Positions 1 to 64,000 of a stretch of DNA of 64,000 nt are shown piece by piece; within the stretch, counting starts at the first letter, position 1; each line of letters begins with the position of its first letter. The DNA lies in NCBI GenBank assembly GCA_041690135.1, contig JAWLHY010000010.1:256001-320000 (forward strand), given 5' to 3'. The notes under the pieces were generated by a model. That model saw only the letters and a list, made by a program, of their open reading frames with translations. It had not been told where the DNA came from and made no database searches. A program made the translations under genes and the position numbers. Source of the stretch: Armatimonadota bacterium (GTDB taxonomy: Bacteria > Armatimonadota > SYMT01).

Positions 1-503
1 AATTTGTACAGCATCGCCTCTTCGGTGGTGACCGCGGCGCTGTAGAGGATCAGGAACAGGGGGATGTTGATGAACGCGCTCTGCCAGAGACCGGTCATAA
101 AGCAAAGCGCCACCGCATGGACGAAACTGCCCACGTAGAGGGGATGGCGAACGAAGGCATAGGGCCCGGCGGTGGTCAACTCTTCCGTCTTGTGGATGGT
201 TCCGGCCGCCCAGATGCGAATGACCTCCGCCAGAAGGGACAGGGCGATGCCGACCCCCAGCGTCCATGGACGAGGCTGCGCCCAGGGAACCATACAGAGA
301 ATGCCGAGGAGGACGATAAACGTCCGCCGCCGGAACAGGAACGCCACTACCGGATGGGGAGTAACGATCTCATCGAACTTGGAAAGGTTGCCGTCCGCAT
401 TCCGAAGTGGGATGGAGGGGGTGCACGGCTCGTCGTCTTTTACGGCTGCTTCGCGTTCCACTACGGCTGTCCCTGCGCTGCTCGGCGAGTCGATCTTCGG
501 CAC
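1..503 (-). CDS. Isoprenylcysteine carboxyl methyltransferase (ICMT/PEMT) family membrane methyltransferase, 3' end outside window
   Basis: Not in ORF track. My translation from GTG at 503 (SD GAGGGAG) gives hydrophobic segments and IRIWAAGTIHKTEELTTAGPYAFVRHPLYVGS...EEAML, the ICMT-family signature. Confidence 0.85.
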   Translation of the reverse strand, partial: MPKIDSPSSAGTAVVEREAAVKDDEPCTPSIPLRNADGNLSKFDEIVTPHPVVAFLFRRRTFIVLLGILCMVPWAQPRPWTLGVGIALSLLAEVIRIWAAGTIHKTEELTTAGPYAFVRHPLYVGSFVHAVALCFMTGLWQSAFINIPLFLILYSAAVTTEEAMLYK

Positions 504-663
504 TAGAGTAGTACTCCCTCTGAACACCAGCTCCGGACGAGGTCCTGCAATCCCCTTCACCCGGGCCGGCGCGAAACCTGCCGGGCGTCCTCAATATCCC
601 ACCCTTAGCTAACGAGAGATAGGGCGTCTTGAGTTCACCTGATGGCAGGTCGGGCTTCCAGGG

Positions 664-1470
664 CTACTCTCGCGGACGCGGACGGTTCGGATCGTTCTGG
701 CGTCCCGCGTAGCCTCGCCGGATCTTGGTCAGGAATTCCAGCAGGTAATCCCGCTCGTCGCTGGGATCGACTTCGTTATAAACGGACTCGATCCCCTGGG
801 AGAGATTCAGGTTGCTCCGGTAGATCAGGCGAAACGCCTGTTTCAGGCCGGAACGCACCTTGGGGGGTATCCCGGCCCGCCGGAGCCCCAGGACGTTCAA
901 GCCTACCACTTCCGTAGGTCGGCCGTCTACCATCGTGAACGGAGGCACATCGGTGACCACTTTCGACATGCCGCCGATCATGGCAAGGCGCCCGATGCGG
1001 ACGAACTGGTGGAGACCAACGATTCCACCGAACACGACGCGATCTTCGACCACGCAGTGTCCGCTGATGCCCACCTGGTTAGCCATGATGATCCCGTTGC
1101 CCATTTCGGTATTGTGACCGATATGGCAGTAGGCCATGATCATGTTCCCGTCGCCGATCCGGGTCGCCTGTTCTTCGCCCGTGGCCCGGTGGATCGTGAC
1201 GAATTCCCGGATGACATTCCGGTTTCCGATGACCAGGTAAGTCCGCTCGCCTTTGTACTTGTGATCCTGCGGCGGCCCGCCCAGTACGGCGCCCTGGCGG
1301 ACCTGGCATTCCTCACCAATGGTGGTGTGCGGCTCAATGACCACGTGGGACTCCAGGGAAGTCCCACGACCGATGGAAACGTTGTTACCGATAACACAGT
1401 AGGGCCCGACGGTGACGTCAGGCGCCAACTCCGCCGTCGAATCAACGACGGCGGTAGGGTGGATCCTCAT
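664..1470 (-). CDS. lpxA: Acyl-ACP--UDP-N-acetylglucosamine O-acyltransferase
   Basis: IHPTAVV start, hexapeptide repeats, PQDHKYKGE, IREFVTIHRAT, HIGHN, HQFVRIG; follows fabZ. Confidence 0.97.
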   Translation of the reverse strand: MRIHPTAVVDSTAELAPDVTVGPYCVIGNNVSIGRGTSLESHVVIEPHTTIGEECQVRQGAVLGGPPQDHKYKGERTYLVIGNRNVIREFVTIHRATGEEQATRIGDGNMIMAYCHIGHNTEMGNGIIMANQVGISGHCVVEDRVVFGGIVGLHQFVRIGRLAMIGGMSKVVTDVPPFTMVDGRPTEVVGLNVLGLRRAGIPPKVRSGLKQAFRLIYRSNLNLSQGIESVYNEVDPSDERDYLLEFLTKIRRGYAGRQNDPNRPRPRE

Positions 1471-1554
1471 CTCAGCACCTCAGCTTCCCGCGACGCCAAT
1501 CAGCATCCCGGGAAGGGACTCGCGCGAGCGGTCTCCCGTCGTTAAACGAGGGGA

Positions 1555-1992
1555 CTACCGCTCGCGGGCTGTGACTGCATAGCGCAGTTCCGCTTCCGCG
1601 ACGACCTCTCCGTCGACCAGCGACTTACACTCAATCCGACCAAAACCGCGCCGGTGCCAGATCAATCGCACTTCGTTGACGAGTTGATCGCCCGGCACCA
1701 CGGGCTTCTTGAAACGCACCTTTTCTGCGCCCGCCAGGAAAACGAGGTTGTCCTCGTGCCCATCCATACTCAGAAGGATGATGGCCCCCGTTTGCGCGAG
1801 CGACTCGAGGATGAGCACGCCCGGCATGGTGGGCTGGCCGGGGAAATGGCCCGGGAAGAACGGTTCGTTGACCGTTACGTTCTTGATCGCCTTGCAGAAT
1901 TCCCCGGGGACCAGTTCCAGTACGCGGTCCAGGAGAAGGAAGGGGTAGCGATGGGGAAGGAGTTCGCTAATCTCCCGAATGCTCAGCGCCAT
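1555..1992 (-). CDS. fabZ: 3-hydroxyacyl-ACP dehydratase
   Basis: LPHRYPFLLLDRV, NEPFFPGHFP, MPGVLILESLAQ, FKKPVVPGDQL. Confidence 0.97.
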   Translation of the reverse strand: MALSIREISELLPHRYPFLLLDRVLELVPGEFCKAIKNVTVNEPFFPGHFPGQPTMPGVLILESLAQTGAIILLSMDGHEDNLVFLAGAEKVRFKKPVVPGDQLVNEVRLIWHRRGFGRIECKSLVDGEVVAEAELRYAVTARER

Positions 1993-2944
1993 GGGCCATT
2001 CTCCGAATCTGTTTGGCTACCTGGACATGCAGGGAGTGCCCGGCCTTAATGGCCACCACACAGGCGTGGAGGCGGCCACCGACCAGGGCCATATCGCCCA
2101 ACAAGTCGAGAGTCTTATGTCGCGCAAGCTCATCTACGAACCGCATGGGCGTGCTGGGCCCGGAGTCCGAGAGGACGAGCGTGTTATCGAGGCTTCCACC
2201 CGCCCCAAGGCCGGCGGCACGCAGGGGGGCGATCCAATCCTCAAAACAGAAGGTACGGGCGGGCGCCAGTTGCTCCAGGAAGAAACTCAGCGGCGTTCCG
2301 CCTTCCAGCGCCGGCTGCTTGAGCGGGGGTAGCAACGCCGCCACCAGTCCGGAAGCGGCCCCCACCAGTTCCAACGCTTCGATCGAACGCTGCGGGCCCT
2401 CCGTGGAGTAGGAGAAACTCTGCGGGCCGGCAAAGGGTCGGCCGAAGTCCACCGCCCCGATGGCCGTGAAACAATCCATGGGAGCGGCGAGGACGTGGCG
2501 TTCGCCATCCTGCGCCCACACGACGTTCTTCAGCCACACCTCATGGGGGCGAGCATCTTGCTGACGCACTCCCGCGGCGAGCAGCCCTTCCGCGAACGGA
2601 AGCGCGCTGCCGTCCATGGCGGGCAGTTCGGGGCCTTCGATCTGGATCTCGGCATTGTCGATCCCCAGCGCGTACATGGCCGCGAGGAGATGTTCCACCG
2701 TGTAGATCACGGTGTCGCCGGAAACCAACGCACTGCAGCGCGTCGTCTCACCAATATATTCGGCAAGCGCCGGAATGCGTCTCCCCTCCGAGACAAACAC
2801 GCGACCGTGATCCGCGGGCGCGGGGCATACGGTAATCCGGCTGGGGCGGCCGGTGTGCAGACCGATACCAGTGAATACAGCTTCCGTGTGGAGGGTCTGT
2901 TGCTGGGGCGGGAGAAGCTCCGCGCCGGGGAAGGGCACGGCCAT
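1967..2944 (-). CDS. lpxC: UDP-3-O-acyl-GlcNAc deacetylase
   Basis: GIGLHTG, TVEHLLAA, ELPAMDGSA, APARTF, RHKTLDLLGD, AGHSLH. Confidence 0.95.
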   Translation of the reverse strand: MAVPFPGAELLPPQQQTLHTEAVFTGIGLHTGRPSRITVCPAPADHGRVFVSEGRRIPALAEYIGETTRCSALVSGDTVIYTVEHLLAAMYALGIDNAEIQIEGPELPAMDGSALPFAEGLLAAGVRQQDARPHEVWLKNVVWAQDGERHVLAAPMDCFTAIGAVDFGRPFAGPQSFSYSTEGPQRSIEALELVGAASGLVAALLPPLKQPALEGGTPLSFFLEQLAPARTFCFEDWIAPLRAAGLGAGGSLDNTLVLSDSGPSTPMRFVDELARHKTLDLLGDMALVGGRLHACVVAIKAGHSLHVQVAKQIRRMAHGAEHSGD

Positions 2945-3340
2945 GTCGATGTTCGTTTACTCCTGGCAAATTGGGCGAGCGCCCTGCTGGTCCGCAGCTA
3001 ATTATGGAGGACTGACTGAGGAGACCGGATAGCTCCGTGCTACGGCGATGGTACACCGCGACGACTTGCCCCCGGCGACAAGCTCCCACAACTCCTTGTC
3101 GGCCGGGGTGCCGGTAACGGAACAGGCAAATGCCTCCGGAAGTGTATCGCAGGCAATTCGCAATCGATAAAGAGAAGGTACTGAATTCCGACCCAAGGGG
3201 GACCTTTCCGGTTCCGCGCCGCTTGCAGGACGGCGCAATTTCGCCACCCATGGCCTGTGCGAGTATAATTGGCCGGCGGGAATCAAGAGGTCCGTGCAGG
3301 AGGGACCCGATGATACATCGTACCCGACCCACTGCTCAAG

Positions 3341-4201
3341 ATGAGAACCACCCCCAAGAAGAAGTTCAAAAAACGCGGACACCCACCCCTGGAACGGCTA
3401 TCCTGGAGTCTTGCGAGCCTCAACCCGGCCGGAAAAGCGGCCTGGCTGGAGCGCCGGCTGCAGGTGGACCCGAACTACGGCTGGCTCTTTGTCCTGGGCG
3501 TGAATAACTCCGGAACAACCCTGGTCAAGCGGCTACTGCAGGACCATCCGGAAATGCGCCCTCTCCCCCGCGAGGGACAGGAACTCTCCCATGCGCTCCC
3601 TCGCGGCACGGATTTCCGGATTCCGCGGGCCTGGGGCCTGCTTGCGGACAAGTTTCACTGGACGGAGGAGCACGACCCGGAACCCAGCTTCCGCGTCAAG
3701 TTCGACTGGGCCCCTTATTTCCCCGCCCGTCCCGGCTATCTTCTGGACAAGAGCCCCACCAATACGATGCGCTCTCGGTGGCTGCAGCAGAATTTCCGCC
3801 CCGCGCGATTTCTCGCCATCGTACGGCACCCTTACCCCATCTGCGAAGGAATCCGGAGACGCAACGGCCGGGATCTGGAATCGGCGGCGCGCCACTGGAC
3901 CACGGCCATGGAAACGATGTTCGCCGATATCGAGCATCTCGAGAAGTGCCTCTGGTTCCGCTATGAGGACCTGACCAGCGAGCCGGAGAAGACCGTCGAG
4001 CGGATTGAAGCGTTCCTGGAAGTGAAGAATCGCCTCGATCGCTCCGTGCTGACCAACATCAAGGTGCACAGCATCGAAGGCGTCACGACCGGGGTGAAGA
4101 GCCTCAACGAAAAGAGCCTCGCCAACCTCACCGAGGAAGACCGGCGCATCATCCGCGCGCAGGCTCTCCCGATGATGGAGCGACTGGGATACGAAGGCTA
4201 G
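3341..4201 (+). CDS. Sulfotransferase family protein
   Basis: FVLGVNNSGTT (5'-PSB-like), DKSPTN, IVRHP (3'-PB), RYEDL, MERLGY; TATAAT at 3264-3269 upstream. Confidence 0.85.
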   Translation: MRTTPKKKFKKRGHPPLERLSWSLASLNPAGKAAWLERRLQVDPNYGWLFVLGVNNSGTTLVKRLLQDHPEMRPLPREGQELSHALPRGTDFRIPRAWGLLADKFHWTEEHDPEPSFRVKFDWAPYFPARPGYLLDKSPTNTMRSRWLQQNFRPARFLAIVRHPYPICEGIRRRNGRDLESAARHWTTAMETMFADIEHLEKCLWFRYEDLTSEPEKTVERIEAFLEVKNRLDRSVLTNIKVHSIEGVTTGVKSLNEKSLANLTEEDRRIIRAQALPMMERLGYEG

Positions 4202-4252
4202 CCGTACGGCTTCCTCCCAAGCCCAGCGCCAATCAGAATGGACGACTTGAAG

Positions 4253-4295
4253 AAAGGGGGAATCGGAACCGATGTGGTTCGGAGATCCCCCCTTT
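4253..4295. terminator. Imperfect hairpin between convergent genes, probable bidirectional terminator
   Basis: AAAGGGGG..ATC.GAACC / GGTTC..GATCCCCCCTTT, followed by TCCCCCNNT 9-mers. Confidence 0.5.
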
Positions 4296-4326
4296 CCCCC
4301 AATTCCCCCCTTACCATTCCCGAAGC

Positions 4327-5169
4327 TTAATCACCCGCTTGCGCCGTCCAGGAGCGGTACGTGGAAAGTACAACTCCTCTCCGGTCCAGGGCTCGCCGCA
4401 CCTCGCCGGACTGCAGCGCCGCGTATTCACGCCGCCCGGATTCCGTACCCAGGTCGGGATGGCAGTGGAGTTCCAGGTCACCGTCCGGAAGTTCCTCGAT
4501 GAGGCGGACCAGGTACGGGACGTCGAGACGGCCCGACCGGAAGAAGCCGTAACAGCGGCGGGGAGAGTGTAGCCCCGCCGCCGCAACCCGCTCCCGCTGT
4601 CCCGCGCACAAGTGGCGGAAGGCTACCGCCATTCCCCACTGCCGCCGAGCATCCTCCGGGTCGAGCCGGCGATACAACGCGTAGTCATCCTCCGGCACAC
4701 GGAAGCCCACGGCTCGATGCTCCCGTGCCAGGCGCAGGGCGAGGTCGAAGATGGACGGCGTAAGGCCCATGTGGACGTGCGTGTCCACGTGGGATAACGG
4801 CTGGCCGGTCCCGGTGAACGCCTTGAATTGCGCCCTCGCTTCCCGCTGCAGATCGTTGCGGACGACCGGACGGCAGCTATAGCGGATTCCGGCGCGGATC
4901 GGATCCCTCGGAAACCAACCCCGCCGGTCCACCAACCGGGGTATCTCCTCACGGGGCAAGACCGCGGGTGCGGCGAGGAAAGTCAAGTGCAGGCCCACGG
5001 CGAGATCCGGCAAGCTCGCCAGGCGTTCCACCGCTTCCGCCGCCGCGGGCGCTCCCACCATCAAGCTCGTGCTGGTGATCGCGCCTTCCGCGGCGAGCCG
5101 GGCTACCGCCTCGTTGACGCTCTCGGACCAACCAAAATCGTCCGCGTTGATGATGAGACGGCAGGCCAT
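4327..5169 (-). CDS. ChbG/HpnK (YdjC) family deacetylase
   Basis: LIINADDFG, TSTSLMV, VGLHL, SHVDTHVH, ELHCHP; start set at MACRL (5169). Confidence 0.9.
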   Translation of the reverse strand: MACRLIINADDFGWSESVNEAVARLAAEGAITSTSLMVGAPAAAEAVERLASLPDLAVGLHLTFLAAPAVLPREEIPRLVDRRGWFPRDPIRAGIRYSCRPVVRNDLQREARAQFKAFTGTGQPLSHVDTHVHMGLTPSIFDLALRLAREHRAVGFRVPEDDYALYRRLDPEDARRQWGMAVAFRHLCAGQRERVAAAGLHSPRRCYGFFRSGRLDVPYLVRLIEELPDGDLELHCHPDLGTESGRREYAALQSGEVRRALDRRGVVLSTYRSWTAQAGD

Positions 5170-5172
5170 GCG

Positions 5173-5220
5173 GATACGGTTACGGACAGAGATAAAGATA
5201 AGGAAAAGGATAAGGAGAAG
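5173..5220. repeat. Degenerate 6-nt tandem repeat, 8 units
   Basis: gatacg gttacg gacaga gataaa gataag gaaaag gataag gagaag. Confidence 0.8.
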
Positions 5221-5432
5221 CCCGATACTGGTTGTACACGGCACAGCAGGACCAGGTTTCTCGTGCCGGCACGGAGGGTGGGGACGCGTACTGCCGGGTT
5301 TTACGGTTCGGTTGGCGTCTCGTCCTACGGCCGAAGAGATGCGTGTAAAAAAGCCGGATAAATCAGAGGTTTATCCCCCATGGGGGGGTGGTAATTCATA
5401 GACGTGTTCCAAATCCTAACTCCCTACCGGTG

Positions 5433-5467
5433 GCCTGCCAGCCTCGCGCTTCGGCAGGCTTTTTTTT
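5433..5467 (+). terminator. Intrinsic terminator on + strand
   Basis: GCCTGCC-13nt-GGCAGGC followed by 8 T. Confidence 0.7.
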
Positions 5468-5489
5468 GCCTGGCCAGTTAACCGGCCGG

Positions 5490-6476
5490 TTAACGGTAGC
5501 CTTCCGGATGAGAGCGGAACCAGTTCCACGCGTGCCCCATGATATCGCGGAGTTCCGGATAACGGGGTTCCCACCCTAATTCGCGGCGAAGTTTTTCGCT
5601 GCTGGCCACCAGCCGGGCCGGATCTCCCGCGCGCCGCGGTTGTACTTCGGCCGGAATGGCGTGGCCCGTGACCTCGCGCGCGACGTCGATCACCTCTTTT
5701 ACCGAGAAGCCGTTGCCGTTGCCGACGTTGTAAGCCTCGAACTCTTTGCCCTGCTCCAGGGCTTTAAGTGCTAGCACGTGAGCGCTGGCAAGATCGCAGA
5801 CGTGGATGTAATCCCGGATGCAGGTACCGTCTGGCGTATCGTAGTCGTCGCCGAAGATCAGGATCTTTTCCCGTTTGCCGAGCGGGACCTGCAGAATCAG
5901 GGGAATGAGATGCGTCTCGGGGCGATGGTCTTCCCCAATTTCCCCCGACGGATCGGCGCCACAGGCGTTGAAGTACCGCAGGATCACCGCGCGCATGCCG
6001 TGAGCCCGGTGAAACCAGTCGAGCATCTCTTCCACCATCAATTTCGAAAGACCATAAGCATTGGTGGGCTGCTTACGCGCCGTCTCCACGATCGGAATCT
6101 GCTCCGGTTCCCCGTAGACCGCCGCCGTGGAGGAAAAGACGATCTGCCGAACGTTATTCCGTGCCATTGCCTGAAGCAGGCTCAGGGTGCCGCAGGTGTT
6201 GTTCTGAAAGTACTTGCCCGGGTTCTGGACCGACTCCCCGGCCTCGATGTAGGCGGCGAAGTGGACCACGGCCTGCACGTCGAATTCCTGAAACACGCGG
6301 TCCAACTTGAGGCCGTCGTGCAGATCCCCGACAATCGTCCGGTAGTTGGCGACGGCGGGGGCATGACCCTTTTCCAGGTTGTCGTAGACCAGGGTTTCGA
6401 ACCCAGCCGCGGAAATCTGCCGCAGGGTGTGGCTGCCGATATAGCCGGCGCCACCGGTAACAAGGACGGATGCCAT
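5490..6476 (-). CDS. galE: UDP-glucose 4-epimerase
   Basis: VTGGAGYIGSH, HFAA, FSSTAAVYG, YGLSK, LRYFNACGA, DGTCIRDYIHV. Confidence 0.96.
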   Translation of the reverse strand: MASVLVTGGAGYIGSHTLRQISAAGFETLVYDNLEKGHAPAVANYRTIVGDLHDGLKLDRVFQEFDVQAVVHFAAYIEAGESVQNPGKYFQNNTCGTLSLLQAMARNNVRQIVFSSTAAVYGEPEQIPIVETARKQPTNAYGLSKLMVEEMLDWFHRAHGMRAVILRYFNACGADPSGEIGEDHRPETHLIPLILQVPLGKREKILIFGDDYDTPDGTCIRDYIHVCDLASAHVLALKALEQGKEFEAYNVGNGNGFSVKEVIDVAREVTGHAIPAEVQPRRAGDPARLVASSEKLRRELGWEPRYPELRDIMGHAWNWFRSHPEGYR

Positions 6477-6492
6477 TGATATTCTCCAGGTG

Positions 6493-6711
6493 CGAGGTCC
6501 GAAGTGCGTGATGCGTGATGTGTAAAACGTGAAACGTGAGGCTTATGTGCGAGGCGGCTGCGGGGGCAGAGATTTTGCCTCGGACATGGGTTTCGTAGTG
6601 CGTATTACGTAACGCGTAAGGTTACGTGCGGAGTGGGTGCGATGGCATGGGTTCTACCTCGGGCTCGTTGGTGTTGTGTGCTTCGTAACGCGTGAGACGT
6701 GATGCGTGCGA
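6493..6711. repeat. Three runs of degenerate CGTNNNN heptamers
   Basis: 6493-6541 (7 units), 6594-6621 (4 units), 6684-6711 (4 units). Confidence 0.85.
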
Positions 6712-6864
6712 TCGGGAAACCTAGTGACGTACGGCTTACGCGGAAAGCGAATGTGCTTCGCGTGGGACAGCGGTGAGCCGAACAAGCAGGAAGTGGGTTG
6801 GCTCCTGCTTCGGCAGGCTGGGCCACTGCACCACCAAATGAGGATGCCTACAACCGGGGGAGCC

Positions 6865-7794
6865 TCAAACCCCCGGTGCTACACCGACGCGCGGCAAGAG
6901 AGCATCCACGTCTTGTCGCCGGATCTCGGCCGTCCCTCGCGTGGTCACGATGGCGGCAGAGACGGCGATGGCGTGGCGCAAAGTCTCAGCTTCGTCCCAG
7001 CCGCGCGCCAATCCGAGGGCCAGGCACGCGGTCATCCCGTCTCCCGCCCCCGCAGGGTTGACCACGGGCACGTCCAGGCCCTCGGCCCGCCACACCCCGG
7101 CTCCGGAGACCAGTACCGCCCCTTCCGCTCCCAGGGACACGAGCACACGGTCAGCTCCCCGGTGTTGCAGCCGGCGGGCCGCGGCAACGATTTCTTCCCA
7201 AGAGTCCAACGGACCGGAAACCGACTCCAGTTCGTCCCGGTTCGGTTTGATGGCGGCCACGCCACATCCGACCGCTGCTTCAAGGGCCGGACCACTCGCG
7301 TCCACTACCACGGGCCGGCCACCGTTCCGGGCGGCGCTCACCAGTTGCGCGTATGCATCCGGCGGCCAGCTTTCCGGCAGGCTCCCGGCGATCACCACCA
7401 CCTCGGCCACACGCGCATAGCGCTCGATCCACTCCAGAAGACCGGGTAAGGTGTCGGCGGTGGGACGGAGACCTGCGGCGCAGACGGTGGTGTGTCCTCC
7501 GGTCTCCGTTTCGATCACCACCGTGTTGAAGCGTGTTTCGCCGGGGCACCAGACAAAGTCCGGCACCACGCCCGCACCGCGCAGGATCGCCTCCATCCGC
7601 CGACCGGTCTCCCCGGCGGCCACCCCGGTGGCGAACGTTTCCACCCCCAACTCCCGCAGGATGAGGGAGACATCGCACCCTTTGCCGCCCATCGAATCGA
7701 CCACGTCCGTCGCCTGGTTCCGGCGGTTGCGCTCGAACGAGGAGAGGAACAACACCCGGTCGAGACCCGTGTTGGGCGTCACCGTGAGGATCAC
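6865..7794 (-). CDS. 1-phosphofructokinase/tagatose-6-phosphate kinase-like PfkB sugar kinase
   Basis: ILTVTPNTGLD, GGKG, GETR, KPNRDEL, VSLGAEGA, GAGD. Confidence 0.9.
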   Translation of the reverse strand: MILTVTPNTGLDRVLFLSSFERNRRNQATDVVDSMGGKGCDVSLILRELGVETFATGVAAGETGRRMEAILRGAGVVPDFVWCPGETRFNTVVIETETGGHTTVCAAGLRPTADTLPGLLEWIERYARVAEVVVIAGSLPESWPPDAYAQLVSAARNGGRPVVVDASGPALEAAVGCGVAAIKPNRDELESVSGPLDSWEEIVAAARRLQHRGADRVLVSLGAEGAVLVSGAGVWRAEGLDVPVVNPAGAGDGMTACLALGLARGWDEAETLRHAIAVSAAIVTTRGTAEIRRQDVDALLPRVGVAPGV

Positions 7795-7800
7795 GAGCGG

Positions 7801-8397
7801 CTACTTCAACAGACGCGCCATCATGCAGATGTACGCGTTCCGGTCGATCCGTTCCAGGGCGTCGAAGGTGATGTTCAGGTCCGTCCCGACCACGAAGATC
7901 CCGTGCCGGGGGATGAGTGTGGCGATCGGGTGGTTGGGGATCAGGTGCTCCTGTGGACGGAGCGCCTCCACGACGTTCACCGCCAACTCCGGGGTGTGAG
8001 TCGCGGCCCACTTGCAGAACCCGATTTCTCCGAACTTATCCGTCTGCTCGCTCATCGGGGGGATGGGGATCTGCTGGGACACGAACGGCATGATGTTCAG
8101 CGAGTGGGCGTGAAACACGCACCCTGCCTTTGGAAAGGCGTGATAGCAGGCCATGTGGACCGCCCCTTCTCGCGAGAACTCCCCTTCCCCTTCCAGCACG
8201 TTGCCGTCCAGGTCGAGCAGCAGCACGTCTTCCGGGCGGAGATCCCACTGGTGACGGCCTCCCGCGTAGCTGCGGCTCATGTAGACGCGGTCGCCAAAAC
8301 GGGTGGTGACATTCCCTCCGGCGGCGTCCAGCAGCTTCCGGTCGAAGGCGAGCTTGGCGATGCGCGCGAGGTGCGTTCTGGGATCTTCGACGATCAA
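7801..8397 (-). CDS. Class II aldolase/adducin family protein
   Basis: GGNVT, SREGAVH, VFHAHS, RHG metal ligands; TTG start overlaps upstream stop. Confidence 0.9.
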   Translation of the reverse strand: MIVEDPRTHLARIAKLAFDRKLLDAAGGNVTTRFGDRVYMSRSYAGGRHQWDLRPEDVLLLDLDGNVLEGEGEFSREGAVHMACYHAFPKAGCVFHAHSLNIMPFVSQQIPIPPMSEQTDKFGEIGFCKWAATHTPELAVNVVEALRPQEHLIPNHPIATLIPRHGIFVVGTDLNITFDALERIDRNAYICMMARLLK

Positions 8398-9728
8398 CTT
8401 GGGTTCTCCGGGTAGACCTGGGTGCGGAAGACGCTCCGCTGGAAGGCCAGGTACTCGTCCTTAGTCATGCGGGGACGGTCCGTCTCGAGAATCCGGTTCG
8501 CGTGCTCGGCCCCGCCACTCAACAGGTCCACGGCCAGCATCGCCAACGATTTCGCCGGCGCGAGATAGCCGTCTTGCGGGTCGGCGATGTGCCACTCGCG
8601 GCTGTGCACGTCCCCGAAACCTCCCGCCATGCTCGGATGGAGCGCCGGCATAATGTAGGACAGATCGCCCATGTCCGTGCTGCCGGTCCCGTGCCCGGTG
8701 TCGCGCACCTGGTCCGGCGCGAACAGGTATTCCCCCGCGTTCTGTTTGAACAGCTCCGCCATGGAGCGGTTGTTGATCAGCGGGAAGTACCCAGGCAGGG
8801 TGCGGATCTCTACCTGCGCGCCCAACGCCAGCGCGCCGGCCTGGAGAGCGCGGTCCACTTTGCGCTCGGCGTCGAGGATCGCCTCGGTAGTCTTACCACG
8901 CACGTAGGTCTCCATGCGGACTTCCGCCGGGATGATGTTCACGATGTCGCCGCCGTGCGTGATGATGGGGTGCACCCGGATGGCATCGTGATCGCGGAAC
9001 GTCTCGCGCTGGGCGTTGATCGCGGTCAGGCCCACCATCGCGGCGCTCAGGGCGTTCACCCCCTTGTGGGGCGCCACTCCCGCGTGCGCCGCCCGCCCCA
9101 TGTAGCGGATGAGCTTGACCACGCACCCATTGCAGCTCTCGTTGACCAGAACCTTGGCTTCCGGATTGCCGCTGGTGTGGATCATACAGGCCATATCGAC
9201 GTCGTCGAAGTGGCCCAGACGCACCAGCTCCGGCTTTCCGCCGAGGAACTCCAGCGTCCCGTCCTGGACCAGCCGCGCCCGGTATTCGACCTCCACATAC
9301 TCTTCCGCGGGAACTGCGAAGAAGACCAGGTTACCGGACAGATGCTCGATGGCGCCGGTCTCCACGATCGCCCGCGCCGCCCCCAGCATCCCCGCAATCT
9401 GCGCGTTGTGACCGCACGCGTGGGCGGCGCCCGTCTCGGGGTTCGCCTGCGGGTGGTCCCACAGCACCAGCGAGTCCAACTCCCCGATCAGCGCCACCGT
9501 GGGCCCTGGGCGTCCGGAGCGCAGCACCGCCTTCACGCCGGTGATCGCCAGCCCCTCCTGCGGCTCCAACCCCATCCGGCGGAACTCCTGGGCCACCTGT
9601 TTCGCTGTCCGGTGCTCCTTGAAGCCGAGCTCCGGATGGCGCATGATGTCTTCACCGATCTCGATGATCTCCGACCCGCGGCGGTCCACCGCCTCGCAGA
9701 GTTGGAGCTTCAGGGCGTGCTTGTCCAT
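8394..9728 (-). CDS. M20 family amidohydrolase
   Basis: HPELGFKE, GELDSL, HACGHN, PAEE, AHAG, GSTDMGD; start set at MDKHAL. Confidence 0.9.
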   Translation of the reverse strand: MDKHALKLQLCEAVDRRGSEIIEIGEDIMRHPELGFKEHRTAKQVAQEFRRMGLEPQEGLAITGVKAVLRSGRPGPTVALIGELDSLVLWDHPQANPETGAAHACGHNAQIAGMLGAARAIVETGAIEHLSGNLVFFAVPAEEYVEVEYRARLVQDGTLEFLGGKPELVRLGHFDDVDMACMIHTSGNPEAKVLVNESCNGCVVKLIRYMGRAAHAGVAPHKGVNALSAAMVGLTAINAQRETFRDHDAIRVHPIITHGGDIVNIIPAEVRMETYVRGKTTEAILDAERKVDRALQAGALALGAQVEIRTLPGYFPLINNRSMAELFKQNAGEYLFAPDQVRDTGHGTGSTDMGDLSYIMPALHPSMAGGFGDVHSREWHIADPQDGYLAPAKSLAMLAVDLLSGGAEHANRILETDRPRMTKDEYLAFQRSVFRTQVYPENPS

Positions 9729-10749
9729 CGTCCGATTCGCTTTCTCCCGACACTTGCCCGCAAGAAGACCGCGGGAAGACAGGAAAGGGTTAGGCCCAGT
9801 CCCCTGCCAATCCTGCCTGAACCCCGCCAGGACAGGGCCGGTTCCGTGGGAAGGAATAGGATGGACAGGATGGGAAGGATGAGGGAAGGTGCCTCGAGAC
9901 TGGCTGGGTGTTCGGGAGGGAGCACAGGGCGGGTACCCACGCATTGGCTTCAGCATTCGCGACTGTAATAAACGATGGGTTTGGGAGGTAACACAGGACC
10001 TCGTCGTCGGTTGCGGTACAAACCCACCGTGAATCGCACCAGTCAATGATAGCGGCCGCTCCTGTACTGCCGACTCACCTCGCGATCAGCGCCTAACGCA
10101 CCATTCGTGGCGACGGATTACCCTGCAGCGAGGGAAGTTGCCGTTACCGGACCGATAGCCCGCCCCCATTAACTGCCCGGGGGATGGAGCCGCCAGCCGG
10201 TACGCATCACGGACCACGGTTCACGGGCTTCGCGGCCGGCTTGGGGTTCCCGGATTTCGATAACAGCAGCAGTTACTGCGCCCGAGATCTCTGCCCCCTA
10301 CCCCCAATCCCTGACCCAGGCGTAGCCCTGGTTTGAATGCCTGATGTGGCATCCCTCCGGGTGCGACCGACCGCATCCGTGCCTGGGAGTGCTCCAGCCA
10401 GGCTCGGAGCTCGCCAAACCCGTGCCTGGGACCTGCTTTCGCAAATGGGAGTCGAACCCCGAAACCGGGCTCATTTGCGAAAGGATTTCGCCCAGATCAC
10501 CGGAGACCGAGTGTATCCGCAGACACTTCCGTGAAAAGACCCTGGGTAACGACGACTTCCCTGACCAGGGGGCTGGCCGCGTCGCTTACGGGATCAGGTG
10601 CAACGAGCCTACTGCTTCGACATGCGCTCATCAAACTCCAAAAAGATGCTGCAGACCTATCACTCCTCGCCATGACGTGCGTGGTCACGGCCTGGTGTTC
10701 CAGGACCGTCGGGACGAATTGGCGGAAACACGGAATTTGCCCTGGCGAG

Positions 10750-10780
10750 AAAAAGGCCGGCCGATGTTACTCGGTCGGCC
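10750..10780 (-). terminator. Intrinsic terminator after DUF1501 gene
   Basis: Minus strand GGCCGACCGA-6nt-TCGGCCGGCC then TTTTT. Confidence 0.75.
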
Positions 10781-10833
10781 GTTCCTCTTCTCTTGGCGTC
10801 CATTGCGCCTTGGCGGTGAAGTACCCGCCCAGC

Positions 10834-12195
10834 CTACAACAGTTCGTGCAGGGGCTCCGTTCCCAGGGGCAGCAGGCGGACCGGGTGGCCTTCCGGACCG
10901 GGGAGGCGGGTGTCGAGCGAGACGCCCAGGGAGCGGTAGACTGTGGCCGCCAGCATGCCCGGATCGACGGGGCGCAGGGCCGGCGCCGCACCTTCGGCAT
11001 CGGAAGCGCCCACGACCACGCCGCCGCGGATCCCGCCGCCACCGAGCATCACCGACCAGCAGCCGGTGTGGTGGTCGCGGCCGCCGTGGGCGTTGATCCG
11101 GGGCGAGCGCCCGAACTCCGTGAAACAGCAGACCAGCGTGTCCTCGTACAGGCCGCGGTCGACCAGGTCCTGGATCAGCGTGGCGATGGCCCGGTCGAAG
11201 TCGGGCGCCACGTGATCCACCAGGTCCTGCACGCGGGTGGGCAGGTCCGGGTAGCCGTGGCAGTCCCAGGTGTGCGCGTGGAAAAGGGTGTCGAACTGGT
11301 TGACGGTGACGAACCGGGTACCGTGCTCCACCAGCCTACGGGCCAGGAGGCAGCTCTGCCCGAATGTGCTGCGGCCGTAGCGGTCGCGGACCGCCGGCTT
11401 TTCCTTCGCGAGATCGAAGGCGGCGGTGGTGCTAACAGCGGCGCGCACGGCCGGGGCTGCCTCCGCTTCCAGTGCGGCGGAGGCCACTTCCGGTGCGTGC
11501 AGCGCCTGTCGCAATTGCGAGCGGAGAGCGCCGCGGTCCCGCGCGGAAGCCCGGTCCGAGGTCGGGAGCGGCTGGTTCAGGAGCGCCGAAAGGGAGTAAC
11601 CCGCGGCGGCCGGATCGCCCACGGCGAGAAATGGATCGAGGGTGCGGCCCAGGAAGCCCGCGTCCTGCCCGCGCCGGAGCGGCACGCCGGTATCCAGAAT
11701 CGGGTGCGGCAGCACCACGTGGGTGGGCGCGGAACCGCGAGGGCCGGACAGGTGCGCCATCACGGCGCCGAGGTGCGGCCATTCGAGGCCCTCCGCGGAG
11801 AGGTTGCCGGTTTGCATCCACTCCAGGCCCGTCTCGTGAATCGGAGCCGCCGTGTGGTAGACCGAACGCACGAGTGCGTACCGGTGCGCTTGCCGGGCCA
11901 GGCGCGGCAGGATCTCGGAAACGCGGATACCGGGAACGGAGGTCTCGATCGGCCGGAACGGACCCCGAACTTCTGCGGGAGCTTCCGGCTTCGGGTCCCA
12001 GGTGTCCAGATGCGGCATACCGCCAACGCCCACGATGAAGATGCAGTTCTTCACCTTACTGCCGGTGAACGCGCTTGCGGCGCGGGCCGCCTCGGGCAAC
12101 CCTAGTGCCAGGCCTGCCAGGCCCGCCGAGCCCGCTTGCAACACCTCGCGCCGCGTCCACGGCTGGAGCTGTTCCTGGTCCGATTCCTGATGCAT
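10834..12195 (-). CDS. DUF1501 family protein, Tat signal
   Basis: TRREVLQAG, GGMPHLDTWDPKP, YGRSTFGQSCLLARRLVE, WDCH, EFGRSP, GRDH. Confidence 0.9.
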   Translation of the reverse strand: MHQESDQEQLQPWTRREVLQAGSAGLAGLALGLPEAARAASAFTGSKVKNCIFIVGVGGMPHLDTWDPKPEAPAEVRGPFRPIETSVPGIRVSEILPRLARQAHRYALVRSVYHTAAPIHETGLEWMQTGNLSAEGLEWPHLGAVMAHLSGPRGSAPTHVVLPHPILDTGVPLRRGQDAGFLGRTLDPFLAVGDPAAAGYSLSALLNQPLPTSDRASARDRGALRSQLRQALHAPEVASAALEAEAAPAVRAAVSTTAAFDLAKEKPAVRDRYGRSTFGQSCLLARRLVEHGTRFVTVNQFDTLFHAHTWDCHGYPDLPTRVQDLVDHVAPDFDRAIATLIQDLVDRGLYEDTLVCCFTEFGRSPRINAHGGRDHHTGCWSVMLGGGGIRGGVVVGASDAEGAAPALRPVDPGMLAATVYRSLGVSLDTRLPGPEGHPVRLLPLGTEPLHELL

Positions 12196-12431
12196 TTCGT
12201 CTCTTCCTCCGGCCCGCCAGTGCCCTCGTCGCTTGCAGTTCGCACCGCTACCGCGCAAGCGTTCGCCCGCTTAAGCCGCGACACGGCCTCGCTATTATAC
12301 CTGTCGGTCGGAGGAGAGGAAGTGGCCCGCGTCACATGCGGGCAGTTCTTTCGGGTCGCCCCAGGGAGGGAACCGGCATGGATGAGGGGTTGCGCCCCAC
12401 CCATGCTCCAGAGATCTTCCGCCGGAGAGGT

Positions 12432-13193
12432 CTACTTGGGAATCCGGGCGACCACCGTCTCGCGGACGGCATCCAGCTTCTTTCCCGGCACTCCCAGCGC
12501 CAGCAGGGCGGTACGAGCCATCAGCTCGTTCCCGGCCGGAGAGAGATGGACCTGGTCCGTGGTCAGCTTGACCGAGGGGCTCTGGGCCCACGCGGTATGG
12601 AAGGCGGCATTCTGGTCCGCCACGCGCGCGCCGTACCGGGCCGCCAGCTCCCGCAGCGCCCGATTGTACTGGTAAATGCGCAGGTTACGGATGCTTTCGG
12701 CCTGGTCTTCAAAGACCGTGGTCGTGAAGAGCACCACGTCCACGTCCGCCTTCCGGGCCGCCTGGAGCATCGCCTCCACGTTCCGGGTGTACTCTTCCAG
12801 GGGTACGCGGCGGGGACCGTAACCCGCGGGATGTTCCTTGGTGAAGCCGTGCCACACGTCGTTGATACCAACGCTGATGGTCACGAGATCCGGCTTCTTG
12901 TCCAGCACGTCCTTCTGGAAACGGCCGAGCATGTCGTTGCTCTTGTGACCGCTGATCCCCGCGTTGACGATTTCGATCTTCCGGTTGGGGTACAGCACCT
13001 GCAGGTACTGGTCCATGAGCCAGACATAACCTCCGGGGCGCCCTCCACCCTGGGTGATGCTATCGCCTAGGGTCACTATCCGCTTCACCTGCGTCAGCTT
13101 GCGCGGCCCCTCCGCGGAGGCAGGAGCGGGGTTGGACCAGGCGGCGACGAAAGTGAAAGCGGTGAAGAGGAGTGCTAACGGGGTCCTGTACAT
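12432..13193 (-). CDS. Secreted SGNH/GDSL hydrolase
   Basis: Signal peptide, LGDSIT, NAGISG, GINDV, DQVH. Confidence 0.92.
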   Translation of the reverse strand: MYRTPLALLFTAFTFVAAWSNPAPASAEGPRKLTQVKRIVTLGDSITQGGGRPGGYVWLMDQYLQVLYPNRKIEIVNAGISGHKSNDMLGRFQKDVLDKKPDLVTISVGINDVWHGFTKEHPAGYGPRRVPLEEYTRNVEAMLQAARKADVDVVLFTTTVFEDQAESIRNLRIYQYNRALRELAARYGARVADQNAAFHTAWAQSPSVKLTTDQVHLSPAGNELMARTALLALGVPGKKLDAVRETVVARIPK

Positions 13194-13208
13194 GTTGGGG
13201 TTCCCAAT

Positions 13209-14051
13209 TCAAAGTTCGTTGCGCTCCGCCAGGCGACGGAGGTTGTCCAGATGTTCTCGCACCGTATCTCCGTCCGGCGCTCCCGGGCAGCGGGAGAGAT
13301 AGTTCCGCAGGTGATGAACGGCGCGGTCCACCTGGCGCGCGCCCAGGAGCAAGTAACCGAGGTCGCGCTCGTGCATGGCGTTGCCCGGTTCCACGAGCAA
13401 GACCTTCTCCGTGGCGACGGCCGCCCGCTGGTACTCGCGCTTCTGAGTGTGGACCAGCCGGATGTTGTTCAGCATCCGCACGAGTACGGAGCGAGGGTCC
13501 GCCGGCCGCAGGTGTTCCTGGATGCGGTCGGGCCGCGCCCCGGTGGCGATCAACCAGCGCTGCGCGAGTTCCTCATCGTCCAGGATCAGGCCACCGTGAA
13601 AGGGGTCGATCGTCAGAACGCCCTCTGCGGTAGCATATCCCAGCAGAAAATGGCCGGGGAAATTGATGCTGTAGAGGGGCCAATCCAAACGCCGGGCGGC
13701 GCCGAGCACCACGGCACCGAGGCTGATGGGAATGCCGAGTTTCCGGTCCAGGACCTCATTGAGGTAGCTGTTCCGGACATCGTAGTACTCTTCCCGATTG
13801 CCGTGAAACGCTTCCTCTTCGAACAGCACACGGCGCAGCGCTACCAGACGAGCCCGGGCATCACCTACCTGCCCGGGAGCCAGGGAGGCGGCCCGCGCGG
13901 CGTACTCGTTCAAGACCGCCTCGTAACGAGCCGGATCCAGCTCCGGATATTCGTCGACGGCCAGCAACAACGCTGCCCGGTCGAGGGGAAACGGTCGCCG
14001 GTCTTCCCGGAGCAAGCGAACCAGTTCCGCGCGCGCCTCCGCAGGGCTCAC
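13209..14051 (-). CDS. SirB1/YchA-like transglutaminase-core + TPR protein
   Basis: FHGNREEYYDVRNSYLNEVLDRKLGIPISL, FPGHFL, IDPFHGG, RMLNN, RDLG. Confidence 0.9.
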   Translation of the reverse strand: MSPAEARAELVRLLREDRRPFPLDRAALLLAVDEYPELDPARYEAVLNEYAARAASLAPGQVGDARARLVALRRVLFEEEAFHGNREEYYDVRNSYLNEVLDRKLGIPISLGAVVLGAARRLDWPLYSINFPGHFLLGYATAEGVLTIDPFHGGLILDDEELAQRWLIATGARPDRIQEHLRPADPRSVLVRMLNNIRLVHTQKREYQRAAVATEKVLLVEPGNAMHERDLGYLLLGARQVDRAVHHLRNYLSRCPGAPDGDTVREHLDNLRRLAERNEL

Positions 14052-14057
14052 GCCGGG

Positions 14058-14156
14058 TTACTTCTTGGCCGGGGTCGCGGCCTTCTTCTGCGCCTTCTGG
14101 GCTTTCTCCCGGCGGTGCCGCCGTCGCTTGATTTCACGGGATCGCTCGCTCGCCAT
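14058..14156 (-). CDS. 32-aa highly basic small protein (resembles DUF6800)
   Basis: SD GAGGAG before ATG; MASERSREIKRRRHRREKAQKAQKKAATPAKK*; below the ORF-track cut-off. Confidence 0.75.
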   Translation of the reverse strand: MASERSREIKRRRHRREKAQKAQKKAATPAKK

Positions 14157-14336
14157 AGAATCTCCTCATCGCACTGCGATAACGACGGATGCCGAGAGCG
14201 GCACCCGCTTCTAAACTCATACCCTTTGGCGGCTACTCCCGTCAATCCCTCCCCACGACCGCCGAGATGCCATGGCGGAGGCGGACATTTATCCGTGGCT
14301 GGAGGAGAGTGCGGGTTTCTTAGCCAACGTCGGCGT

Positions 14337-14957
14337 GTGACGGATACGGTTCAGGACCCCGCGCGTGGGGAGACGCGTTCTCCGCTGGTCGCCGTGCTCC
14401 AACTCTGGCTGTTCCTCGCGGTGGTGGGTCAACTCATGCACCTGGCGGGCTGGCCGATGCGGATCACGGGCGATGCCGTTTCCCGTACCCCATCCGTGCT
14501 GGTCGCCCTGTTGCGGCTGAGTATCTACCTGGCCCTGGCCTACGGGCTGCACGAGCGCAGCGGAACGGCCTGGGCGGCCCTCACGCTGGAGCTTACACGC
14601 AGTTTCCTGCAGTTCTGGATGCCCATCGTTCAGGATGAAAGCGGCCTGGGAGGCAGTTTCTACCCGGCGGGCTGGGTGCAAGGCCTGCTTTCCGCCCTAC
14701 TGCCGGCGCTGGGGGTCGTCAGTATTGCCCTCGACCGGGGTTGGAGCCCGGGGCTGCATCTGGAAGCACTAACGGCCACGGCTGCGTATCTTTCCTCGGG
14801 AATTGCGCTGATGGCCGCGTCGCGATTGTTGCAGCACTCCCGCGAGTTCGGGATCGGCAAGCGCGGACGGCTCGCGGTACTGCTCTCCCACGGCTTACCG
14901 CTGGTGCTGTTGCTCACCGCCGGCGAGCGCCTGGCACTCTTCGTCTCACCCCCATGA
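14337..14957 (+). CDS. Hypothetical multi-pass membrane protein
   Basis: Hydrophobic C-terminal part of ORF 13251..14957; start uncertain. Confidence 0.6.
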   Translation: MTDTVQDPARGETRSPLVAVLQLWLFLAVVGQLMHLAGWPMRITGDAVSRTPSVLVALLRLSIYLALAYGLHERSGTAWAALTLELTRSFLQFWMPIVQDESGLGGSFYPAGWVQGLLSALLPALGVVSIALDRGWSPGLHLEALTATAAYLSSGIALMAASRLLQHSREFGIGKRGRLAVLLSHGLPLVLLLTAGERLALFVSPP

Positions 14958-15514
14958 TGAAGCAATCGCGGTTCGATTACGGACCCACGGCCGGAGCCTC
15001 CTGGCTGGGGTTGGCCTATGTTTACAGCGGAATCTTCTGGTTGTGGGCATTCTGGGTCGCCGCGCGAGAAGGGAACGGCGGTGGGGCCGCACTTTTCGCC
15101 TTCCGCCTGGTGGGCACGCTGGGCCTGGGAGTAGGCCTTTGCGCGGCGGAACGCTGGGCCTGGGCGGCGATGACGGTCCACCTGGCGCTCCACGGCGTCG
15201 CCGCCGGCCTGCTGGCGCTCACCTCTGCCGGGGCTCTTGCCACCCGACCGGCAAACGTCTTATCCTGGCAGCCGGTGTTCCTGGGCCTGACCAGCGCCGA
15301 AACCACGCAAGTCCTGGGGGCGAGTGCCTTTCTGGCGCTGGTTGCGGCAACCGGTATCAGCGTGCTCTGGAAAGCGCAGGCGCACTTCGACATCCCCCAT
15401 CGTCGACCGTTCACCTTCCTCACCCGCCTGGGAATCGTGCCGGCGCTCTTCCTCGCCGGTCTGGACGCCGTACTGCTTTTCGGCTGGTGGAAAGACAGCG
15501 CCGGAATGCGGTGA
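14954..15514 (+). CDS. Hypothetical multi-pass membrane protein
   Basis: ATGA overlap with previous gene; several TM segments. Confidence 0.65.
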   Translation: MMKQSRFDYGPTAGASWLGLAYVYSGIFWLWAFWVAAREGNGGGAALFAFRLVGTLGLGVGLCAAERWAWAAMTVHLALHGVAAGLLALTSAGALATRPANVLSWQPVFLGLTSAETTQVLGASAFLALVAATGISVLWKAQAHFDIPHRRPFTFLTRLGIVPALFLAGLDAVLLFGWWKDSAGMR

Positions 15515-15687
15515 TAGAGTTACGGATAGCCGCGCAACGGAGGCTTACGTGAGGGGACCGGCGAAGTTGGGTAGATAAGGGCCAGTCCCTGTAAGGATGG
15601 CTCGGTGGCAGGCGTGCCGGTTCATCTCCGTCATGCGTGCAGGCACCGGCCGCAACCACCAGCCGCATCCACACGATCGATTGACTT

Positions 15688-17490
15688 ATGACTGACGGCA
15701 TCCGTCTCCTGCTGCCGATCCTGATCGGTTACCTCCTCGGCTCGATCCCGTTCGGATACGTGATCGTCAAGCTGATGCGAGGCATCGACATCCGGGACTA
15801 CGGCTCTCATAACATCGGGGCCACGAACGTCCTCCGGGTCGTCGGGTGGTTCCCCGCTCTCCTCACTTTGCTGGGCGATATCGGCAAGGGAGCAGCCCCG
15901 GCGATCATCGCCTGTCAGCCGTGGTTCTCGGATGGGCAGACCAACCCCTGGATCGTGGTGCTTGCCTGCCTGGGAGCCATCTGGGGACACGCCTACTCCG
16001 CCTTCTTTTACCTGAAGGAGCGGCAGTTCGCTCGCGGCAAAGCCGTGGCTACGGGCCTGGGCGCGGTGATCGGTTTCGTGCTCGCGGGACAGGTCCCGTG
16101 GATGGTGCTGGCTTCCGTCTTCGGCGCCTGGGTCCTTTGCGTGGCCGGCCCCAAGTTGCTGACCCGCAGATACGGCTGGGTGTCCCTTGCATCCATTGTC
16201 GCCGCCGTTGTGCTTCCCATCGCCATGGCGGCGTTCGGGGCCTCTCTGCCCTACATCCTGTTCGGCGTGGCGGCCGCCGTCTTCGTCGTGTGGAAGCACA
16301 AGGAGAATATCGGGCGCCTGCTCGACGGAGTGGAACCGCGCCTGGGGGAACGCGTCCCCCTGGCGGGAGTAGATGAGGACGAAGTTTCCTGCGCGTTCCT
16401 GATCCATGCCATCACCCCGGATGACTGGTGGCAAACGCGCCGCTTCTCCTGGGCCCTCGGTCTCTACCGGGCCGGCCTCCTCCCGCTGGGGGTGATGAAA
16501 CGCCTGATGCTGCTGGTCCGCCCGATGAAGCTGGACACCATTCGCGGGATCCGGGTGACCGACGGGCGCACCGTACAGGTCCACCTGGTCTGCGTTCCTT
16601 TCCTGCCGGAGCAGATCAAGGCGCACCCGAAGCTCGCCGTGAAGCGCGCCGTGCAGGGAGCTCGCCTGGCGAAAGAGTTGGGGGCCCGCTGTTTTGGACT
16701 GGGCGCGTACTGGAGCGTGGTGGGCAACAAGGGGCTGGAGGTTCAGGCCCAGGCTCCTTTCATCCCCGTCACCAATGGCGGCGCCTACACAGCGGGCACC
16801 GTGAAGCAGGCCGTCCCGATGGTTTTCACGAAGCTGACCGGGCGCGGGATCGACCCCGCCGGTTCCACCGCCGCCATTGTGGGGGCGAACGGCGTTGTCG
16901 GCTTCGGGATCTGCCGACAGCTTGTCGGCCGGGTCGCCCGCCTGATCATGGTGGGGACAGACCTGGAACGGCTGGAGAAGTCCGTGGCGCTCCTTCGCCG
17001 CCGGGCGGAGAAGGCCGGGACGGAGATCATCACCACCACCGAAATTGCGGCCTGTAAGGAGGCGGACATGATCTTCACCGCCACTTCCACGGTGGAACCG
17101 GTCCTGTATCCCGATCACGTGCGCGACAACGCCGTGATCTACGACCTGGGCCGGCCGGCGGACGTGGCGGAGAGCGTCCTGTTCATGCCGGACGTGACCG
17201 TCATCCCCGGCGGTGTGGTACGTCCGCCCGGCGAGATCGAGCAGCATGTGGACATCCATTTTGGGGAAGGATGCGTGCCTGCCTGCCTGGCGGAAACGGT
17301 GCTGATCGCACTGGAGTGTTGTTACGACCGGGTGAGCCTGGGGGACGGCACGCGCTCCGAGAACATCGACCACTTTGTGGAACAGGCAGAGCGCCACGGC
17401 TTCCAGGTGGTGGATGAAGCGGCGCGCCCGGCTCCGAAGGCGGTCGTGGTTCGAGCTCCGTTCCCTCTCCTGGGCCGCGGCGCCCGTTAA
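15688..17490 (+). CDS. plsY: PlsY acyltransferase fused to a COG5322/acyl-ACP-reductase-like NAD(P)-binding domain
   Basis: N-term GYLLGSIPFG, GSHNIGATN, KHKENIGRL; C-term AFLIH, GLGAYWSVVG, VGANGVVG, ACLAET. Confidence 0.85.
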   Translation: MTDGIRLLLPILIGYLLGSIPFGYVIVKLMRGIDIRDYGSHNIGATNVLRVVGWFPALLTLLGDIGKGAAPAIIACQPWFSDGQTNPWIVVLACLGAIWGHAYSAFFYLKERQFARGKAVATGLGAVIGFVLAGQVPWMVLASVFGAWVLCVAGPKLLTRRYGWVSLASIVAAVVLPIAMAAFGASLPYILFGVAAAVFVVWKHKENIGRLLDGVEPRLGERVPLAGVDEDEVSCAFLIHAITPDDWWQTRRFSWALGLYRAGLLPLGVMKRLMLLVRPMKLDTIRGIRVTDGRTVQVHLVCVPFLPEQIKAHPKLAVKRAVQGARLAKELGARCFGLGAYWSVVGNKGLEVQAQAPFIPVTNGGAYTAGTVKQAVPMVFTKLTGRGIDPAGSTAAIVGANGVVGFGICRQLVGRVARLIMVGTDLERLEKSVALLRRRAEKAGTEIITTTEIAACKEADMIFTATSTVEPVLYPDHVRDNAVIYDLGRPADVAESVLFMPDVTVIPGGVVRPPGEIEQHVDIHFGEGCVPACLAETVLIALECCYDRVSLGDGTRSENIDHFVEQAERHGFQVVDEAARPAPKAVVVRAPFPLLGRGAR

Positions 17491-17615
17491 CGCCACCGCG
17501 TAACCTCAACGCTAAGGACGACGTTTGGAAGGACGGGCGAGACCGTCGACCCAATGGGCTCGCAGGTCTCGCCCGGACCCGAATCCGTATCCAGCAAGAG
17601 CGCGAGGTTTCCCCC

Positions 17616-19583
17616 ATGCTACGGCGTACCTTCTTTGGCTGCTGTCTCGCGGCCGTCCTTTCACCGGCTATCCCGGCGGCGGCCCAGGAACGCTCTCCTT
17701 TCAATGGCGACAAACGCCTGGAGCAGCCGGTAACCGTTTCCTGGAGAAAAGCGACACTCTACGACGCGTTGCAGGAGCTGACCCGCACTACCGGTATCAA
17801 GCTCAGTCCCGACCTGGCCGTGGTAGATGAGCCAATTATGGCGGCGGCCACGCAGGTGCCGGCAAGGGTCTTGCTGGAACAAATCGCCGATCTGCTCGAT
17901 CTGACCTGGTCCCGCAGCGAGGACAAAGCGGGGACCTCCAGGTACCTCCTCTATCAGAGCCGGGCGGCCCGGGAACGGGAGCTGGCGGAGCTCCAGAAGT
18001 CCGAGCGAGCCGTCGTGGAAGCCCTGAACCGCGACCTGGCCCGGTACCGCCAAGTCGCGAAAATGCCGGAGGATCAACTCCACCAACAGTTGGAGAAGTC
18101 CGACCGGGAGTTGTCGGAATTACTGGCGGGTGGGTTTGCCGGCCTGGGCAACAACCCCGCGGCCACCCGCAAATTCCAGGATGCGCAGGCGCTAAGAGCG
18201 CTCTCTTCGCCGATCGGGCGCTCGATGCTCGGCGTCCTGGACAGCCTGTCTCCCGGGCAATGGAACCTGCTCCGCTCCGACCGCCCCCTGGTGTTCAGCA
18301 GCGATCCCAAGGAAGGGGAACTCCCCTTGCCCGCCTCCATTCAGAACCAGCTTCGCACCGGCACTCCCGGTTTTCCGCTGCCGAAAGCGCTCTTCCGCGC
18401 GCTGGGCCCCCAGGTAGAGCAGGGCATCGGCCAGGCCGAGCGCATGATGCAGAACCGTTGGAACCAGGCGACCGGCTTTAAAGTGACGGTTCACCTCAAC
18501 CTCAATATCGGCTCGCAACCCCTCGGACTCCTGCGGGTGAACCCTGCCCCGCTGGGGGAAGGCGACGCGGGGCCGCAAGGGGATGCCCTGTTCGGCATGG
18601 CGGGACTCCAGATCATGGGAGTTCCTTCCCTCGCCGAAGAACCGACCGAGGACCCGGCCGCCCGTGAAGCCCGTCTTGCCGCCGACCCGGTGCTGGGTAA
18701 GAAGGCAAAGCTAGCGCTGCCGAAGCCCGAGGCAGCCCCCGGTCCCCTGGCGATCCTCGGCCAGCAGCATCGGGTGGCCGACGTGCTTCCGGCGGTGGAG
18801 AAGGCGTTTGGCATGCGGTTGATATCCGATGCCTACAACCGGCAAGCGATGAGCCTCGTTCCCCCTCTTGGCGAAGGGGAGATCCCCCTCTACCGGGTGC
18901 TGGACACCCTGGCCGGTACGAGCCGACGCTGGGAACGGGACGGCCACACGATCCGATTTCGGAGCCGCACCTGGGCGCACGACCGCCGCGCGGAGATTCC
19001 GGTCCGCTACATGCGTCGCTGGCTCGATGCGCGCGACAAGAAGGGGGGATTCGGCCTGGACGACATGGCCGAGATCGCGGCCCTGCTGCGAGATGAGCAG
19101 GTCGATTCCCTGATGTTCAGCGCGCTGGAAGCCGGCGCGAAGGACTTTACCGATTTCGTGATGATCTCTGCAAACCGGAACATACTCCGCTTCTACGGCA
19201 AGCTCATTCCGCCGCAGCGCCGCACCTTGCTGGCTGGCGCGCCGATTCTGGTCCGCGACCTCTTCCCGTATCAGCAGGCGTTGCTGCTGGACCTGAACCG
19301 CGTGCAGAACCGGTCGATGTTCTCCATTGCTCTCGGGGCCAAGCCACAACGCGGCGCAGCCCAACTGGCCAACGCGACGATCAGACTCACGCGGGTGGAC
19401 CGGCCCCAGAACTCGCCGCAAGGTCAGGGCGACCCTCCCCCCACCGGCAACGCCAGTCCCATGAATGCCGCTGCAATGGGTATCTCCGCTCCCACGGCGG
19501 TCTACACTCTGGTGCTGGACCTGGGACAGGGGCAGAAGGACACCTACACCCTACCCCTCATCCGTGCTGCTGCGCGTCCCTGA
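17616..19583 (+). CDS. Large exported hypothetical protein
   Basis: 655-aa ORF, RRTFF signal, N-terminal STN/secretin-like segment. Confidence 0.75.
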   Translation: MLRRTFFGCCLAAVLSPAIPAAAQERSPFNGDKRLEQPVTVSWRKATLYDALQELTRTTGIKLSPDLAVVDEPIMAAATQVPARVLLEQIADLLDLTWSRSEDKAGTSRYLLYQSRAARERELAELQKSERAVVEALNRDLARYRQVAKMPEDQLHQQLEKSDRELSELLAGGFAGLGNNPAATRKFQDAQALRALSSPIGRSMLGVLDSLSPGQWNLLRSDRPLVFSSDPKEGELPLPASIQNQLRTGTPGFPLPKALFRALGPQVEQGIGQAERMMQNRWNQATGFKVTVHLNLNIGSQPLGLLRVNPAPLGEGDAGPQGDALFGMAGLQIMGVPSLAEEPTEDPAAREARLAADPVLGKKAKLALPKPEAAPGPLAILGQQHRVADVLPAVEKAFGMRLISDAYNRQAMSLVPPLGEGEIPLYRVLDTLAGTSRRWERDGHTIRFRSRTWAHDRRAEIPVRYMRRWLDARDKKGGFGLDDMAEIAALLRDEQVDSLMFSALEAGAKDFTDFVMISANRNILRFYGKLIPPQRRTLLAGAPILVRDLFPYQQALLLDLNRVQNRSMFSIALGAKPQRGAAQLANATIRLTRVDRPQNSPQGQGDPPPTGNASPMNAAAMGISAPTAVYTLVLDLGQGQKDTYTLPLIRAAARP

Positions 19584-19699
19584 AACCGGTGGAGAGCAGT
19601 AGTTCCGGCGGGCGGCTCGTTTTCCTGGTCACGGCGGGCATGCTTCCGCTCGCGGGGTTCATCCTGAAGATCCGGCGGCGACGCACCAGCTAACGCAGC

Positions 19700-19741
19700 G
19701 AAAGGCGGGGGGAATGCAACATCGCACTCCCCCCGCCTTTC
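19700..19741. terminator. Bidirectional terminator hairpin
   Basis: GAAAGGCGGGGGGA..TCCCCCCGCCTTTC between convergent genes. Confidence 0.8.
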
Positions 19742-19782
19742 CTCTTGTCGGTTGCCGCACCCGCGGGACACGAACCGGGCTA

Positions 19783-20232
19783 CTAGCCGGACTGTCGCAC
19801 AAAGTTGAGGCGCAGGTTGTTGAGCATCACCTGCAACTCGCGCTTCTCGTCCGGTTCCGCGAACGGCTCCAGGTGCCTCACCAGGTCCGCGATCAGATCG
19901 ATGCCGCGGCGAGCCTCGGGAATGTTCTTCTCGACCTTCCCCGTGCCCGGGTTGGCGTACAGGCCCATGTTGATCCAGGTCTTCTCGTTGAGAATGCCGA
20001 TCGTCATCCGGAGAATGGCCGTGACGTCGAAGTCCGCTACCGGGTCAGGACCCTCGTCATTCAGCTCGCCCATCTCGTCCCCGGCGCCGGGCATCCCGGC
20101 TACCTGAGGACCGAAGGGGCCAAATGGCGACTGCCCGGCGGCCGCCGTAACTTCCTCGGGACTCGCCCCGCCACCGTTGGCGGGCTCCCGGCGGCGACGA
20201 TCAATGACTTCAAAGCCGCGATCTTCTGACAT
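19783..20232 (-). CDS. DUF1844 family protein
   Basis: MSEDRGFEVIDRRR, MGLYANPGTGK, ARRGIDL, LNNLRLNFV. Confidence 0.85.
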   Translation of the reverse strand: MSEDRGFEVIDRRRREPANGGGASPEEVTAAAGQSPFGPFGPQVAGMPGAGDEMGELNDEGPDPVADFDVTAILRMTIGILNEKTWINMGLYANPGTGKVEKNIPEARRGIDLIADLVRHLEPFAEPDEKRELQVMLNNLRLNFVRQSG

Positions 20233-20249
20233 ACGTTTGAACCCCTGCT

Positions 20250-21629
20250 TTACTGACCGGCGCCGAAGGCGTTGAAGCCCGCGGGAGCTCCCGAGCCCGG
20301 TCGGAAACCCGGCTCGTTGCGGCGCGCAATCTGCATTCGCTTGATCTCTATCACCTGACCGGCGGGAGCGACAAATTCCAGGCGCCGCCAGGCCCCGTTG
20401 ACTCCGGAAATGTTCACTTCCCAGGAGACCACCCCCGAAAGCGAGGCCGGCCCCTTCTTCAACTGGGGCTCCTGGCGGAGCGGATCGGGGCTGGGTCGAG
20501 CCGGAGTGAGCGTAGCGGTAACCCCGGTGGGGAGTGTTCCATCTACGTCGACACGCCAATCTCCACCCGGCAGGTAGACCCAGTAGGACGCCTTCTGGAA
20601 TCGTGCCGGAGCTCCCGGCACAGTGCCCGGAGCAGGCTGGGATTGGTCCGGAATGAAGGCGGTGGGGGAAACCGTCAACTGGAGCGGCTTCATCTCCTGC
20701 AGGGCGGACGTGATGTAGAGCGGCAGATTCTGCGGGCGGGGCGTGGCGAACTTCTGGAAGAGCGTCTTCAGCACTGCCGGACCGTGCGCCGCTTCCATCG
20801 CGAGGATCTGCCCGATGAAGAAGTTCATCCCATCCGCATCCATCTTCTCCACGGAAGCGGAGGCCGGGCCCTCCTTCAGGAACCGTTCGCGCAACGGCAC
20901 GACCTGGTTGGCGACGTAGGCATTTCCATCGATGGGCGCGCTCCAGACATTGGAGATACCGTTGTCGGCCAGCAGCCACTTCATCAAGAGGCGCTCGCCC
21001 AGGTAACCGTTGGCATTGGCCTCCGGTTCGGTGTACTTACCGATGGTCGGCAAGAAGATGTGAGAGTATTCATGCGCCAACTCGCGCACCCACTCGGCGG
21101 GAGCGCGAGACTCCTTGATGGCATAGAGGAAAATGCTGCCGCGATACTCCTCCGCTCCGGCCTTACCATCGTGCGACAGGAACACGCTCACGGGACGCCC
21201 GTCGACCGGTCCCACGCCGAGGTAATCCCGTGCCACCCAGTAGAGGTGGGTCATCACGTTACCAACCCAGCGGGCCATGGGCTCATCCTCGGGATTGAGG
21301 AAGTGAATCACGAAGCGGAGATCGTTCTCTTCCCGGTTGCTTCCCTGCGCGTCGGTGAGGCACATCACCTGCAGCCGGTGAGGATACTTCAGGTTGTACT
21401 TGGGATCGTTCTCCGGTCCCCGGGCGCTGCGAGCCAGGCGCGGGAGGAACATGGTCCACCGGCGTGGGGGAATTCCCGCGCCCAGGCGCGAGTCTTTGTA
21501 GGAGAGTGAGCCTTCGCGCGGGGGACCGGCGGGCTTCTCCGGCTGGGTCTCTTGCGCGCTGACGCGAGAAACCAGGCACAACGCCGCGGCCATCGCCAGC
21601 CAGAGGCGATGGGTCTGTCGCATTGACAT
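20250..21629 (-). CDS. Secreted protein with zincin-like HEXXH motif
   Basis: Signal peptide; ELAHEYSH with downstream NGYLGE. Confidence 0.7.
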   Translation of the reverse strand: MSMRQTHRLWLAMAAALCLVSRVSAQETQPEKPAGPPREGSLSYKDSRLGAGIPPRRWTMFLPRLARSARGPENDPKYNLKYPHRLQVMCLTDAQGSNREENDLRFVIHFLNPEDEPMARWVGNVMTHLYWVARDYLGVGPVDGRPVSVFLSHDGKAGAEEYRGSIFLYAIKESRAPAEWVRELAHEYSHIFLPTIGKYTEPEANANGYLGERLLMKWLLADNGISNVWSAPIDGNAYVANQVVPLRERFLKEGPASASVEKMDADGMNFFIGQILAMEAAHGPAVLKTLFQKFATPRPQNLPLYITSALQEMKPLQLTVSPTAFIPDQSQPAPGTVPGAPARFQKASYWVYLPGGDWRVDVDGTLPTGVTATLTPARPSPDPLRQEPQLKKGPASLSGVVSWEVNISGVNGAWRRLEFVAPAGQVIEIKRMQIARRNEPGFRPGSGAPAGFNAFGAGQ

Positions 21630-21992
21630 TTTTCTGAATTCTCCTGGCGGCGGACGGATCGGGGAGGTCTTGCCGCGTCCTACACGTAATTATTTATCGG
21701 TAGCGTCGTTTCCGGCCGACTCTGTAATCCCTCGGAAATCACAGTTCGCCCGTTCGACCCTGGTTGCTGAAGCCCGCACCGCTTTCCCGCCCGGCCTCAC
21801 ATCCACCACGCATTAGACGGAACTTGTCGCGACAGGGGTTCCCCGTGCTGAAGATCCGTCCGCTTGCTACCGAGAATCCTGATTAACCGTAGGTTCCCTG
21901 CTCGCTCCGCCCTTTCGGGTGGCCATCCCTACCAACGGGGTCCGGCCGTACGGAGCCGAGCTATCGATACGTCCAATCACAGGAGCTAGCCC

Positions 21993-22655
21993 ATGCAGTT
22001 CACCCCGCGCATGTTCCTGTCGCTCACCGTCGGCGGCCTTCTAACTCTGGTTTCTCCGAAACCCGGCGTGTTCGCGGAAGATGCGAACCCCGCACCGGAG
22101 AAGCCCGTCGAGTCGTCCGCCCCGGCGACTGCGCCTTCCATCCCAGCAGATACCCAGAATACCCAGGTTGCGCCGGTTCAAACCCCCGATAAGAATGCGG
22201 CGTCCGTCATTCAGCCGACCCCCGAGGAAATCCGCTCGGTAGAGCTGGTGAACCGGGAGCGAAAGAAGCTGGGCCTGCCCCTCCTTACCATTGATCCGAC
22301 GCTGATTGCCGTGGCGCGCGAGCACAGTAAGGAGATGATGGAGAAGAAGTACTTCAGCCATCAGTCGCCGACTCCCGGACTGAAGACCCCGATGGACCGG
22401 TTCCTCAAGGTCGTGCCGAAGCCGGAATATGCGTGCGTGGGCGAGAATCTCTTCTACTGCACTGTGGTGGATGTGCAGCGGGGTCATCAGGCCTTTATGA
22501 ACAGCCCGACCCATCGGGACAACGTGGTCTTCCCCCGGTACGAGAAGATCGGTGTGGGCATCATCAAGAACGAGAAGGGCGAGTTCTGGATCACCCAGAT
22601 GTATCTCACCACCACCGACCCGATCAAAGTCGCCAAGCGGATGGGGATGAAGTAG
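21993..22655 (+). CDS. CAP/SCP domain protein
   Basis: VNRERK, AREHSKEM, YFSH, GENL, NSPTHRDN, GVG; SD AGGAG. Confidence 0.92.
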   Translation: MQFTPRMFLSLTVGGLLTLVSPKPGVFAEDANPAPEKPVESSAPATAPSIPADTQNTQVAPVQTPDKNAASVIQPTPEEIRSVELVNRERKKLGLPLLTIDPTLIAVAREHSKEMMEKKYFSHQSPTPGLKTPMDRFLKVVPKPEYACVGENLFYCTVVDVQRGHQAFMNSPTHRDNVVFPRYEKIGVGIIKNEKGEFWITQMYLTTTDPIKVAKRMGMK

Positions 22656-22685
22656 GTTCGGGTGCCTAGCTCCGCCGGGCAGGCG

Positions 22686-22879
22686 TGGCCATCCCCCAGG
22701 GTGGTTCAGTTTTCGGCGTGGTCGGATCAGCAGCCCCGGCGCATGCGTCCGTATGGAAGGGGCAACTAGACGATAGCCGGGGGTGCAAACCCCCGGACTG
22801 CTACGCACCCATAGAAGGAGCCCTGAAAGGGCGGCAGAGGGCAGCATCTGCGAAAACTGACCCCGTCTTGGCCATCCCC
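22686..22879. mobile_element. MITE-like element containing REP-like hairpins
   Basis: TGGCCATCCCC direct repeats at 22686-22696 and 22869-22879; subterminal inverted TCAGTTTTCG/CGAAAACTGA; internal CCGGGGGTGCAAACCCCCGG and GCCCTGAAAGGGC. Confidence 0.65.
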
Positions 22880-22903
22880 TGGTCAGGGCGCTTGCCTGTA
22901 AGC

Positions 22904-22933
22904 AAGGGCCGGCGAGTATCGCCGGCCCTTTTT
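22904..22933 (+). terminator. Intrinsic terminator
   Basis: AAGGGCCGGCGA-GTA-TCGCCGGCCCTT TTT. Confidence 0.8.
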
Positions 22934-22997
22934 CGGCAGGTAAGCTGCCATCCCGAGTGGAAAGTGTTTCCGATACCGGAATTACCCTTTCCATCCC

Positions 22998-23477
22998 ATG
23001 CGCCTCAAGCACCCTGAGACTGCTTCCACGGATTCTACGGAACAGCTTCTGTCGCCGGTGGGTCTCCCCCATGACGCCGGTGAGCGGCTGGAGTCCGCCC
23101 GCGCCGCGGACCGGCGGTGGCGGGAGGCACGGAGCGATCGTGTTCGGCGACAGTTGGTGCAGATCGACCGGGTCCTTCGCCCGCTCGAGCGAGCCACCAA
23201 CGTGGTGCACTTGCTCTTCCTGCTGCGGACTTTTCTCTACGTCTTCCAGTTTGATGGCGCCGTCCGACAAGCCCTCAAAGGCACCTCCGGCGAGTGGTGC
23301 CTCTGGGCGACGGATGCGGTGTTTCTTGCCTATGTATGCGGGGTGTTTCCGCTCTTTCTCTGCGTATGGTTGTTTCGCACGGGCCTGAAGCGCTGGGCGA
23401 GGCGGCAGTGCATCAGCAATGAAGCCGAAGGTGACGGGACCTGCGAGCCGACGCGGGCGGCCGCGGAGTCAGGGTGA
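22998..23477 (+). CDS. Hypothetical 2-TM protein, paralogue A
   Basis: LPHDAGERLESARAADRRWRE shared with next gene. Confidence 0.65.
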   Translation: MRLKHPETASTDSTEQLLSPVGLPHDAGERLESARAADRRWREARSDRVRRQLVQIDRVLRPLERATNVVHLLFLLRTFLYVFQFDGAVRQALKGTSGEWCLWATDAVFLAYVCGVFPLFLCVWLFRTGLKRWARRQCISNEAEGDGTCEPTRAAAESG

Positions 23478-23486
23478 GGAGGAGGC

Positions 23487-24473
23487 ATGCCGACCACCCA
23501 GCATCGTCTCAACCTGGAGCAGGAGGCTCTGCCGCTTGCCGAACCGGTGACCCTCCCGCACGCGGGCGAGCGACTGGAGTCCGCTCGCGCCGCCGACCAG
23601 CAGTGGAGGGAAGAACGCACCGAGCGAGCACGCCGGCGGTTTGCGCGGGTCGAACGGCTCTATCAATGGTCTGTGCGTGCCAACGAGTATACCGGTGGAC
23701 TCCTCCTCTTCTGGGGGATCGGTCGGCTACTCGGTTTCCTTCCCAACTTCCTGGAGTGGATTGGCGAACCAACGCGCAGGTGGTACGTTCACCTCTTGAT
23801 CGTGCTGCTGCTGGTAGACTTCCTCGTGATTCTCCCCCTTCGGTTTGTCACCTGGCTCTACCGCCGTTGGCTGATGGGATGGGCGAAGCGGCACTGTATT
23901 GAGCTTGAGGATGAACCTGAGATCCAGGAAGAAGCTCCGGAGGCTGAGGAAACGCTCGATATCCTGGATCACCTGCCGCACCGGTACCAGGACACGCAAG
24001 CGTCAGGTGCGAATAGACTCACCATTCGGACCGGAGAGGGCACCAGAGGTTCGTTCGCCTTACGGATGCGCCTGCAAACGGGAAGACCGGACGGCAACCT
24101 GGCAGCAGGGGAACAAAAGCAGGACCCAGTTGCCAACGAGCGAACTACCTGCTTGCTGCAAATCCAGGTGAACTGTGCGCGCGGTTCATCCCCCGCCTGG
24201 CCGATTGTGGCAGCCTGCGGTGAAGGGATGGTAGCAAGCCTTGGCGCGCTTGCCGCACAGTTCTCGCACGGAAGAACAGGCGGTATAGTCTCCACCCGAA
24301 GGTATCGAACCCTTGTGCCGGTGCGGAAGGTGAGCCACGAGTGGGTCACCTTTCGCACCGGCGGAGTTCGCGAAGCCTATTCAAGAGGCGTCACTGCTTC
24401 CGGGGACTCCCCGGCGGTTCTAGACGCCGAACCTATACCGGCCTCGGCACCTCAGCCGACGCCGTTGCCGTAG
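23487..24473 (+). CDS. Hypothetical 2-TM protein, paralogue B (C-terminal half doubtful)
   Basis: SD GAGGAGG; LPHAGERLESARAADQQWRE; tail overlaps the convergent gene. Confidence 0.6.
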   Translation: MPTTQHRLNLEQEALPLAEPVTLPHAGERLESARAADQQWREERTERARRRFARVERLYQWSVRANEYTGGLLLFWGIGRLLGFLPNFLEWIGEPTRRWYVHLLIVLLLVDFLVILPLRFVTWLYRRWLMGWAKRHCIELEDEPEIQEEAPEAEETLDILDHLPHRYQDTQASGANRLTIRTGEGTRGSFALRMRLQTGRPDGNLAAGEQKQDPVANERTTCLLQIQVNCARGSSPAWPIVAACGEGMVASLGALAAQFSHGRTGGIVSTRRYRTLVPVRKVSHEWVTFRTGGVREAYSRGVTASGDSPAVLDAEPIPASAPQPTPLP

Positions 24474-25408
24474 GCCTGGTAAATGACCTCCACCGCGCGC
24501 AGGCCGTCCTGACCGGTAACGCGGAGTTCGTTCTCTCCGCGCAGGACGGCGGCGAAGTGGCGGAGCTCTTCGACGAAGCGGCTGCGGTTGTCCGGCTCCA
24601 TCTTCGTCCAGGCGTCTTCTCCGGCCAAGCGATAGCGGGTTTCGCCCGTGTCGTAGTCGATGACGGCGGCGCCGTTCTCGCCATAGATCTCGACCACGTT
24701 GGCCGACCAGGGCGTCATCCAGCTTGCTTCGATCACGCCGATGGCTCCATCCGTGGACGTGAGTAGCATGGCCGCGCTGTCTTCGATCCCGCGCTCCTGA
24801 ATCATCGGGTTGAAGGCACGACAGGCGCCGCTGACCGCACCCACCTCGCCCACCAGGTGGCGGAACAGATCGACACTGTGAACGGAGGTGTCCATCAGGG
24901 TGCCGCCGCCGGCGATCTCGCCGTTGCTGAACCAGCGGTCCTCCACCCCGGTGAACCGCGTGCCGAAGCGGTTGCGGAACATCAGGACGCGGCCCAGTTT
25001 CCCTGCATCGATGAGCCCGCGCACCCACTCCACGGGCGGGTGGAAGCGGTGGCAGAAGGCGGTCATCAGCAATGTGCCCGATTCCTCGGCCGCCACCGCA
25101 ATCGCGCGGGCCTCCTCCGGGGTGCGCGCCAGCGGCTTCTCGCAAAGAGTGGGCAGCCCGCGCTTCAGGGCTGCAATGGCAACGTCCGCATGCAGGTGCG
25201 GAGGCGTGCAGATGTCGAGCGCATCCAGTTCTTCCGAGTTCAGCATCTCCTGCCAGTCGGAGTAGGCCTTGCCTCCCCCGGCTTCCGCCCGGGCCAGGTC
25301 GACGTCGCAGGCGGCGACGACGCGGGCGCCTTCCACCTGCGCCCACGAACGGAGATGGACCGCACCGATCCCCCCGCACCCCACAACCCCTATCTTGAGT
25401 TCATTCAT
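24452..25408 (-). CDS. Gfo/Idh/MocA oxidoreductase
   Basis: GVVGCGGIG, CTPPHLH, CEKP, GGGTLMDTSVH. Confidence 0.93.
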   Translation of the reverse strand: MNELKIGVVGCGGIGAVHLRSWAQVEGARVVAACDVDLARAEAGGGKAYSDWQEMLNSEELDALDICTPPHLHADVAIAALKRGLPTLCEKPLARTPEEARAIAVAAEESGTLLMTAFCHRFHPPVEWVRGLIDAGKLGRVLMFRNRFGTRFTGVEDRWFSNGEIAGGGTLMDTSVHSVDLFRHLVGEVGAVSGACRAFNPMIQERGIEDSAAMLLTSTDGAIGVIEASWMTPWSANVVEIYGENGAAVIDYDTGETRYRLAGEDAWTKMEPDNRSRFVEELRHFAAVLRGENELRVTGQDGLRAVEVIYQAYGNGVG

Positions 25409-26488
25409 TCACGGCTTTCCTTCACGGCTTTCTTTAACAGCCAACTGGCCGCATGCGGCGTCGATATCCTGGCCCCGCTCCACTCGCTGCGTGGTCGAGA
25501 TCCCATAGCTCTCCAGCACGCTCCGGAAGGCCCGCACGCGCTCCCGGGACGGCGCCTCGAACTGCCCGAACGAGGCCGTTGGGTTCCACGGTATCAGATT
25601 CACGTGTGCGATCAACGGCCGATCCGGCCCCCGGACGAGGCGGGCAAGCTGGTGGGCGTGCTCCACTTCGTCGTTCACCCCGGAGAGGAGAAGATACTCC
25701 AGGGTGACCCGGCGTCCGGTTTTCTCCGTATAGCAGCGGACCGCCTCCATCACGTCTTTCACCCCCCACTTACGCGACATCGGAATCAGCTTCTCGCGGA
25801 GTTCGTCGTTAGGCGCGTGCAGGGAAAGGGCCAGGGTCACGGGGATCCCTTCTTCCGCCAGCTTCCGGATCCCCGGAACGTGTCCCGCCGTGGAGACGGT
25901 GAGGTGACGGTAGGAGAGCCCCACCTCTTCATGCAGGAGCCGGAGCGCGCGAACCAGGTTGTCGTAATTGATCATCGGCTCACCCATGCCCATGACTACA
26001 ACATGGGTGACGCGCCCTTCCGGAGCATTCTCGGCGGCGGTGAGGACCTGGTCCACGAACTCCCCCGGCGTGAGATTCCGACCGAAGCCCATGGTGGCCG
26101 TGGCGCAGAAGACACAGCCGACCGGGCACCCCACCTGGCTGGACACGCACACGGAGGTCCGGTCCTCGTACGGCAACATCACCGTTTCGATGCTCCGGTT
26201 ATCCGGGAGGGCCAGGAGCAACTTTTGTGTGCCGTCGCGGGAGGCCTGGCGCCGCGCCACCTCCGCCCGGCCGACCTGGAACCGCTCCGCAAGCCGCCGA
26301 CGGAAATCCGCCGGTAGATCCGTCATTTCGTCGAACGACCGGGCACCCTTGCGGTAGATCCAGGCGGCCAACTGCCGACCGCGATACCGGGGCTGGCCCA
26401 GCGATTCCACAACCGCCTCCAGTTCCGGCCGCGTTTTGCCCAGCAGAGGCTCCAGCGCCACCGGGGCCTCCAGTACCTGTAGTTCCAT
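25409..26488 (-). CDS. rlmN: 23S rRNA/tRNA m2A methyltransferase
   Basis: CVSSQVGCPVGCVFCAT, MGMGEP, SLHAP, EYLL, NLIPWN, DIDAACGQL; start at MELQV. Confidence 0.95.
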   Translation of the reverse strand: MELQVLEAPVALEPLLGKTRPELEAVVESLGQPRYRGRQLAAWIYRKGARSFDEMTDLPADFRRRLAERFQVGRAEVARRQASRDGTQKLLLALPDNRSIETVMLPYEDRTSVCVSSQVGCPVGCVFCATATMGFGRNLTPGEFVDQVLTAAENAPEGRVTHVVVMGMGEPMINYDNLVRALRLLHEEVGLSYRHLTVSTAGHVPGIRKLAEEGIPVTLALSLHAPNDELREKLIPMSRKWGVKDVMEAVRCYTEKTGRRVTLEYLLLSGVNDEVEHAHQLARLVRGPDRPLIAHVNLIPWNPTASFGQFEAPSRERVRAFRSVLESYGISTTQRVERGQDIDAACGQLAVKESREGKP

Positions 26489-26554
26489 CTCTCCCTCTCC
26501 CGTTGCCCACTCCGGTCTCGCCGCCATCGGCGGCTCCGCGCGGCCCGCCCGCCC

Positions 26555-26560
26555 ATTATA
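26555..26560 (-). promoter_or_regulatory. -10 element of rlmN promoter
   Basis: Perfect TATAAT on minus strand about 67 nt upstream of start. Confidence 0.55.
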
Positions 26561-26669
26561 GCGCGCCTGCCACCCGTACCCTCTTACCCAGCCATGCCTC
26601 ACCCGGCGCGGGCCTCTGTCTTGCCACTTTCTCGGTTCCGAAAGCCGGAAAAAAAGGCCGGCGCCGCGT

Positions 26670-26698
26670 TTGACGCCCCCACCGACCGCCGGTATCAT
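26670..26698 (+). promoter_or_regulatory. Sigma70-type promoter
   Basis: TTGACG-17 bp-TATCAT with A-tract upstream (26649-26655). Confidence 0.75.
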
Positions 26699-26704
26699 GA
26701 CTGT

Positions 26705-26835
26705 ATCAAAGGAGGTGATGACTTAATGGATCACAGTCGTCGAGGTGGCTGTAGGAGTTAACCACCTACTACCAGACTGGGGTGAACTCCTAAATCCAAC
26801 CAGTTCACCGGCGGGGGACCCTTCGGGGTCCCCCG
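26705..26835 (+). ncRNA. Candidate structured small RNA carrying an extended SD and 11-aa micro-ORF (26726-26761, MDHSRRGGCRS)
   Basis: Own promoter, AAAGGAGGTGAT, two hairpins with complementary loops, terminal 10-bp C(UUCG)G hairpin. Confidence 0.6.
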
Positions 26836-26949
26836 TATTGCTGTACAATGGAAAGCGGCGGGTGGTCGCACGCCGAGCATCCGTACGCAAGGAGATTGCT
26901 CCGGCCCCTCCGTGGGTAGACCAGAGCAGAGTCGCAGGGAGGTACGAAA

Positions 26950-27153
26950 ATGAGCATGGGATCGCCCATCAACCCGTCTGAACCGGAGTCCGAAGAGGAC
27001 GAGTACGAAGAAATCAATATCGACGTCACGGAAGAAGGCGAGGTGTGGGTCCACGGGGAGGATTGGGAACTGAAGTTCAGCCCCGAAGAGGCCCGCCAGT
27101 TGGGGCAGGCCCTGCTGGACGCCGCGGACGACGCGGAGAACCCCACCGAGTAA
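26950..27153 (+). CDS. Small acidic hypothetical protein
   Basis: SD GGGAGGT; 67 aa; genome-like codon use. Confidence 0.75.
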   Translation: MSMGSPINPSEPESEEDEYEEINIDVTEEGEVWVHGEDWELKFSPEEARQLGQALLDAADDAENPTE

Positions 27154-27169
27154 CGCCGCCGCCCGTATC

Positions 27170-27367
27170 TCACACCATCCCGGAAAGCACGCTGAGCGCC
27201 TCCCGGAGGCGCTCGCGTGCTTCTTCCACCCGTTCGAGCACCTCTTGCTTTTGGGCGGTATCCGAGGCCTCAAGGTCCATAACGGCTTTGCGGAAGCGGT
27301 TGAGGTCCTGCAGGATCCGGTTACCGTCTAGGTAGACATCGTTCTCAGCTGCCATCGCTCGGGTCAT
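27170..27367 (-). CDS. Small helical hypothetical protein
   Basis: SD AGGAG; amphipathic 65 aa. Confidence 0.65.
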   Translation of the reverse strand: MTRAMAAENDVYLDGNRILQDLNRFRKAVMDLEASDTAQKQEVLERVEEARERLREALSVLSGMV

Positions 27368-27497
27368 CTGCTCCTGGACGTCCGGATGTTGGCATCCGGA
27401 CCCGATTCTGGGTGCTCCCTATCCCAAGAGTGGCTTGCCGAATCCCGGGTCACCCCTGGGAAGTCGGACGGCACTCCTTCGCCTCAGGTTCACAAAT

Positions 27498-28016
27498 ATG
27501 GAACGCAAGTTTCGCGCCGAAATGTACGGCGATCAGGAAGGAATTGCCGAAGTGCACCGGCAGGCATTCGGCCGCGAGAACGAAGCACGCCTGGTCGATA
27601 CTCTCCGAAACACCGTGAACTGGGTGCCCGAGCTCTCTCGGGTCGCTGTCCAGGAAGAGACCGTTGTCGGTCACGTCCTTTTCTCCCGCATTTATCTCGA
27701 AGGCAGCCCTGCCGAATCTCCCCTGCTTGCTCTAGGACCGATCGCGGTTCTTCCTTCCTTTCAGAGCCAGGGCATCGGGGGACAACTGATCCGTGACGGG
27801 CTCGAGCACGCCGGGCGGCTCGGCTTCACGGGCGTTGTGGTCCTGGGACACGCAAGCTACTATCCCCGCTTCGGCTTCGTTCCCGCAAGCCGACTTGGGA
27901 TCCGGTCCCCCATTGAGGTCCCGGACGAAGTCTACATGGCGCTCGAACTCCGCGCCGGCGCGCTTTCCGGCGTGGCCGGCACTGTGCGCTACCCGGAACC
28001 CTGGCTGCGGGTGTGA
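27498..28016 (+). CDS. GNAT N-acetyltransferase (YhbS-like)
   Basis: AFGRENEARLV, LGPIAVLP, QGIGGQL, LGHASYYPRFGF. Confidence 0.92.
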   Translation: MERKFRAEMYGDQEGIAEVHRQAFGRENEARLVDTLRNTVNWVPELSRVAVQEETVVGHVLFSRIYLEGSPAESPLLALGPIAVLPSFQSQGIGGQLIRDGLEHAGRLGFTGVVVLGHASYYPRFGFVPASRLGIRSPIEVPDEVYMALELRAGALSGVAGTVRYPEPWLRV

Positions 28017-28135
28017 AGCAATTCACACCCGCAGGCTCTTTCATCACCGAACCGCAACATCCTTAGGTCGTCCTTAGGGGAAACGATCGAACAGCAACCG
28101 GGCTGGCGAACGTTGAATTCCGAAGGAGACGACCC

Positions 28136-29461
28136 ATGCAACGGACTCCCCAGCGACTGGTGTTCACCGTGCTGTGCGCCATGGTGGTGACCAGCCTGTG
28201 CGCCGCGGCTACCGCGCAGTCCCGACCGCGCCGCGAAGGCCCCCCGCCCGGAGGGCGGGCTGAGCGCGGACAGGGCAACGGCGGGCAAAACAATCGTGGA
28301 CAGAGCAACGGCGGGGGTGGAAGGAACAACGACGGTGAACGGGGCAACGGCCGTCTCGGCGCGGCACCATTCCCGGGACTGAGCTCCGACCTCCAGGCCC
28401 GGTTCCAGGCGGGGCTGGAGGCGTTCACCCGCCGCAACGGCATTGAAGAAGGACTGGGGCCCGTGTACAACGGCCGGAGTTGTGCCGAGTGTCACGCGGC
28501 ACCCTCGGTCGGCGGTGCGAGCCCCGACGCCGGCCGGACCCGCGTCACCCGGTTCGGCCAGTTCCTGAACGGCAAATTCAGCGAACTGGAGGAACTGGGC
28601 GGCTCGCTGATCCAGCGGCGCTCCATCCGGGAGATCGATCCGGCCTGTCCCATCACCGGCGAGCGGGTGCCGCGCGAAGCCAACGTGGTCTCTCACCGGA
28701 TCACCCCGCCGATCTTCGGCGCTGGCCTGATCGAGGCGATCCCCGAAGCGCAGATCCTGACCCGGGAGGACCCGGACGACCTGGACGGGGACGGGATTTC
28801 CGGGCGGGCAAACCGGATCCAGAACTTCGAGACCGGCGCGGAGGAAGTGGGACGGTTCGGATGGCAAGCCCCGATCTCGACGCTGCACTTCTTCTCCGGT
28901 GCGGCCCTTAACGGTGAACTCGGCATTACCAACCCCAGCTTCCAGAACGAGAACCTGCCGCAGGGACAGCCGATCCTGGCGGAGTGGGACCGGACGCCGG
29001 AAACGGAGGACGATGGACGGGCCGTGGAAGCGATCGCCGACTTCATGCGCTACCTGGCACCCCTGCCGACCCGGCCCGCCACCGCCGCCTCCCGCCGCGG
29101 TGAAGCGCTGTTCACCTCCGTGGGCTGCGCGGCCTGCCACACGCCGGAGATGCAGACCGCCGGCAGCGACCCGGTCCTCGCCGGCAAAACGGTGCGGTTG
29201 TTCTCCGACCTACTGCTGCACGATATGGGCGACCGGTTGGCGGATGGCTTCCCGATGGGTCGCGCGACCGGACGCGAATGGCGCACGGCGCCCCTGTGGG
29301 GCGTGGCGTCGCGACCGGTGTGGATGCACGACGGGCGCGCCCGCTCGCTGGACGAGTCGATCCGGCTGCACGGCGGCGAGAGCGAGGCTTCGACGCAGCG
29401 GTACCTGGGTCTGAACCGGAACGATCGCCAGGCGCTTCTGGAGTTCCTCAGGACGCTGTAA
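28136..29461 (+). CDS. Di-heme oxidoreductase (DHOR) family protein
   Basis: GLGPVYN..CAECH, GRFGW, CAACH, SDLLLHDMG, WRTAPLWG, HDGRA. Confidence 0.9.
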   Translation: MQRTPQRLVFTVLCAMVVTSLCAAATAQSRPRREGPPPGGRAERGQGNGGQNNRGQSNGGGGRNNDGERGNGRLGAAPFPGLSSDLQARFQAGLEAFTRRNGIEEGLGPVYNGRSCAECHAAPSVGGASPDAGRTRVTRFGQFLNGKFSELEELGGSLIQRRSIREIDPACPITGERVPREANVVSHRITPPIFGAGLIEAIPEAQILTREDPDDLDGDGISGRANRIQNFETGAEEVGRFGWQAPISTLHFFSGAALNGELGITNPSFQNENLPQGQPILAEWDRTPETEDDGRAVEAIADFMRYLAPLPTRPATAASRRGEALFTSVGCAACHTPEMQTAGSDPVLAGKTVRLFSDLLLHDMGDRLADGFPMGRATGREWRTAPLWGVASRPVWMHDGRARSLDESIRLHGGESEASTQRYLGLNRNDRQALLEFLRTL

Positions 29462-29593
29462 CGGTCCCGAAAGACCGTGCAGGATCGGAAGCCAAGCAAT
29501 CCACTGGCTGGGGAGCCGGAACGATCACCTACGCAAGTGAAGGGCCCGCGGGTGGCGGCTTCGAGCGGCTACCCGCGCACCCTAGCCAGGCCT

Positions 29594-31000
29594 TCAGGAG
29601 CATTGGCTCACAGAGGCCGTCACGCCGCAGCCGGGGCATTCGAAGAGAAAGAACGTCGCGTAGTTCTCCAGGAACAGATTGAACTGCCCCGATAGTTCGG
29701 ACCGGTGGTTGATCGTGTCCAGGGTGTCCGAGTCCAGTTGGAGCACAAACGCCATGTCTTCCCGACAGAGCGGACATTCGGGCCACTCGTCTGACTGAAG
29801 CCAAAGGGGTAGCGAACCTGCGTGCGTCTGGTCCTCACGGCCTTCACGACCAGGGAATGCGCGGCCTGCCGGTTCCCAGATGAGGGACGCCTGCGGACCC
29901 TGGACTTTCCCTTTGTGGAAGTCCTCCAGATCCGCCGATTCAAAAGCGATCCGCACGGCCTGGCCGCCTCGCCAGAAGACATAGTGTGGGCCGAAGAAAA
30001 TACATTCCTGGCAGCGGATCAACCGCACATCCCGTCCCGGCCGCCCGATCCGATCGCCCGGAACGTGAAGGACTTCATGCCCCCTTCCGCCACAGTGAGG
30101 ACATGCGAGCGGCGCAGGCTGCAAGCCAACGCGGCTCAATCCGGGTGTAAGGGGCACCAACCGGCCGATATACTCGGCGCTCCGGAAACTCCGGGTCGGG
30201 TCACCATACGGCAGCTCCGCTTCCAACAGGAGAACGACGCTGCGCACCCAACAGCGAACGTCCGGGTCAGGTTCCAGCCGCGCGGAGAGGTGCTCCCGGA
30301 GCGTTTCCAGTTGGAAAGTGTCGGGATGCACGCGGTGCTGAGGAGAGAGGTCTTCCGGATAACGCCCGGTGGGCCGCTCCGGTGCATTGCTCCATCCCCG
30401 GGGCCGAGGCCGCGATCGATACGCTGCCGCCCCCACGCTCCAGGAGGCGTCTTCCAGCGCCCCGTCAAGCAGGTCTCGGTCACCTGGGTCATCCCACCTC
30501 CGGAGCACTTCGACTGCCGCCATCCGGGTTCGCACCTCCGGGGAGGCCATCAAGTTCCGCAGCGCCGGCCGTGCAGAGCGGTCATTGATCCGACCGATTG
30601 CACGGATGACTTCTTCGAGAAAGTACGGTTCGAGAGTCTCCAGCAGGGACTCCAACACCGGAACTGCCTCGGGCTCCTGGGATACGCCGAGAGCCCGAAC
30701 GGCTTGCCTGCGGGTCTCCAGGTCCTCGGTGCGGGCGAGAAGGGCTGCAAGCGGCTCCACCATCTCGGGCAAGGGTGCGTACAGCCGGATGGCAATCAGT
30801 CCATCGATCAGGGATCGAGCCGTTTCGCCGTCCGCGGAGTCCAACATTTCGAGGAGGCGAGGCAGCAGTAGCGCCCGGTCTCGGCGTAAACCACCCTGGG
30901 CATATTCGCCTTCCCCTCCTCTACGGAGCTTACGGCACAGTTCGAGCACGCCTTCGGGCGATTCAGGTGCTGCTCCGCTAACTCGCGGTCGTCTCGGCAT
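29594..31000 (-). CDS. HEAT-repeat protein with C-terminal Cys-rich YwqG/DUF1963-like domain
   Basis: PBS-lyase-like repeats (AVRALG, IRAIGRI); WLQSDEWPECPLC..MAFVLQLDS..CPGC..QCS. Confidence 0.7.
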   Translation of the reverse strand: MPRRPRVSGAAPESPEGVLELCRKLRRGGEGEYAQGGLRRDRALLLPRLLEMLDSADGETARSLIDGLIAIRLYAPLPEMVEPLAALLARTEDLETRRQAVRALGVSQEPEAVPVLESLLETLEPYFLEEVIRAIGRINDRSARPALRNLMASPEVRTRMAAVEVLRRWDDPGDRDLLDGALEDASWSVGAAAYRSRPRPRGWSNAPERPTGRYPEDLSPQHRVHPDTFQLETLREHLSARLEPDPDVRCWVRSVVLLLEAELPYGDPTRSFRSAEYIGRLVPLTPGLSRVGLQPAPLACPHCGGRGHEVLHVPGDRIGRPGRDVRLIRCQECIFFGPHYVFWRGGQAVRIAFESADLEDFHKGKVQGPQASLIWEPAGRAFPGREGREDQTHAGSLPLWLQSDEWPECPLCREDMAFVLQLDSDTLDTINHRSELSGQFNLFLENYATFFLFECPGCGVTASVSQCS

Positions 31001-31365
31001 GAGGTTGAATTCCACAGGACGCTTGGGAAAACTCGCCCTTGCGCGAACGCCCCCTTCGGAACGCTCAAGGCGTACCGGACACGTGCCGGCACCTCCCACA
31101 TCGAGAGGTTGTCCGAGTTGGGGGCCATTTCCTCACGACAGGGCTCACACCCAGCCAACCCACACAATCCGCAAAGGCACCAGGCAGGCACAACTTATCG
31201 GCGAATTTCCCGTGGTGAGCCCGTAAGATCTGCGGCCGAACGACGGAAAGCAGTAATCTATGCACAAGGACGGCGCAACTTTGAATGGCCTTATGCCGTT
31301 TACCCAACCAGGCTCCGCCCCCAACCCGCGGGTCCGCGGGCCCTTAAGCGCCCGACCAGGAGGCA

Positions 31366-32196
31366 TTGATGGATAACAACCAACCCAAACTCCCCTACCG
31401 CGTAACCGAGACCCTGACACGCGGCGGAACCACCTTCGAGCTGCTGGAATACGAACCCCTCGCCGGAAACGAATCGGTGAGTACCGCCATCCAGTGCTAC
31501 GAGATGAACCGGGCCGGGGTGCGCCTGCGCCAGCTGCGCCTGCGCCTGAACAACGATGCCGTCCGCACCGAGCCGGGCGCCCTGATGTTTATGAAGGGCA
31601 ACCTGGAGATGGAGAGCAGCACCGGCGGCGGGGGTGGCTTGGGAGGCTTTGCCAAGGCGGCGCTGGCGGCGGCGCGCACCGGGGAGTCGGTGTTCAAGCC
31701 CCTCTATCGCGGGACCGGCGAGGTCTACCTGGAGCCGACTTTCGGTTACTACTGGCTGATAGAGATGAACAACGAGGTGCTGATTGCGGATCAGGGCCTC
31801 TTCAGTTGCTGCGAAGACTCGCTGAAAGTGGAAGCACACAAGGTGGAGAGCTTCAGCGCCCGGGTGGCCGGCGGAGAGGGCCGCTATCAGACAAAGGTGA
31901 CGGGATCGGGCGTGGTCGTGTTCAAGATCCCCGTTCCCCGCTCCGAGATCGTGGAGATGACCCTGAATGGTGACGCGCTCCATGTGGACGGCTCGTTCGC
32001 CCTGCTGCGGACGGGAGACGTGAAGTTTAGCGTGGAGAAGGCCTCCACCACGCTGGTGGGCGCCGTGACCAGCGGCGAAGGGCTCCTACAGGTATTCCGC
32101 GGCACCGGCAAAGTGTGGCTGGCGCCCACACAGCCGGCTTACAACAGCCTGGGCGGTTTCGGAGCGCTCCATACCCTGGCTGCCGGGACCAGCTAA
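31366..32196 (+). CDS. AIM24 family protein
   Basis: EPGALMFMKG, TGESVFKPLYRGTGEVYLEP, SGEGLLQVFRGTGKVWLAP. Confidence 0.9.
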   Translation: MMDNNQPKLPYRVTETLTRGGTTFELLEYEPLAGNESVSTAIQCYEMNRAGVRLRQLRLRLNNDAVRTEPGALMFMKGNLEMESSTGGGGGLGGFAKAALAAARTGESVFKPLYRGTGEVYLEPTFGYYWLIEMNNEVLIADQGLFSCCEDSLKVEAHKVESFSARVAGGEGRYQTKVTGSGVVVFKIPVPRSEIVEMTLNGDALHVDGSFALLRTGDVKFSVEKASTTLVGAVTSGEGLLQVFRGTGKVWLAPTQPAYNSLGGFGALHTLAAGTS

Positions 32197-32361
32197 GAGC
32201 CCGTCTAAGAAGTGGAGTAGCGGCCTACGACTGGCTGCGAGCGGAGCATGCGTCGTCGGGCCACCAGGCACGGTCATGCTTCGAGAACGAGCCCGGCGTC
32301 CCTCCTAGCCTGCCCCGCTCTCGCTCAGTCTCGGCTTCGCTCCCATTTCTTAGACAGGCTC
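32197..32361. mobile_element. 165-bp MITE with IS5-like ends and TAA target duplication
   Basis: TIRs GAGCCCGTCTAAGAAGTGG / CCATTTCTTAGACAGGCTC (17/19); TAA at 32194-96 and 32362-64. Confidence 0.8.
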
Positions 32362-32405
32362 TAAGGGACTGCTCAACAAGAGCCGCTACAGCTGGGCGAG
32401 TGACG

Positions 32406-32503
32406 ACCCACAAGTGGGTGCCCCGGCTACACAAGGCGACTGCCCACACCCACTCTGTGGGTACCCGGCGCCCGCACCCACACCCACACCGTGGGTACCC
32501 GGG
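32406..32503. repeat. Three REP-like hairpin units
   Basis: ACCCAC-N2/3-GTGGGT followed by (A/G)CCC(C)GG at 32406, 32448, 32482. Confidence 0.75.
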
Positions 32504-32604
32504 CGTAAACCTTCGTCGGCTGGGGACCCTGTAGTGGTTATACTTTGACAATCCCTAACTCCCGAAGTGAACCAGGGGCGCCGGAGGATCCACAATGACT
32601 GCGT

Positions 32605-33246
32605 ATGAACGCTGCTGAACCTGTATCCCCCGGCGCTCCCACTCAACCGCGGCGACCGGCCATGCTCACGAGCTCGCTTGTGGCCGGAGCATTGCTGGTC
32701 GCCTTGCAGATATTCGAGTGGAACCTGGTCGACCTCCTCACCCCCTTCGTGGCGCCGCTGCTAGCACTGCCGGTCCTTGGCCTGTTTATCCTGATTAGCC
32801 TCGGCGCCCTGGTAGAAGGCGTCACCGGTCTGTGGCGGCGACAACCGCGGCGCCTGCAGCCGCTGGGCGTGTGCCTCGCCGCCTTCGGAATTGCCTTCGG
32901 GGTGCCGTGGACGGACGTGATGCTGGATGTGGACTTCCGGCTGCACCGCCGGGCGCGCGAGGAGGTGGTGCGTATGGTCCACGCGGAGGAGTTGAAGCCC
33001 GATGCGCGTTTTGGAACCGGTCTTATCCAACTCCCCGAACGTTACCGGCACCTTTCGTCCGGAGGCGGAGAGATCGTGCTGGACGGATTCGACGTGCTCT
33101 TTTACACCTACCGCGGAACTCTGGACAACTTTTCCGGCTTTGTTTACAGTCCCAGCGGAGAGCCTCCTCCACCCCAGAAGTTCGGTGGAGTACTGCGGAA
33201 GGTAACTCGCAAGGACGCTCACTGGTTCTGGGTATCCGCCAGTTGA
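32605..33246 (+). CDS. Hypothetical membrane protein
   Basis: 3 TM segments plus soluble domain (LDNFSGFVYS, HWFW). Confidence 0.75.
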   Translation: MNAAEPVSPGAPTQPRRPAMLTSSLVAGALLVALQIFEWNLVDLLTPFVAPLLALPVLGLFILISLGALVEGVTGLWRRQPRRLQPLGVCLAAFGIAFGVPWTDVMLDVDFRLHRRAREEVVRMVHAEELKPDARFGTGLIQLPERYRHLSSGGGEIVLDGFDVLFYTYRGTLDNFSGFVYSPSGEPPPPQKFGGVLRKVTRKDAHWFWVSAS

Positions 33247-33336
33247 GGCAGTTTTTTGGAAACGGGGTCCATCGTTGCTCTCAGAACAAGCGTGCGGCAG
33301 GATAGGGCTCTTCAGCGGGCACACAGGAGTCCCGGA

Positions 33337-33807
33337 ATGGACGAACTTCCAATGGAACGCCTGGCGCAAGCCGTTAAGGAGAAGTGGCTGGAATTGGGCT
33401 TGCGCTTGATCCCAGGCGCAACGGAGGCTGAGTTTAATGCCTTCGAACAACAACACGGTGCGATCCTGCCGCCGGACGTTCGCTGCTTTCTTCAAACGGT
33501 TGGCGGCCTGGAAGAGTGCGCCTGGGACAATGAGATGGTGGACTGGTACTCGCTTGACCGTTGGGAGCGACTGGCAACCACCTACGCAATTCCCGAGGAG
33601 ATTGAGCACAAGAACGATTACTTCGTGTTTGCGGACTACAGCCTGAGAGCCATCCTCTATGCCGTGCGCCTCGGTCCTACACCTGGAACTGCGAGCCGCG
33701 TTCTGGGTCACACGGGTGGTGGGCGCATACCCTACTGGTATCTCGCCGATTCTTTCACCGAATTGATCGAGGCCTATCTCCGCGATTCATCCATTGTGTT
33801 GGGATAA
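33337..33807 (+). CDS. SMI1/KNR4 (SUKH) family immunity-like protein
   Basis: GATEAEFNAFEQQHGAILPPDVRCFL..GG, FADY, LADSFTELIE. Confidence 0.85.
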   Translation: MDELPMERLAQAVKEKWLELGLRLIPGATEAEFNAFEQQHGAILPPDVRCFLQTVGGLEECAWDNEMVDWYSLDRWERLATTYAIPEEIEHKNDYFVFADYSLRAILYAVRLGPTPGTASRVLGHTGGGRIPYWYLADSFTELIEAYLRDSSIVLG

Positions 33808-33897
33808 CATCGCCCGCCGCGGTTAGGTTGGAGACAGGAAACGTGCCCCCGAGCCCCGAACAGTCCGTTAATTGACGGACGACCGAGGGCTTTAAGG

Positions 33898-35175
33898 ATG
33901 CTGCGCCTGATCCTGATCGTGTGCGTGATGTTGTGCTGCACCGCCGCTCCCGCCGCGGCGGAGATCCTGGTGGGAGCCGGAAAGCGGGGGATCACCCCCA
34001 ATCCCCTGCTGCCCGTTTCCGGCGGGTTGGGCCCCACTCGCCCCGCCCGTGAGAAGCGTGGCGACCTCACCGCCCGTGCCCTGTACCTGAAGCGCGGGGA
34101 CACCGCGGTCGCAATTGTGAGCCTCGACCTGCTGGGGTTCCCCTCCGTGCTGGCGGAGCGGGTCCGCGCACGGGTACCGCGTATCCCTGCCGAGAACATC
34201 CTGATCGGCGCGACGCACACCCACAGCGCTCCGGACTGCTACGCCTTCCCGGACGGCAAAGGGGGCCACACCGGCGACCTGGCCTACATGGACCGGGTGT
34301 GCGTGCTCGCGGCGGAAGCAATCAACGCGGCCATCGATGCCGCCCAGCCTGCCCGGATCCGGATTGCCACCGGCGAGGCACGAGGCAAGCTGGCGTACAA
34401 CTTCTACGCGCCGGACCTGTACGACCGCCGGATGAGCGTGGTCCAGGCCGTGACCCCCGCCGGCAAAACCCTTGCCACCCTCGTAAACTACGCCATCCAC
34501 CCCGAGGTGCTCGGCAACGATATCGGCATCCTGAGCCCCGACCTGTGCGGACCGCTCTACGACCGCATCGAGGAGCGGGCGGGCGGCATGGCCCTCTTTA
34601 TGAACGGCGCCCAGGGCGGGATGATCACGGCCGATAACCGGGACCTGGAGAAGCCGAAGGATGCCCTCCGCGGTTACTGGGAAGACAAACGCACCTGGGA
34701 AGAATGCCTGCGGATCGGTCACACCCTGGCGGACGAAGCGCTGCGCCTGGTGAAGGATGCGCCGGTGGAGGCGGACCCCGGCCTCCTGTGCCGAAGTATG
34801 ATGGTGACCCTGCCGGTGGAGTCCGACGCGATCTGGGGGGTGGTCCAGCATTCGCCGCTCAAGTACCCACACGGGAAGGACCGTACCGTCCGCACCCGGG
34901 TCAACCTGATCAACCTCGGGACGGCCCAAATCTTGACCATCCCCGGCGAAGCGCTCCCGAACATCGGCTTCTACCTGAAGCGGAAGATGCGGGGCAAGCA
35001 CCAGCTCCTCTTCGGCCTCACCAACGACGCCTTTGGCTACATCCTGACGAAGGTGGACTTCAATAGCTTTCCCCGCTACGACTACGTTTCGCGCACCTCA
35101 CTGGGCGAGATGACCGGTGAGATCTTGATCGAGAAGTGGCTGGAGTTGGTACGGACCAGCCCCGGGCCGGATTAA
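33898..35175 (+). CDS. Secreted neutral/alkaline ceramidase-like hydrolase
   Basis: Signal peptide, ITP, ARAL, ATHTHSAPD, NYAIHPE, NGAQG, IPGE. Confidence 0.8.
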   Translation: MLRLILIVCVMLCCTAAPAAAEILVGAGKRGITPNPLLPVSGGLGPTRPAREKRGDLTARALYLKRGDTAVAIVSLDLLGFPSVLAERVRARVPRIPAENILIGATHTHSAPDCYAFPDGKGGHTGDLAYMDRVCVLAAEAINAAIDAAQPARIRIATGEARGKLAYNFYAPDLYDRRMSVVQAVTPAGKTLATLVNYAIHPEVLGNDIGILSPDLCGPLYDRIEERAGGMALFMNGAQGGMITADNRDLEKPKDALRGYWEDKRTWEECLRIGHTLADEALRLVKDAPVEADPGLLCRSMMVTLPVESDAIWGVVQHSPLKYPHGKDRTVRTRVNLINLGTAQILTIPGEALPNIGFYLKRKMRGKHQLLFGLTNDAFGYILTKVDFNSFPRYDYVSRTSLGEMTGEILIEKWLELVRTSPGPD

Positions 35176-35205
35176 GATTCGGATGAGGATTAGGATGAAG
35201 AGGGA
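35170..35205. repeat. Degenerate 6-nt tandem repeat
   Basis: gattaa gattcg gatgag gattag gatgaa gaggga, overlapping a stop codon. Confidence 0.7.
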
Positions 35206-35399
35206 TGGGTGCGGCGGCGGGAGGGATGCGCGTTTGGCATTCCGCCGCAAGACTTTGACACAGAGGGACACGGAGGGGAACGAGAAGGGACACAAATTCT
35301 CCTCCGGACACAAGGTTGCCACCAGGCCGTTCGTTAGACTCTTCGACGACGGGGCCGGCTACACCACCCGGTGAAGAATGCCGACGCTCTGGATCAGGT

Positions 35400-36056
35400 A
35401 TGAACACCCGCATCATTCTTGCTGGTGGGGGCGATGAACGGGATTCGCGACCGCTGGATGAGAATTTCGCTCGCTGGATCGGCGTGACGGGACGGCTGCT
35501 TTATCTGCCGGTGGCCATGGAGGGCTCGTCCAGGGTGTTCGCCGTCTGCTGCGAATGGATCGAGGGTGTTTTCCGGCCGCTTGGGGTGATCGATATTACG
35601 ATGTGGACCAACCTTCGCCAGCACGCGCCTGACGAACTGGACGGCTTCACGGCCCTTTACCTCGGTGGCGGCAACACCTACCGGCTGCTCCACGAGATCC
35701 GCGCGGCCGCATTCGCGGAGGCAATCCAAGATTTCGTCGCCGGCGGCGGACCCGTGTATGGCGGAAGCGCGGGCGCGATCCTGCTGGGCCGCGACATCGG
35801 CACCTGCGCCCACATGGACGCCAACACCGTGGGACTAAAGGACACCCGCGGACTCGACCAGATCTCCGGACACGCAGTGTGGTGTCACTACCGGCCATCG
35901 GACGACCCCATGATCCACACCTACTGCCGGAAACAGGAGATACCCGTCCTGGCCGTGGCGGAGCGCGGCGGTGTGGAGATCGAAGGCGACCGGCTCGTGG
36001 CCTGCGGGTACGAGCCCGTGTTCCGGTTCGAAGCCGGAGAAAAGCAAGCGATCTAG
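35400..36056 (+). CDS. Peptidase E (S51)-like glutamine-amidotransferase-fold protein
   Basis: LAGGG, YLGGGNT, YGGSAGA, WCHY. Confidence 0.85.
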   Translation: MNTRIILAGGGDERDSRPLDENFARWIGVTGRLLYLPVAMEGSSRVFAVCCEWIEGVFRPLGVIDITMWTNLRQHAPDELDGFTALYLGGGNTYRLLHEIRAAAFAEAIQDFVAGGGPVYGGSAGAILLGRDIGTCAHMDANTVGLKDTRGLDQISGHAVWCHYRPSDDPMIHTYCRKQEIPVLAVAERGGVEIEGDRLVACGYEPVFRFEAGEKQAI

Positions 36057-36140
36057 GCGCATCTGCCCCTATCCATTTGCCAGCTCTGAAATTCCGAAGG
36101 CCAGGGCGGCTCCGCCGACCGTTAGCAAGGAGGAACCGGA

Positions 36141-36770
36141 ATGTCCCTGCGCGCCTACATCACCTCCTTTGACCTCCAGAAAATGCAGTCCCTGCTCGGC
36201 AGCCGGAAAGAAAGCACCGTTCAGACTGCCGCGAAGATTCTGCGGGAGGAGTTCGATCTGGATGCACTCGACGAAGATGAGGCTGCCGAGTATGCGGAGA
36301 GGATCGAGGCAATCCTGGCCATCTGCCGGCGAGCCGTTGATGAAGGGGTGCCGTTCCCGGACCTAAAGGAAGAAAACGAGGACCACGTGACCGCCGCGGA
36401 AACGCTGGCGGTGGTGGGACAGAAACACGGGTATACCTCGTTCGAAGACTGGAAGGTGACCCAGGCCTTCTATCCGCTACTCCACGACTATTCGGCGGCG
36501 CTATCGCCTCGCGGGCGGGAACTGCTGACGTTCCTCGATGAAGGCCGCCCGCTTTTCGGCCGCAAGCTCGAGACCGGCTGGTCCTACTACGCTTACCTCA
36601 CCGCCGACGAGGTAAAGGAGCTCCACGCCGCGCTCGTGGCACTCCAGGAAAGCCACCCGGAACTGAAAGGGGAAGAGTACCTGGGTGGCTTCGTGGAGTC
36701 GCTGGTCGAGGCGCTCGCCGGAATCTCGCGCAAGCGGAAGGCGCGCGATCTCTGGCTGGAAGCCGGCTGA
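36141..36770 (+). CDS. Hypothetical protein
   Basis: SD AAGGAGG; 209-aa ORF with genome-like codons. Confidence 0.8.
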   Translation: MSLRAYITSFDLQKMQSLLGSRKESTVQTAAKILREEFDLDALDEDEAAEYAERIEAILAICRRAVDEGVPFPDLKEENEDHVTAAETLAVVGQKHGYTSFEDWKVTQAFYPLLHDYSAALSPRGRELLTFLDEGRPLFGRKLETGWSYYAYLTADEVKELHAALVALQESHPELKGEEYLGGFVESLVEALAGISRKRKARDLWLEAG

Positions 36771-36772
36771 TA

Positions 36773-37708
36773 TTAGCCTCGCCGGGAGCGCTTTGCCAGG
36801 GCCGCCTCCTTCATCATTTGCTGGAGTGGACGAAACTGCGCCTCCAGGAGGCCCGCCACTTCCTTGCCCGCACCCTCGGGTGTTCCGGCCTGGAACGGGG
36901 GCTGCGGGTCGTACTCGGTACTGAGCTGCAGAGCACGAGCCATTCGCTCGCTGCGGAGCCGTGCCGCGAGCTGCAGCGCGAAGTCCACGCCCGCCGTGAC
37001 CCCCGCCCCCGTCATGCGGTTGCGGTCCTCCACCACGCGCGCTTTCACGGGAGTCGCTCCGAAGAGGGGCAACACCGAGTCGCGGAGCGCCCAGTGAGAC
37101 GTAGCTTTGTAACCCTGGAGCAGGCCCGCCGCCCCCAGCACCAGCGATCCCGTGCACACGCTCGTCACCCACTGGGCGGTCTTGCCCCGAGAGGCGACGA
37201 AGTCCAGCACCTCGTCATCCTGCATCACCGCCAGGGTACCCGGGCCACCACCCGGGACCAGCAGCACCGCCAGGTTCTCGGGACACTCGGCAAAAGTCTT
37301 CGTCGGAAGGATCGGCACTCCCGAGTCGCTCACCACCGGCTTCGCGGTATCTTTCCACACCAGGTGGACTTCCACGTTCCCCATCCCCGCCAGAATCTGC
37401 TGCGGCCCGATGAGGTCGAGGGCGGTCATTTGTGGATAGACCAGCATCGCGATCTGCTGGGGCGGCCCCTCCGGGATCCCGAACCGCTCCCGGATCTCCT
37501 GGGGAATGCGCTCCGGAGTTTCCGGTTTGGGCGGGGCGGACGGCTCCGGCGCCGGGGTTTCCGCCGCTTCGAACGCCAGGGCGGCGCTATTGCCCGCGGC
37601 GAGCCCTGCAACTGCGGAGGTCGACACCGCGAGACCGATTGCCCGCCGCACCAACTCCCGCCGGTTCATCTCGCCCCTATTCCCGCTCGAAAGCGTCTGC
37701 CGCTTCAT
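36773..37708 (-). CDS. DJ-1/PfpI family (isonitrile hydratase-like) protein with Tat signal
   Basis: NRRELV signal; TALDLIGP, VPGG, SVCTGS, ATSHW, GVTAGVDFAL, EYDPQPPF. Confidence 0.9.
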   Translation of the reverse strand: MKRQTLSSGNRGEMNRRELVRRAIGLAVSTSAVAGLAAGNSAALAFEAAETPAPEPSAPPKPETPERIPQEIRERFGIPEGPPQQIAMLVYPQMTALDLIGPQQILAGMGNVEVHLVWKDTAKPVVSDSGVPILPTKTFAECPENLAVLLVPGGGPGTLAVMQDDEVLDFVASRGKTAQWVTSVCTGSLVLGAAGLLQGYKATSHWALRDSVLPLFGATPVKARVVEDRNRMTGAGVTAGVDFALQLAARLRSERMARALQLSTEYDPQPPFQAGTPEGAGKEVAGLLEAQFRPLQQMMKEAALAKRSRRG

Positions 37709-37780
37709 TTCCTGTCCCTTCCCTTTCGATGAAACTGTCATCCCGACGCTGCTGCCCGCGATCTACTTCGGGACACCAAT

Positions 37781-37835
37781 ATACCCACAGGGGGTATCCA
37801 TCTAGAGCATATACCCCCCGTAGGTATAAAGTCAA
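37781..37835 (-). promoter_or_regulatory. Promoter with two CsoR/RcnR-family-type operator boxes
   Basis: ATACCCACAGGGGGTAT (37781-97), ATACCCCCCGTAGGTAT (37811-27); minus-strand TTGACT-18-TATGCT. Confidence 0.75.
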
Positions 37836-37993
37836 CGGGTGGGGCTATGGGAGTGAAGCATTTCACAGGGAGGGCGAATCCCACCTGGTGCGTGATTTCT
37901 AATCGTGCACCGACTAGCGACCGCCGCGGACCTGCTATCGAACGCAGCGTCGATCGGTGCATTGTTGTGGGCACTTCTATCGAGGTGTAACTT

Positions 37994-38527
37994 ATGCCAC
38001 GACTGCCTCTTGGCGACAGCCGCTGGCGCGATCTTGCCTTCCGCACATGCGGGGATGCCGATGACCCGGACATCCCGGCAGAACTCGCCCAACTGCTGTC
38101 CGACCCTCAAGACCTGGAGAGGTTCCACGATCTCTGGCCCTACCTCTGCTCGGAAGGAACGACCTGGGAGGCAGCCTATGCGGCTGTGCCATGGATCGTG
38201 GAGATCGCCAGGCATTTGCCGCCGGACCAGCGTCCGGAGTACCTGGTCTTCGTCGGCCTCGCTGCCAGGTGCGAGTGCCCGGACAGAGGCGCCGGTTTCG
38301 TAGTGCGAGACTACCTGGCCGACGAGTATAAACGAGCGAAGGCGGAGGCCCTATCGCTTCTCGCCGCTACCCTGCTGCGCGAACACGACGCTGGGGAAAC
38401 CCGCTACCTTCTGGCTGCGGCAGCCGCGCTGAAGGGTTACCGAGAACTTGGGGACGTCATCGAATCCCTGGATTGTGGTACCATCTGCCCGGCTTGTGGG
38501 ACCGACATCGATTTGCTCGAGACGTGA
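37994..38527 (+). CDS. Hypothetical helical protein with C-terminal CxxC
   Basis: SD GAGGT; LCSEGTTWEAAYAAVPW, CPACG. Confidence 0.75.
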   Translation: MPRLPLGDSRWRDLAFRTCGDADDPDIPAELAQLLSDPQDLERFHDLWPYLCSEGTTWEAAYAAVPWIVEIARHLPPDQRPEYLVFVGLAARCECPDRGAGFVVRDYLADEYKRAKAEALSLLAATLLREHDAGETRYLLAAAAALKGYRELGDVIESLDCGTICPACGTDIDLLET

Positions 38528-38569
38528 TTGGCCGCTAATGCCCCTGTACCACTCTGATTGCTCATTTCC

Positions 38570-38932
38570 TTATCTTTGTCGCGCGAGCATCAGGCGGTAG
38601 GTCCATCTCCAGAGGTGGAACTGGCACTCCCGCCCCTCCGACCACGGCAGGGGCGCACCGGCCGCGGCGCCGGGGAGCGGCTCGCCCTGAAGAGGTCGCT
38701 GGTAGAAGCTGAACCAGGGGCCGCGCGGATATGGATAAGGAGCATTGTAGACCTCGGCCACGGCGATCCATCCGCCCACGCGCAACCCGCAGGGCACCAC
38801 CACCGGCAACAGGGGAACGACCAGGAGGCACAGCAGCAGGAAGGCCGCCACAAAGAGGGCCAGGCGGGTCCAGCGGGAAGCCCTGGTTCTCCTGACATTT
38901 GTGCTGGTGTCGACAGGGTGGTTCAGGGACAT
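38570..38932 (-). CDS. Possible small membrane-anchored protein
   Basis: Hydrophobic segment LALFVAAFLLLCLLVVPLL; start uncertain. Confidence 0.4.
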   Translation of the reverse strand: MSLNHPVDTSTNVRRTRASRWTRLALFVAAFLLLCLLVVPLLPVVVPCGLRVGGWIAVAEVYNAPYPYPRGPWFSFYQRPLQGEPLPGAAAGAPLPWSEGRECQFHLWRWTYRLMLARQR

Positions 38933-39027
38933 GGGATCGGTGGTCGTGCAGGATGAGCTTGAGACGTGATCCCCGTCTCGCGTGCCAGAGGTGAGTCCCG
39001 TGGCGGGAGAAGCACCTCGATCAGGAA

Positions 39028-39055
39028 CGTGAAACGTAAAACGTAATGCGTGAAG
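39028..39055. repeat. CGTNNNN heptamer run
   Basis: cgtgaaa cgtaaaa cgtaatg cgtgaag. Confidence 0.8.
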
Positions 39056-39163
39056 TCTGGGGCAGAGGTTGGGTCCGATTTCGCTGTTTCGGGGCGGCAT
39101 ACCGTTGGCAGCGAAGCGGGGGACGCCAGTGTTACTACGGAATAAAGCCAGGAGAGTGAGCCA

Positions 39164-39805
39164 TCAGCACGACGTCAACTTGAGGCGTTGGATGACCTCC
39201 GGATCTCCAGGCAGATAGACGTGCTCTTCCGGGGTGACCAGGTCGGGATAGCCGGGTGTGGCGAGGTGTTCCCGCTGCTCGGCCACGAAGGCGCTGATAT
39301 CCTGGATTTCCAGGACGGCGCGGCGGCCGTACTCCTCCAGCACCGGACCCCGCAGCCCGAGTTGGATGGCCCGCCGGGCGAGGGGTCCCCCTTTGGGGCT
39401 GTGGTCGGGATCCCACTGCAGCCGCACGCGGGATCGGCCGACCGCTCGCTTCCAGGCGGAATCGTCCGGGTACAGATCGCGGTCGGGGGTCGACGGGACG
39501 GCCTGCGCGAGGAGCGCCTCGAAGAAGTCGCGGCGCAGGCGGACTGCCAGGGTGATTTCCTGGTTTAGCTTGGTCCCCCACCCCGAACGATACATCATCC
39601 AGAGGAAGTTGGTCTTGATCCAGCTCATCCGCGTGTAGCTGAAGACGCCGCCGAAGTACCCGTGGGCGGCGGCAAACTCCCCGATGGCGGGCGAGTACGC
39701 CTGGTAGACGATCACCGAATCCGTGTCGAACTGGGCCAGGATATGCCGGCCCTCCGCCGGCCAGCGCGCACGTTGTTCCCGATAGTTCTGCAGCCGCAGG
39801 TTCAT
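39164..39805 (-). CDS. DUF4291 family protein
   Basis: IVYQAY, RMSWIKTNFLWMMYRSGWG, VRLQWDPD, RRAIQLGL. Confidence 0.92.
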   Translation of the reverse strand: MNLRLQNYREQRARWPAEGRHILAQFDTDSVIVYQAYSPAIGEFAAAHGYFGGVFSYTRMSWIKTNFLWMMYRSGWGTKLNQEITLAVRLRRDFFEALLAQAVPSTPDRDLYPDDSAWKRAVGRSRVRLQWDPDHSPKGGPLARRAIQLGLRGPVLEEYGRRAVLEIQDISAFVAEQREHLATPGYPDLVTPEEHVYLPGDPEVIQRLKLTSC

Positions 39806-39843
39806 ATCCGCTGTATCGCCTCGAAAGGTGGAACCATTCAACG

Positions 39844-40461
39844 ATGCTGGTCTACACCCGTCCCGAAGAAGAAGCTCCGGACTCGGAACCGTACGAGGCT
39901 TACCTGGAGCGAATCCGGTCCACGGACTTTCGACGCTCGCCCGACCTCCCGCGTTACTTCGTCCTGGACTTCTTTAACGACGGAGCCTTCGAGCGTTTCG
40001 ACTACGAGCCCCACGAGAACACGCTGGTACTGGAAATGGAGTCGGTCTACGCGCTCAACGACGTGTACGACCTCCGCGCCCGGCACGGACTGCCGCGGGT
40101 GATGCCGCACCGCTGTGAGGACTTCCGCTATGTCTGCACCTTTCGCGACGTGGCCTATCTCCAGGTGCGCCGCAAGCCGATGCAGATCGAGAAGGCCGAA
40201 ACCGGCGAAACGACCGAGATCATTCCCCGCGGCCGGTTTCCGGACGACTACCAGTACGGGCGGATTCTCAACTCCTCTTTGTGCCGTGAACTGGAGACGC
40301 AGGCCGGGATCCCGCTCTTCCACCTGCACTTCGTCACCGGCTGGGCGAAACAGGTGGACGTGATCTTCGGTAAAGTGTCGGTTCGAAAGTCGAACACCGT
40401 GAAATACGAAAGCTACACCGGCGGGAAGCGAGTCAAGCTAAGCCACGTGTTTCGTGGTTAG
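39844..40461 (+). CDS. Hypothetical protein
   Basis: 205-aa ORF with strong GC3 bias. Confidence 0.7.
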   Translation: MLVYTRPEEEAPDSEPYEAYLERIRSTDFRRSPDLPRYFVLDFFNDGAFERFDYEPHENTLVLEMESVYALNDVYDLRARHGLPRVMPHRCEDFRYVCTFRDVAYLQVRRKPMQIEKAETGETTEIIPRGRFPDDYQYGRILNSSLCRELETQAGIPLFHLHFVTGWAKQVDVIFGKVSVRKSNTVKYESYTGGKRVKLSHVFRG

Positions 40462-40778
40462 TCGGCGGTGAGAACGATCTGGCGGTAGTTGCGCATCGGT
40501 CTGAGCAGCAATTGCTGGGAATACCTATCGCACCCAACCAACACAGGTCTCGCCCAATATCCGAGCATATGGTAATCAGCCTGCCGCTGCGTGGGGCAGG
40601 AAACGCCTGTCCTTCTGTCGAACGGTCAGCCAGCCAACCTGGTAACCGTGTCGTCTATCGCCGGATGAGATTGGCGCCAATTGTATCTCCACTTTGCGGT
40701 TCTCTGCGCTCTTCGCGTCCCCGTTCGGGCCCGTATGGGTCTTGCGGTGAACTCCTTACCCGATCCCGATACTGAACC

Positions 40779-42302
40779 ATGCTAGCTATTGCCTCTTCTG
40801 CCGCTACCCTCGGCGTCGACGCCTACGTCGTGGATGTGGAAGTCGACGTCGCCCGCGGCGGGCTGTTCGCCTTCATCGTGGTCGGACTGCCGGACGCGGC
40901 CGTGAAGGAGAGCACCAGCCGGGTCCTGGTGGCGGTCCGCAGCCAGGGGTACCGCACCCCCAGCACGCGGATCCTGGTGAACCTGGCGCCGGCGGACGTG
41001 CGCAAGGAGGGTCCGGCGTTCGACCTCCCCATCGCCCTCGGGTTGCTGGGAGCCATGGGCGAGATCGAGCCGGAACCGCTAAAGGAGTTCCTGATCACGG
41101 GCGAGCTGTCGCTGGAGGGCACGCTGCGACCCGTCTCCGGCGTGCTGCCGATGGCGCTGGCGGCGCGGGACGCGGGGAAGCGCGGGATCATCCTGCCCGC
41201 GGAGAATGCGCGGGAGGCGGCGGTAGTGCGGGGCCTGGAGGTCTATCCGGTCAACTCCATCCGGGAAGCCATCGAGGTGCTGCAGGGCGGCGGGACCCGG
41301 TACACGCAGGAGGACGTGACCGCTACCCTGAACGACCCGGCCTGGGACATCGACTTCAACGACGTGCGCGGCCAGGAGCACGTGAAGCGGGCGATGGAAG
41401 TGGCGGCGGCGGGCGGGCACAACCTCCTGATGGTGGGCAGCCCCGGCTCCGGCAAGACGATGCTGGCGCGGCGGCTGGCGACCATCCTCCCGCCCCTCAC
41501 CTTCGACGAGGCGCTGGAGGTCACCAAGCTCTACAGCGTGACCGGCCAACTCGGCCGCGAGCGCTCCCTGATCACCCAGCGGCCGTTCCGGTCGCCGCAC
41601 CATACCGTGAGCGATGCGGGCCTCATCGGCGGCGGCAGCATCCCCCGCCCCGGCGAGATCAGCCTGGCGCACCACGGGGTCCTGTTCCTCGACGAGCTGC
41701 CGGAGTTCAAGCGAGAGGTACTGGAGGTCCTGCGCCAGCCGATGGAGGAGGGGTTCGTCACCATCGCCCGCGCCTCCGCCTCCCTGCGTTTCCCCGCCCG
41801 GTGCATCTTCTGCTCGGCGATGAATCCGTGCCCATGCGGGTTCAGGGGCGACTCGCTGCGGCAGTGCACCTGCTCCGAATATCAGATCAAGCGGTACATG
41901 GGCCGGATCTCGGGTCCCCTGCTGGACCGCATCGACATCCACATCGAGGTCCCCCGCCTGAACCAGGACGAACTGCGCGGCCCCGCCACGGGCGAGAGCA
42001 GCAAGACGATCCGGGTGCGGGTCCTCCACGCGCGCGAGATCCAGCAGCGGCGGTACGAGGGCAGCCCCATCTTCGTGAACGCAGCCATGAACGCGCGCCA
42101 GACCCGGACCTTCTGCCGCTTGGAAGGTCCCGCCGAGGACCTGCTGAAAGCCGCCGTCACCCGCCTGGCGCTGTCGGCCCGCGCCCACGACCGGGTGCTG
42201 CGACTCGCACGAACCATCGCAGACCTGGCCGGGGAGGACCGGGTCGGCGTGGGGCACATCGCGGAGGCGATCCAGTACCGTACGCTCGACAGGCAGGGGT
42301 GA
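40779..42302 (+). CDS. comM: YifB/ComM Mg-chelatase-like AAA+ ATPase
   Basis: [65 protein letters not shown]. Confidence 0.95.
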   Translation: MLAIASSAATLGVDAYVVDVEVDVARGGLFAFIVVGLPDAAVKESTSRVLVAVRSQGYRTPSTRILVNLAPADVRKEGPAFDLPIALGLLGAMGEIEPEPLKEFLITGELSLEGTLRPVSGVLPMALAARDAGKRGIILPAENAREAAVVRGLEVYPVNSIREAIEVLQGGGTRYTQEDVTATLNDPAWDIDFNDVRGQEHVKRAMEVAAAGGHNLLMVGSPGSGKTMLARRLATILPPLTFDEALEVTKLYSVTGQLGRERSLITQRPFRSPHHTVSDAGLIGGGSIPRPGEISLAHHGVLFLDELPEFKREVLEVLRQPMEEGFVTIARASASLRFPARCIFCSAMNPCPCGFRGDSLRQCTCSEYQIKRYMGRISGPLLDRIDIHIEVPRLNQDELRGPATGESSKTIRVRVLHAREIQQRRYEGSPIFVNAAMNARQTRTFCRLEGPAEDLLKAAVTRLALSARAHDRVLRLARTIADLAGEDRVGVGHIAEAIQYRTLDRQG

Positions 42303-42437
42303 TAACAGCCGAGCCGGGCACGCAGCGAGCTGTGATCGTGGCTCGGAAACGGCAGGCACGCCGGTTTGAGGGGGAATACGGTATACCTCTAATCGCGGGA
42401 GGGTCGGAACGCTTCCCTATTCCGGCATGGTTGACAG

Positions 42438-43202
42438 ATGGAAACACCCATATCCCCGAATGTAGCGGCAAGTTGGCGTGACCGGTGGCGCTTCATTCGC
42501 CGGCTCGTCGAGCGGATCTACCACGTGGAGTTGCGCCCTGTCGGCCCTACTCCCGCGGAGGTGCCGGACCTGGAAGCGAAGCTGGATGGCCGATCCCTCT
42601 CGCCTTCCGTGGTGGAGTGGATCTCCTTCAGCAAGGATCTGCGTGCCTGTTCGGAAACGGTGGTCTCAGATTACAGTCACTACAGCCTCCGGGTGGAAGA
42701 CTTTCCCGAGCACCAGTCGATCTCCCTGAACCAGTACTACGATTGCGCACGTTGGGCCGTTGCCTACCAGAACCTCGAACAGGAAGATCCGCCGGTGAGC
42801 ACTTACGGTTTCGTCCAGCGCCGCAAGGGCTTCGTTCTTCGTAAGACCTACGGTCAGGTACCGGTCACGGAGTATGCCCTTCACTGCGTGCTCAACCGGA
42901 CCCCTTGGTTAACGGGCTGGAGTTCTTACTCCTGGATGGAGGCAGAGCTCCAGGACCCGCGCGGTTTCGTGGACGAACTGCGCAACTCCCGGAACGCCCG
43001 CGTCAGCGCTCCGTTCGGGAGCGTCACCCTGGTGGAAGGAGCCGGCTGGCTGGCTTACGTCCTGGATGGCTACTCGCCCTTTGCCCGCCAGAAGATGGTC
43101 CGCCTTAATCTTCAGGAAGGCGTCCAGTTACCGGACATCCCCAGGCAACTCCGCGACCAGGTGCAACTCCAGCCATCTCACCTCCGCCCGCGGGAGAGTT
43201 AA
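42438..43202 (+). CDS. SUKH/SMI1-like hypothetical protein
   Basis: AEVPDLEAKLDGRSLSPSVVEW ... WAV..LEQEDPPV. Confidence 0.65.
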   Translation: METPISPNVAASWRDRWRFIRRLVERIYHVELRPVGPTPAEVPDLEAKLDGRSLSPSVVEWISFSKDLRACSETVVSDYSHYSLRVEDFPEHQSISLNQYYDCARWAVAYQNLEQEDPPVSTYGFVQRRKGFVLRKTYGQVPVTEYALHCVLNRTPWLTGWSSYSWMEAELQDPRGFVDELRNSRNARVSAPFGSVTLVEGAGWLAYVLDGYSPFARQKMVRLNLQEGVQLPDIPRQLRDQVQLQPSHLRPRES

Positions 43203-43259
43203 GAGACCGTTGCGTTGCTTCTCCGCAATGGGCAGGGACGTGAGGAGGCATGGCTACCG

Positions 43260-43551
43260 ACCACCCCTACGGCCGTTTCGTCCGGCTGATGACACGGTGA
43301 GCACCGACCTGATCGGCGGCGGGAGCGTCCCCGCCCCGCGGAGATCTGCCTGACACACCGTGGCGTGCTTTTCCTCGACGAGCTGCCGGAGTTCAAGCGG
43401 GAGGTGCTGGAGATCCTGCGCCAGCCGATGGAATAGGGGTTCGTCACCATCGCCCGCGCTTCCGCCTCCCTGCGGTTCCCGGCCCGGTGCATACTCTACT
43501 CGGCCATGAAACCTTGCCCCTGCGGTCATTAGCTCCGGTAAACCCTGCACC
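43260..43551 (+). pseudogene. comM: Degenerate internal fragment of comM
   Basis: Aligns to about 41570-41870; [21 protein letters not shown] with GAG>TAG and indels. Confidence 0.9.
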
Positions 43552-43625
43552 CTGGAGAGGAATTACGTGAGCCTCTGTGGGAGGTGAATTGGACAGGAAC
43601 AGCGGAGGCGTGTACTGTGACAGCC

Positions 43626-43955
43626 ATGGATATCTCCCGAAAGCCAGACCCGCACGTATGCCCACGGAAGTTCTGCTTCATGTGGCAAATGGGGGAAGGG
43701 ATTCTGCCAGAGACCCCGGAGCCGGTCTCCGTCGCGCAGGGATGCCGATGCCCCTGTGGCCTCTGCACCCGGCTGGACGCCGAACAGGGCGACCACGACT
43801 GGTACGAGCCCCACGAACCTAACTTGAGGCAAGCCGGGCTGCCCTGGTTCTATTTCATCCCGACGCCTGCCAAGCTCGTTCCCGATTTGCGGACAAGCTA
43901 CATCGAAGAGTCAGAGGCGCTCTGGGGAGAGGAGCACTGGCAGTCAACGAGGTAG
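43626..43955 (+). CDS. Small Cys-rich hypothetical protein
   Basis: CPRKFC, CRCPCGLC; start uncertain. Confidence 0.5.
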   Translation: MDISRKPDPHVCPRKFCFMWQMGEGILPETPEPVSVAQGCRCPCGLCTRLDAEQGDHDWYEPHEPNLRQAGLPWFYFIPTPAKLVPDLRTSYIEESEALWGEEHWQSTR

Positions 43956-44220
43956 CCGACGTTACCGCCAGGACGCAGAGAACCGCAGAGGGCCGCGAAG
44001 AGGGAACCGGAATGGGCCCGAAAAGCCCGCCGATGCGTGCGAGTTGACAAGTGGGTGATCGATCCGACCTGGATCGGGCATCATGACAGGCTGCATCCCT
44101 CCCTGATCAACGTCCCACCCAAAAACTAGCTGTCGCCATGCTATTCCACCACTGTGATAGTACGGCTGTGGTTGGTCCGGACAGGGATAGGACCTCTTGT
44201 CACAGGCGACAGACGGAAAT

Positions 44221-44850
44221 ATGGATCAAGACCTCCAGAAGATTCTGAAGTTCACCGTGGAACTCGACCGGCTCAAGGGCGTGTTGCGCAAGACCCGACC
44301 GGTAGGTCTGGATCGGTACGAGAATTCCGCGGAGCATAGCTGGCAGGTCTGCCTGCTGGCGGTGCTGCTGGCATCCCACGCCCGCCACCCCGTGGATGTG
44401 CCGCGCGTGATTGAGCTGCTCCTCGTTCACGACATCCCCGAGATCGAGGCCGGCGACCTGATTGTCTATCAAGCCGGCACGCCGGAAAGGTTCGCCGCCG
44501 AGCAGGAAGCGGCGCGCCGGATCTTTGGCCTCCTTCCGGAGCCGCAGGCGCAGTATTGCATGGCGCGCTGGCTCGAGTTTGAAGCTCGGGATACGGCAGA
44601 GGCGATCTTTGCTTATGCGATCGACCGGCTGATGCCCGTGCTGCACAACCTCCAGAGCGGCGGACAGAGCTGGAATGAGAACCGGGTGACGCTGGAAAAG
44701 ATTCTCTCGGTCAACGCCGCCATCGGCAACGCCATGCCTACCGTGTGGGAGGAGGTCCAGGCCGCTATTCTGAAGCTTGCCGCTACGGGGGCGTTCACCC
44801 CGCAGGAATCCCCTACTCCGCTCCTGGCGGCGCCTCCCGGTGATGACTAA
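44221..44850 (+). CDS. HD-domain hydrolase (YfbR/HDDC2-like)
   Basis: DRLKGVLRK, ENSAEHSW, LVHDIPE, DRLMP. Confidence 0.92.
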   Translation: MDQDLQKILKFTVELDRLKGVLRKTRPVGLDRYENSAEHSWQVCLLAVLLASHARHPVDVPRVIELLLVHDIPEIEAGDLIVYQAGTPERFAAEQEAARRIFGLLPEPQAQYCMARWLEFEARDTAEAIFAYAIDRLMPVLHNLQSGGQSWNENRVTLEKILSVNAAIGNAMPTVWEEVQAAILKLAATGAFTPQESPTPLLAAPPGDD

Positions 44851-44923
44851 CGACCTTGGCTGGGAGGGTATGTGCGCCCGGGGGAGCAGTAGACCCGCAA
44901 CCCAATCACGGAAAGGAGAACGT

Positions 44924-45544
44924 ATGAGCGTGGATTTTGCGGCACTTCGGGCGCAGATCCGCGATGCCGCGGAGAAAGCGTTTGCCGAGGTGCGGGAAAG
45001 CCATCCCGGTGAACAGTTCTACGCCTTCGCCCTCTACACAGATGACGGCGCCATGACCGTCGAACCGGCGGCCAACAGCGAAGAGGCCTACCAGCAGAAG
45101 ATCCGGCAGGCCGGCGCGACGAGCGCGTCCCAGCAGGCCTACTACCGGTGGGAAACCGCCGAGTGGGCCTATGAGGCGGTCGGTGGCAATCATTTCGACG
45201 GGGTCTACGACGCACTGAACGTGCCGGACCGCTACGGCGCCGGAGCGGTAGAGGCGACGGTAGAGCCGGAAGAGGACGAGAACCAGGAGGGGGACGAGGC
45301 ATTCGACGAAGGCGAGGAAGACGAGGAGTTTACTGCCTTCAAAGGCCGGCTCATCCAAACGATGACCGAGGCGCTGCGTGACCTGGACTCCGCCGGGTTC
45401 TTCGGCCAGGGTGACGAGCGCCGGAAGGTGACGCTCTTTGTGTCGATCAGCGACGCGGACCAGTCGACAGAGATCGAGAACGCGTCGGCCCGGAAGCTGA
45501 ACCCAGAAGCGGTGTACGAACCGTTTCTGCGACGGTATTCCTGA
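44924..45544 (+). CDS. DUF4303-like protein
   Basis: SD AAAGGAG; FYAFALYTD, ANSEE, RWETAEW, LDSAGFFG, ARKLNP. Confidence 0.85.
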   Translation: MSVDFAALRAQIRDAAEKAFAEVRESHPGEQFYAFALYTDDGAMTVEPAANSEEAYQQKIRQAGATSASQQAYYRWETAEWAYEAVGGNHFDGVYDALNVPDRYGAGAVEATVEPEEDENQEGDEAFDEGEEDEEFTAFKGRLIQTMTEALRDLDSAGFFGQGDERRKVTLFVSISDADQSTEIENASARKLNPEAVYEPFLRRYS

Positions 45545-45631
45545 TCGTCCCGTCCCGCCAGCCTGGAGAACCTCCGGGGAGGCTGCCGGACGGATGTGAT
45601 CATAACCGTCCCAAACAGGGGGAGGGTCGTT

Positions 45632-45855
45632 GTGACGGGAGAGCCGGAACGCATAACGCCCGAGGAGTGGGAGAGTTCCACGGATCTGCGCCGGATGCAC
45701 TGGGTGCAACAGGCTGTGAATGTAAGGAACTCCTGGAACACCTGCGGAATGACGAGCCCCATGTCCGGGGATGCTGGGCGCTCGAATTGATCCTGGCTAC
45801 CGAGTTTCCTCCGACTGCCGGTCCTCCTCTGCAAGAGGAGGCAGGAGCCGGGTGA
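45632..45855 (+). pseudogene. Internally deleted, frameshifted remnant of an HVRGCW-motif protein
   Basis: TPEEWESSTDLRRM in one frame joined to LLEHLRNDEPHVRGCWALELIL in another. Confidence 0.55.
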
Positions 45856-46756
45856 GCACCGCCTCGATCATTTCCCTTCGCACCAGGCCCTCCAGCCACG
45901 CGCCGGGAATGCCGCTTTCGCCCCAGCAGGCCCCGGCGAGTTGACCGCACACGGCGCCGGTGGTGTCCGCGTCGTTGCCCAGGTTCACCGCGCGGAGGAC
46001 CGCTTCCCGGAAGTCGGCGGCAGCGTGGAAGGCCCAGAGGGCGGCTTCCAGGCTATCCACCACGTATCCGGAGCCACGGATGGCGGGGGGCTCCTTCTCC
46101 CGGAAGCTGCCGCGGATCACTCCTTCCACGGCAGGATGCATGGGACCAAGGCGTTCCAGCATCGACCAGGATGGGGAGAGGACCTCTTCTCGGCTTTCCC
46201 CCTGGGCCAGGGCGGTCAGCACTACCGCCAGGTAGCGACAGGCCGAACGGCAGACCGGGAGCGCGTGGGTGGTCAGGCTCGATTGGTCCGCGCGCTCGGC
46301 CAGGATCTCCACCCGATCCGGGTAGAGGTCCGCGAAAGCAATGGACACCGGCGCGAGACGCATGATCGAGCCGTTACCGGCGGAGTACTCGTCGGTGTCC
46401 CCGGCGGTCCACGCGTCGCCGGACTGCTTGAACCGCTGGAGCGCAGTGTTGGTGGTCACGCCGATGTCGAAGCAGCGGTCGATGACGGAGTAGGCCCCCG
46501 CGTCGCGCCACTGCAGGTAGCGGCGCATCTGGTCGTTCAGGTCCCACCCCGCAATGGCGATGCTGTCGGCCAGGGCCAGCGCCATGGAGGTGTCGTCGGT
46601 CCAGCCGCCCGGAGGAATGGGATGCGGGCCGTGCCGGTAGCCCGTGACCGGCGTGAAACTCCCCCACGGCCGGAACTCCACGGCCGCTCCCAGGGCGTCC
46701 CCCACCGCCAGGCCGACCAGCATCCCCCGCAACCGATCGATTCGCTCGTCCGCCAT
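45797..46756 (-). CDS. ADP-ribosylglycohydrolase
   Basis: GLAVGDALG, WTDDT, GNGSIMRLAP, THA, NLGNDADTTGAVCGQLAGA. Confidence 0.95.
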   Translation of the reverse strand: MADERIDRLRGMLVGLAVGDALGAAVEFRPWGSFTPVTGYRHGPHPIPPGGWTDDTSMALALADSIAIAGWDLNDQMRRYLQWRDAGAYSVIDRCFDIGVTTNTALQRFKQSGDAWTAGDTDEYSAGNGSIMRLAPVSIAFADLYPDRVEILAERADQSSLTTHALPVCRSACRYLAVVLTALAQGESREEVLSPSWSMLERLGPMHPAVEGVIRGSFREKEPPAIRGSGYVVDSLEAALWAFHAAADFREAVLRAVNLGNDADTTGAVCGQLAGACWGESGIPGAWLEGLVRREMIEAVLTRLLPPLAEEDRQSEETR

Positions 46757-47017
46757 GCTCTCCCCCCCCTGTATTGGTTCACTACGCGGTAGCCCATTCG
46801 ACGGAGCAACTGCCCATCCCGGGATCAACGCACCAACTCGTAGGGTCAACGCTGCGACCTTCATCCTGCAAACGTTCAACATCAATATGGGGCAGACACC
46901 CGGGATTGAGCTTGAAATGGGTCCGATGCACCATGATCAGCGGTTGGGTCCGGGGTACCCGGCGGGATGTGCTCCAGACCCGCGATGTATAAGCGGATGG
47001 GGTTAGCTACCGGCCAG

Positions 47018-47659
47018 TTACCGGGGGCCGTGCATCAGTGTGTATAGGGCGTCGAACTCTTCAGGAAGGGTCAGGAACGGCTTCAGTTCCTGCGCCTCCG
47101 GATCCGTCGGAGCGGGGTGGGTGGAAATCGTACCGACCCGCGTTTCCATATCCTGCTCCCCCAGGGCGCAGTCGAGCATCAAGAACGCGACTGTCAGCCC
47201 GGCCCGCCCGCCGGGATCCGGGATGCCCGCCATAAATACGTCGATGCCGATCAGCTCGCTTTCGGACCGAAGCTGAAACCACATCTGCTCCGGTCCAAAG
47301 GTCCCCGCCTCCGTCTGCAAGCTCATGCTCGCGAGACCCTTCCGCTGTCGGAATGCCAGGATCTGCCATCCGGCCAGTTCCGGTGCCGCATCCACGAGCG
47401 ACCGCACCGCGGGAAAAAGCTCCCGGTGACCGTCCGCGCTGATCACGAGTTCGCGCTGCGTCGCCTCCGGCTCGGTTCCGATTTCGAAAGTCAGCCCCTT
47501 CTGCACCCGGTTCAACTGCGCACCGAGCTGGTTGATGAGCGCCATCTGGCCGGGTTTCTCCGGCGTGAACGCCAGGTACGCTTCTGAATTGACGGCAAAC
47601 CAGGACCAGAAAGCTTCCTCGCGGCTCTGTTTGGAGCGGGAAAACAAGTTCTTGAACAC
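47018..47659 (-). CDS. Hypothetical protein (DUF695-associated N-terminal-like)
   Basis: GTG with SD AAGGAGG; FWSWF, LTFE, LVISADG, LVDAAP, FRQR, LDCALGE. Confidence 0.75.
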   Translation of the reverse strand: MFKNLFSRSKQSREEAFWSWFAVNSEAYLAFTPEKPGQMALINQLGAQLNRVQKGLTFEIGTEPEATQRELVISADGHRELFPAVRSLVDAAPELAGWQILAFRQRKGLASMSLQTEAGTFGPEQMWFQLRSESELIGIDVFMAGIPDPGGRAGLTVAFLMLDCALGEQDMETRVGTISTHPAPTDPEAQELKPFLTLPEEFDALYTLMHGPR

Positions 47660-47996
47660 CGCAGCCTCCTTCCCTGGATATTCACCGGGAAGGGCCCGGT
47701 TGCCTTTTTTGGGGATGGACCGCCTGAGTGTGAAGCCAGGAAGTTCCGATTGTCGGATCACTCCGCCTCGGACTGTCCTGCCTCGTGGTTATGTGCCTGC
47801 GGAGGCAGGCACCCCGGAGGGATAGGGAGCGGGGTGGATTTATCCCGTCGCGTGTCGCGGACAACGGAACGGCCCCGGGTGTGAAGTCCAACCTCGAGGA
47901 ACTGCAGCCATTAGCATAACAGGATCCAGGCTGGCCCCGTTAATACACTGCCGGCACGCACAACGTCACGCCTCGGACCCGGCCGATTGGGACCGA

Positions 47997-48791
47997 TCAG
48001 GGTTCGGAATCGCCGTAAATCTCCCGCCGTGCTTCATCGGTACGGGTTTCGGCAGGACCGGACTCGGCGTCACCGGACGGCTCACAGCGGTCCGCGTAGA
48101 CGCCCCGGTAAGCACTCGGCAGCAGATGTGCCAGCGAGAGCATGATCGTTTCCGTGCATGCCTCCAGGGTTTCGGCTCCCGGTTCGCCCGATCGCAGTTC
48201 GTAAGTCGGGCCATAACGCACCGTCACCGGCACCCGGCGCAGGCGCCGCCAGTAGTGAACCGCCTGCTCCGGACCGAACGTGACAACCGGTGCTATCCGG
48301 GGGCAGGCGCGTTTTGCCAGGAAGGCCGCGCCGGTCTTGCCGGGGATCAGGCCGCCGGTGCGACTGATCGTCCCTTCCGGGGCGAGCACGAAACAACATC
48401 CGGCTTTCAAGGCGGTCGTAGCTTGCCGCAAAGCATTGCGATCCACCCCCTCGCGGTTCAGCCACACCGCGTTGATCGCCCACTTGAGGTAGCGATTGAG
48501 CCCGGGGACGCGGGCCCAGTTGTGACCCACAAAAACCACGACCCGCCGCGGCAGCACCGCGAAGTAGATCGGCACATCGAGAGCGGAGATGTGGTTCACG
48601 ACCACGAGAACGGGGCCTACCCGCGGAAAGTGCTCCTCGCCCTCGACTGTCACCCGGCAGAGGGAATGCACCACGAGACGATTGAGCCACCGCACGACGC
48701 GGGAAGCGGGGCTCCACTTGAGCCACGAAGGATCGATTTCCGGCGACACCGTCGCGGTCGCGACTGGAGGACGAGTTGACGTGCCGGGCAT
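47997..48791 (-). CDS. 1-acyl-sn-glycerol-3-phosphate acyltransferase (PlsC family)
   Basis: NHISALD, APEGT, KTGAAFLA. Confidence 0.9.
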   Translation of the reverse strand: MPGTSTRPPVATATVSPEIDPSWLKWSPASRVVRWLNRLVVHSLCRVTVEGEEHFPRVGPVLVVVNHISALDVPIYFAVLPRRVVVFVGHNWARVPGLNRYLKWAINAVWLNREGVDRNALRQATTALKAGCCFVLAPEGTISRTGGLIPGKTGAAFLAKRACPRIAPVVTFGPEQAVHYWRRLRRVPVTVRYGPTYELRSGEPGAETLEACTETIMLSLAHLLPSAYRGVYADRCEPSGDAESGPAETRTDEARREIYGDSEP

Positions 48792-48978
48792 GGAGGCTCC
48801 TTCAAGAGAGATCCCTCCCACGACATCGTAAGAGCTCGTCTTGCTGCCTATTATCTTCGGTCCCCTCACGTTCCGCGGACCGAGGCGCGGCGACTATTTC
48901 CGGGCAGGAAGGGGCGCTCCCGTCATCCAATGGTGCCTGCGTAGAGTGCTGCCCACAGGACCTGGAGCCACGGGAAAC

Positions 48979-49893
48979 ATGACCACGCGAAGAACCGTAC
49001 TGCAAGCCGCCGCGGCGACGCTGGGAGGCGTAAGCGCCATGAACCGGAGTGTAAATGCAGCCGAGAAGCGCCGGTTGGTGCTGATTGCCGGCCAGCCGAG
49101 CCACCCGACCATGATGCACGAGTTCCGAGCCGGTTGCCTGCTGCTGAAGCGCTGCCTGGATGCGTCGCAACTCATCCGGACCGATCTCCATTTCGACGGC
49201 TGGCCCCAGGATCCCCGCGCGTTCGAGGGTGCGGATGCCGTTTGCCTCTACATGGACGGCGGCGCGAAGCATGCCGCGCTCCAGCAGGACCGCCTGCAAA
49301 CCCTCTCCGGCCTGGTGGGTCGAGGGGTGGGGTTGGGGTGCATGCACTACTCGGTGGAGGTGCCCGCGGACGTGGCCGGAAAGCAATGGCAGGACTGGAT
49401 CGGCGGCCACTACGAGCACCTCTATTCCGTGAACCCCCTCTGGGAGCCGGAGTTCGAGCGCCTGCCGGCCCACCCGATCACCCGCGGCGTTAAGCCGTTC
49501 CGGGTGAAGGACGAGTGGTACTTCAACATGCGCTTTCGCCCCGGCATGCAGGGCATCACCCCCATCCTCACCGCGAAGCCATCGGACGACGTCCGCGACG
49601 GCCCCTACGTTTACCCCAAGGGTCCCTACGAACACATCGTGGCCGCGAAGGGTCGCGATGAGCTGCTGATGTGGTGCGTGGAACGGCCGGACGGCGGACG
49701 CGGCTTCGGCTTCACCGGCGGGCACTTCCAGCTCAACTGGGGTCAGGACGACTTCCGCAAGATCGTCCTCAACGCCCTGACGTGGCTCGCCAAAGCCGAA
49801 GTGCCCGCGGGCGGCGTGGAGTCCCGCGTCACCGAGGCCGAGCTCTACCAGAACCTCGACGAAAAGCCCGGCCGCCCTACCGGCTCTAGGTGA
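48979..49893 (+). CDS. ThuA-like domain protein, Tat signal
   Basis: TRRTVLQAA, GQPSH..HE, HPITRGV, DEWYF, RGFGFTGGH. Confidence 0.88.
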   Translation: MTTRRTVLQAAAATLGGVSAMNRSVNAAEKRRLVLIAGQPSHPTMMHEFRAGCLLLKRCLDASQLIRTDLHFDGWPQDPRAFEGADAVCLYMDGGAKHAALQQDRLQTLSGLVGRGVGLGCMHYSVEVPADVAGKQWQDWIGGHYEHLYSVNPLWEPEFERLPAHPITRGVKPFRVKDEWYFNMRFRPGMQGITPILTAKPSDDVRDGPYVYPKGPYEHIVAAKGRDELLMWCVERPDGGRGFGFTGGHFQLNWGQDDFRKIVLNALTWLAKAEVPAGGVESRVTEAELYQNLDEKPGRPTGSR

Positions 49894-50077
49894 ACGCCCA
49901 TCCCCGACGGATTTGAACCACGAAGACACAAAGGACACGAAGATTGGAAAAGGACGACTCGCGTCGATAGTTGCTGTGCGTAGGTGACTCGCTGCTTTGC
50001 TTATCTGCCCGGAAACCTCTCCCAGTCTTCCACTCCGCGTCAACTCTGCGTGCTCTGCGTCTCTGCGGTGAGTCCCT

Positions 50078-51076
50078 TTACTTCCCCACAGCGGCTTTTC
50101 GTCCCACGTCGGGGTGGTTGGTGATGACGCCGTCGATCCCATAGTCCCAGAGGAAGCGGCGCATCTCCGGCTCTTCGGCGTTGAAGGTCCACACGAAGAC
50201 CTTCAGTCCGGCCTGGTGCGCCTTTCGGACCGTGCCTTTGGCGTCCAACGGGGCCGCGGAAGTGCCTTCCAGCGCGCGTCGATTGGGGGCGATGCCATTG
50301 GCATAGGAGGCGGTGTCCTTCAGGACGGCATCGGTGATCGGGGCGCTGGTCAGGAACACGAGCGGGAGGTCCGTTTTCAGTTCGTGCCGCAGCTTCTTCT
50401 GGCTGGGCGCCTCGAAAGTCTGAATGATCGCCTTTGAATCGGGCCCCCGGTAGCCGTAACGTCCCAACAACTCGAGGAGCGGGCGCTCCAGCGGCTTTCC
50501 TTCCTTCTCATGGAAGGAGGTGGGAAGCTTCGTCTCCACCAGCAGCCCGCAGCTCCGGCCGGTGGTCCCGTTCAAGTACTGGACGAGTTGGATCAGCTCT
50601 TCCAGCGTGGGCACCGTGAAGCGGGGGAGTTTTTCCCGCTCTGCGGCGGAAACCCGGCCGAAGACACGCAGCGAGCGGATTTCGTCTAATGTGAAGTCGA
50701 TTGCGTACCAGTGGCCGTTCTCTCGCTGACGTCCTGGGAAACGCGTGGCCGCATCGGTGGTCGTTTCCAGGTACAAATCGTGCAGGCAAACGAGGACGCC
50801 GTCGCGCGTGAGCACTACATCCGGCTCGATGTAGTCCGCCCCCTGCGTATGCGCCATGGCATAGGCTTCCAGGGTGTGCTCGGGCAGGTAGCCGCTCGCA
50901 CCGCGGTGAGCGATGACGATCTTGGAAGGTTTCTTGGAAGGTTCAATCTGCGCCCCAGCCGGCGGTACGCCATGTAACTCGACGGCACCTACAGTTAGGA
51001 GCGCGGAGCCGGTGAGTAACCGAAGGAATGCAGACCTGCGCATACGCGCCTGCGGGAATGAGAGGGATTCTGGCAT
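50078..51076 (-). CDS. glpQ: Exported glycerophosphodiester phosphodiesterase
   Basis: IAHRGASGYLPEHT, IEPD, LHD, ETK, WTFN. Confidence 0.9.
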   Translation of the reverse strand: MPESLSFPQARMRRSAFLRLLTGSALLTVGAVELHGVPPAGAQIEPSKKPSKIVIAHRGASGYLPEHTLEAYAMAHTQGADYIEPDVVLTRDGVLVCLHDLYLETTTDAATRFPGRQRENGHWYAIDFTLDEIRSLRVFGRVSAAEREKLPRFTVPTLEELIQLVQYLNGTTGRSCGLLVETKLPTSFHEKEGKPLERPLLELLGRYGYRGPDSKAIIQTFEAPSQKKLRHELKTDLPLVFLTSAPITDAVLKDTASYANGIAPNRRALEGTSAAPLDAKGTVRKAHQAGLKVFVWTFNAEEPEMRRFLWDYGIDGVITNHPDVGRKAAVGK

Positions 51077-51176
51077 GGAAGCAACCTTTTTGCGGATGCT
51101 GCGGGCCGAAGTGCAGCCTACTCATGTTAGCAGGGCGATGCCTAAGCGCGTCTTAACTGGGTATACGCCGGTGAAC

Positions 51177-51977
51177 TCACGCCGCTCGCTGCAGAAGCTT
51201 TCCCTCGCTCTGCGTCCACTCTTGCGCGCCCCGATAGGCCTCCAGATGGTCGATATCAAACGCAAGGTCGGCATCCGGAGTCACCAGCGCGGCAGTGCGG
51301 CAGCCGAGGAGCGCGCCCACCTTCCGCTCCAACTCCGGCACCGTGGCGCGCCGGATCAGGAGCTTGGCCACAAAGCGCCAACCGAGCAGCCTGGCCAGGG
51401 CGAGCGGGCTCTTACGAGCGGCGAAAATCCGCTCCAGGTGAGGACGAGCGGCCAGCAGCGCCGGGGCACGGACCATCACTACGCCCCCCACTTTCCACTG
51501 CCCGTCCCGCAGAGTAACGTAGTCCCGTTTCACCCCTGGAAATGCGCTTTCGAAGGCCGTCTTCTCCACCACCGGCAGGCAGAGCTCCGCATCGGACGGA
51601 CACGAACGGATGAACCGGAGGACCGACGCCGGGTTGAGAAACGGTAGGTCGGTGGCGGAGACCAGGACGCGGTCCGGCGCCCGTCCGCGGGACTGCTCCA
51701 ACCACTCCAGGGCCGCCAGGAGGTTGGAGAGGGCATTTCCTCGTTCCAGCAGGAGAGCGTCGCTCTGACGCGCCGTCGGGTCGTGCCGAAGCTCCTCCGG
51801 ACCCACCAGCACCCGGCTGCGGATACAGCCGGTCCCCTCATACGCTCGCATGGTGCGTGCCAGCAGGTTCTCCTCACCCACCCGGGCCAGAGCCTTGATG
51901 CAAGTCCCAGCTTCTTCCGCGAACTCTCCGTCGATCCGTCCTCCCGCCACCAATACCAGATCCAACTCCGTACCCAT
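51177..51977 (-). CDS. MobA-like NTP transferase family protein
   Basis: LVAGG, KAL, ATDLP, ARKSP, FDID. Confidence 0.8.
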   Translation of the reverse strand: MGTELDLVLVAGGRIDGEFAEEAGTCIKALARVGEENLLARTMRAYEGTGCIRSRVLVGPEELRHDPTARQSDALLLERGNALSNLLAALEWLEQSRGRAPDRVLVSATDLPFLNPASVLRFIRSCPSDAELCLPVVEKTAFESAFPGVKRDYVTLRDGQWKVGGVVMVRAPALLAARPHLERIFAARKSPLALARLLGWRFVAKLLIRRATVPELERKVGALLGCRTAALVTPDADLAFDIDHLEAYRGAQEWTQSEGKLLQRAA

Positions 51978-52057
51978 AGCGACCTTTCTGTTTGCCTGCG
52001 CGGCTGCTTAGCACCGGTCGCCGTTATACCCATAATCGGCCTCTCCCACCGTCTCGC

Positions 52058-52085
52058 AAATTAGGTAAAACATATACCGATTTTT
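52058..52085. promoter_or_regulatory. AT-rich imperfect palindrome upstream of globin gene, possible Rrf2-type operator
   Basis: aaatTAGGTAAAA-c-ATATACCGAtttt. Confidence 0.4.
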
Positions 52086-52173
52086 CGTTATACGGCGCAC
52101 CGGACCGGGCACCCTGATACCGGGCCCGACCACTCCTGCTGGGCATTCCCACCGACGCGAAGGACTCCACGCT

Positions 52174-52758
52174 ATGAAACACATCGACGAAGCACGCCTC
52201 GAGACCGATCTCCAGTACCGCTTTGAGTACCTGGCGGAGTTTATGGGCTTCACCGGGGAAGACATCGAGGTCATCCATGGCGCCGCCGGATTTCTGGCGC
52301 CGCTGGTGCCCACGCTGGTCGACGCCGTTTACGACAAGCTGCATGGGTACGACTGCACCTGGCGCCATTTCGTCCCGCGGCAGGCCGGTTACGAGGGGGA
52401 TATCCCCCTGCGACTGGCGGACTTGACGATGGATCATCCACAGATCGCCTTCCGCAAGCAGCACCTCGGCCGCTACCTGGAGCGCCTGGTCACCGTGCCT
52501 TACGACGCAAAGATGGTCGCCTACCTGGACATGGTTGGGAAGATCCACACCCCGACGGCCGGCAACAAGGCCATCAACGTCCCGCTGGTCCAGATGGACG
52601 CGCTGATGGGCTTCGTCGCCGATGCAATCAACGCCACGATCCTCACCTCGGACCTGCCGTCCGAGCTCAAGGTAAAGGCGGTCCGCGCGTTCTCCAAGCT
52701 GCTCTGGCTGCAAAACGACCTGATCACCCGCCATTACGCCGCGCCTGCGGCCGGATAG
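52174..52758 (+). CDS. Protoglobin-like single-domain globin
   Basis: YLAEFMGFTGED, VDAVYDKL, RKQHLGRY, YLDMVGKIH, KLLWLQNDL. Confidence 0.88.
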   Translation: MKHIDEARLETDLQYRFEYLAEFMGFTGEDIEVIHGAAGFLAPLVPTLVDAVYDKLHGYDCTWRHFVPRQAGYEGDIPLRLADLTMDHPQIAFRKQHLGRYLERLVTVPYDAKMVAYLDMVGKIHTPTAGNKAINVPLVQMDALMGFVADAINATILTSDLPSELKVKAVRAFSKLLWLQNDLITRHYAAPAAG

Positions 52759-52786
52759 CTCCAGCAGAGCCGCCATTTGATTGGGG

Positions 52787-52820
52787 AAGGGGGCAGCGTC
52801 ATCCGGCGCTGCCCCCTTTT
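52787..52820 (+). terminator. Intrinsic terminator
   Basis: AAGGGGGCAGCGTC-ATCC-GGCGCTGCCCCCTTTT. Confidence 0.8.
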
Positions 52821-52926
52821 CGCATTTGTGGAGCACCCCTCCAGGACATTTCCGCCTCTCCTCCGATCGACGTGTGAGCCATGGCCTCCGGGGTAAATAC
52901 GGTCCGACGTGGAGAGGAGAGATGAA

Positions 52927-53148
52927 ATGGCAGAGTATGGCTACACCTGGAGGTTCCGCACCAATCCCGACGGCTCCGGCATGATCGACGGTCCGGTCTC
53001 GGAGCCGCGCCGCCCCCTGCAGTTGACCCTAGAACCGGAAGATGCCGAGGCCCTGGAAGAGGAATTGGAAGGTCGCCGGGCCGACGAGCAGGACGACGCC
53101 ATCAAGAGCTTCTACGCACAGCGGGTCGACGAGGAGCAGCGTACCTGA
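52927..53148 (+). CDS. Small acidic hypothetical protein
   Basis: SD GAGGAG; 73 aa. Confidence 0.65.
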   Translation: MAEYGYTWRFRTNPDGSGMIDGPVSEPRRPLQLTLEPEDAEALEEELEGRRADEQDDAIKSFYAQRVDEEQRT

Positions 53149-53182
53149 CACCCTGCGGCCAATGGAAAGTTGAGACGAAAAG

Positions 53183-54523
53183 ATGCGGACCTTATCCGAA
53201 CGAACGACATTCTCCGGAGCCTCTGGCGAGGCGGTCGTCGAGCGCGTCCGCGAAATTGGAAAGCCCCTGGAACATTCGCAGGACCTGGATCCGTTGCTGG
53301 AGATGATCGGGGATGCCCGGTACGTTCTGTTGGGCGAGGCGTCCCATGGAACCCGCGAGTATTACACCTGGCGGGCGGAGATCAGCAAGCGGCTCATCCT
53401 CGAAAAGGGGTTCTCCTTCGTGGGCGTGGAGGGAGATTGGCCGGATTGCTACCGGGTGAACCGCTTTGTGAAGGGCGCCCCCAACTCCGGCCACAGCGCC
53501 CGCGAAGTGCTCCACGCCTTCGACCGTTGGCCCACCTGGATGTGGGCCAACCGGGAAGTGGAGGAGTTTGTCACCTGGCTCCGGCAGCACAACGACGGAA
53601 TTCCCGCGGATCGGAAAGTCGGCTTTTACGGCCTGGATGTCTACAGCCTCTGGGACTCCATGCACGCTGTTCTGGATTACCTGGAACGGGTAGATCCGGA
53701 CGCCGTTCCCGCGGCGAAATGGGCCTACGGCTGCTTCGACCCTTATCAGGAGGACGTGCAGGAATATGCTCGTGCCACGCAGTGGGTCAAAGCATCCTGC
53801 GAGGAAGAAGTTGTGGCGATGCTCCAGGAGATCCGGAGGAAGGCACCGGAGTACCGCGAGCGCGACGGCGAGTCGCTATTCAATGCGGAGCAGAACGCGC
53901 TGGTGGCCAGGAACGCGGAGCTTTACTACCGCACGATGGTGCGCGGTGGCGGGCAGTCCTGGAACGTTCGCGACGGGCACATGGCGGACACGCTGGACCG
54001 CCTGATGCGGCACCACGGCCCGGAGGCAAAGGCGATCGTCTGGGAGCATAACACTCACATCGGCGACGCCCGCTTCACCAACATGGCCGACCGCGGGATG
54101 TTCAACCTTGGGCAACTCGCCCGGGAACGATACGAGGCCGACGGAGTGGTGCTCGTCGGTTTCGGCGGCCACCGGGGCAGCGTCATCGCCGGGGATGCCT
54201 GGGGAGCGCCCATGCGCCGGATGCGGGTTCCCCTGGCGCGCGAAGGGAGCTGGGAAGATGTGCTCCACACGGCCTGTCGGAGAAACTCCCTGCTGTTGCT
54301 TCGGGACGAGCACTCGCCCGATATGCTGCGGACCCGCGGCCACCGGGCCATCGGGGTGGTCTATAATCCGGAGTTCGAGTCATTCGGGAACTACGTCCCT
54401 ACCGTGCTGCCCCGCCGCTACGACGCCTTCCTCTACTTCGAGGAAACCCACGCCCTCCACCCGCTCCACATGAAAGAGCGGGAAGAGCACGAGGTCCCCG
54501 AAACCTACCCTTCCGGTGTTTAA
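53183..54523 (+). CDS. Erythromycin esterase family protein
   Basis: LGEASHGT, EGDWPD, WPTWMWAN, FYGLDVYS, WEHNTHIGDA, HRAIGVVY. Confidence 0.93.
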   Translation: MRTLSERTTFSGASGEAVVERVREIGKPLEHSQDLDPLLEMIGDARYVLLGEASHGTREYYTWRAEISKRLILEKGFSFVGVEGDWPDCYRVNRFVKGAPNSGHSAREVLHAFDRWPTWMWANREVEEFVTWLRQHNDGIPADRKVGFYGLDVYSLWDSMHAVLDYLERVDPDAVPAAKWAYGCFDPYQEDVQEYARATQWVKASCEEEVVAMLQEIRRKAPEYRERDGESLFNAEQNALVARNAELYYRTMVRGGGQSWNVRDGHMADTLDRLMRHHGPEAKAIVWEHNTHIGDARFTNMADRGMFNLGQLARERYEADGVVLVGFGGHRGSVIAGDAWGAPMRRMRVPLAREGSWEDVLHTACRRNSLLLLRDEHSPDMLRTRGHRAIGVVYNPEFESFGNYVPTVLPRRYDAFLYFEETHALHPLHMKEREEHEVPETYPSGV

Positions 54524-54786
54524 TCAAGACGGCGGTGTTGAGGAATCGGTTATGCCCGCGGAACACACGGAAAGACGCGGAAGTCGCCGAGCGAAACCAG
54601 AAGTTCGCATCTGTATTAGACCAGATTTCTGTGATGCTGATTTGCCAGGCATGCGGTTGCCACACGGTGGGGTGAACGAGATGCCCACCCCCTTTTGGCA
54701 ACCGCAGCAGTTCCTCGCCCGTGCTGGCCGTGCAGTGTGGCGTCCTGGACTCACCGCGGACTCGCAAACCAACGCGGCAATACCTC

Positions 54787-55437
54787 CTACCTTCCCGTAG
54801 AGGCAAGGATATCGCGCACCTTCAGGTTGTCGATGCGCGCGGACTGTCCGGTGATCACGAAGCGCAGTCCAGGCTTGGGCAGTCCCAGCAGCGGATCAGA
54901 CGCCTTCGCCACGTGCCCTTCGCCGACTCGCGCGATCACTTCCGATCCCACGTGTTCCACGTTCAACGTGTACCACTTGCCCGCTTCAAAGGCCGTCTTC
55001 ACCTCCGCCAGCATCGCCCGCTTGATCTCCGGGTTGCCCTTGTCCGGGTCGCGTAGAATGGCAAACCCATCCGGACGGAGCACCACGCGGAACAGGTGGC
55101 CCTTGCGGCCGGGCGTTCCCGGCTTCACGTCGAAGCTAAGCGCCAGTGCCTTGGCGCCGTCGAGGCGGAAGTCGAAGCTCACACCCAGGTTCTGGTTGGG
55201 CCGCGGGATCACCAGCACGCCGTTGTGCTTGTCTTCCGGCTTCTCCGCCAGCACCAGGGCACCCTCTTCCACGCGAAAGTCTCCGTGCGCGACGCGCCAG
55301 CCGCCGGGAACCTTGCCGGAAGAGAAATCTTCCTGAAGCGCTGTACTGGGATCTGCGGCGTGAAGTGCGAGCGGCGTCAGCACGAGGCCGGCGGGAATCA
55401 GTGCGAGGCAGGCGTTGCGAAGCAGGTTGGTCATCAT
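54787..55437 (-). CDS. Secreted beta-sandwich (DUF1080/LamG-like) protein
   Basis: Signal peptide, EDFS, GHLFRV, GKWY, IDNLKV. Confidence 0.7.
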   Translation of the reverse strand: MMTNLLRNACLALIPAGLVLTPLALHAADPSTALQEDFSSGKVPGGWRVAHGDFRVEEGALVLAEKPEDKHNGVLVIPRPNQNLGVSFDFRLDGAKALALSFDVKPGTPGRKGHLFRVVLRPDGFAILRDPDKGNPEIKRAMLAEVKTAFEAGKWYTLNVEHVGSEVIARVGEGHVAKASDPLLGLPKPGLRFVITGQSARIDNLKVRDILASTGR

Positions 55438-55642
55438 GGAAGTCCTCCGCGCCCTCTGACGTTCGCCCGCCCGCCCGGTTCACAAATACAGGACCCACCA
55501 GGGGTGAGAAACGCGACTGCGCAGTTCTCTGCGACTGCTCATTTCTCTCTCGGATCCCACGCCAAAGAGGAGTTTCCGGCAGCGCGGCGCACCATGAACT
55601 GTTGCCGCCAGGTGGGGCGGTCATCTTCCGGAGGGTGGATCG

Positions 55643-56593
55643 GTGGAACGAATCACGCGCAGAACATTGCTGGTTACCGGCATGGCTTCCGGTGCCGCAC
55701 TCCTGGGGACCCGGTCGCTGGCACTGGCCGCCGATGAGCCCCAGGTGGAGATCCGGAAGGATGTCCCCTACCTGCCCGCCGGCCGCACCGAGAAGTTGGA
55801 CCTCTACCTCCCCGCGGGCCGGCCCGCCGGCACCCGCTCTCCGGCGGTGGTGATCATCCACGGCGGCGGCTGGCGGGGCGGGGACAAGGGAGCTTCGCGG
55901 GAGATCAACATCGGGACCAACCTGGCCCGCGCCGGCTACGTTTGCGCCAGCATCAATTACAGGCTGATCCCGGCCTCCGGCGAGATGATCTGGCCGCAGA
56001 ACCTGCACGACTGCAAGAACGCCGTCCGTTACCTGCGCACCCATGCGGAAAAATACGGCATCGACCCCGAGCACGTGGGGGGGATCGGCGGGTCCGCGGG
56101 TGGGCACCTGGCGCTCATGGTGGGCTTCACCTCCGACCACCCCACCCTCTCACCCCAGCAGCCCTATCCCGGGGTCTCCGACCGTGTCCAGGCGATCGTT
56201 GACATGTATGGTGCTCCCAACCTGCTCACGCGCCAGGAGACGGACGCGGAGGGCAACCCCACCGGCAAGTTCAAGGGCGGGCCGGAGACCCTGCTCGGAG
56301 GCACCCGCGAGCAGGTGCCGGAGCGATGGCGAGAAGCTTCACCCGTCTTCCATCTAACGAAAGACGCGCCACCGGTGTTGATCCTGCACGGCAAAAAGGA
56401 CACGACCGTGGATCGCGACCAGTCGATCGAACTCGCGGCAAGACTGAAGGAAATGGGTGTGGAACACCGCCTGGAGCTCATCGACGGGGTCGGCCACACC
56501 TTCGACCTGCAAACCTGGGCGCGCAAACCCCTTCCCTACGACCTCCGCCCCATGGTGATCGGCTTTTTCGATCGCCACTTGAAGCCGGAGTGA
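55643..56593 (+). CDS. Alpha/beta hydrolase (BD-FAE/esterase), Tat signal
   Basis: TRRTLL, HGGGW, GGSAGG, HGKKD, GH. Confidence 0.92.
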   Translation: MERITRRTLLVTGMASGAALLGTRSLALAADEPQVEIRKDVPYLPAGRTEKLDLYLPAGRPAGTRSPAVVIIHGGGWRGGDKGASREINIGTNLARAGYVCASINYRLIPASGEMIWPQNLHDCKNAVRYLRTHAEKYGIDPEHVGGIGGSAGGHLALMVGFTSDHPTLSPQQPYPGVSDRVQAIVDMYGAPNLLTRQETDAEGNPTGKFKGGPETLLGGTREQVPERWREASPVFHLTKDAPPVLILHGKKDTTVDRDQSIELAARLKEMGVEHRLELIDGVGHTFDLQTWARKPLPYDLRPMVIGFFDRHLKPE

Positions 56594-56700
56594 GCTCGTT
56601 TGGCGGTACCATCACAGCATGGTTCGAGGCATACCCGTTCAGCTATCGATACGAACCACTTCCGCTACATCAGGCCTGATAACGGCGTAATGGTGAATTC

Positions 56701-57177
56701 ATGCGTGTCGAAGGTGAGTACATTAGCATGTCCGACTTGTCGTGGATAGCCGTTGACGGCACGGGCAATCTTGGCCACTTCAAAGCCGGACCTACAGGTG
56801 CCATACCTGAGAGCATCAAGGAGTCTCGAGAGGATTTGGATCGAGTTGTTGAATTCTGTGAGGAAAAACTTCAGCCGGTGACCGAAGCAGTTCTATTGCC
56901 GGGATGGAGAAGCAGGGTAAAAATCGAGCCGCACAACGAACGTTACTATATCGAAGCATTTTCCGATATGGCAACACGCGGATTCTTCACCTTTGACATA
57001 ATCTCCGCTGACTACAGAACTGGAGTGAGTGGTTACTTCAAGGTAGCCATTCCCAAAGTACCCCTGAACATTGCCGACCTACCAAACGCCATTCAGATTA
57101 TCATCGGAAAGACCAGGCTTGCCGATCTCCACTTTGGGCAGGTTGACGAGATATCGGCATCCCAACTCTTGCGGTAG
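56701..57177 (+). CDS. Hypothetical protein, AT-richer than surroundings
   Basis: 158-aa ORF; WIAVDGTGNLGHF, ATRGFFTFD. Confidence 0.75.
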   Translation: MRVEGEYISMSDLSWIAVDGTGNLGHFKAGPTGAIPESIKESREDLDRVVEFCEEKLQPVTEAVLLPGWRSRVKIEPHNERYYIEAFSDMATRGFFTFDIISADYRTGVSGYFKVAIPKVPLNIADLPNAIQIIIGKTRLADLHFGQVDEISASQLLR

Positions 57178-57267
57178 CAACATTTGCCCCTCAAGCCGGC
57201 AGGCGGCTTCGCGAAGAAATGCCCGTTCCACGGCCTGAACGCCCAGTGCCTGAACACCCAACGCCCG

Positions 57268-58404
57268 CTACGGAAACATCATCAGGTCCGTCGGCGGACC
57301 GCTGGAGGGGATGGGGCGTGGGGCCAGGCGCTCGCCGGTAGAGGCCTGGAACACCAGCACTCCCTGGCTATCAAAGGTGCCGTCCGGTACGAAGAGCGTG
57401 TCCGTGCGCGGGTCGTGCTCCAGTGCCGGTACGGCATAGCCCACGGAAACGTGCAACTCCGGGTCCGGGTCCACGCCCCAGGTAAGCGAGAACGGCTTGA
57501 GGTGGGAGGAAAGGTCCAGGTCCGTGGAATAGACCAGGTACCCCTGGTCGCGGCTGATCAACACGAACGGTCCCAGGTCCGCGCCGACCATTCCGTCCTC
57601 CTCGCGAATCGCCAGCCCGAGGGAACGCAGGTTGGCCAGGTCGATCTCTTCCAGGCCCCCCTTATCGTGGAAGCCGCCGGTGGCGCTCACCAACAGCCGC
57701 CCCGACTTGGGAATGACCTGCATCCGATGCTTGGGAGAGGTGCCCGTCAGCCGGATCCCCTGCACCCCACCCAGCGTCGCGTCTGCATCGACCAGTTGCT
57801 CCGTCCGCAGGTCCACGACTGCCAGGTACGCGGGAGACTCATAACCGGTAGGGGAGGTAGCGTTGAGCCTGCGGATCTGGATGAAGAGGCGGTCACCATG
57901 GAGGGCCATCGTGCCCAGGTCGGGAACGCCGTCCGAATCGGCAAACGAGCTCAGGTCCACCACTTCCTTCAGACGCCCGTTCCGGAGGTCCAGGCGCAAG
58001 AGGCGGGTGGCATTCGGGCGAGAGATGTAAGCGTAGCGCTTCTTGTAGACCGCCAGGTCGTCCGGTGGATTGGCCCGGCCAAGAGTGTATACTCGCCGCC
58101 CACCCTGGGGATTAACGCGGGTAACGGTCCCGTGGCTCCGACCCAGCACGAAAAGTTTCCCATCCGCCGATCGGAAGCCCGTATCCGCTCCCACTACTTG
58201 CGGCCGGCCGACGAAGTTCCAGAACGGCTGCGGCACCAGGCTGTTGAAGAGACCGACCTGCCGGTCCACATCGTTCCAGGCCACCGCCAGGCGGGGAGCC
58301 TTCGGACCGGGCCGTGCCGCTTCTACCGGGCCGCGTGCGCCCCACCCCACGAATGCAGCCGCAGCCAGGCTGCCCACCACCAACCCACGATACGAACGCC
58401 TCAC
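57268..58404 (-). CDS. Secreted beta-propeller-like protein
   Basis: Signal peptide; YncE-like repeats. Confidence 0.75.
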   Translation of the reverse strand: MRRSYRGLVVGSLAAAAFVGWGARGPVEAARPGPKAPRLAVAWNDVDRQVGLFNSLVPQPFWNFVGRPQVVGADTGFRSADGKLFVLGRSHGTVTRVNPQGGRRVYTLGRANPPDDLAVYKKRYAYISRPNATRLLRLDLRNGRLKEVVDLSSFADSDGVPDLGTMALHGDRLFIQIRRLNATSPTGYESPAYLAVVDLRTEQLVDADATLGGVQGIRLTGTSPKHRMQVIPKSGRLLVSATGGFHDKGGLEEIDLANLRSLGLAIREEDGMVGADLGPFVLISRDQGYLVYSTDLDLSSHLKPFSLTWGVDPDPELHVSVGYAVPALEHDPRTDTLFVPDGTFDSQGVLVFQASTGERLAPRPIPSSGPPTDLMMFP

Positions 58405-58546
58405 CCTTATTCCCCCGTCTGCCGGCGCCGCGCTCCCAAATCTCGGGCCACCCGGGTGCCACTACCCCGAGCGAGGTGCTGCCCATCCCCTGCTAGTTCG
58501 CCGAAGGGGGGACTGGTTTCCTTGCGGGCCCCGCTGAAGGCCAACT

Positions 58547-60010
58547 TCAGACGAGCACATCCCGCACTACGTGGGCCTTCTCCACCCCGGAAAGGCGGAA
58601 GTCAAGCCCCTGGTACCGGTAGGTGAACCGCTCGTGGTCGATCCCCAGCAGGTGGAGGATCGTTGCGTGCAGGTCGCGGACGTGGACCGGGTTCTCGGCC
58701 GCGAAGTATCCGAACTCGTCGGTGTTGCCGTAGGTGACCCCGCCCTTTACCCCACCGCCCGCCATCCACATGGAGAAGCCGCGGATGTGGTGGTCGCGCC
58801 CGGGGAATTTCCCCTTACCCTGGAACATCGGGGTCCGCCCGAACTCGCCGCCCCAGATCACCAGGGTATCGTCCAGCATCCCCCGCTGCTTCAGGTCCAT
58901 CACCAGGGCGGCGCTGGGCTGGTCGCAAAGGCCGCAGCAGGTCTTCATGTAGGGGACCAGGTCGCCGTGATGGTCCCATCCGCGGTGGTAAAGCTGGATG
59001 AAGCGCACCCCCCGCTCCGCCAGGCGGCGCGCCAGCAGGCAGTTGGAGGCAAAGGAGCCATCGCCCGGCCTAGCCCCGTACATATCCAGCACCGACTGCG
59101 GCTCGTCCCGCAGGTCCATCAGTTCCGGAACGCTCGTCTGCATGCGGAATGCCAGCTCATACTGGGCGACCCGCGTCTCCAGGTCGGGGCTCGCCACCGT
59201 CTCGTTCCGCAGCACGTTCAATTCCCGCAGGGTATCGATCAGGCGCGCCTGCTGCTTCATGCTCACCCCGGCGGGGTTGCGCACGTAGTGGACGGGATCC
59301 CCGGAGGAATAGAACTGCACTCCCTGGTGTCGACCCGGAAGGAAACCGGGGCCCCACTGGCGCGAGGCGATCGGCTGCGGGTTGCGGCCACCCTCGCTGG
59401 TCATCACCACGAAGCCCGGCAGGTTCCGGCTCTCGCTGCCCAGGCCGTAGGTGATCCACGACCCCATGCTCGGGCGGCCGGAGATCGAGGTGCCGGTGTT
59501 CATCACGGTATGCGCCGGGTCGTGGTTGATCTGGTCCGTGTGCATCGACCGGATGATGCAAATTTCGTCCGCAATCCGGGCCGTGTGCGGCAGGATTTCG
59601 GAAATCTCCTGGCCGGACTTGCCGTGGCGGCCGAACTGGAACTGCGGCCCCAGGCACTTCAACTCCTTACCCTGAAGCTGGGCGATCGGCTGACCCTGGG
59701 TGACGGAGGGCGGCATGGGCTCTCCATCCAGGCGCGCCAACGTCGGCTTGTAATCGAAGGTCTCCAGGTGCGAGGGCCCACCGGACATATAGAGGAAGAT
59801 CACCCGCTTTGCCTTCGGCGCGAAGTGCGGCAGGCCGGGCAGCCCGCCCATCCGCACGCTGCCACCCGAGCTGGAGGCCGCCTGTGCCGCTTCCGGTCCG
59901 AGCAGGCAGGAAAGAGCCATCGAGCCCAGACCCAGCCCGGCCCCACTCAGGAATGCCCGGCGGTTCATCAACTGCATCCACTCCTCACCTGGCCTCATGA
60001 TTTCCCCCAA
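58547..60010 (-). CDS. DUF1501 family protein, Tat signal
   Basis: NRRAFL, PHFAPKAKRVIFLYMSGGPSH, CLLARRLAERGVRF, EFGRTP, GRDHH. Confidence 0.93.
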   Translation of the reverse strand: MGEIMRPGEEWMQLMNRRAFLSGAGLGLGSMALSCLLGPEAAQAASSSGGSVRMGGLPGLPHFAPKAKRVIFLYMSGGPSHLETFDYKPTLARLDGEPMPPSVTQGQPIAQLQGKELKCLGPQFQFGRHGKSGQEISEILPHTARIADEICIIRSMHTDQINHDPAHTVMNTGTSISGRPSMGSWITYGLGSESRNLPGFVVMTSEGGRNPQPIASRQWGPGFLPGRHQGVQFYSSGDPVHYVRNPAGVSMKQQARLIDTLRELNVLRNETVASPDLETRVAQYELAFRMQTSVPELMDLRDEPQSVLDMYGARPGDGSFASNCLLARRLAERGVRFIQLYHRGWDHHGDLVPYMKTCCGLCDQPSAALVMDLKQRGMLDDTLVIWGGEFGRTPMFQGKGKFPGRDHHIRGFSMWMAGGGVKGGVTYGNTDEFGYFAAENPVHVRDLHATILHLLGIDHERFTYRYQGLDFRLSGVEKAHVVRDVLV

Positions 60011-60104
60011 CCTTCATCCCATCGCACACCCAAGCACAAGAAGCTGCCTACCCCAAAACGACCTGGCCCCACAACTGCCATTTCGTTTAGGTCATCCCCA
60101 GGTA

Positions 60105-60152
60105 GCCTGACCGCCCGGAAGCCTGTCCGCCCGAAGGCCAGACCGCCTGAAT
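60105..60152. repeat. Degenerate 8-nt tandem repeat, 6 units
   Basis: gcctgacc gcccggaa gcctgtcc gcccgaag gccagacc gcctgaat. Confidence 0.8.
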
Positions 60153-62762
60153 TCAGTTCCGAGTGATCGCCTCACTCAAGTTCAACAGGGCTCGGCCGAC
60201 GCTGGTCCACGCTGCCAACTCCGCCCGATCCACGCCCGGCGGTTGCGGCGCCATGCCGGTCTTCAGCAATGCTTCCGCGGCCGCGGCATCGGCGCGGTAA
60301 TCCTGCAGGTTCTCCCGGTAGAGGCGCAGCAGGGTCTCCGTTTCACGGTCCAATGGCTGTCGCGAGAGAACCATCCGCCACGCCCAACGTGCGCGCTCTT
60401 GTTCCGTAGGCCCGCCTTCCTTCATGATACGGGTCGCGAATACGCGGGCGGCTTCCACGAACGTAGGGTCGTTGAGCAGAGTAAGCGCGGAAAGTGGCGT
60501 ATTGGTGATCGGGCGCTGGGCCGTACACTCCTCGCGCGAAGGGGCGTCGAACGCCCGCAGCATCGGGTGCAGGAACTGTCGCTGCCAGTGGACGTAAACC
60601 CCACGCCGGTACTGGTTGTCGTCCGTATCGTGCTTGTAGGTCCGCCGCGGGAAGTTGAGCAGCGCATAATATCCGTCCGGCTGGTATGGGCGGGCGCTGG
60701 GTCCGCCCAGCCGCTCCACCAGCAAGCCGCTGATCCCGAGCGCGCTGTCGCGGATCATCTCCGCGGGCACCCGGGACCGCCCCTGCCGGGCGAACAACCG
60801 GTTCTCCGGATCCCGCGCCACGAGGGCAGGTTCCCCTACCGACGATTGCCGGTACGCCGCAGAAGTCACGATGAGGCGGACGAGGGACTTGGTGCTCCAA
60901 CCCAGGCCTTGGGTGGGGCCGGGGGCTGGGGGCCGGGGGCTGGGGACTGATCCGTATTGCGTATTGCGTAATGCGTAACTCAAGCCCCGGTAATCAAAGC
61001 CTTCTACCGTCCGCAGGGTTCGGATCTCCCTTGCACCCTGCCCCCGGCTCCCCTGCGTCGTGGCGACCGCCGACGGTGCCGCGAACCGCGAGGCTATGTA
61101 ATCGAGAAGCTCCGGATGGGTCGGCCATTCCCCCTGGTTGCCGGTGTCGTCGAGCGACCGGCAGAGGCCGGCACCGAAGAGAAGATACCAGATGCGGTTC
61201 ACGAACACGCGAGAGGTCTGCGGGTGGTCCGGCGAAGTCAACCACCGCGCCAGGTCGAGGCGAGTGGCTCGCCGACCCTTAACGGCAATCGGCGTCAGGA
61301 AGTGGGGCACGGCGGGCTGCACGATCTCGCCGGTCTCGTCCATCCAATCGCCCCGTTTCAACACCCGGATGGTCCGGGGCGGCACGGAAACCGTGATCAT
61401 GGTGCGGCGCTTTCGTGCCGCCAGCTCTGCGGCCCGCTTTTCCAGCTTCACGATCTCCTGCCGGGCATCCGCCAACTGTCCTTGCGCGGAGGATCCGGCG
61501 GGCACCACCGCGACGGGGCCTTTCAGCTCCTCGATTCGCTTCCGGATCCGCTCCAACTCCACCTGGTCGAACGGCGAGAGGACTTCCAGTTCCGGCGCGC
61601 GCACGGTCGGCGTGATGTCCGCCCCGGGGTACGCGCCCCGCTCCTGGATGTCCGCGAAGAAAGAGACGAGGCTGTAGAAATCCTTCTGGCTGTAGGGATC
61701 GTACTTATGGTCGTGGCACTCGGCGCAGCCCATGGTGGCGCCCATCCATACGCTGGAAACGTTCCGGACCCGGTCCGCGGCATACTTGGCCAGGTACTCC
61801 TTGTCCTGCGCGCCGCCTTCGTGGGTGGTCTGGAGCAGGCGGTTGTAACCGGATGCGATCTTCTGGTTTACCGTAGGATTGGGCAGGAGATCGCCGGCAA
61901 GCTGTTCGACGGTGAACCGGTCGAACGGCATGTCATCGTTGAAGGCCTGGATCACATAGTCGCGGTAAGGTGAGATGGGGTGTTCCTGGTCCCCGTGGTA
62001 GCCCACGGTGTCGGCGTACCGCACCAGGTCGAGCCAGTACATGGCCATCCGCTCCCCGTACCGGGGTGACGCCAGCAAGCGGTCCACTTGGCGCTCGTAG
62101 GCGTCCGGACGCCCGTCGGCCAGAAAGGTGTCCACTTCCGACGGCGTGGGCGGCATTCCTGTCAGGTCGAACGAGAGGCGCCGGATGAGGGTGACGCGAT
62201 CCGCTTCCGGTGCCGGCTTCAATCCGGCACCTTCGATCTTCGCCAGCACGAAGCGGTCGATCGGGTTGCGTACCCACCCTGCCTGTTTCACCGTGGGGAC
62301 TTGCGGCACGCGAGGCGGAATATACGACCAGTGCTTTTGATAGGAGCCGCCCTGCTCGATCCACCGCTTCAAAAGGGTGATCTCGCTGGAGGTCAGGGCC
62401 TTCTGGGTGTGCGCCGGGGGCATCCGCAGCGCCTCCTTCGGGTGTACCGCCCGCTGAATGAGCGTGCTCTGATCCGGTTTCCCCGGCACCAGCGCTCGGC
62501 GTCCACTGCGGCCGGCCTTCGCCCCCTCCTCCGTGTCCAGGCGGAGGCCTGCCTGACGGTGGTTGGCATCCGGTCCATGGCAGGAGAAGCACTTATCCGA
62601 CAGGATTGGGCGGATATCCCGGTTGAACTCGACGCGTGAAACCGTCGCGCTCCTGGCCGGAGCCAGCCCCAATCCGGCGGCGCCGGTCGCCAGGCCCGCG
62701 ACGGCGGTTATCAAAAGGGCCGGCCTCGGCCGCGGGGAAAAGAGTTTCCGGGAGTCACGCAT
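60153..62762 (-). CDS. Planctomycete cytochrome c + DUF1549 + DUF1553 protein with a 60-aa insertion
   Basis: FNRDIRPILSDKCFSCHGPD, HWSY, WLDLVRYADT, CAECHDHK, HPELLDY, YRQSS. Confidence 0.93.
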   Translation of the reverse strand: MRDSRKLFSPRPRPALLITAVAGLATGAAGLGLAPARSATVSRVEFNRDIRPILSDKCFSCHGPDANHRQAGLRLDTEEGAKAGRSGRRALVPGKPDQSTLIQRAVHPKEALRMPPAHTQKALTSSEITLLKRWIEQGGSYQKHWSYIPPRVPQVPTVKQAGWVRNPIDRFVLAKIEGAGLKPAPEADRVTLIRRLSFDLTGMPPTPSEVDTFLADGRPDAYERQVDRLLASPRYGERMAMYWLDLVRYADTVGYHGDQEHPISPYRDYVIQAFNDDMPFDRFTVEQLAGDLLPNPTVNQKIASGYNRLLQTTHEGGAQDKEYLAKYAADRVRNVSSVWMGATMGCAECHDHKYDPYSQKDFYSLVSFFADIQERGAYPGADITPTVRAPELEVLSPFDQVELERIRKRIEELKGPVAVVPAGSSAQGQLADARQEIVKLEKRAAELAARKRRTMITVSVPPRTIRVLKRGDWMDETGEIVQPAVPHFLTPIAVKGRRATRLDLARWLTSPDHPQTSRVFVNRIWYLLFGAGLCRSLDDTGNQGEWPTHPELLDYIASRFAAPSAVATTQGSRGQGAREIRTLRTVEGFDYRGLSYALRNTQYGSVPSPRPPAPGPTQGLGWSTKSLVRLIVTSAAYRQSSVGEPALVARDPENRLFARQGRSRVPAEMIRDSALGISGLLVERLGGPSARPYQPDGYYALLNFPRRTYKHDTDDNQYRRGVYVHWQRQFLHPMLRAFDAPSREECTAQRPITNTPLSALTLLNDPTFVEAARVFATRIMKEGGPTEQERARWAWRMVLSRQPLDRETETLLRLYRENLQDYRADAAAAEALLKTGMAPQPPGVDRAELAAWTSVGRALLNLSEAITRN
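60903..61082. repeat. In-frame palindromic heptamer-repeat insertion
   Basis: GGGGGC(C/T)-type x5 (60914-48), CGTANNN x4 (60953-80), complementary arm about 61021-61056. Confidence 0.75.
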
Positions 62763-63134
62763 GGAACAAGTACCTCGACCGGATGAGACACCAGGATCCG
62801 GAGTTCGTTGCAACCACGGGAACCACATCGATGGGGGCGCATTGACGCCCAGTCTCCTTTTCGGGATGGTAATATCCAGCGCCTTCTTGTATCGCGTAGA
62901 GATCTCCGTCGCGGACCTCTTGTCTCCGTAACCGCATCGACACTCCTAGCGGCCGTTCGGCCTCTCTTGTGTGGATTACTTCACACCGCCCGCACGAAAT
63001 AGTCCACTCCTCAACGCGTGTAGCCTGGCTATCCTTTTGAGGTCCGGGGACGACCCGGAAGCCCGAATGAGAAAGCTAACGCACGGCCAGGGACCCACGC
63101 AATTCCCCAGGCCGGAACTCCCAAGGAGATGGAA

Positions 63135-64000
63135 ATGGCAGTTCAAACCTTCGATCCCGTACGCTCGGAAGCTTTCGGCGAAAAGCTCGCCGGCTCATTG
63201 AACCAGACCGCCGTGGCTCTAATGACCTCCATCGGTCATCGTACGGGGCTGTTCGATACGATGTCACGGCTCCCCGCCTCTACCTGTGCCGAAGTCGCCG
63301 AGGCCGCCGGTCTCAGTGAGCGATACGTTCGGGAGTGGCTCGGCGCTATGGTGACTGGCGGAGTGGTGGAACACGACCCGGAAACGGCTCGTTTTTCCCT
63401 GCCCGCGGAGCATGCCGCCTGGCTGACCCGCGCGGCCAGCCCGAACAATTTCGCGGCCGCTGCCCAGTGGGTGGCCGTGCTTGGTACAGCCGAGGACGCG
63501 GTGGTCGAGGCCTTCCGCCACGGCAAGGGAGTCCCCTACTCGGCTTATCCGCGGTTCCACGAGGTGATGGCGGAAGAGAGCGAGCAGACGGTAGTAGCGG
63601 CGCTGATGGAGCATATTTTGCCACTGGCGCCGGGGCTGACCGAGCGGCTGCGGCAGGGCATCCGCGTGTTGGACGTCGGCTGCGGTCGGGGTCGCGCGCT
63701 CCAGCGGATGGCCACCGAGTTCCCGCGCAGCCGGTTCGTGGGGTACGACTTCTCGCAGGAAGCCATCGAGGGCGCCCGGCGCGAAACCGCCGAGCGCGGC
63801 CTGGAAAATGTCCGGTTCGCAGTGCAGGATGCCGCCGAAATCGATGACCCGCAGGCGTTCGACCTCATCACTGGGTTCGACGTGATCCACGACCAGGCAC
63901 GACCGGCCCAGGTGCTGAAGAACATTGCCCGCGCGCTACGGCCCGGAGGCCTGTTCCTGATGCAGGACATCAGCGGTTCCAGCCACCTCCATGCCGACTG
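63135..64000 (+). CDS. SAM-dependent methyltransferase with N-terminal wHTH (Rv2258c-like), truncated
   Basis: Not in track. MAVQTFD..SIGHRTGLFD, ERYVREWL, GKGVPY, LDVGCGRG, FDVIHD. Confidence 0.92.
   Translation, partial: MAVQTFDPVRSEAFGEKLAGSLNQTAVALMTSIGHRTGLFDTMSRLPASTCAEVAEAAGLSERYVREWLGAMVTGGVVEHDPETARFSLPAEHAAWLTRAASPNNFAAAAQWVAVLGTAEDAVVEAFRHGKGVPYSAYPRFHEVMAEESEQTVVAALMEHILPLAPGLTERLRQGIRVLDVGCGRGRALQRMATEFPRSRFVGYDFSQEAIEGARRETAERGLENVRFAVQDAAEIDDPQAFDLITGFDVIHDQARPAQVLKNIARALRPGGLFLMQDISGSSHLHAD

Follow-up and report, generated by a model that had tools for sequence, protein, structure and literature searches.

The 64,000-nucleotide stretch of Armatimonadota DNA analyzed here (the window) contains a predicted, independently transcribed small RNA of ~135 nt, in which a very strong ribosome-binding site precedes an 11-codon reading frame. 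We conclude that this element is very probably a divergent member of the RF02471 (Ms_IGR-5) superfamily, a statement about homology alone; the family is already known as an actinobacterial small RNA (sRNA). Judging from its aligned relatives, evolution has kept translation through an invariant RNA word up to a stop codon 8-11 nt beyond it, but not the peptide. We tentatively read the element as a mini-mRNA that engages ribosomes and masks its own ribosome-binding site.

A predicted small RNA with an extended Shine-Dalgarno sequence

An earlier note on this DNA had described a promoter, a 12-nt Shine-Dalgarno (SD) sequence, an 11-codon open reading frame (ORF), several complementary segments and a GC-rich hairpin, and every one of these parts is present. 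In window positions, the element comprises:

26670-26698, + strand: sigma-70-type promoter, with TTGACG at 26670-75, 17 nt and TATCAT at 26693-98
26708-26719, + strand: extended SD sequence AAAGGAGGTGAT, 12 nt, at the predicted 5' transcript end
26717-26741, + strand: P0 hairpin with the start codon in its loop, GATGACT 26717-23 / AGTCGTC 26735-41, from constrained folding and pair counts
26726-26761, + strand: micro-ORF of ATG, 10 codons and TAA (MDHSRRGGCRS), with the TAA at 26759-61
26741-26751, + strand: internal SD-like motif CGAGGTGGCTG, whose columns are invariant in alignment A1
26744-26751, + strand: GGTGGCTG, the 5' strand of helix P1, inside the internal SD-like motif
26753-26791, + strand: helix P2, AGGAGTT 26753-59 (overlapping the stop codon) / AACTCCT 26785-91, with a variable interior
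26781-26788, + strand: third GGTG copy GGTGAACT, able to pair locally with AGTTCACC at 26802-09
26792-26800, + strand: conserved unpaired joiner AAATCCAAC (family consensus AAUCC[A/C]A, Rfam consensus AAUuCC)
26801-26809, + strand: anti-SD-like 3' strand CAGTTCACC, predicted to pair with either 26744-51 (P1, SD free) or GGTGA at 26714-18 (SD masked)
26812-26835, + strand: terminal hairpin CGGGGGACCC-TTCG-GGGTCCCCCG, a 10-bp stem with a UUCG loop

The promoter scan returned a single site in 1 kb, where 0.2 would be expected, with 10/12 matches. The pattern TTGAC-17-TAnnnT lies upstream of every aligned homologue, and the homologue promoters end 7-12 nt 5' of AAGGAGGTG. Transcription in the window is predicted to start at ~26704-26707, so that the RNA would begin a few nucleotides 5' of the SD. 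Within the SD, GGAGGTG is invariant across alignment A1. The canonical 16S tail word GGATCACCTCCTT was found in two of six same-family genomes searched; the window genome's own 16S is unassembled, so the complementarity of up to 12 nt rests on this canonical word in relatives.

The same order of parts recurs in all homologues: promoter, AAGGAGGTG, a short hairpin, AGTCGAGGTGRCTGY, a variable stem, AAUCCA, CAG(N)YCACC, a GC hairpin and, mostly, a T-run. The T-tract after the window's terminal hairpin is weak (TATTGCTGT), and a simple terminator scan did not call this hairpin; the homologues carry T-runs. At -59.1 kcal/mol (z = -3.47), the predicted + strand fold was equalled by none of 200 shuffles; the reverse strand gave a less stable fold. 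The internal SD-like motif is common to the copies from Actinomycetota, Bryobacterales, Planctomycetota and Sumerlaeota. By eye, the third GGTG copy appears lineage-specific, occurring in some homologues only.

One 180-nt metatranscriptome contig covers 26663-26771 with a single mismatch and then diverges upstream; because it includes promoter DNA, it shows no transcript ends and may derive from DNA or from a relative. No contig from two further sequencing runs was placed on the element locus. Published expression data concern actinobacterial members. The Streptomyces avermitilis homologue is reported as a stand-alone sRNA transcription unit (PMC8780764), and the S. lividans homologue was validated by RNA-seq (PMC8079986). 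Ms_IGR-5 homologues also carry ribosome footprints in Mycobacterium abscessus and M. smegmatis, and the same paper notes that classical non-coding RNAs give footprints too (PMC4974804).

A divergent member of the RF02471 superfamily

The earlier note had recognized no RNA class here and had proposed an undescribed system. At the level of direct database matches the observation stands: no Rfam family matches the window at gathering score (45 bits for RF02471), and a scan of 26550-27000 against Rfam at E ≤ 10 returns no RF02471, only a chance snoRNA match at E 9. On the element's own genome, the best RF02471 matches reach 12 bits and lie at other loci, none at the element. The proposal of an undescribed system does not stand, since intermediates connect the window to the Ms_IGR-5 family.

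These intermediates come from both directions. RF02471 matches five of seven Armatimonadota elements tested below threshold, at 35.5, 33.9, 31.5, 29.6 and 26.4 bits (E 1.7e-4 to 0.04); the window and L024 are the two without a match. We built a covariance model, R1, from 13 Armatimonadota pattern-scan sequences and the nested structure described below. It scores the window at 84.7 bits and L034, L035, L013, L019 and L043 at 34-69 bits, and these five are the elements that RF02471 matched below threshold. RF02471 identifies Streptomyces and Thermomonospora copies at gathering score (68-98 bits), and R1 aligns full-length to the same Streptomyces loci at 25-42 bits, these loci having been picked by a pattern that shares the 5' motifs. 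The Rfam consensus shows the same blocks, AAGGAgGugGuCc, GAGGUGgCug, AAUuCC and cAGuCACC followed by a terminator, and both alignments and pair counts show a shared order of sequence blocks and helices. Membership in the superfamily thus follows from the chain of intermediates and the shared architecture, not from the Rfam threshold.

Side by side, the window element and Ms_IGR-5, an sRNA of Actinobacteria modeled over 184 positions, share a promoter, a 5'-terminal AAGGAGGUGRU, a start-codon hairpin and CGAGGUGRCUG, followed 3' by a short ORF, a variable stem, the AAUCC joiner, CAGUCACC and a terminator. They differ in size, as the window RNA is ~135 nt with a short P2 and Ms_IGR-5 spans 140-215 nt. 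They also differ in the ORF, which has 11 codons read as CGA-GGU-GGC in the window but 12 codons read as GAG-GUG-GCU, with a mostly UUG start, in Ms_IGR-5. Finally, the window belongs to Armatimonadota, whereas Ms_IGR-5 is listed as actinobacterial.

Ms_IGR-5 is said to have been described originally by Li et al., RNA 19:74. In the papers open to our search, we found no stated function for Ms_IGR-5/RF02471 and no report of it outside Actinobacteria, and nothing under ncRv0812/ncRv0813-type names for a mycobacterial homologue. A possible link to the Streptomyces sRNA scr4389 was set aside: the literature gives the bare name, and cmscan of the Streptomyces loci reports RF02471 alone.

Related copies occur under at least five phylum labels

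Its own 9.1-Mb genome contains one copy of the element, and conservation in relatives exceeds chance. BLAST places it in 9 of 41 related genomes, its own included. With R1, 24 of 151 Armatimonadota genomes (own included) each yield a single copy, a lower bound because stricter filters were on; the figure is 15 of 134 when high-quality genomes are considered. A pattern scan of 185,579 species genomes returned 14 loci, labelled Armatimonad- (10), 'uncultured bacterium' (2), 'Actinomycetes' (1) and Coraliomargarita (1). By genome classification, the two 'uncultured bacterium' loci and the 'Actinomycetes' locus belong to the window's own family; the Coraliomargarita locus was rejected by the covariance model.

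A looser pattern (SD, ATG, 12-15 nt, CGAGGTGRC) gave at least 120 loci. Among the matches listed, the labels include Streptomyces and many Actinomycetes, Bryobacterales, Pirellulales, Planctomycetales and Sumerlaeota, together with a second Armatimonadota class that contains Chthonomonas calidirosea; chance matches inside genes also appear. Related copies are found under at least five phylum labels, among them Actinomycetota, Bryobacterales, Planctomycetota and Sumerlaeota. An unbiased R1 search of five whole genomes outside the phylum adds only marginal support: the best matches span E 0.0014 to 0.54, and three of the five are known elements by identical bit score. At gathering score, Rfam reports nothing at the Bryobacteraceae, Planctomycetota, Sumerlaeota and class-2 Armatimonadota loci tested.

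The neighborhood of the element is kept within clades only. In the window, the element is divergent from rlmN, as the earlier note had said; the gene's product contains Radical_SAM and RlmN_N domains. On the other side, 115 nt downstream, lies an acidic 67-aa ORF (26950-27153) with no Pfam or NCBIfam match. This ORF is found 3' of the element in three loci, and either it or rlmN is the neighbor in the window's family. In the second Armatimonadota class, the element precedes greA and a class II tRNA synthetase gene (14 loci), and a Mycolicibacterium copy has pabC-like and nitrobindin-like genes as neighbors. Which gene lies downstream varies from clade to clade, and often it is convergent. No modifying or export gene was linked to the element in the neighborhoods examined.

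A nested consensus fold

The consensus fold is nested, with the unpaired AAUCCA between P2 and P1. In P1, GGUGRCUG pairs with CAG(N)YCACC (26744-51 / 26801-09 in the window). We assessed the fold by counting pairs in alignments that had been fitted to the model, a procedure that favors the model, and compared the counts with shuffled and slid controls. In 77 sequences from several phyla, a set that includes one spurious 16-bit match, 81.1% of cells are paired against 71.6% when shuffled, both-side changes occur in 112 cells against 48.7, and covariation is 0.218 against 0.118. None of 500 shuffles reached these values, and slid controls stayed at or below 55%. The 25 distinct Armatimonadota sequences give the same outcome on a smaller scale, with 87.9% of cells paired against 83.2% shuffled (0/500 as high; slid controls at or below 52%) and nine pairs changed on both sides (1/500 shuffles).

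The individual helices behave accordingly. P2 is 85.8% paired in the 77-sequence set, with all five of its pairs changed on both sides, and the Armatimonadota set gives the same picture. P0 is the fold over the start codon that the earlier note had suggested from GATGACT/AGTCGTC; it is 85.4% paired in the 25 Armatimonadota sequences, and three of its four pairs have changed on both sides.

The geometry that the earlier note had drawn fared less well. It placed two local hairpins on the RNA and joined their loops through an 8-nt kissing interaction. The 8-nt complementarity is real and covaries, but it forms the ordinary nested helix P2, not a loop-loop contact. The two hairpins themselves do no better than shuffles as conserved elements (56.6% paired; covariation 0.064 against 0.062 shuffled; 168/500 shuffles as high), a result in which both hairpins fall partly within unaligned insert columns. 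The competing helix that it had also proposed, GGTGAACT at 26781-88 with AGTTCACC at 26802-09, is present in the window.

Translation appears conserved across two reading frames

To define the ORF without assuming it, we used 25 unique Armatimonadota elements found by the covariance model alone and 116 unique Actinomycetota elements taken, among the matches listed, with a pattern that has no start or stop condition. In Armatimonadota, the ORF frame is open in all 25 elements, and the other two frames are stopped in 12 and 24 of them. An ATG lies exactly 15 nt 5' of CGAGG in 20 elements and two others have TTG, so that 22 of the 25 have a start; the three elements that lack ATG, GTG or TTG have an in-frame AUU only, 8 nt after the SD. 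TAG (12), TGA (8) and TAA (5) are all used as the stop at one position, which falls 11 nt (22 elements) or 8 nt (3 elements) after GAGGUG. The window's AGTCGTCGA is not an in-frame 3-nt insertion, as its ATG-to-CGAGG distance is the 15 nt of the other copies.

Among the Actinomycetota matches listed, 115 of 116 elements contain the ORF, 114 with 12 codons and one with 13. These 115 ORFs start with UUG (99), AUG (12) or GUG (4), and every stop lies exactly 9 nt after GAGGUG. Across clades, the ORF spans 10-13 codons. The exceptions are L116 (Sumerlaeota), which has lost its stop, L235 (Actinomycetota), which has lost its start, and L050, which has CUG at the start position.

The frame in which the invariant word is read differs between clades. 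Armatimonadota and Planctomycetota read it as CGA-GGU-GRC (..RG[G/D]..), and Actinomycetota, Bryobacterales and Sumerlaeota read it as GAG-GUG-GCU (..EV[A/T]..). Across the Armatimonadota alignments, no synonymous substitutes for the CGA and GGU codons occur. We find no signature of amino-acid selection on the ORF, given two frames and invariant codons; it is the nucleotide word GAGGUGRC that does not vary. Because an ORF is kept in two frames over the same invariant GAGGUGRC, selection appears to act on translation and not on the peptide.

The start region may be free or masked

Both RNAalifold and the single-sequence minimum-energy fold pair the GGUGA of the 5' SD with the same UCACC strand that closes P1. 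This SD-masking helix can form in 95.9% of cells; since the 5' strand of each helix reads GGUGR, covariation does not tell it apart from P1. The element is thus predicted to have two mutually exclusive folds, one in which the SD is free and one in which the anti-SD-like strand masks it. Constrained folding of 76 sequences gave a median difference of 0.15 kcal/mol between the two, with P1 better in 36 and the masked fold better in 38, a near equality that is partly built in since both 5' strands are GGUGR. For the window, the corresponding energies are -31.4 kcal/mol (SD free) and -32.9 kcal/mol (SD masked).

Single copies from other clades were folded individually. The minimum-energy fold masks the SD in L045 (second Armatimonadota class) and in L048 (Bryobacterales). 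It also does so in L154 (Planctomycetales), where each SD-like word pairs with its own anti-SD-like strand and the outer of these strands, GGAUCACC, is the 16S tail word. In the second Planctomycetota copy, L066, the stretch folded ends at CAGCCACC, and the 5' SD-like word is unpaired in the predicted fold. Since the SD is masked in copies of other clades, masking by an anti-SD mimic looks like a family trait and not a quirk of the window sequence.

Discussion

Our preferred reading is that the element is a translation-gated, ribosome-engaging mini-mRNA that masks itself, and that the RNA and the act of translation are selected instead of the peptide. We hold this reading tentatively; it is partly inferential, and we judge its chances to be somewhat short of even. 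The earlier note had proposed a ribosome-binding, translation-coupled RNA, and that core remains plausible in light of the SD, the conserved micro-ORF and the exclusive helices, while the kissing-loop geometry of its switch is abandoned.

In our model, the free, 5'-terminal extended SD would capture a 30S subunit, and the translating ribosome would melt P0, P1 and P2. With the stop codon in the A site, the internal GAGGUG would lie 5-8 nt upstream of the P site. This distance matches SD-to-start spacing, so base pairing between the word and the anti-SD could detain the terminating ribosome, and a ribosome held in this way might begin repeated rounds on the very short ORF. The YCACC 3' strand, released by melting, could then swing back to pair with the 5' SD, closing the RNA. 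Ribosome capture, melting and strand flipping would together make a two-state device set by ribosome traffic. Its output might be titration or metering of ribosomes, or exposure of the AAUCC joiner and the anti-SD-like strand to a partner. We infer the holding at the stop, the strand flip and any downstream output from the layout of the RNA. There is a precedent for repeated translation: on very short ORFs, ribosomes can go through round after round without being released, ~30 rounds on an 11-codon template in vitro (PMC6495379).

The model can be carried further, to a 'ribosome meter' shared among phyla, in which the 5' SD, a second SD-like grip on the terminating ribosome and a re-closing anti-SD mimic would hold or count ribosomes and so report or buffer translation capacity. 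We regard this extension as improbable.

A trans-acting, base-pairing sRNA is an unlikely alternative in our estimation, though it accounts for several features. The C-rich strand (YCACC, or CCUCC in some copies), the AAUCC joiner or both would target the ribosome-binding sites of mRNAs; the SD-like words would serve as internal decoys, and the micro-ORF would only tune stability or access. The element is an independent unit with a terminator, its neighborhood changes from clade to clade, the single-stranded joiner is conserved, and the anti-SD-like strand is present in every clade examined, all of which would suit such an RNA. However, the joiner is absent from short members such as L041 and L044. 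A base-pairing sRNA also needs no ORF, yet 115 of 116 Actinomycetota elements among the matches listed and 22 of 25 Armatimonadota elements keep one, with a fixed stop distance.

It is more doubtful still that the RNA acts as a decoy for a protein or ribosome factor, with its SD:anti-SD-like helices mimicking the duplex of mRNA and 16S tail, or the tail itself. Both 5' words read GAGGUGR and the 3' strands read UCACC, ACCACCUU or GGAUCACC, the last identical to the 16S tail word, and conservation across phyla would fit a universal partner. This proposal leaves the conserved start, open frame and stop unexplained, and synteny offers no candidate protein.

The earlier note had also raised the possibility of a micropeptide gene, in which the 11-residue product MxxxSRG[G/D]Cxx would be the functional molecule. 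The strong SD, the ATG in 20 of 25 elements, the maintenance of 10-13 codons and the similarity of C-terminal residues within a clade are what one would expect of such a gene. Against it, the same invariant nucleotides are read in another frame (..EV[A/T]xx) in Actinomycetota, Bryobacterales and Sumerlaeota, the CGA and GGU codons lack synonymous variation, residues 2-5 vary freely, and no modifying or export gene is linked. A functional micropeptide is accordingly very unlikely, since the frame differs among phyla over the same nucleotides.

The least credible reading is a leader that controls a downstream gene in cis (here the 67-aa ORF), whether as a ribosome-dependent attenuator or as a riboswitch: a leader-peptide-like ORF does precede a hairpin, the weak T-tract makes read-through possible in the window, and the 67-aa ORF (three loci) or greA and a class II tRNA synthetase gene (14 class-2 loci) follow the element, but nothing upstream is complementary by inspection to the 5' half of the terminal stem, which folds independently, downstream genes vary between clades and are often convergent, and the actinobacterial homologue is reported as a stand-alone unit (PMC8780764). 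With no antiterminator and no conserved downstream gene, we rejected the attenuator form outright.

The self-masking mini-mRNA that we prefer resembles several known systems in part. Its logic recalls SD-masking platforms such as RNA thermometers and translational riboswitches, in which the SD is sequestered by an anti-SD-like strand and released by an alternative helix. Those platforms control a downstream protein gene, whereas the only ORF here has 11 codons and the transcript is predicted to end ~75 nt later. Other systems share the placement of SD-like words. The 5' STAB-SD of Gram-positive mRNAs is a perfect SD by the 5' end that binds the small subunit and has no start codon, and prfB and dnaX use an internal SD-like word, placed at a fixed distance before a decisive codon, for frameshifting. 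The window element has both a 5'-end SD and an internal SD-like word at a set distance, and it differs from a STAB-SD in having a start codon. Dual-function sRNAs (SgrS/SgrT, RNAIII/hld, SR1/SR1P) also contain a translated short ORF, but their peptides are conserved and functional, whereas the frame of the window's family varies between phyla. Another likeness is to mccA, the 7-codon mini-gene for the microcin C precursor, which has a strong SD and a terminator that gives rise to an abundant mini-mRNA (PMC6495379). Both place a very short ORF after a strong SD and end in a terminator. For mccA, however, the peptide itself is the product, and the linked mccB gene processes it, while the element described here has no linked enzyme and a peptide that is not conserved across frames.

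As far as our searches show, what is new is the Armatimonadota form missed by the Rfam model, the range of at least five phylum labels, the two-frame ORF and the logic of an SD paired with an anti-SD mimic. Conservation of such depth is unusual for a bacterial sRNA. That an ORF is maintained over identical invariant nucleotides, whichever of the two frames is used, suggests that translating the RNA matters in its own right. If so, the family would offer a simple, testable model of an RNA that senses or holds ribosomes, and it would give Rfam a reason to widen the family.

Predicted masking of the Shine-Dalgarno in distant copies

Copies of the element in other genomes differ in the strands that could pair with their SD-like words, the 5' Shine-Dalgarno (SD) and the internal GAGGUG. 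One Planctomycetales copy carries a separate strand for each:

L154:6999-7108: Planctomycetales copy of the element, with two anti-SD-like strands, one per SD-like word

The outer of these strands, GGAUCACC, is identical to the word at the 3' tail of 16S rRNA, and the same words as in L154 were recognized by eye in L114. A second Armatimonadota class of the element, comprising L045, L082 and 12 further loci, with Chthonomonas calidirosea among them, is shorter and has a micro-ORF of the MIDSQRGDRAG type. In the predicted minimum-energy fold of this class (L045), the SD is masked by ACCACCUU. These copies lie ~450 nt upstream of greA; the next gene encodes a class II (Lys-type) tRNA synthetase, as assigned by Pfam.

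The signals that delimit the micro-ORF also vary. AUU, in frame and at SD distance, is the sole start candidate in three Armatimonadota copies (L034, L035 and L019), CUG stands in the actinomycete copy L050 at the position that UUG occupies in its relative L084, and in the Sumerlaeota copy L116 the UAG stop is replaced by UUG.

Source records

Contig JANPLG010000582.1 (L018/L028) carries the public label 'Actinomycetes bacterium', which is probably mistaken; by genome placement, the record falls in the family of the window's own Armatimonadota genome. No 16S rRNA gene was found in the window's own assembly, G000 (97% complete, 25 contigs).

Genomic surroundings of the element

Three features flank or overlap the element in the window:

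25409-26698, minus strand: rlmN ORF as listed, 429 aa
26677-26660, minus strand: terminator-like hairpin and T-run, overlapping the sRNA promoter's -35 box
26950-27153, plus strand: very acidic 67-aa ORF with its own ribosome-binding site, GGGAGG

Because the RlmN_N domain begins only at residue 85, the listed rlmN ORF is over-extended at its start; judged by eye, the true start is likely the ATG near 26492. In L022, as in the window, rlmN adjoins the element, and in L014 and L017 it lies ~2 kb downstream. The minus-strand hairpin might mark the end of a transcript running antisense through the element. Searches of Pfam and NCBIfam returned no match for the 67-aa ORF. Its homologues lie directly 3' of the element in L018 and L020, both from the same family as the window.
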